Below are positions 1 through 26,931 of a DNA stretch of 26,931 bases, one piece after another. Where the stretch lies: positions 1-26,931 of the forward strand of contig JBBCAX010000220.1 in the NCBI GenBank assembly GCA_051382335.1. The letters run 5' to 3'. Position 1 is the stretch's first letter, and every line of letters begins with the position of its first letter. The position numbers and the translations under genes are program-made. The notes under the pieces are model-generated. The model had not been told where the DNA came from. It saw only the letters and a program-made list of their open reading frames with translations, and did not search any database. The DNA comes from Deltaproteobacteria bacterium TL4. GTDB taxonomy: Bacteria > SAR324 > NAC60-12.

Positions 1-237
1 GATTGGAAACTGCCCAATATTAAGGAATTGCAGTCCATTGTCGATTATTCTCGTTCTAATCCAAGCATTCGTCTCTTGTATTTCCCTAATACTAAGTCGT
101 CGAGCTACTATTTGTCCACGGTCGGCGCGTACAACAGCGACAGCGCGGGGATCGTGGTCTTCGACAAAGGTACCGTGGGCAGCGGCCTCAGTCGGGGCGG
201 TGTCCGCTATGTCCGTTGTGTCCGTCATGGGCAGTGA
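1..237 (+). CDS. DUF1566/Lcl (C-type-lectin-fold) domain protein, 5'-partial; probable DGR target
   Basis: Frame 1 is open from base 1: DWKLPNIKELQSIVDY...FPNT...YYLST...AGIVVFDKG...YVRCVRHGQ*. This matches the DUF1566 pattern WRLPxxxEL...YWSST...AWxVxFxxG...VRCVR. Confidence 0.88.
   Translation, partial: DWKLPNIKELQSIVDYSRSNPSIRLLYFPNTKSSSYYLSTVGAYNSDSAGIVVFDKGTVGSGLSRGGVRYVRCVRHGQ
97..225 (+). other. Putative DGR variable region (VR)
   Basis: 19 of 29 codons at 121-207 end in C versus 6 of 32 at 1-96. NNC/NNT codons occupy the positions where DGR templates carry AAC/AAT. Confidence 0.65.
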
Positions 238-275
238 GTGGGTTATTGGGTTATTTTACTTTTTGATTATTTAAA

Positions 276-1046
276 GGAGTGCCAAAGCTTGCTTTGGCTT
301 TTACCCTTAGGAGTGCGGAAACGCTTGGAGTACCAAAGCTTGCTTTGGCTTTTTGGAGTACCAAAGCTTGCTTTGGCTTTTTGGAGTACCGAAGCTTGCT
401 TTGGCTTTTTGGAGTACCGAAGCTTGCTTTGGCCCGGAAGATGAGAGGTTTGTTTTGTCTTTGGCCAAAGCAAGCTTTGGTACTCCAGGAGCTTCGGCAC
501 TCCAGGAGTTTTGGTACTCCAGGGGCTTCGAGGGGCTTTGGCGGATAGAAAAAAGCCAAAGCAAGCTTCGGCACTCCAGGAGCTTTGGTACTCCAGGGGC
601 TTTGGCTTGAAGGGGTTGGACGGAACGGAAAGGCCAAAGCAAGCTTTGGTACTCCAGGGGCTTTGGCTTGAAGGGGTTGGACGGAACGGAAAGGCCAAAG
701 CAAGCTTTGGTATTCCAGGGGTTTTGGTACTCCAAAAGCCAAAGCAAGCTTTGGTACTCCAGGGGTTTTGGTACTCCAGGAGCTTTTATGGACTTGGGCG
801 GAACAGAAAAGCCAAAGCAAGCTTTGGTACTCCAGGAGCTTTGGTACTCCAGGAGCTTTTATGGACTTGGGCGGAACAGAAAAGCCAAAGCAAGCTTTGG
901 TACTCCAGGAGTTTTGGTACTCCAGGAGTTTTGGTACTCCAGGAGCTTTTATGGACTTGGGCGGAACAGAAAAGCCAAAGCAAGCTTTGGTACTCCAGGA
1001 GTTTTGGTACTCCAGGAGCTTCCATGGGGTTGGGCGGATAGAAAAA
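276..1046. repeat. Composite REP/BIME-like array of GGAG-type palindromes
   Basis: Unit GGAGTRCCRAAGC-TT-GCTTTGGC occurs as 5 forward copies (276-433, four at a 28-bp period) then 8 inverted copies (~463-997). About 9 17-nt half units (AGGRGYTTYGGYACTCC) and mutually similar linkers are interspersed. Confidence 0.9.
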
Positions 1047-1150
1047 AATTAGGGGGACAGGTTGATTGATTTTGTTATTTCCTTATATATCCTGAGCATG
1101 AAGCGATTATTTAGAACAAGTTTCGACAATCTCATGGCTTTTTGATATAA

Positions 1151-1216
1151 TTAAACTTACATATTCCAAGTTTGGTAACTCCACTTGAACTGATGGGAGA
1201 AAATGATGAAAAATGA
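1151..1216 (+). pseudogene. C-terminal remnant of a PIN-domain toxin
   Basis: Reads LNLHIPSLVTPLELMGENDEK*, resembling the ...P.LVTPLEL terminal motif of a PIN subfamily. There is an in-frame stop just upstream, and it overlaps the next ORF start. Confidence 0.55.
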
Positions 1217-1376
1217 TGATCCTGTAATTGATAGTATTCGCATGACACGAAAACGTATTTCAGCAAGTTTTGGTAATAATCCAGAACGATTAGTGGCTCA
1301 ATATATTGAGTTGCAGAAACAATACTCAGATCGGTTAATCATGGATACAATCCAGTTTGAGACTACCAAAACATAG
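1203..1376 (+). CDS. Small (57 aa) putative antitoxin/PIN partner, not in the ORF track
   Basis: MMKNDDPVIDSIRMTRKRISASFGNNPERLVAQYIELQKQYSDRLIM..., with RBS GGGAG upstream. The DPVI..IR..R..IS pattern resembles small PIN-partner proteins. Confidence 0.6.
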   Translation: MMKNDDPVIDSIRMTRKRISASFGNNPERLVAQYIELQKQYSDRLIMDTIQFETTKT

Positions 1377-1407
1377 AGGGTTATTAGCTTAAAAATACGC
1401 AAAAACT

Positions 1408-1531
1408 GTCCAACAAGGCGTTCGAGGGGACGTGGTGGACTGCGCTTTTTCAGTAGGTGTTGATTCATTTTGAGGTGTGTGGCTTTTGCGGAGTTCATTC
1501 CTCCTCCACGCCCCTCAACTCGGCTATATGA
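1408..1531 (+). mobile_element. Degenerate integron attC-like site
   Basis: R'' box GTCCAAC at 1408-1414. Left arm GTTcGAGGGGaCGTGG pairs with right arm CCACGCCCCTCAAC (1506-1519), leaving two extrahelical bases. The R' GTT is missing. Confidence 0.7.
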
Positions 1532-1612
1532 CTGGACGATTTCAGTTGCTTAAGCTGCCATCAAAAATTTGATAACTTGAGAACCTCATAAAGCATTTTA
1601 AGGAGATTTCTT

Positions 1613-2317
1613 GTGAAAAAACATTTATGGATATTTATTGGTTTGCTCTGGAGTTTATCTACATTCCAAGCTCACGCTGACGCGCTTTACAATGGACGTC
1701 CTCAACCCTATGGTGGGGAAGCTCTGGGACTTGGGGGAGCTTATTCCGCTTTATCGGGAGAAAGTTCCGCGATTCTCTACAATCCTGCTATGTTTGTAGA
1801 GGAAGGGGTGAAATCGGTGGAACTCAGTGTCAAAAGTGTCGGAACGCGGGAGCAAAAATATGAAGGAGAGAGTTATGACCATGAGGCTTTAGCCAGTGAC
1901 CCTCAGGTGAAACCCGTTTTTAGCGCCACTTTAGACAGTTACGGGACGTATAGCGGGTCTTTGATTGATAAGTCGGAGGAGTTCGCGGGAAAGGGCCTTA
2001 TCCCTGATGATGAACTGGGACGGACTCAAATTGAAGCTGAAATCAATCAACAAAATATGACTCAGGTTCGGTTCTTGGGATTTACCTACTCTTTTCAGTT
2101 TGGAGAGCACTGGGCTGTTGGGGCAGGGGTGAGTTATTATTCGGTCAATACACAGCAGGGAGGAGATTATCATTTTCGTTACACTTTGGTTTCTCCGGCT
2201 GACTCTGACATCCCAAACGTTTATCAAGGTTCCGCGACCAGAACTTTTCTCAAAACCTCAACAGGCTCTGGAAAAATGGGGACAAATGAGGACAGGTTGA
2301 TAATACTTGGGTTTTAA
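1613..2317 (+). pseudogene. OmpP1/FadL-like outer-membrane protein, C-terminally truncated
   Basis: Signal peptide followed by ALGLGGAYSALSGESSAILYNPA. Only 234 aa, and the last ~15 codons run into a GGACAGGTTGAT element. Confidence 0.6.
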
Positions 2318-2507
2318 CTCCGTTTAATTTAGGATCAGGAATCTCTTGAGAGGGTTTCATCTATGAAACTCTGTGGAAGGAGATCATAAAGGCGCCTTCC
2401 TTGGAGATCAAAGAAGTTTGGAATAAGTTTGATATGGTTTTGATTGAAAGGAGTAGTGTATGGCACGGATACCGAGGTTATTGAATACAGGTGAGGCGAC
2501 GGTTTAA
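2268..2507 (+). mobile_element. 5' stub of a RAYT/Y1 (IS200-like) transposase element
   Basis: RBS AAAGGAG precedes ATG 2460, giving MARIPRLLNTGEATV*. This resembles RAYT N-termini cut just before the YH motif. The upstream GGACAGGTTGAT is shared with ~1055-1066. Confidence 0.5.
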
Positions 2508-2508
2508 A

Positions 2509-2634
2509 ATGATTGAAGGCGACTTACCTCACCGGTCACAAAAGATGATTAAGGAATGGGCAAGTGTATATCAAAGAGAACTTACGGAAATGTGGAAGTC
2601 TCAAGAATTCAGAAATCTTCCAGGATTGGAATAG
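2509..2634 (+). pseudogene. DUF4160 family protein, N-terminally truncated
   Basis: MIEGDLPHRSQKMIKEWASVYQRELTEMWKSQEFRNLPGLE*. The N-terminal HxPPHxH half is absent; it lies directly upstream of DUF2442. Confidence 0.75.
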
Positions 2635-2642
2635 GAGTGAAA

Positions 2643-2921
2643 ATGACACAAACTTATCCAAAAGTAAAAGCCGTAACTCCCCTCGAGGACTTATGTCTTT
2701 TGGTTACGTTCCAAAATGAGATTAAAAAACTTTATGATTGTTCTCCTCTTCTGGATAGTAAGGGTTTCCAGCAACTTTCTAATAGAACACTATTCCAAAG
2801 GGTAAAGACAGACCAAGGGGGCTATGGTGTGAGTTGGAACGATGATCTTGATCTTAGTGAGTCCGAACTATGGATAAACGGGCAGTTGGTCGAACAATCG
2901 ATATTTTGTTACCCAAACTAG
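2643..2921 (+). CDS. DUF2442 domain protein (partner of DUF4160)
   Basis: Start reassigned to ATG 2643 after GGAG. Sequence reads VKAVTPLEDLCLLVTFQN...YD...GGYGVSWNDDLDLSESELW. Confidence 0.85.
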   Translation: MTQTYPKVKAVTPLEDLCLLVTFQNEIKKLYDCSPLLDSKGFQQLSNRTLFQRVKTDQGGYGVSWNDDLDLSESELWINGQLVEQSIFCYPN

Positions 2922-2980
2922 ATGGCGTTGAATGTCATAGACAGTATGACTTCCACGACGATATTCGTTCATAAGTATCC

Positions 2981-3075
2981 TTCACAAACATGAGTAAGCA
3001 GTTTGTGAAGAGCTATGCAAAATGAAGAGCACGGCTGACTTGAACAAAAAAAATACTCAACTCAGCCGTGCTCTT
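2981..3075. repeat. Two tandem hairpins
   Basis: CTTCACAAAC/GTTTGTGAAG (2981-3010) and a 19-bp stem with one mismatch, AAGAGCACGGCTGACTTGA/TCAACTCAGCCGTGCTCTT (3025-3075). Confidence 0.6.
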
Positions 3076-3182
3076 TAGCAAAAGTGTCTGAAGACTAATG
3101 CGCCTGAAAGGTGAAGATTTTAGATACTATGCTCGGAAAAGAAAAAGTGACATTAGAGCAGATTCATGGCAAACAGGTGACG

Positions 3183-3312
3183 TTAGCTTGCTTTTGCCAA
3201 AAATGCGATAGCACTTCTTTGGTTTTGGCCAAAGCAAGTTTTAGCACTGTAGTGAGCTGTTGAATTCATTTCATTTTTGTGGTTTGCTCGCTTCGAATAA
3301 GCAGCACCTTAC
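3183..3312. repeat. Degenerate GGAG-REP inverted pair plus a degenerate GTAG-REP half
   Basis: AGCTTGCTTTTGCC...GGCCAAAGCAAGTTTTAGCACT mirrors the 420-487 junction of the array. GCAGCACCTTAC ends at 3312. Confidence 0.55.
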
Positions 3313-3375
3313 ATCAAGTTTCAAAAGTGAAACATTAACTCGATGAAAGTATAACTTAATTTTAGAGGAACAACG

Positions 3376-3588
3376 ATGCACACCATAGAACAATTTGATT
3401 TGTCGTTATTGCCAGACAAAGCGCAAGAAGAATTATATGATTTTTTTCTGTTTCTTAAACAACGGTATGCCCGTGATCATCATAAATCATCAGAATCAGA
3501 AGAAACAAAGGTATCTGTAGAGGATCTATTTCCCAGGAAACTATCCAATCTGAAACCACTCACTCGGGATGAAATCTATGATCGATAA
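3376..3588 (+). CDS. DUF2281-like antitoxin
   Basis: LPDKAQEELYDFFLFLKQRY and C-terminal LTRDEIYDR; overlaps the PIN gene start. Confidence 0.7.
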   Translation: MHTIEQFDLSLLPDKAQEELYDFFLFLKQRYARDHHKSSESEETKVSVEDLFPRKLSNLKPLTRDEIYDR

Positions 3589-3868
3589 AATTTTTATAGA
3601 TTCAAATATCTGGATTTATGCCGCTATGGCTGACGGTGATGATAAAACGATAGTAGCAAAAAAGCTGACAGAACAACAATCGGTCACCAGCACGCAAGTT
3701 ATCAATGAAATCAGTGTGAATTTGTTACGGAAATATAAGTATACAGAAACGGAACTTATCTTTTTTGTTTCCAACATAGCGGCCTATTGCCAAATTCATC
3801 AACTTACCATTCAAACCTGTCTAAACTTGAAATTATTTTCAGAAAAAGAACGGCAATTCAAGCACTAG
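3578..3868 (+). pseudogene. PIN-domain (VapC-like) toxin, C-terminally truncated
   Basis: MIDKIFIDSNIWIYA...STQVINEISVNL. It lacks the downstream (Y/W)DSLI and SED acidic motifs. Confidence 0.75.
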
Positions 3869-3970
3869 AAGATGAAAATCAAACGCTCCAGTAAAAGCAC
3901 AACGAAGTTTATGACCGCATATTGAGTTGCAGAAACAATACTCAGATCGATTAATCATGGATAATTTAAA

Positions 3971-4885
3971 ATGAATCTTTCTAAGACCCCCTTTGTTTCC
4001 ATCAAGTTGAATCAGCTCCTGGCTCCAGCGGCGTTAGGTTCCGGGTATGCGATTTCAAAAATATTAACCTTACGCTGCTTGGATTCAATCTTTGCTTTAG
4101 AGCAAAACTTTAACATGATTCTTTTAGGAGGATTCGTGTTGGGGTTGGCGATGAGACCGATTGTACAGGGCATATATTGGAGTCCTGCGCTTGGTTTTTG
4201 TATGTGTCTGGGGTGGTTGTCAATCATAGGCCCTTTGGGACAATCCTTGGAGCGAATCACCATGGGAATTTCGTTAGACCAGGAATTCTGGTTTTACATG
4301 ATTCCTGAGCTGACCGCGTCCTTGAGTGTGGCTTTACTCGTGGGCTTGCTTATGCCGCCTTCTTTCAACAGGTTGGGGTTTAGCAAGTGTTGGCAAGCCA
4401 TCAAACCTTGTTTTTCCCCCGCTGGAAGCCTTAAATGGGTGTTGGGTGGTGGCCTTTATGTGCTTTTGTTTTTAGTTTTTTCTGTTGCGTTTAATCCGGG
4501 TTATGTGGGACTCCGTCCGATGGCACGCTTGAATACTTATTTTGACGCAACGGATTACTCTCTCCTTCAACTTTGCTCCCTACTTTGGTTACGTGGTGTT
4601 ATTTGTATTGGCATCATGCTGCCCATGATTCGTGTCCTCAAAGGAAAGCCAACTTTATTTGCGCTAATGTTGGGCGCTGCTTTCTTTGTGATTGCCGAGG
4701 TGACTCCCGCTTTTGGCAATTTACAAAGTATTGCCCCTTATTTACTCATCCAACCCATGATTCCCAAGTTTTTTCTGGATTTTCTCTTTTGTATGAGCAT
4801 TGTTTTCCTCTTCTCGCCCTTATCTTCTCTAAAATACGACACTTTTTTTATCAGAAAATCAATTTCCGCTAAAAAACTAATTTAA
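3971..4885 (+). CDS. Hypothetical multi-pass membrane protein
   Basis: 304-aa ORF with about eight hydrophobic segments; no recognised motif. Confidence 0.7.
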   Translation: MNLSKTPFVSIKLNQLLAPAALGSGYAISKILTLRCLDSIFALEQNFNMILLGGFVLGLAMRPIVQGIYWSPALGFCMCLGWLSIIGPLGQSLERITMGISLDQEFWFYMIPELTASLSVALLVGLLMPPSFNRLGFSKCWQAIKPCFSPAGSLKWVLGGGLYVLLFLVFSVAFNPGYVGLRPMARLNTYFDATDYSLLQLCSLLWLRGVICIGIMLPMIRVLKGKPTLFALMLGAAFFVIAEVTPAFGNLQSIAPYLLIQPMIPKFFLDFLFCMSIVFLFSPLSSLKYDTFFIRKSISAKKLI

Positions 4886-5142
4886 TTTTAAAACTCGTCT
4901 TGAATAGATTGACGAAACAGCATAAGGTGAGTTGTTACATATAAAATAATTTGTACCTTTTCTATGCGATAAAAATATGTTACAAAGCGCGACTTTACAG
5001 TCATCATCTTCAGGATTTGGGTCATTTCGTTTTTTTTTTGTATTTCACAGATGAACGTATCCTGTTCAGGAAATAGCGGTAAGGCCGCTTCTATCAAGCG
5101 TTTTATTTTCTAACCATCGATAAAAAACAGGAGAATCTAATT

Positions 5143-5376
5143 TTGAGTGAAGATAAAATCGAGTTTCAAGGTACCGTTATTGATTCTTCCAATGGGATTT
5201 TCCGAGTGGAATTGGAAAACGGTCATACCGTCATTGGGCACTTATCTGGTAAAATGAAGATGTACAAAATTCGTGTATTGCCTGGAGACAGGGTCACGGT
5301 AGAGTTGTCCCCTTATGATCTAAAGCGGGGAAGAATCATTCAGCGTGAAAAAATAGCAAGTCCACCCGGCAGATAA
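5143..5376 (+). CDS. infA: Translation initiation factor IF-1
   Basis: FRVELENGH...HLSGKMK...[26 protein letters not shown] start with AGGAG RBS. Confidence 0.97.
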
Positions 5377-5465
5377 ACGAGATTTGCACTCTTTTTGTTA
5401 AAGATACCTGGATATCAAGGGCAGTTATCGGTTAACGAGTAAGCTTAGGCACTTTAATAACTCAA

Positions 5466-5644
5466 GAGTTTTCAGTTTCCAGCTATCAGTTTTTGGTCAA
5501 CCCTCCTTGAAATCGCACAACTCACCCCTGACAAGTTCATAACGGGATTGACAATAAGTAAGCCGTTGATCCAACTGTTACGTTGTTCCGTGATGAGTGA
5601 AAAGGATTTACGGCCAAGTACTGATGTCTGAAAACTGAAAACTC
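5466..5644. repeat. Inverted-repeat-bounded ~180-bp element (MITE-like or structured RNA)
   Basis: 25-nt terminal inverted repeats with 3 mismatches (5466-5490 and 5620-5644), plus nested internal pairings. Confidence 0.55.
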
Positions 5645-5651
5645 CCAGTAG

Positions 5652-6704
<1,053 letters not shown>

Positions 6705-7004
6705 GTTTTCTTCGTAAGTTTCCCCTCACGCTGGAAAAACGTTGAAATATTCAATGAATTGAGAAGTGAGTTTAGAGGATCTCAAATTCACAAAATAAGA
6801 GGGACGCGAGAGTGAGAAACCGATGACAAGCGTAAAATGAAAAGAAGCTCTGCTTTATCCATCCCAAGGGGTGGTCGCATTATTGCACAACTTTAAGCTA
6901 AAGATAAAACAAAGGATCTCCTGGGTCATTTTTTCCCACAGTGCTTGAATTTCTGGAGCAGAACGATCCATTACACTAACCTTTACTTAGTTTTGAGGTA
7001 AAGC

Positions 7005-7985
7005 ATGAAATATTTAATTACTGGTGGAGCGGGGTTTATCGGAAGTCATCTTGCGGATTCATTGATCAAAAACAATCACTATGTGCATATCGTTGATAAT
7101 CTTTCTACGGGAAACCTCGCCAACATTCAGCATTTAATCGGACATCAGCGATTCCAAAGTACGATTGCGGATGTTCTGGATTATCACACCTTAGAACAAT
7201 TAGTCGCTCAATGTGACCAAATCATTCATCTTGCTGCGGCAGTGGGCGTGAAGCTGATCATGGAAAAACCCGTTGAGACGATTATCACCAATGTTCAAGG
7301 GACAGAAAATGTCTTAAAGCTTGCGGGATATTACAATAAGAAAGTCCTGATTGCGTCAACCTCAGAAGTCTATGGGAAAATGATGGAGTACGAGTCAGAG
7401 GTACAGTCCTTAAATGAGGAACATGATATCATTTTAGGGCCGACAAACCGTAGACGCTGGGCTTATGCCTGTACCAAAGCGCTGGATGAGTTTTTAGCCT
7501 TGGCTTACTATGATGAAAAGCGACTGCCTGTGGTTATCGTTCGTTTCTTTAACACGGTTGGACCTCGACAAACCGGGCAATATGGAATGGTTATTCCCAA
7601 TTTTGTTCAACGGGCGCTATTGGATGAACCCATTTTGGTTTATGGCGATGGCAAACAAACCCGGAGTTTTACTTATGTGGGAGACGCGGTCAAGGCCTTG
7701 CAACTTTTGATGGATACGGAAGCAGCGGAGGGACAAGTTTTTAATGTAGGCAGTGGAGATGAAATTTCGATGTCGGGTTTGGCAGAAAAAATCAAAGAAA
7801 TGACGAAGAGTCATTCTGAAATTGTTTATGTGCCCTATGACCAAATCTATGCTCGTGGATTTGAGGATATGAAACGACGTACTCCAGATTTAACAAAACT
7901 TTTAAAGTATATCAATTATGCGCCGTCAACACCTTTGGAGCATATTCTAACGGAAGTGATTCGATTTTTTAAAAACCAACCTTAA
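7005..7985 (+). CDS. NAD-dependent nucleotide-sugar epimerase/dehydratase (extended SDR)
   Basis: ITGGAGFIGSHL, ASTSEVYG, catalytic YACTK, RFFNTVGPRQ. Confidence 0.93.
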   Translation: MKYLITGGAGFIGSHLADSLIKNNHYVHIVDNLSTGNLANIQHLIGHQRFQSTIADVLDYHTLEQLVAQCDQIIHLAAAVGVKLIMEKPVETIITNVQGTENVLKLAGYYNKKVLIASTSEVYGKMMEYESEVQSLNEEHDIILGPTNRRRWAYACTKALDEFLALAYYDEKRLPVVIVRFFNTVGPRQTGQYGMVIPNFVQRALLDEPILVYGDGKQTRSFTYVGDAVKALQLLMDTEAAEGQVFNVGSGDEISMSGLAEKIKEMTKSHSEIVYVPYDQIYARGFEDMKRRTPDLTKLLKYINYAPSTPLEHILTEVIRFFKNQP

Positions 7986-7992
7986 GCTTGAT

Positions 7993-8058
7993 AAGGGGAG
8001 ATCTCGCTCTATCTTCCCTCGCCCTTTCTTCCCTCGCCCTTTCTTCCCTCGCTCTCGC
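7993..8058. repeat. Hairpin plus 15-nt tandem repeat between convergent genes (possible terminator)
   Basis: GGGGAGAT/ATCTTCCC stem; TCTTCCCTCGCCCTT repeated twice plus a partial copy. Confidence 0.55.
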
Positions 8059-8121
8059 TTTGCATCGGATTTGTCGCAAGTCTAGGCTTTGAGTCCTCGT
8101 GAAAACTTGAATACCTTGAGT

Positions 8122-9033
8122 TCATGCTTGTAAAACTTCGATCTTTCTTGACGTGAAAAATTGTGAAATTTTCTCCAGCTCAGCGTTGCTCATCGAAGCC
8201 AAAGAATTCAAAGAAGGACGCTGTTTTCCCAGGATCTCTACTTTTTCTGTGCCTAAATCGTGGTAGGGGAGAAGTGTGATTTGGTGGATGCTCATTGTTT
8301 GCAATAAATCACAGACTTCTTCCAGATTTTCCTGCCTGTCATTAATCCCAGGAATCACAGGCATACGGACCCAAAGATCCTGATTTTTATTTTTTTCCGC
8401 ATGCAGTCTTTTAAGGTTTTCAAGAATCCGACGGTTAGATTTTCCAGTCAATTCGATGTGTCTCTCCGTATTGACAACTTTGACGTCTATTAAGAAGAGA
8501 TCCACCCATTCAAAAAGGGGAGAAACTTTGGTGTAGGACCAGAATCCAGAGGTTTCAACCGCGACATGGATGCCCGTGCTTTTTACTTGGGGCAAGAATT
8601 TTTTTAAGAATTTCAACTGCGCAAAAGGTTCTCCCCCAGAAAGTGTGATCCCTCCCTCCTCTTGATAATAATCCCGATCACGGAGAATTTCGTGGAGTAG
8701 TTCCTGCGTAAGGTATGTCTTTGCCGCGGGAGATAAGGCTTTTGAAGGGCAGACGCGGGTACATTCCAGACAGGCATCACATTGGGTCCGGTCAATTGAA
8801 ATGTGATGCGAATCCGCGGAGATTGCGGATTGAGGACAGGCCTCAAGACAGTCGAGGCATAGAATGCATGCTTTTGCTTTGAAGGTCAGTTCATTTTTAA
8901 AATCGAGGGCTTCCGGATTGTGACACCATAGACAGTTCAAGGGACATCCCTTGAAAAAAATCGTAGAACGGATGCCTGGACCATCGTGGATCGAAAATCT
9001 TTGAATATCACAAATCAACGCGGAGTCAGTCAT
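8122..9033 (-). CDS. Glycyl-radical enzyme activating protein (radical SAM, ferredoxin insert)
   Basis: IQRFSIHDGPGIR, CPLNCLWCHNPE, two CxxCxxCxxxCP motifs, GGITLSGGEP, VETSG. Confidence 0.95.
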   Translation of the reverse strand: MTDSALICDIQRFSIHDGPGIRSTIFFKGCPLNCLWCHNPEALDFKNELTFKAKACILCLDCLEACPQSAISADSHHISIDRTQCDACLECTRVCPSKALSPAAKTYLTQELLHEILRDRDYYQEEGGITLSGGEPFAQLKFLKKFLPQVKSTGIHVAVETSGFWSYTKVSPLFEWVDLFLIDVKVVNTERHIELTGKSNRRILENLKRLHAEKNKNQDLWVRMPVIPGINDRQENLEEVCDLLQTMSIHQITLLPYHDLGTEKVEILGKQRPSLNSLASMSNAELEKISQFFTSRKIEVLQA

Positions 9034-9490
9034 CGTCTATAGCAAGAAAAGAGCTAAGGGCTGGATAATGTTCCAATTGTTCTCGAACATACCGTTCACA
9101 TAATCCAAGGAGATATCCGAGTTTGGAAAGAAAGTAGGTATTGCCCTTTTTATCGATTTTATTTTCAAACAAAAGACCAATGACATCTCCAGGATAGTCT
9201 TTCAAATGTTGGATGGTTCCTGGAATATCAAGAAAAATCAGTTCAAAATCCGGAGTTTCCGTTCGTCCTGGAACGATTCTGATTTTTTCATTAACAAAGA
9301 CCAGTTTCAGCGTCGCTTCTCCGGAGCGCAGTTGATAGGTCGCGTTAAAATTCTTTAAGGCTTTTTGAAACCGGGGCTCTTTCAGACGAACGATTTGGAA
9401 CAAAGCCCACAGGCTTAAGGCCAAAAGATACAACAGCGATTGATTTTGAAGTTTGGAGGGGTTTTGAAATAGTCGCATTAATGGTTTCAC
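9026..9490 (-). CDS. SCP2/sterol-carrier-like lipid-binding protein with N-terminal hydrophobic helix
   Basis: NATYQLRSG...LVFVNEKIRIVPG..ETPDFELIF.D...LLFENKIDKKGN resembles the SCP2 pattern. It overlaps the activase start by 8 nt. Confidence 0.6.
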   Translation of the reverse strand: MKPLMRLFQNPSKLQNQSLLYLLALSLWALFQIVRLKEPRFQKALKNFNATYQLRSGEATLKLVFVNEKIRIVPGRTETPDFELIFLDIPGTIQHLKDYPGDVIGLLFENKIDKKGNTYFLSKLGYLLGLCERYVREQLEHYPALSSFLAIDDD

Positions 9491-9520
9491 CGGTACCTTT
9501 ACGAAAAATTGGAGATTCTT

Positions 9521-11938
9521 CTAGAAGTGATCCTCAGTTCTTGTGATAATTTCATCCTGCATTTTACGGTTCAAGTCGCAAAAATAGGCGGTATATCCTG
9601 ACACCCGAACTAAAAGGTCACGGTAGGCATCAGGATTGAGTTGTGCGTGGATCAACGTTTCCCGATCATGGATCGTAAACTGTACCTGCATTCCACCTTG
9701 TTTGAAGTACCCCTTAATGAGCTGACTCAAAACCGCTAATTTCCCAGGAGTTTTAAGGAGGCTTCGAGATATTTTATGATTATTGGCAATCCCGTTATCC
9801 ATAAATTGATAAGGAAGTTTGGCGGTTGAAGAAAGAGAGGCGGTTGGGCCTTTTGAGGCAACCCCTGAAACGGGAGTCGCTCCGGACGATAGGGCTTCAC
9901 CCCTGCGTTTCCCATTAGGTAGAGCGCCTGTCAACATGCCCATTCCTGAATGCATGGTCGCGCTCCAATAACCGACGGTATAGTTACCTCCTCTGGGGTG
10001 TTCCTGTTGGTTAAAAAGTTGATGTATGTTTTGTACCACTTCAATCGCCCGCCGGTCCGCCAGCTCATGATCGGTTCCATATTTGGAGGCTTGCTTTTTC
10101 AAGAGGGTATAGGTTTTTTGATCCTGCTCAAAATTGGAGATTAAGGCACTTATCAACGTTTTTTTAGAGATTCGATGCTGCTCAAAAACCAACTCCTGTA
10201 AGGCGCAGAAGGAGTCAATCACATCAGCAAATCCAATAATCGCAATTCCCGTTGAATTGTATTTTGCTCCGCCTTGGGTGATGTCGCATCCAGATTCCAG
10301 GGTGCCTTGAATGAGTGACGAAAGTAAAGGGGTTGGATGGAGTTTTCCATGAGCTTCTGCAAAGCGTCGATTGCCATCAACGGCTAATTCAATCAAATAC
10401 TTGAGCTGTGTATCAAAAGCCTGCATAAAATCGTCAAAATTTTTGATCGCTTCCAGGCTTGGTGTTTTAGGACCAATTTTAAGACGAGACAAAGGATGCA
10501 CGCCCCCATACAGGGTGAGTTCGAGCACTGCCGCTAAATTGAGGATGATCGCACCTGTCGCTCCCATGGTTCTGCCGGCACTGTTGATTTCAACGCACCC
10601 AATCACGCCATAATCTCTGGCATCTTCAAGGGCAACGCCATTTTCAGTCAGGCTTTTGATGGTAACATCGTCATTAAAAAGAGCAGGCATGGCACCGGAT
10701 TGATAGATCGCTTCGACCAGTGCCCTGTGGTATTCCGGGGTCGATTCAGAGTGAACTCTTGCGGTGACATTAGGCTCTCTGGTTGAAAGAAGCGCGAGCA
10801 TTTTGAGCATGAGAAACGTTATTTCATTCACGCCATCCTTACCATCGGGGGTCAGACCTCCTAACGTTAGAGCCTGTGAGGTGCCGGTTCCGCCAACAAT
10901 ATCCTTGCCAGCTTCCGGTACTAAAGGAGTGTGGTCTGACATTTTTAAGTAAAAACAACCAATCAGCTCGCCGGCTTTCTGGGGAGTGATTTTTGAGGTT
11001 GCAAGATCGTTTTGATAAAAGGGGTTGAGAATTTGGTCCAGTCTCCCAAAACTCAAAGCGGTATTCACATTTTCCTGATGTAAGGCCACATGCAGCAGCC
11101 AAATCGTTTGTAACGCCTCTTCAAGAGTTCTTGCTGGTTTCGCGGGAACATTCCTTAATACAGAAGCCAGGTGTCGCAGTTCTTTTTCCCGTTCAGGGGA
11201 TGCGTGGACTGCCTTCTTCTCACAGGCAACCGCATAGCGCTCCGCAAAATCAATCACCGCCCTCAACGCCATTTGAGTCGCATGGTAGAATTCGATTTTT
11301 TCAGGCTCAACGGTTGATTTTTCTTTAAATCGTGCTTGCTCGATTAAATGTTCCAAGCCCATGTTGACGGCGGAACTGTAGTCAGGAATGATATGTGAAA
11401 TTCCGTTCGGTTTTGAGAGAATATAGAAAATCATCCGTTCAAGAATTCGCAGGCTTTCAGGATCATTTCCTTTTTTGCGGGCATACTCAAAAATCGTATC
11501 ATTCTGCCAAAAGGGAAAAATGTCTTCTGCCAAGAGATCAATGTCTGATTCTTTAATGTGTACAGGGTCAAATTTCCGTTTTGAAAGGTTGGGAAGTTCT
11601 GAAAAAATGGCCGCGCCAAAAAACTCAGGAAAAATCAGACAACCGAAACGGTGTTGGGTTGTGGAGCCTACAAGGAGTTCCTCCTCAAAAACAGGAACAG
11701 GTAAGTTTGCCAGAATATACTTTAAGGCTTTTGCCTGCTTCAGTACCATGCCGGCTTCACTCACTCCTTCTTTACGAAAAAACTCGGTTACCAATCGTGC
11801 CCGCTCAATACAAACCGTTTTCTGCGCATTAATATGTTCCGCACGCATTCTTTGCAAACGGGGAAAATGGCTGAGTGTGAGCGTTTTGACGTCAAACGGT
11901 TCACTTGCGATGGGAGATTGAGAAAAATTCGGTACCAT
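9521..11938 (-). CDS. Glycyl radical enzyme (non-PFL, CxE type), function unknown
   Basis: Gly loop LLVRVSGY, Cys loop DYGVIGCVE, IERAR, SFGRLDQ. Start reassigned to ATG 11938 after AAGGAG (805 aa). Confidence 0.95.
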   Translation of the reverse strand: MVPNFSQSPIASEPFDVKTLTLSHFPRLQRMRAEHINAQKTVCIERARLVTEFFRKEGVSEAGMVLKQAKALKYILANLPVPVFEEELLVGSTTQHRFGCLIFPEFFGAAIFSELPNLSKRKFDPVHIKESDIDLLAEDIFPFWQNDTIFEYARKKGNDPESLRILERMIFYILSKPNGISHIIPDYSSAVNMGLEHLIEQARFKEKSTVEPEKIEFYHATQMALRAVIDFAERYAVACEKKAVHASPEREKELRHLASVLRNVPAKPARTLEEALQTIWLLHVALHQENVNTALSFGRLDQILNPFYQNDLATSKITPQKAGELIGCFYLKMSDHTPLVPEAGKDIVGGTGTSQALTLGGLTPDGKDGVNEITFLMLKMLALLSTREPNVTARVHSESTPEYHRALVEAIYQSGAMPALFNDDVTIKSLTENGVALEDARDYGVIGCVEINSAGRTMGATGAIILNLAAVLELTLYGGVHPLSRLKIGPKTPSLEAIKNFDDFMQAFDTQLKYLIELAVDGNRRFAEAHGKLHPTPLLSSLIQGTLESGCDITQGGAKYNSTGIAIIGFADVIDSFCALQELVFEQHRISKKTLISALISNFEQDQKTYTLLKKQASKYGTDHELADRRAIEVVQNIHQLFNQQEHPRGGNYTVGYWSATMHSGMGMLTGALPNGKRRGEALSSGATPVSGVASKGPTASLSSTAKLPYQFMDNGIANNHKISRSLLKTPGKLAVLSQLIKGYFKQGGMQVQFTIHDRETLIHAQLNPDAYRDLLVRVSGYTAYFCDLNRKMQDEIITRTEDHF

Positions 11939-11950
11939 TATTTGAACTCC

Positions 11951-11974
11951 TTTTATCCGTGTCAATCCGTGAGC
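11951..11974 (-). repeat. CACGGAT-type dispersed repeat
   Basis: GCTCACGGATTGACACGGATAAAA, 23/24 identical to 26709-26732 (+). Confidence 0.75.
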
Positions 11975-12007
11975 TATTCTTAAAAACCGTCCCTGACAAG
12001 TAATGCG

Positions 12008-13807
12008 TTAATCAGCAAAGTACTCTGTTTTCATATTCACTGTTATGGGGTCATTATCCATTAGCCGTGTTGCCAGCCCTGCGATTTTAGGTAACTCATA
12101 GCTGAAGTAGTAGCGAAAGGTGAACAGTTTTCCCTGATAGAAATTTTGCTCAGACTCTGACTCAGTCCGGGTTAATGCTTCTTGTGCGGAAACTGCTTGC
12201 AAAAGCCACTGCCATGAAATGATAACCATTCCAAAAAATTCTAAATACAGCGTTGAATCCGCCAGAAAAACTTCAGGATTTTGTCCTTTGGAAATTAAAT
12301 GCATGGTGACTTCACTCAGTTTTTCAACCGCTTGCGTCAATTGCTCCGCATAAGGTTTTAGTTCTGAAATCGTTTGCGAGGAGTCGATGGTTTTTTGAAT
12401 CTCCTGACCCAAAAACATGACCGCTTTTCCGTTATTCATGGTAACTTTACGTCCTAAGAGATCCATCCCCTGTATTCCAGTGGTGCCTTCGTGTATGGGG
12501 TGAATCCGGATATCACGATAATACTGTTCCAGGGGAAAATCGTCACAGAACCCATAACCACCAAGGCATTGTAAGCCTTGACTTACCGATAGAATTCCCA
12601 TTTCTGAAGGAAAGGTCTTGGCCACAGGCGTCAAGATTTGCAGCAAATGGTTATATTTTTCCCGTTCTTCTCCTGCTAATGATTTTTCGAGATCATAATA
12701 AAGGCAGCATTGCGTCAACAAGGAAAGGGATCCTTCGATAATAGAGCGTTGAAACAAAAGCATTCTCTTCACATCTGTATGTTCAATAATGGGGATTTGA
12801 GGAACGTTGGGATCTTTTTGGGTGACGGGTCTGCCTTGGGTTCGTTCCCTGGTATATTCCAGCGAAGCATAATAAGCGGCAGTGGCAATTCCCGTTGCGC
12901 CCATTCCAACTTCCAGTCGAGCCTCATTCATCATTTGAAACATGTATTTCAGTCCATGCTGAGGTTCCCCCAACAAATAACCGTGGCAGTCGTTATTGTC
13001 TCCAATACTGAGCTGAAGCAGAGGGGCTCCTTTGTATCCCAGTTTATGGAAAACCTGGGAAGGATAAATATCATTGCTTTCAAGCTTGTTATGAGGTCCT
13101 AGCCTTTTTTTAGGCACTACGAATAAAGAAATCCCCCGTGTTCCAGAAGGCGCTCCTTCAATGCGCGCCAGCATTAAGTGGATGACATTATCGGTGCCAT
13201 TATGGTCTCCCGCGGAGGTAAATATTTTTTGTCCACGGATCAGATAATGTCCCGCGTTGGTGGCTTTTGCCACTGTGGTGAGATCCGCGAGAGAGCTTCC
13301 CGCATCCGGTTCAGTCAAGGCCATGGTGCCCTGCCATTCGCCGCTGATCATTTTGGGAACATAGCGTTGTTTTTGTTCTTCAGTTCCGCAAGCAAGAATT
13401 AAATGCGCGGCTCCCGCGGTTAAGTCAGCAAAAACGCTTCCAGAGTAATTGGCCGCGGCAAAAATAAATCGGCATAGATTGGATATCGTCAAAGGCAGTT
13501 GCGCCCCTCCTTCTTCTTCTGAGAAACTGGACGAAATCCAGCCGCCTTTACCGCATTCCCGCATGATGGTTTTTACAGCGGGATGGACGTGAACTTCCTG
13601 ATTAACCAACTCTGGAGGGTTGAGATCCATCTCTTTTAAAATGGGGAATAAATGAGTGTTCGCCAGTTGCAAAGAACTATCGAGGATCATGTCGAAAACT
13701 TCCTGGCTATGTTGCTGGTAATAGGCATGTTGGGTCAAAGACACAACGTCGAATACTTCATAAAGAAGAAATTGGATGTTTCTTTTGCTAAGATATTTTG
13801 TGGCCAT
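12008..13807 (-). CDS. Acyl-CoA dehydrogenase (long ~600-aa FadE5/DmdC-like group)
   Basis: GTMALTEPDAGS, GQKIFTSAGDH, QCLGGYGF, RIHPIHEGTTGIQGMDLLGRK. Confidence 0.95.
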   Translation of the reverse strand: MATKYLSKRNIQFLLYEVFDVVSLTQHAYYQQHSQEVFDMILDSSLQLANTHLFPILKEMDLNPPELVNQEVHVHPAVKTIMRECGKGGWISSSFSEEEGGAQLPLTISNLCRFIFAAANYSGSVFADLTAGAAHLILACGTEEQKQRYVPKMISGEWQGTMALTEPDAGSSLADLTTVAKATNAGHYLIRGQKIFTSAGDHNGTDNVIHLMLARIEGAPSGTRGISLFVVPKKRLGPHNKLESNDIYPSQVFHKLGYKGAPLLQLSIGDNNDCHGYLLGEPQHGLKYMFQMMNEARLEVGMGATGIATAAYYASLEYTRERTQGRPVTQKDPNVPQIPIIEHTDVKRMLLFQRSIIEGSLSLLTQCCLYYDLEKSLAGEEREKYNHLLQILTPVAKTFPSEMGILSVSQGLQCLGGYGFCDDFPLEQYYRDIRIHPIHEGTTGIQGMDLLGRKVTMNNGKAVMFLGQEIQKTIDSSQTISELKPYAEQLTQAVEKLSEVTMHLISKGQNPEVFLADSTLYLEFFGMVIISWQWLLQAVSAQEALTRTESESEQNFYQGKLFTFRYYFSYELPKIAGLATRLMDNDPITVNMKTEYFAD

Positions 13808-13831
13808 GAATCATTGCTCTTCGTGAGGGGG

Positions 13832-14590
13832 TTATTCTTTTTGGCTTAACTTTAGCGAGGCAATTAAAAACGCCTGATTTCGGTTTTCCAGGTGCAAGGC
13901 CTGTTCCAAGGAACTGACACCAAGATTCTGGTTGATGGCTTCTTTCGTCAAGCTCAGTCCAAATGGATTTTTATCGGCCATGATCTTGGCGATTTCCTGC
14001 GCCGTGTCCAGTAATTGTTCCTTGGGAACCATTCTGCTTGCGAAACCAAGGTGCATGGCCTCTTGCGCGGTCATGAATTCACCGGTAAGCAGGAACTCAT
14101 TCGCTCGTCCTGAACCAATGAGTTTAGGCAAGAAGTAACTGCTTGCCAAATCCGCGCCTCCAAGTCCAATGTTGATATACGCCGCATTAAACCTTGCCTC
14201 TGGAGTGATGATCCGCACATCGGAGGCCATTGCAAAACTAAACCCTGCTCCTGACGCGGCACCATGTACCGCGGCAATAATAGGTTGTGGGATGGTCCGC
14301 ATTTTATAATACAATTGAGAGGCTCTGCATTGGTATTTATAAATCACTTCAGGCGATTCCTTAAACAAGGGAAGTGCGGCTTCCTGCATATCCATGCCGG
14401 AACAAAAACCGCGGTTTCCTGCCCCTGTAAGAATCAGAACCATGGCATCGGAGTCATTGGATAGATAGTTGAATACCCGCTCCAGTTCTTCAATCATCGG
14501 CAGCGTTAACGCGTTGATGGAGTTGGGACGATTCAAGGTTAAGCGTCCGATACGGTTTTCTTGTTCATAGATGATGGTTTCGTAATTCAT
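13832..14590 (-). CDS. Crotonase-family enoyl-CoA hydratase/isomerase
   Basis: Start reassigned to ATG 14590 after AAGGAG (MNYETIIYE). Motifs LTLNRP..NAL, FCSGMDM, PQPIIAAVHGAASGAG. Confidence 0.93.
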   Translation of the reverse strand: MNYETIIYEQENRIGRLTLNRPNSINALTLPMIEELERVFNYLSNDSDAMVLILTGAGNRGFCSGMDMQEAALPLFKESPEVIYKYQCRASQLYYKMRTIPQPIIAAVHGAASGAGFSFAMASDVRIITPEARFNAAYINIGLGGADLASSYFLPKLIGSGRANEFLLTGEFMTAQEAMHLGFASRMVPKEQLLDTAQEIAKIMADKNPFGLSLTKEAINQNLGVSSLEQALHLENRNQAFLIASLKLSQKE

Positions 14591-14625
14591 AAGCTCCTTG
14601 GATGTGAATTTTTTAATAAAAAAAT

Positions 14626-14671
14626 CTCTGCGACCCTCTGCGACCCTCTGCGTCCTCTGCGTCTCTGCGTT
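14626..14671. repeat. Five tandem CTCTGCG (CGCAGAG) units in the operon leader
   Basis: Copies start at 14626, 14636, 14646, 14655 and 14663. Confidence 0.85.
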
Positions 14672-14725
14672 AAATAAAATAGCTCTAATTTTTAAGATAT
14701 AGCTTGTAAGGAATCGATTTATAAG

Positions 14726-14762
14726 GTTATATTCAGACAAGATACCAGTCATTTTAGGCCAA
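14726..14762 (-). promoter_or_regulatory. Candidate tandem AraC-family binding sites
   Basis: Minus-strand imperfect direct repeat TTGGCCTAAAATGAC / TTGTCTGAATATAAC at 22-bp spacing, between the divergent genes. Confidence 0.45.
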
Positions 14763-14790
14763 TGTTCGATTAACCTCATTGATTCAAAAT

Positions 14791-15840
14791 ATGGCGCATA
14801 AAACTTTGGATTCAATAAAAGAGCAAAGCACTCCCGCATGGCATCATTATGTGGTTACCGTAGAATATCCCTCTGTTTTGGTTAGCATGTTAGAAGCTCA
14901 AGGGGTTGAGTGTTCTGTTTTGTTGGAAGGGACAGGCATAAAACGAGAGTTGTTAAACCAGCCTGAAGTGTTTATTCCCTTTATCCAATATAAAAATCTG
15001 ATTGAGCGGGCACTGCTGTTATCAGGGAATCCTGGGCTGGGTTTGACTTTTGGACAACAGCTCTATATCTCCACGCATGGACCACTCAGTCATTTGTGGA
15101 TGAGCAGTTCCAATATGGAACAGGTGATGAGGCAAAGTGTAAAATACATCAAAATACGCAATCAAGTTCTGGATTTCAGTTTTTATACCAAGCAGGAACA
15201 AGCGGTCTTGAGGATGGAGTTACCCTTTGAAGAAGGGGTTTTATATCGGTTTTTGGTTGAAAATATCTTCAGTAGCATCTATGCCATTGCCACATTCCTG
15301 TTTGGCAGTTATCGTCCTTCTCTTAATATTGGTGTTGTCTATGATGAACCCGATTATAGTTCGATGTACCAACCCATTTTTAACGCTCCCCTCAAGTTCA
15401 ACCAAAGCTTCAACGAGATCTCTTTTCCCGCGGTTCTTCTTCAAAATAAGATTTCCTTGGCAAATCCTGCCTTAGCGAAGCTTGCGGAGCAACAATGTGA
15501 AGCGCTTCTGAAGTCGATCAATGAGCATGAAACCTTGTCTGAAAAAACGAGAAGACTCTTGCTCAACAACCCTGAACAGTTTGCGGGCTTGGATAAAGTC
15601 TCGGAAACATTACACCTTTCTGCTCGAACGTTACGACGACAATTAAAAAATGAGGGTTCTTCTTATCAAAAAATTCTGGATGATGTCCGGAAACAATTAG
15701 CCCTTCAGTATTTAGCCAACACCCATTGGACGGTTGAAGAAATTGCCAACTTGCTCCATTACAGTGATCCTTCCAACTTTAGACGTGCGTTCCGAAAATG
15801 GACAGGAACCGCCCCAGGAACCTATCGTCATTCTGCTTGA
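14791..15840 (+). CDS. AraC-family transcriptional regulator (OruR-like N-terminal domain)
   Basis: GNPGLGLTFG...HGPL; C-terminal LHLSARTLRRQLKNEGSSY...YSDPSNFRRAFRKWTG. Confidence 0.93.
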   Translation: MAHKTLDSIKEQSTPAWHHYVVTVEYPSVLVSMLEAQGVECSVLLEGTGIKRELLNQPEVFIPFIQYKNLIERALLLSGNPGLGLTFGQQLYISTHGPLSHLWMSSSNMEQVMRQSVKYIKIRNQVLDFSFYTKQEQAVLRMELPFEEGVLYRFLVENIFSSIYAIATFLFGSYRPSLNIGVVYDEPDYSSMYQPIFNAPLKFNQSFNEISFPAVLLQNKISLANPALAKLAEQQCEALLKSINEHETLSEKTRRLLLNNPEQFAGLDKVSETLHLSARTLRRQLKNEGSSYQKILDDVRKQLALQYLANTHWTVEEIANLLHYSDPSNFRRAFRKWTGTAPGTYRHSA

Positions 15841-15933
15841 AATTTTGGGGGTAAGATCTTTCATTAGACAGCATAAGAGATTGAGCCTAGAAGCGGGTTA
15901 GTTGTGTAATTAGGTTGATAATAAACGAGGATT

Positions 15934-16245
15934 ATGGAACAATTAAACCTATTGAGAAACCGTTTATTGGAAGGACATTTTGATTTCAGCCATCATGCAT
16001 TCAAGCGTTCTGTTGAACGGAATATCAGTTTTGAGGACATTCAGGAAGCAGGTAAACGAGTTGAAATTATTGAAGCGTATCCAGACGATAAATACTCCCC
16101 AAGTTGTTTATTACTGGGGTTTACCTTTAAAGGGAGACCATTGCATATTCAGGTTTCTCTCGGAAATTTGGAAGTCATCAGGATTATTACCCTTTATGAG
16201 CCTGATGAGAATGAATGGATTAATCACAAGGAGAGGAAGCGATGA
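15934..16245 (+). CDS. DUF4258 family protein (putative RelE-fold toxin)
   Basis: FSHHAFKR, IIEAYPDDKYSPSCLLLG, RPLHIQ, IITLYEPD..EW. Confidence 0.88.
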   Translation: MEQLNLLRNRLLEGHFDFSHHAFKRSVERNISFEDIQEAGKRVEIIEAYPDDKYSPSCLLLGFTFKGRPLHIQVSLGNLEVIRIITLYEPDENEWINHKERKR

Positions 16246-16502
16246 AATTCCAATGTCATGTTTGTGGTTCCCAAGAATCCAAAGACAATTTTACTCAAGA
16301 AGTTTTTCAGATTAATGAAAAACATGTATTGGTTGAACATATCCCAGCCTTGGTATGTCGTGCTTGTGGTGAAAAAGTATTTAGTGCGGATACCACCGAA
16401 ATGATTAGAAAAATGTTACATGGAGAAGTACATCCCATTAAAACGGTGCAGATGGATGTTTTTAATTTCAGTCAGCCTTTTGAAGAAGCCCATGCTGTAT
16501 AA
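16242..16502 (+). CDS. YgiT/MqsA-type zinc-finger protein (putative antitoxin)
   Basis: CHVCG...VEHIPALVCRACGE; ATGA overlap with the DUF4258 gene. Confidence 0.88.
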   Translation: MKFQCHVCGSQESKDNFTQEVFQINEKHVLVEHIPALVCRACGEKVFSADTTEMIRKMLHGEVHPIKTVQMDVFNFSQPFEEAHAV

Positions 16503-16619
16503 ACACCTCATGTAGGAACATTAATTTTTTTTTCAAGAGCATCAATGTGGGGGCTTGTGAATTTAATTAATAGATATTATCTTGTCCATTAAGTAAAATT
16601 ATAATCAATACGGGATATT

Positions 16620-16928
16620 ATGATATCTATTAAGGAATTATTAACACCAGGAGAAATACAAACAAAACTTGCTGAAATGTTTAAAAAAGCAAGGCTGGAA
16701 CAAACCCACAGCCGAGCAAAAGCCTCAAAGTTAACAGGCGTACCTGAAGCGACTTTAAAATCTTTTGAGAGAACAGGACAAATTTCACTCCGTCAATTCT
16801 TAATGCTCTGCCATGTTTATGGTGACCTGCGAGCCTCTGAATTATTATTTCCCCAAAAACAGAAGGTAACGCTTGAAGATGTTTTAGAAGTGAAGACCAA
16901 ACCTAATCGTCAAAGAGGACGATCATGA
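16620..16928 (+). CDS. HTH XRE-like antitoxin (HipB-like)
   Basis: KKARLEQTHSRAKASKLTGVPEATLKSFERTGQISL; ATGA overlap with hipA. Confidence 0.85.
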   Translation: MISIKELLTPGEIQTKLAEMFKKARLEQTHSRAKASKLTGVPEATLKSFERTGQISLRQFLMLCHVYGDLRASELLFPQKQKVTLEDVLEVKTKPNRQRGRS

Positions 16929-18181
16929 ATTCTGTCCAAGTCTACTTTCATGGAACTTCCTCTGGAGAATCCACATTATTGGGACATCTTGTCTACAAAG
17001 AGGGAATTGCCTTTTTTTCATTTGACCAGAATTTTCTAAAAACGGGACTCAATATCTCCCCCTTCAAATTAAAGCTTAGCACCGATTTACAGTCCGCGGA
17101 GCGAACACCTTTTAATGGCTTACAGGGCGTCTTTTCGGATTCACTTCCAGATGGTTGGGGAATGCTACTTATGGATCGACGCTTTCGAGCACTGGGAAGA
17201 AGTCTGGATACGGTGACACCGCTGGACCGTCTGGCTTACATGGGAAATCGCGCGATGGGTGCTTTATCCTATCAGCCGGATTTTTGCAAAGATGATGAAA
17301 GTGCTGGTCAAGGAATTGTTTCACTTGGCGGACTGGCTGAAGAATCGTTAGGCCTCTACCAAGGAACAGCCGTTGAAGTCCTCAGTCAATTGGCAATTAT
17401 TGGAGTTTCACCAGGTGGAGCAAGACCTAAAGCACTCATTGGACTAAAAGACGACATTGCCATTGGAGGCGTTGGGGATTTACCCGAAGGTTACGAGTAT
17501 TGGATTGTGAAATTTCCTACCGGCATCTCCGTAGAGGCAAAAGGAGAAGGAGCTGTGGAGTATGTATATTCCAAATTAGCACGTCAAGCTGGGATCACCT
17601 TTCCTGAAACACGTTTATATCCTTCTAAAAATACCTCTGGCTACTTTGCTGTGAAACGCTTTGATAGAGGCACCAACCACCAGAGATTCCATCTCCATTC
17701 GCTGGCAGGGTTAGTGGATGCGGACTTCAGGCTTCCTGATTGTGATTATGAGATCTTGTTAAGAGTGACCAGTCATCTTACAAAATCCCATGCTGATTCA
17801 TGCCAGGTTTTTAGACGAATGATCTTCAATATTCTTACTGGCAACAGAGATGATCATACCAAGAATTTTAGCTTTTTAATGAAACCCGACGGAATTTGGA
17901 CACTCTCACCAGCATACGATGTTACCTTTAACTTTGGAATCAATGGTCAACACTCAATGTCGGTTTCAGGCTATGGAAAAGAAATTCCGCTGAAAGCCAT
18001 CCAAAAAATAGCCAACCTGATTCCTTTAAACCCCTCAAAGGTCACGGAGATTATAGAAGAAGTATCAGACGCATTATCCTCATGGGATCAATTATCGAAA
18101 GAATATGAGGTTCCGAATACTATGATAAAAGATATTGGTAGGTATCTGAACACAGAACGCCTTCGACTATCGAAGCACTGA
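16925..18181 (+). CDS. hipA: HipA-family kinase toxin
   Basis: DSLPDGWG, SPGGARPKA, WIVKF, VKRFDR, NRDDHTKN, LSPAYD. Confidence 0.93.
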   Translation: MNSVQVYFHGTSSGESTLLGHLVYKEGIAFFSFDQNFLKTGLNISPFKLKLSTDLQSAERTPFNGLQGVFSDSLPDGWGMLLMDRRFRALGRSLDTVTPLDRLAYMGNRAMGALSYQPDFCKDDESAGQGIVSLGGLAEESLGLYQGTAVEVLSQLAIIGVSPGGARPKALIGLKDDIAIGGVGDLPEGYEYWIVKFPTGISVEAKGEGAVEYVYSKLARQAGITFPETRLYPSKNTSGYFAVKRFDRGTNHQRFHLHSLAGLVDADFRLPDCDYEILLRVTSHLTKSHADSCQVFRRMIFNILTGNRDDHTKNFSFLMKPDGIWTLSPAYDVTFNFGINGQHSMSVSGYGKEIPLKAIQKIANLIPLNPSKVTEIIEEVSDALSSWDQLSKEYEVPNTMIKDIGRYLNTERLRLSKH

Positions 18182-18259
18182 TATCGCTGCGTCTCCAAGT
18201 ATGAAAACATTGACTTAAGGCGTTAATGAAAGAATAGGGGGTTAAAAGTACTGTTCGTT

Positions 18260-18649
18260 TTATTCCTGAAGAACCGTTAGTTTTACCAGTTGTTCGTCAT
18301 AACTTTCGGTTTGACTTGAGAACCCGCTCCAATCAGGCGTGCTTTCCAAGGCCACTGAGACCAGGACTTCATGAAGTCCTGGTTCATCAAAAATCAGAGC
18401 ACACTTTTTTCTGGTTTGGCATGGACCATAGAACGCCCCATCCAGTTTCCAACTGATACGATCATAAGAGGAACCTGTCGCGTCAAACTCCACTCTCTGC
18501 TTCACCAAGATTTGTGTTGAAGGCCTGACCGCTAACTCCAGTTTTGCTTCGGGGGAGTCTGCGCATCCCCAGAGTCCTATAAAGGTGAGAGGCAAAACTA
18601 CTGGATAGAGCCAGGAATGTTGATTGCATTTCTTTATGATGCTAGTCAT
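18260..18649 (-). CDS. Putative lipoprotein with PKD-like domain
   Basis: Hydrophobic stretch ending LWGC; VEFDATGS...ISW...FDEPGLHEV. Confidence 0.65.
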   Translation of the reverse strand: MTSIIKKCNQHSWLYPVVLPLTFIGLWGCADSPEAKLELAVRPSTQILVKQRVEFDATGSSYDRISWKLDGAFYGPCQTRKKCALIFDEPGLHEVLVSVALESTPDWSGFSSQTESYDEQLVKLTVLQE

Positions 18650-18659
18650 AGGAGCCTGA

Positions 18660-19784
18660 ATGCGTATAAAAATTATTTATCTTAATCTGAGCCTATTGGT
18701 GTTTTCAACCGCTATTGTCTCAGGGATGTCCCCCAAAGAGGCTTACCGTCCCTTTGCGGTGGGTCCCCAACATCCCCTCTATTTCTCAGCGCCACTTTAT
18801 AGTCCCGACAGTGCTTTTACTGTGGGACAATTTAACAGCAGGGCTGAATTTTCCTATTATCACATTAATTTTTTTGGAAAGAGCATCAATGTGGGGCAGG
18901 ATGGACCAATCAATGACTCTCCCGTTCAATTTAAACCCTGCCAAGGCCTTTATGAAGAATTACCTGAATTTGAATGGAACTGTAAAAGTCAGGGCTATTC
19001 CATTCTACAAGACGGTGAGTATTTAAGGCGTACTTTCAATTTTCAATATGGACTCTTGGAGTCAATGGATGTTCAGTTCATCTACCGGGACATTTTTTTC
19101 AGAGGTGGGGAGCTGGATCAAATTATTGAAAGTTTTCATGATTCCATAGAAATCAGTAACGCTGGTAGAAAAGATTATGCACAAAATCAATTTGGAATTT
19201 ACCTGTGGGATAACAAACAACAGGAATTGATTTATAATTTTTCTAAACCTGATCCCGGATATCAGCATGAGTCAAAAACGCTGGCTATTAAACTCAATCT
19301 CTTAGACTCCGAAAGTTTTGGCCTTGCCTTTAAGCTTGCGTCCTCTTATGGAGATTCCTACCTTCACAATCTGAATCAGGTTGAAACCTACAAACAATCC
19401 TCAAATGATTTTGAAGATCTCCTCGTTTCACTGGACACCAGCTATCTTGGGAACGCTTGGGCGTTTCATTTGGCTTACGCTCAAACCTTGTTGAAGGTTC
19501 CTATTTTCCCTAAATCGCCTCAAACCCTGGTATTCAAGTTTGTTGGCTTGGTCTTTCAAATAAGCGATTCCACCTATTTCATGGTACAAGACTTGTTTTA
19601 TTCGAGTCTTTTCCCCAAAGATGGCCGGGAAAATCTGCATTATGACTTACGTGAACGGACTGTAGGTTTTCGCTTTGCGTTCATAGAATTCTTGAACCTT
19701 GAAATAGGGCATGTGAATAATATTACCTATTCCGCCAATAACATCGATGCAGGGGGCTTTCTGAAACTGATTTTTGTTTTATAA
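18660..19784 (+). CDS. Putative outer-membrane beta-barrel protein (DUF3187-like)
   Basis: Signal peptide, DGE..R, GGELDQIIESFHD; RBS GGAG. Confidence 0.65.
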   Translation: MRIKIIYLNLSLLVFSTAIVSGMSPKEAYRPFAVGPQHPLYFSAPLYSPDSAFTVGQFNSRAEFSYYHINFFGKSINVGQDGPINDSPVQFKPCQGLYEELPEFEWNCKSQGYSILQDGEYLRRTFNFQYGLLESMDVQFIYRDIFFRGGELDQIIESFHDSIEISNAGRKDYAQNQFGIYLWDNKQQELIYNFSKPDPGYQHESKTLAIKLNLLDSESFGLAFKLASSYGDSYLHNLNQVETYKQSSNDFEDLLVSLDTSYLGNAWAFHLAYAQTLLKVPIFPKSPQTLVFKFVGLVFQISDSTYFMVQDLFYSSLFPKDGRENLHYDLRERTVGFRFAFIEFLNLEIGHVNNITYSANNIDAGGFLKLIFVL

Positions 19785-19917
19785 TTGGGTACTTCTATTA
19801 TCGGAATAGAATTGAATTACTTTAATTTTTGTCATCATCGGGTAATCAAAGAGAGGAGCGGATAGTGGTGCTGTGGTAGGGAAAATAGACTTCTTCTATC
19901 CGGATTGGGGAAGCTAT

Positions 19918-20367
19918 TCAAGTTGGTAATTTTTCCAAATCATCTAAATCTTTATGTCGTCCACTTGACAATTTATTTATTCTTAAGTGTGGCAAACTGA
20001 TCAATGATATCTCGACACCATCAATAGTGTCACAAACTCTGTCAGCATAACAGGTTTCAAACTCAACCCCGGAAATTGATGTCAACACTTCAATTCGAAT
20101 TGGCGGCAAACCCATTCGAATAATTTTATCTTTCTGCAAGAATAGCTCAGGCGTCAAATCGGCTTCTTTAAAACCAAACTGATGTAAGACTGAGACTAAC
20201 CTTTTTGCATTGTCCTCATGAATTGCGACCCAAATATCCATATCGTTTGTTGCTCGAGGATATCCATGATACCCAACGGCATATCCTCCAATCAATAAAT
20301 ACGCCACTGCTTGTTCGTTAAGCAATCTCAAAAACTCTTTGAAGTCGTTGGGTAGTACGAAATCCAT
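19918..20367 (-). CDS. Nucleotidyltransferase-fold protein (DUF6036-like, TA-associated)
   Basis: YLLIGGYAVGYHGYPRATNDMDIW and NKLSSGRHKDLDDLE. Confidence 0.85.
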   Translation of the reverse strand: MDFVLPNDFKEFLRLLNEQAVAYLLIGGYAVGYHGYPRATNDMDIWVAIHEDNAKRLVSVLHQFGFKEADLTPELFLQKDKIIRMGLPPIRIEVLTSISGVEFETCYADRVCDTIDGVEISLISLPHLRINKLSSGRHKDLDDLEKLPT

Positions 20368-20512
20368 AATTCATCCTGCGTAAACGTTCCATGTGCATTA
20401 ATCGTTCTTTAGGCGGCTTTTTAGACCAATAGATTTTTTCCTCAGAATCTTCAAATTCAGAAGATACAGAAAATAAGGTTTTATCCAGTTTTAACTCCTC
20501 CGTTTGTATCAT
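20318..20512 (-). CDS. Small partner protein of the nucleotidyltransferase (putative antitoxin)
   Basis: LDKTLFSV...YWSKKPPKERLMHMERLRRMNYG...RLQRVFE; RBS AGGAG; overlaps the NTase gene. Confidence 0.7.
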   Translation of the reverse strand: MIQTEELKLDKTLFSVSSEFEDSEEKIYWSKKPPKERLMHMERLRRMNYGFRTTQRLQRVFEIA

Positions 20513-20564
20513 CGCAATACTCCTGTTTTTGATATGAATCTAGCACATGTCAAGCATGACCTGC

Positions 20565-20642
20565 ACCTGTTTGATCAATTCGCGTGTTGAGCAATTTTGT
20601 ATGTAAAAAAATTGCTGTTGGGAGTCCGATCAACGCGTTTGT
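20565..20642 (-). mobile_element. Degenerate attC-like hairpin
   Basis: Minus strand reads ACAAACGCGTTGATC...AGCAATTTT...AAAATTGCT...GATCAAAC. It is co-oriented with and upstream of the TA pair. Confidence 0.45.
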
Positions 20643-20690
20643 GTGTGCCCTGCATGGGCATGAACATAAGAGTTTAAGTCCCCTGAACAT
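20643..20690 (+). mobile_element. 5' fragment of a group IIC intron
   Basis: TTGT|GTGTGCCCTGCATGGGCATG...AAGTCCC resembles the IIC 5' end (GUGUGCCCGGCAUGGG...AGUCCC). No RT or domain V was seen. Confidence 0.65.
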
Positions 20691-20765
20691 GATGCGAAAT
20701 ATTGTGAAAGATTATTATCATGATTTTATCAAAAAGTAATCTCCATAAAAATTTATAGCAGTCAA

Positions 20766-22277
20766 CTATTCGTCGGACGTGTTAGTTTTAAAAAATCCTA
20801 TGGTATTCAACAAACTGGAAGCCAACGATGAAAGTTGAGAAGCCGCAGATGAAAATTGTTCCGAAACTTGAGAATTGCGTTGGGAGACGGTAGCAACTGT
20901 GATTATGGCTTGGTTAATTTGCTTCATTCCGATATTCTGTTCATTAGTCGCGTTACTTATTTCAAGCGTGAGTTCCAGAGTCTTTTGAATTTCTGGAACC
21001 AATTGACTGATCATTTTTGTGGCGTTATCCGCTACACAAATACTTTTTTTGGATAGTGCCGTGATTGCCACTGCGGCATTCTGACTTTTTTCCGCTAATT
21101 TTCGAACTTCCACCGCAACCACAGCAAATCCTTTTCCGAGGTCTCCTGCTCGGGCTGCTTCAATTGCAGCGTTTAACGCTAGAATATTGGTCTGCCTAGC
21201 AATATCTTCCATTACTACAATTCGTTCCACAATTTCTCTCATCGAGTTTGTAGCTTCAGTTACTGCTTTAGCGGAGATTTGAGTCGTCTCTGCCGTGTTT
21301 TTAGTGATTTTTTCAGCCTCTATGGAATTTGCGTTGTTTTGATTGACAAGTGAGGCCATTTCTTGCATCGATGCAGACAATTCTTCAGTTGATGAGGCCT
21401 GTTCTAAGGCTCCACTTGCTAATTCAAGCGAATTGGTTTTTATGGTTTCACTACCAGAAACAACCTTTTTTGCCACATTTTCTACCTGAATAATCATCTT
21501 TCTTTGGCTAGTCACCATCTGATTCAAGGCGTCTGCAAGTTTACCAATTTCATCTGAACGTTGAATGTTAACGCTCGTTGTCAGATTACCGCTTGAGACT
21601 TCCTCAGCTAAATCCACACTTTTTTTCAATGGATTTACAATACTGCGCATGATCAAGTAGGTGACGAGAATACCCACAAAAAGGCCTATCACACAAAAGA
21701 TAATACTTAACCAAAACAAGTTGGATAACTCTGCTTGAACTGCGTCCGTTGAGATTTTCAAAACAAATCCCCCCAACACACTTCGGCTTGAACCATGACA
21801 ATGATGACACTGTTCCTTGTTTATAATTGGAATAACGGTTGAATAATAATGATGATCTTTGATATTTAACTCTAACCCCTCTTTATTATATTGTCCCGTC
21901 TTTAACGATTGACTTACAAAGTCATGTAACAGACTGTTGTAGCCAACGTCAGATAAAGATCGGTTTTTAAATTTTTCCTCTGAAGTCCAGATGATTTTTT
22001 GATCAAAGTCTGTTATATGAAATTCCGCATCCTTCATCTGGCTTTTAAGATTTACAATGGTTTCTTGTACCATCTCACTTTTCCCATATCTCATGGGCAA
22101 ATAGACAGAATTTAAAATTGTGTTGGACAACAATCCTCCACTTCTTTTTATCTCATTCTTAAAGGCTACTTGTTGCCCCCTAATATTTAATAAAATGATC
22201 ACAGTAACAATCAGAAAAATTAATAAAGAGATACTGGTAATAAGCTTGTATTGTAAACTCGTCTTTATGAAAAACAT
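20766..22277 (-). CDS. Methyl-accepting chemotaxis protein with periplasmic c-heme motif
   Basis: Two TM helices, periplasmic CHHCH, HAMP ([15 protein letters not shown]), [20 protein letters not shown]. Confidence 0.95.
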
Positions 22278-22308
22278 GTTTTCCCATTGGACTAATTGTT
22301 ATCAGCCG

Positions 22309-22806
22309 TTAGTGAACGCCGCCATGGATCATCGGCTTAAGGTGAAAGGACTGTACTTTCTGTTCAATATGGCAGATGTTACAATCTTCTTCTGTTAATT
22401 CCCATTGGATATCAGATTGTTCCTCAGTTTTCACGTGAATATCACCGGGGCCATGACATGATTCACAGCCATTGTTTTGCAAAACTGGTGTTTTTTCCTC
22501 TGAGTAAAAGCCACCCGGTTTGCCATAGCCTGTTGTGTGGCAACCAAGACACTTTTCAAACTCTTCCGGAGTCAATCCCTTTCTTAATTTTTTTACATTC
22601 TGGAAGGATCGACTCATTTTTGAAAACTTGAAGAAATTCTGATATTCCGTTTCGTGGCAATCCTTACAAACATCGGAACCTACATAAGTATTGGGGGTTT
22701 CTGAATAAACCGGGCTGCTAGAAAATATCAAAAACAAGGCCAGGCTAAGCTGTATCAAGGTGGTAGGAATGTGGTAACAAAAATTTACCAAGGCGTTGTT
22801 GTTCAT
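22309..22806 (-). CDS. Tetraheme cytochrome c (c554-like family)
   Basis: Signal peptide; YVGSDVCKDCH, CLGCHTTG, GCESCHGPG, CNICH. Confidence 0.92.
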   Translation of the reverse strand: MNNNALVNFCYHIPTTLIQLSLALFLIFSSSPVYSETPNTYVGSDVCKDCHETEYQNFFKFSKMSRSFQNVKKLRKGLTPEEFEKCLGCHTTGYGKPGGFYSEEKTPVLQNNGCESCHGPGDIHVKTEEQSDIQWELTEEDCNICHIEQKVQSFHLKPMIHGGVH

Positions 22807-23121
22807 CTATCACTCTTAGGTCTGTCAGGTTGAAAAATTATTGTGGATTTGCGCCATGAGAAATATAGTTGGCCACTAACACACGAAAATTGCAAAGTCA
22901 AGAGGCACTCTGCCTGTATAAGCATTTCCCGTGCTGATGGAAAACCAGGATAAAGCTTGCTGTAGAAAAAGACGCTGCTTCAAATTTTATGAGACCCGTG
23001 TTGCGTTTAATACGGGATTATGGTTTAAACCAGTAGGGGGTAATGACCTTGATGCTCACTGGCAGAGAAGTCTTTGTCACTGAGAACGAACATCAAGAGA
23101 GGCAAAAGAAGAGTTAAAAAC

Positions 23122-25674
23122 ATGCAAAAATTAAAATATAAAATCGAAGCCCTGTTAGTGCGGTATTCCCATTGGATTTATGACAAGGCCTGGCGGGGTA
23201 TGGTGGTCCTTCTTCTGTTGACAGGAGTCTTAATCTCGCAACTCCCCTCAATCACTATGCTGTTCTCTTATGACTCCTTTTTTCCAAAGAAATCTTCGGT
23301 AATTCAGCAGTTTGAGGATTTTCGCAGGCAATTCGGGCGTGATGAAATCCTGATGGTGGGCATTCAATCTCCAGAAATCTTCAGTCAATCATTTTTAAAA
23401 CGATTAAAATCATTACATAATGAGCTTGCCGCGAAGGTGCCTTATGTTGAAGAAGTGACCAGTCTGGTCAATGTAACCTCAATTCAAGGAGAGGATGGCG
23501 GGCTTAAAGTCACAAAGCTCATGGACGATTGGCCCGAAACAGAACAGGAATTAGAAGCCTTTAAGCAACAGGTGTTGAAGCATCCGGGATATCGGAATGC
23601 CTTGATTTCTGAGGATGCTTCCATGGTTGCGATTGTTTTGCGTCCGTATGCCTACTCTCCGGCGAAGGAAGAGGCGAAGAATGAACCGGAGCTTGAGGGT
23701 GAAGACAATTTTGAAAACACGGAGAGTCTTGCCCATCAGAATTCTGAAGACGAAGAGGGTGAGGATGTTGAGGACGAAGACAGTGAGGAAAGTGACGATT
23801 TTGGCGAACCCCTCAGCAAACCTAGTTCCAAACCGCCTGCATCCAAGATTTTTGATTTTTTGAAAAAGGAAGAGCTCAAACAATTATCGAATCAGGAAAA
23901 CGCTGAATTTATTGAAGCGATCCGAAAGATTGTAGCAACTTATCAAGGACCTGATTTCCAAGTATTTATTGCGGGGAGTCCGGCTTTGACCTATTGGTTC
24001 CTACGCTCGGTTGCTCATGATACCCCCCTTTTCATCTTGGTGACGATTGGGTCCATCGCTTTATGCCAATTATTGATTTTTAGACGAGTCTCCGGATTTT
24101 TACTGCCTTTGCTGATTGTGATTCTTTCTTTAGGGGCGACGCTTGGCCTGATGGCCCTCTTTGGTGTTCCTGTCACTCCTTTGTCACAAGCCTTACCTTC
24201 AATCCTTTTAGCGATTGGAATTGGAGATTCTGTTCATTTTCTGACGGGATTCTATCACCATTTAGAACTAACAGGAGACAAACGGGAATCTATCGCTTAT
24301 TCCCTAAGTCGTAACGGGATAGCCATGGTAATGACTTCTTTAACCACTGCGGGAGGTCTTTTATCCTTTATGAACGCTTCGATCCCACCCATTGTGGAAC
24401 TTGGCCTCTTTGGCGCAATAGGCGTGATGATTTCTCTGTTCTTTACCTTCACGCTGCTGCCCTTTATTATGATTGTGGTTCCCCTTAAATCCAAACAATC
24501 CCATTTTGTGCCAAAAGTCGTGGAACAGGTGTTAAAGTCCCTTGGAGAACTGGCGATTACTCACCCTTGGAAAGCGATCATCGGTGCCATGGTCGCGGGC
24601 ATTTTGGGGGCGCTCAGCATGACTCAACTGGAATTTAGGCACAATACTTTGGAATGGTTTCCGGAACATTCAGAAATACGAGTAGGAACCAAAGCGATTG
24701 ATAAACACATGAAAGGCGCGGTCTCGATTGAAATCTTGGTGGATACGCAAAAAGAGAATGGGCTCTATGAACCTAAAATTATGAATGGTTTGGAAGCCAT
24801 CAACCAATTTGCGGAAGCGTTTCATGAGAAGGGGTTGTTTATTGGCAAAGCCAGTTCCATTGTCAATATTTTGAAGGAAATCCATCAAGGCTTAAATGAT
24901 AATCGTCCTGAGTTCTACGTTGTTCCTCAAGACCGTCAGTTAATTACTCAAGAGTTATTTCTTTTTCAAAATAGTGGAAGTTCTGAACTCGAAAAGAAAG
25001 TGGACACTTTGTTCAGTAAAGCCAGAGTCACGTTAAGATTGCCACGCTTGGAAGCAAAAGAATACTCGCTCATCCTGGATGTTTTTGACAAAGAATTTCA
25101 TAAAGTTTTTGGTGAGGATGTTAAAATAACCATAACAGGAGCCGCAGTATTATTAGAGCAGAATTTCAATAATGTGATTTATTCGATGGTTCGGAGTTAT
25201 TTAGCCGCGGGGATCGTGATTACGCTTCTGATGCTGCTCCTGATTGGCAGAATTCGTTTGGGATTCCTGAGTATTCTTCCTAATTTTTTACCCATCATTG
25301 TCGGATTGGGAATGATCAGTTTATTGGGAATGTCCATTGACCTTTCCTCCATTATGATTGGAAGTATCGTCATGGGGTTGGTTGTGGATAATACCATTCA
25401 TTTCATGCATAATTATCAACGTTATTTTTACGAAACTCAGGATGCGGCGCAAGCGATTCGTTTAACCCTGCAAACTTCAGGAAGAGCTATGTTTTTTACA
25501 ACGGTGATTATGGCTGTTGGCTTTTTTATTTTAATGCTGTCGGAGATGGGCTACATCTTTGATTTTGGTTTTATGGCAGGGTTTACCGTCTTATTTGCGT
25601 TGATTGTCGATTTGTTAGTCACTCCCGCCTTGATGGTATTAGCCGCTCGTTATTCCTGGTTATTATCTCGTTAG
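23122..25674 (+). CDS. MMPL/RND-superfamily transporter
   Basis: Two halves with AIGIGDSVH...TSLTTAGGL and GLVVDNTIH...TTVIM. ATG 23122 is preferred over TTG 23074. Confidence 0.92.
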   Translation: MQKLKYKIEALLVRYSHWIYDKAWRGMVVLLLLTGVLISQLPSITMLFSYDSFFPKKSSVIQQFEDFRRQFGRDEILMVGIQSPEIFSQSFLKRLKSLHNELAAKVPYVEEVTSLVNVTSIQGEDGGLKVTKLMDDWPETEQELEAFKQQVLKHPGYRNALISEDASMVAIVLRPYAYSPAKEEAKNEPELEGEDNFENTESLAHQNSEDEEGEDVEDEDSEESDDFGEPLSKPSSKPPASKIFDFLKKEELKQLSNQENAEFIEAIRKIVATYQGPDFQVFIAGSPALTYWFLRSVAHDTPLFILVTIGSIALCQLLIFRRVSGFLLPLLIVILSLGATLGLMALFGVPVTPLSQALPSILLAIGIGDSVHFLTGFYHHLELTGDKRESIAYSLSRNGIAMVMTSLTTAGGLLSFMNASIPPIVELGLFGAIGVMISLFFTFTLLPFIMIVVPLKSKQSHFVPKVVEQVLKSLGELAITHPWKAIIGAMVAGILGALSMTQLEFRHNTLEWFPEHSEIRVGTKAIDKHMKGAVSIEILVDTQKENGLYEPKIMNGLEAINQFAEAFHEKGLFIGKASSIVNILKEIHQGLNDNRPEFYVVPQDRQLITQELFLFQNSGSSELEKKVDTLFSKARVTLRLPRLEAKEYSLILDVFDKEFHKVFGEDVKITITGAAVLLEQNFNNVIYSMVRSYLAAGIVITLLMLLLIGRIRLGFLSILPNFLPIIVGLGMISLLGMSIDLSSIMIGSIVMGLVVDNTIHFMHNYQRYFYETQDAAQAIRLTLQTSGRAMFFTTVIMAVGFFILMLSEMGYIFDFGFMAGFTVLFALIVDLLVTPALMVLAARYSWLLSR

Positions 25675-25675
25675 G

Positions 25676-25843
25676 AGGCTGTCCGGGAATAGCAGGTGAA
25701 TTCGTAGGGTGGGTTAGCCGCAAGGCGTAACCCACCAAAAACCATGTATTTTGGAGCAAAATGAAGCGTTTCGTATTTAAATTGGTGGGTTACGACTTCG
25801 CTTTGGCTCAGTCTAACCCACCCTACGAGTTCACGGACAACCT
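25676..25843. mobile_element. GTAG-type REP inverted pair (REPIN) nested in IS-like terminal inverted repeats
   Basis: GTAGGGTGGGTTAG..CGTAACCCACC (25704-25736) and GGTGGGTTACG..CTAACCCACCCTAC (25784-25826). Outer IRs AGGCTGTCCGGGAA / TTCACGGACAACCT match 12/14. Confidence 0.8.
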
Positions 25844-25900
25844 ACCAGGGAAAACCATCCCGGAAAAAAGAATCATAATTTAATTAATATTAGGAGCTTT

Positions 25901-26692
25901 ATGAAGATTACAATGCTGGGTCATGCCACGTTACTGATTGAGATGGAAGGGAAGACCATACTGACGGATCCTTGGCTGACTGATCCACTTTACTGGGGGC
26001 AGTTGGAACACTCTGGCTCATTTCAAAAAATGGAGGAATTACCTCCTCTGGATCTTGTTTTGGTTTCACATGGTCATCAGGATCATTTCGATCCGGGGAC
26101 CTTAAGTAAAATCTCAAAAGATACCCCTATCATCATTTACAAAAGTTACAAACAAGCGGCCAAAAAAGCAGGCTTCAAAGAAATCATTGCGGTAAGGCAC
26201 GGTGACACTTATGACTTGGAGGATCTCAGAGTCCATGCCTTATCCAGTAAACATCCTGGGGGAATTGCGACCTATATTATTGAGAGTCGTAAGGAAAAGC
26301 TTTATTTTGGCGGGGATGCGGAATACACGGGTCAACTGGAAAAGGCCTTAAACTCTTTTAAACCTGAGGTATGCTTAATGCCTATTTCCGGAGGCAGTCT
26401 TGGATTCATTCATTTTCATATGGGAGTCCGTGAAGCCGCGCGTCTTGTCAAAGCGGCAGAAGCAAAAATTGCGATTCCTATTCATTATCACTTCGAAATC
26501 AAGGGCTTGCTTTCGAAGCCCTTGATCCCTTTTACACAGAAGTTTTTGGAATATCCCAGAACAAAAATCAATCAGTTTCTGCTAAAAGAGAACTGTGTGA
26601 CCGCGTTCCAAAATTCGATCGCCGAACTTTCTCCAAACACCAAGGTAACCCTACTGGATTATAATGAATCCTGGCAAAGTCCTCATCATTGA
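25901..26692 (+). CDS. MBL-fold metallo-hydrolase (UlaG/NAPE-PLD-like)
   Basis: LGHATLLI, TDPW, SHGHQDH, YFGGD, AIPIHY. Confidence 0.92.
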   Translation: MKITMLGHATLLIEMEGKTILTDPWLTDPLYWGQLEHSGSFQKMEELPPLDLVLVSHGHQDHFDPGTLSKISKDTPIIIYKSYKQAAKKAGFKEIIAVRHGDTYDLEDLRVHALSSKHPGGIATYIIESRKEKLYFGGDAEYTGQLEKALNSFKPEVCLMPISGGSLGFIHFHMGVREAARLVKAAEAKIAIPIHYHFEIKGLLSKPLIPFTQKFLEYPRTKINQFLLKENCVTAFQNSIAELSPNTKVTLLDYNESWQSPHH

Positions 26693-26708
26693 TGGGGTAT
26701 AAAAAATT

Positions 26709-26732
26709 GCTCACGGATTTACACGGATAAAA
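26709..26732 (+). repeat. CACGGAT-type dispersed repeat
   Basis: GCTCACGGATTTACACGGATAAAA; second copy at 11951-11974 (-). Confidence 0.75.
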
Positions 26733-26771
26733 CTGGATAAAAAAAGGACTATCCACTTACCGGGGCACAGG

Positions 26772-26808
26772 GTAGGGTCTGTTAGTGAGCTTGCGAACGT
26801 AACGCGCC
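26772..26808 (+). repeat. Solo degenerate GTAG-type REP
   Basis: GTAGGGTCTGTTAG...CGTAACGCGCC has the same architecture as 25704-25736. Confidence 0.65.
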
Positions 26809-26827
26809 AGAACCTAAGGAGTTTCAA

Positions 26828-26931
26828 ATGAGCAAGAAAATAGATTGGCATCGTTTGATGGGCTTGATCCTTCAACCGATGTTTGAACGGTTTGGCTATG
26901 AAACCGAAGTTGAGGTGGACTTATCGTTCAA
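26828..26931 (+). CDS. Hypothetical protein, 3'-partial (possibly PD-(D/E)XK/Rpn-like)
   Basis: RBS AAGGAG, then MSKKIDWHRLMGLILQPMFERFGYETEVEVDLS..., open to the window end. Confidence 0.65.
   Translation, partial: MSKKIDWHRLMGLILQPMFERFGYETEVEVDLSF

Follow-up and report, generated by a model that had tools for sequence, protein, structure and literature searches.

An uncharacterised clade of glycyl radical enzymes linked to an SCP2-fold protein, with a possible role in radical elimination on lipids

What might a glycyl radical enzyme (GRE) do among genes of acyl-CoA metabolism? The question is raised by a contig stretch of 26,931 nucleotides from Deltaproteobacteria bacterium TL4 (hereafter the window). 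A preliminary description had reported five co-oriented genes with short gaps or an overlap, flanked by a divergent AraC gene. Both observations were confirmed, and all five genes lie on the minus strand. The features of the locus are as follows.

8122 to 9033, minus strand: glycyl-radical activating enzyme, 303 aa (radical SAM, CxxxCxxC, ferredoxin-type insert; Pfam)
9026 to 9478, or from a GTG start at 9490, minus strand: predicted SCP2-fold protein, 150 aa (fold model and searches, HMM, complex model)
9521 to 11938, minus strand: GRE, 805 aa (Pfam PF02901 and PF01228, PFL-like and Gly_radical)
9596 to 9598, minus strand: radical glycine G781 of the GRE, in RVSGY (sequence; aligned to G763 of glycerol dehydratase, GD)
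9965 to 9967, minus strand: GRE W658 at the position of GD Tyr640, a clade signature (alignment)
10589 to 10597, minus strand: Cys loop of the GRE, C448-V-E450 (CxE; sequence)
11393 to 11395, minus strand: GRE H182, equivalent to GD His164 (alignment)
12008 to 13807, minus strand: long acyl-CoA dehydrogenase (ACAD), 599 aa (four Pfam ACAD domains including Acyl-CoA_dh_C; IHEGT catalytic motif)
13832 to 14590, minus strand: crotonase-family protein, 252 aa (Pfam ECH_1; GGAD motif)
about 14791 to 15840, plus strand: divergent AraC-family regulator (Pfam Arabinose_bd, PF12625 N-terminus, and HTH_18)

The gaps are 24 bp between crotonase and ACAD, 69 bp between ACAD and GRE and 30–42 bp between GRE and the small SCP2-fold gene, which overlaps the activase gene by 8 bp. 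This copy is of the split, three-gene form, with GRE, SCP2 protein and activase encoded separately. The crotonase starts at ATG 14590 with AAGGAG upstream; a 335-aa frame reaching 14839 was rejected as an over-extension into the AraC gene. Judged by its position, the AraC regulator (top NCBIfam match CypR, 196 bits, below the cut-off of 500) probably controls the operon. It was absent among the recurrent neighbour clusters of the compared GRE loci, and scans for FNR boxes, promoters and terminators gave nothing above chance. The activase scored 334 bits against TIGR02494, over the cut-off of 174, and fell under every enzyme-specific activase cut-off in NCBIfam.

The GRE combines the barrel fold, Cys loop, C-terminal RVxGY glycine and cognate radical-SAM activase of the PFL-like class. 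The folds nearest to its model (pLDDT 91) are those of GD (1r8w) and A. fulgidus PFL2, with C-O eliminases closest. It scored below all 13 NCBIfam GRE cut-offs: 162 bits against 994 for pyruvate formate-lyase (TIGR01255), where GCVE stands in place of adjacent cysteines; 471 against 1100 for HypD (NF043068); 438 against 1050 for CutC (TIGR04394), which has Asp instead of His at GD position 164; 454 and 451 against 1000 for the models of IslA, HpsG and HpfG, a class that anchors sulfonate by two Arg and a Gln and is set apart by score; and 324 against 1100 and 232 against 1150 for the decarboxylases IAD and HPAD. As had been proposed, the GRE stands apart from characterised clades: its own clade of 177 tree tips is separate from the characterised GREs in the tree (FastTree support 1.0; SH-aLRT 96 from a fast run with 46 taxa; BSS, IslA, IAD and PFL2 lie outside the tree), and the substrate residues of GD, HypD (Asp278, Asp339 and Phe340; PMC7077986) and CutC are not conserved, nor are the binding residues of BSS. 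The GRE thus belongs to an uncharacterised SCP2-linked clade, whose members are found in Desulfobacterales (including Desulfobacterium sp. N47), Dethiobacteria, Syntrophomonadaceae and Asgard archaea. Searching the genome contigs with the GRE protein returned only three distant GREs (31%); at E ≤ 1e-100 a match was present in 0 of 44 same-family genomes and 7 of 87 relatives.

The RVSGY motif and single-Cys GCVE loop noted earlier were verified as RVSGY (G781) and GCVEI (C448, E450). Both the Cys and the Glu of CxE are conserved in 172 of the 177 clade members, and 171 carry His at GD position 164, the proposed acid for the leaving hydroxyl in GD (review, section 5.6.1). GD His164, Cys433 and Glu435 are all retained in the GRE (H182, C448, E450). 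By contrast, His281, Ser282, Tyr339, Asp447 and Tyr640, which we take to be the glycerol-binding residues of GD, are changed to T293, A294, S354, G462 and W658; clade-wide, the first four are replaced by small or aliphatic residues and Tyr640 by Trp (96% of the clade vs 11% of the outgroup). With the CxE motif of the 1,2-eliminase class, whose members remove water, amine or sulfite, the GRE is eliminase-like. The preliminary description had treated CxE as typical of eliminases. The motif itself holds across the clade, but it is not exclusive to eliminases because HPAD (Cys503/Glu505) and IAD (Glu502) carry the same Glu. GD of C. butyricum (1R8W/1R9D) and the GRE propanediol dehydratases (5I2G, 9RCO) share with the GRE the fold (TM 0.93), the CxE loop, the His164 equivalent, a separate ferredoxin-type activase and likely, by analogy, a ketyl-type 1,2-elimination. 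They differ in sequence (33% identity), in the five residues above and in clade, an obligate SCP2 partner occurs only here, and no alcohol dehydrogenase or dha genes lie near the GRE.

The small protein has no match in Pfam (including PF02036) or NCBIfam, and a word-indexed search found only the protein itself among 141 candidates. Its model (pLDDT 86) is predicted to have an SCP2 fold: the best Foldseek match was UbiJ-SCP2 (E 4e-6), and the top nine VIA-align rows were all SCP2 folds (Z 7.9–9.2, rmsd 2.8–4.9 Å over 100–116 residues). An HMM built from GRE-fused domains matched the protein with E 3e-10, and Pfam SCP2 matched 11 of 55 family members at E ≤ 0.1 (best 1.7e-6). The model, the fold searches and the fused-domain HMM thus uphold the earlier label 'SCP2-like'. 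An SCP2 domain was adjacent or fused to the GRE in 59 of 64 distinct clade loci vs 0 of 29 outgroup loci, the HMMs having been built from clade members, so that distant outgroup SCP2s may be missed, and many outgroup loci having at most 1.5 kb of flank. Four of the five clade loci without SCP2 are contig ends; L035/L036 have a clade GRE and neither SCP2 nor activase within 3–5 kb downstream. Fusions are N-terminal in 36 and C-terminal in 7 of the 177 tree tips. The SCP2 protein is a fixed partner of this GRE family. The fold alone does not establish lipid binding, because alkylsulfatases, Eis acetyltransferases and cyclopropane synthases contain SCP2 folds as well. UbiJ-SCP2 and the alkylsulfatase SCP2 domains (SdsA1, YjcS) have the same fold and accompany enzymes acting on hydrophobic substrates, but they are 12–20% identical to the protein described here, whose partner is a radical enzyme.

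A model of the GRE–SCP2 complex scored 0.92, compared with 0.00 for the best of three controls; 116 of 157 solved pairs and 2 of 215 mismatched pairs attained the score mark. The runs had at least 92% of contacts in common, with partner pLDDT of at least 82. The modelled interface lies near the presumed substrate channel, on clade-conserved surfaces, and places Tyr122 of the SCP2 protein against GRE residues 112–116. Interface columns show clade-specific conservation (mean excess 0.41 vs 0.17), in a test that uses the same alignments as the model and is not independent of it. On the SCP2 side the interface is the family motif GNxNYxxKFGF, and conserved aromatic and aliphatic positions remain outside it. 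The SCP2 protein is therefore predicted from the model to dock on the GRE as a small subunit. The preliminary description had seen no small subunit here; complex model, adjacency and fusion indicate that the SCP2 protein probably is one. In BSS, MASS and HPAD a small subunit likewise sits on the catalytic subunit, and in BSS and MASS the channel of the hydrophobic substrate lies beneath the beta subunit. Those subunits are HiPIP- or rubredoxin-like Fe proteins, whereas the SCP2 partner has no Fe-binding motif and is often fused, and the GRE lacks the BSS-type fumarate arginine.

The preliminary description had made conservation of the lipid-gene neighbourhood a test of its reading. Such conservation holds for SCP2 but not for ACAD and crotonase, whose orthologs flank the GRE in 3 and 4, respectively, of the 16 closest loci and nowhere else among 80 metagenome loci. 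All of these loci belong to the window's own subclade, and the two genes flank the GRE in three distinct arrangements. L033 and L041 have neither gene despite 10 kb on both sides. Crotonase orthologs 54–71% identical are also found in clusters where no GRE is adjacent; a 71%-identical crotonase located some 7.6 kb away from the fused GRE of G076:C91 was not counted as linked because it lies inside its own ligase/ACAD cluster. Crotonase and ACAD are accessory to the GRE family. The best PDB matches of the ACAD are 6ijc (which we take to be DmdC), 8pns and FadE5 (6kse); orthologs beside the GREs of L032, L051 and L072 are 52–61% identical, compared with 27–37% for own-genome paralogs. The crotonase best matches 3sll and 5e0n. 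It has Ser and Tyr at the hydratase glutamate columns of 5z7r and a single Asp146, and GGAD is invariant in an alignment of five GRE-linked orthologs. It is likely of the enoyl-CoA isomerase type and, with both catalytic glutamates missing, does not match a canonical enoyl-CoA hydratase. GntR/FCD regulators lie upstream of four subclade loci; an 800-aa protein encoded next to some loci belongs to no named Atlas family.

We propose that the GRE acts on a lipid brought to it by the SCP2 protein, carrying out a radical 1,2-elimination on the lipid's polar head and so feeding beta-oxidation, a reading whose chances we judge to be evenly balanced. The SCP2 protein, docked as a small subunit, would hand a long-chain lipid to the GRE, on whose Gly781 the activase would install the radical. 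Cys448 would abstract hydrogen from a carbinol carbon, Glu450 would deprotonate the hydroxyl on that carbon and His182 would help the adjacent hydroxyl or alkoxy group to leave, giving an aldehyde or ketone. Long-chain vicinal diols would be the most likely substrates, for example alkane-1,2-diols and monoalkyl- or monoacyl-glycerols. In the window's subclade, the ACAD and isomerase-type crotonase may process the oxidised, CoA-activated product. Genes for an aldehyde dehydrogenase, a CoA ligase and a lipase are absent from the operon, and aldehyde dehydrogenase and ligase would be supplied from elsewhere in the genome. The genome has 9 aldehyde dehydrogenase and 16 crotonase matches and none to PF01314, the tungsten aldehyde oxidoreductase family.

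An unlikely alternative, although the one that survives best, is that the SCP2 protein is a structural or gating subunit without lipid, like BSS beta/gamma, and that the GRE eliminates water or an alkoxy or aryloxy group from a smaller, moderately hydrophobic alcohol such as a glycol ether or aryl-glycerol ether. In its favour, the small subunits of known GREs either shield hydrophobic patches or block the channel, the protein interface takes up the conserved SCP2 motif, and most loci lack beta-oxidation genes. However, the recruited protein has an SCP2 fold and is not an Fe-S protein, acyl-CoA genes recur within the subclade, and conserved aromatic and aliphatic SCP2 positions are left over outside the interface.

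It is doubtful that the GRE–SCP2 pair carries out O2-independent ether-lipid cleavage of SCP2-delivered monoalkyl glycerol ethers. Here the ketyl radical would expel a fatty alcohol directly, or dehydration would give a 3-alkoxypropanal that the DmdC-like dehydrogenase and the crotonase would turn into an enol ether and then hydrolyse. By analogy with the DmdC/DmdD methylmercaptopropionate route, the ACAD and crotonase could cleave 3-alkoxypropionyl-CoA; however, general fatty acyl-CoA dehydrogenases such as FadE5 belong to this ACAD family too, the glutamate pair is missing from the crotonase and the operon lacks a ligase.

Long-chain, CutC-like C-N lysis of amino-alcohol lipids (sphingoid bases, N-acylethanolamines) appears more doubtful. 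CxE and Thr/Ser at Cys+13, as in CutC, are compatible with it, as are Ntn amidases at subclade loci L033 (AAT) and L040 (penicillin amidase). So, too, are genes for phosphoesterase-like, DUF6765 and flavin oxidoreductase proteins next to GREs of the clade at large. These neighbours are sporadic, though, and His182 and the missing HypD residues speak against it. It is improbable that the GRE carries out some other radical chemistry on a lipid, decarboxylating an unsaturated acid or catalysing an isomerisation: HPAD and IAD use the CxE glutamate and an isomerase-type crotonase adjoins the GRE, but the decarboxylase models gave the lowest scores (IAD and HPAD vs HypD), the GD His164 equivalent is retained and the nearest folds are eliminases.

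Addition of hydrocarbons or fatty chains to fumarate by an alkyl- or benzylsuccinate synthase, an activity suggested for PFL2/PflD of A. fulgidus and for Asgard homologs, is highly improbable even though PFL2 (2F3O) is the best PDB sequence match to the GRE (474 bits; similar ATNQAVT loop, CVE), the label Ass/Bss has been given to PflD-like GREs of Asgard archaea (PMC8163825) and a hydrophobic carrier and ACAD would be compatible: by offset, in an alignment without a BSS row, the clade has Ala/Ser/Cys and no Arg at Cys+12 to +15 (BSS: Cys493/Arg508, Cys+15), CVE stands against the Cys-Met of BSS, BSS and MASS are the weakest of the fold matches listed (at most 24% identity), and the operon has no ORF for an Fe-S small subunit. 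The function of PFL2 is itself unsettled, and PFL2, compared here by sequence and fold rather than in the tree, has Tyr and Asp at GD 640 and 447, where the clade has Trp and Gly/Ala/Ser, and lacks the clade W-P motif at 112–113.

According to a 2026 review of the GRE superfamily, small subunits occur only in HPAD, BSS and MASS, all of them iron proteins, and the words 'SCP', 'sterol' and 'ether' are absent from it. The literature searched, mostly outside subscription journals, yielded no relevant paper on a GRE with SCP2 or a sterol carrier; the cysteinolate pathway, as published, involves no GRE. A widespread clade with a predicted SCP2 subunit represents a new GRE architecture and probably a new substrate class. 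The Trp at GD 640, the lack of the fumarate Arg and the SCP2 partner counsel caution against annotating its members as alkylsuccinate synthases. If the clade acts on lipids, it marks an undescribed step of anaerobic lipid degradation. Ether cleavage, if true, would make it the first lipid-acting GRE class and would point to recycling of ether membrane lipids by sediment anaerobes, including Asgard archaea.

The ORF list bore out the layout proposed in the preliminary description, five co-oriented genes with short gaps or an overlap and a divergent AraC regulator:

8122-9033, minus strand, activase
9026-9478, minus strand, SCP2-fold small protein
9521-11938, minus strand, glycyl radical enzyme (GRE)
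12008-13807, minus strand, acyl-CoA dehydrogenase (ACAD)
13832-14590, minus strand, crotonase (start at 14590, preceded by AAGGAG)
~14791-15840, plus strand, AraC regulator

The five minus-strand genes span 8122-14590, with gaps of 24, 69 and 30-42 bp and an 8 bp overlap between the small gene and the activase. Short tandem repeats with units of 10 and 15 bp lie in the divergent promoter region (14626-14670) and just beyond the operon end (8003-8052). Elsewhere in the window are a complex tandem array (325-1045; 17-, 28- and 61-90-bp units on a TTTGGTACTCCAGG core) and toxin-antitoxin-like genes (15934-18181), namely DUF4258 and a small zinc-finger-like gene, followed by a small regulator-like gene and a HipA-like kinase.

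The small protein matched no Pfam or NCBIfam family. An Atlas feature search returned, at 0.92-0.93, clusters in which 14-19% of the members contain SCP2, and a model folded from a 55-sequence alignment (pLDDT 86) gave UbiJ-SCP2, alkylsulfatase SCP2 domains and SCP2 proteins as top Foldseek ranks. The best nine VIA-align rows were all SCP2-fold, at modest Z values (7.9-9.2), and 11 of the 55 family members matched Pfam SCP2 at E ≤ 0.1. A GRE homolog search gave 616 matches among 8000 candidates; among the best 120 listed, extra residues occurred at the N-terminus (~170-210) or C-terminus (~180). An HMM built from 12 such extensions matched the window small protein (E 3e-10) and, in most metagenome loci, the gene that directly follows the GRE. 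Because Foldseek, VIA-align and the Pfam matches of relatives agree, we regard the earlier "SCP2-like" label, as a fold predicted from the model, as sound, and the protein as a putative lipid binder.

The RVSGY motif and single-Cys GCVE loop (GCVEI) of the window GRE were both confirmed. Thirteen NCBIfam families matched it and none of the 13 cut-offs was passed (score/cut-off: PFL2-3 618/678, HypD 471/1100, HpsG 454/1000, CutC 438/1050, IAD 324/1100, HPAD 232/1150). Its best PDB sequence matches were A. fulgidus PFL2 (474 bits) and B12-independent glycerol dehydratase (GD; 473 bits); the folds nearest its model (pLDDT 91) were GD, PFL2 and propanediol dehydratases, with MASS and BSS lowest among the rows shown. 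A tree was built from 330 GRE cores, collected with clade queries and numbering 347 before duplicates were removed. Every SCP2-positive GRE fell into a single clade, 177 tips in size and with FastTree support 1.0, which a 46-taxon IQ-TREE fast run recovered (SH-aLRT 96). The suggested separation from characterised GREs thus held against GD (L112, identified from neighbours and residue numbering), HypD (L113), YbiW (L115), and CutC and PflD (L114, L116, inferred from signature and context), in a tree without BSS, IslA, IAD, HPAD and PFL2.

Among the source labels in the clade are Desulfobacterium sp. N47, Desulfobacterales, Dethiobacteria, Syntrophomonadaceae, Freyarchaeota and Hodarchaeota. 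Single-Cys similarity has led to Ass/Bss names for PflD-like Asgard GREs (PMC8163825, available sections). The window's genome (G000) has six GRE genes, two of them clade members with N-terminal SCP2 fusions, at C168:55000-58032 (no adjoining activase) and C53:1308-4358 (with TetR and activase). At C168:70974-74333 a GRE outside the clade is fused to an activase-like N-terminus in one 1119-aa protein, and similar long forms occur among tree proteins P0143 and P0205. Moraxella osloensis plasmids (L111, AP031477.1) carry a sister-group GRE (36% identity) with activase and without SCP2, unexpected in an aerobe.

SCP2 was adjacent in 44 of the 177 clade tips, N-fused in 36, C-fused in 7 and lacking in 5, with context unknown for 85. 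We kept 80 of 361 metagenome loci. Among 68 clade loci SCP2 was separate in 45, fused in 17 and lacking in 6; with four duplicates removed it was present in 59/64, against 0/29 outgroup loci (clade-derived HMMs, many outgroup loci having short flanks). Four SCP2-less loci (L063, L087, L095, L109) are cut by contig ends, and only L035/L036 is a real absence. Partial-GRE loci, kept out of the tree, had SCP2 in 14/20. GRE-SCP2 pairing, suggested for testing as a conserved neighbourhood, is a property of the clade. Five clade fusions (P0144, P0166, P0176, P0228, P0230) have no catalytic Cys and/or Glu and are possibly inactive paralogs.

Conservation of ACAD and crotonase, likewise suggested for testing, did not extend as far. 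L032, L038, L051 and L072 have a crotonase ortholog (38-50%) beside the GRE, and L032, L051 and L072 also an ACAD ortholog (52-61%; own-genome paralogs 27-37%), 4 and 3 of the 80 metagenome loci. All lie within the window's subclade, which comprises 16 distinct loci (five of these with partial GREs, assigned by identity); their gene orders differ, and their GC is 52-64% vs ~44% in the window. Neither gene was found in L033 or L041, each with 10 kb on both sides, and crotonase orthologs of 54-71% also occur in clusters without an adjoining GRE. The two genes are therefore a recurrent accessory, not core. The window ACAD is nearest 6ijc (presumably DmdC), 8pns and FadE5. The crotonase, nearest 3sll and 5e0n (the latter a monofunctional isomerase), has neither of the hydratase glutamates and carries an invariant GGAD motif. 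Sporadic clade neighbours are GntR/FCD regulators (4 loci), DUF6765 (8 loci), aldehyde dehydrogenase (3 loci), Ntn amidases, SDRs, phosphoesterase-like genes and flavin oxidoreductases; many remaining neighbours have no relation to lipids. In L119 (G079:C47:3000-20000) a 2-hydroxyacyl-CoA dehydratase set, with two HGD-D subunits and two BadF/BcrA-type activators, is followed immediately downstream by a fused GRE-SCP2. In L057, L062, L066, L069, L105 and L108 a 600-840 aa protein adjoins GRE-SCP2-activase, often with DUF6765; it matched no Pfam family, and its nearest named Atlas clusters were GXWXG/DUF4334 (0.76 only).

The predicted GRE-SCP2 complex scored 0.92, the best of three controls 0.00; the benchmark mark, rough here as our own alignments were used, is reached by 116/157 solved complexes and 2/215 mismatched pairs. 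Runs shared at least 92% of contacts, with partner pLDDT at least 82, and the model supports GRE-SCP2 binding. No such structure was among the PDB sequence matches, GRE fold matches or small-protein Foldseek matches. The predicted interface comprises GRE residues 109-121, 133-154, 159, 167-170, 341-343, 483-486 and 669 and the conserved SCP2 motif GNxNYxxKFGF. Clade-specific conservation is higher in GRE interface columns (0.41 vs 0.17), in alignments common to the complex model and so not independent. Trp occupies position 112 in 98% of clade sequences and in 10% of those outside; the window GRE has Phe there. In BSS a channel between cap helix, helix 8' and beta1 loop is covered by the beta subunit (2026 review PMC13450708, available sections). 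GRE residues 159-170 and 341-343 may correspond to the cap helix and helix 8', since they precede His182 and the GD 333-339 loop.

In GD, His281, Ser282, Tyr339, Asp447 and Tyr640 have a binding role. The clade replaces all five (His281 by Met/Val/Ala/Leu/Thr, Ser282 by Ala/Gly, Tyr339 by Asn/Asp/Val/Ser, Asp447 by Gly/Ala/Ser/Asn, and Tyr640 by Trp in 96% vs 11% outside), whereas the equivalents of His164 (171/177, GD numbering) and of Cys433 and Glu435 (172/177) are kept. In GD, Glu435 acts as base and His164 as acid (PMC13450708, available sections). Together these residues suggest that the catalytic pair for vicinal hydroxyl loss is retained and that on its far side the pocket is reduced in size and polarity, in line with a tail-bearing diol or beta-alkoxy alcohol as substrate. 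HypD's Asp278, Asp339 and Phe340 (PMC7077986, available sections) are absent from the clade. CxE, put forward as typical of eliminases, is conserved, but is not decisive alone because a Glu of this kind is used in HPAD and IAD as well.

We consider 1,2-elimination at a lipid head the best mechanism, with an even chance of being correct. SCP2 as a structural subunit of a GRE acting on a smaller substrate would suit the lack of ACAD and crotonase in most loci, is opposed by their recurrence in the window's subclade, and is unlikely. Ether-lipid cleavage by GRE-SCP2, the boldest open reading, is also unlikely. An amino-lipid C-N lyase is distinctly unlikely, CutC's Asp at GD position 164 being absent from the clade. 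A decarboxylase or isomerase would share the Glu of HPAD and IAD, families whose cut-offs the window GRE falls well below, and is improbable. Fumarate addition is highly improbable, the BSS arginine at Cys+15 (PMC11194802, available sections) being absent from the clade.

Our literature searches, with subscription papers and supplements outside their scope, found nothing relevant on GREs with SCP2 or sterol carriers, and the available sections of PMC13450708 make no mention of SCP, sterol or ether. They give GRE small subunits as known only in HPAD, BSS and MASS, whereas the clade's probable subunit has a predicted SCP2 fold. The GRE-SCP2 system is a real, uncharacterised GRE clade with a predicted SCP2-fold subunit within a known superfamily.
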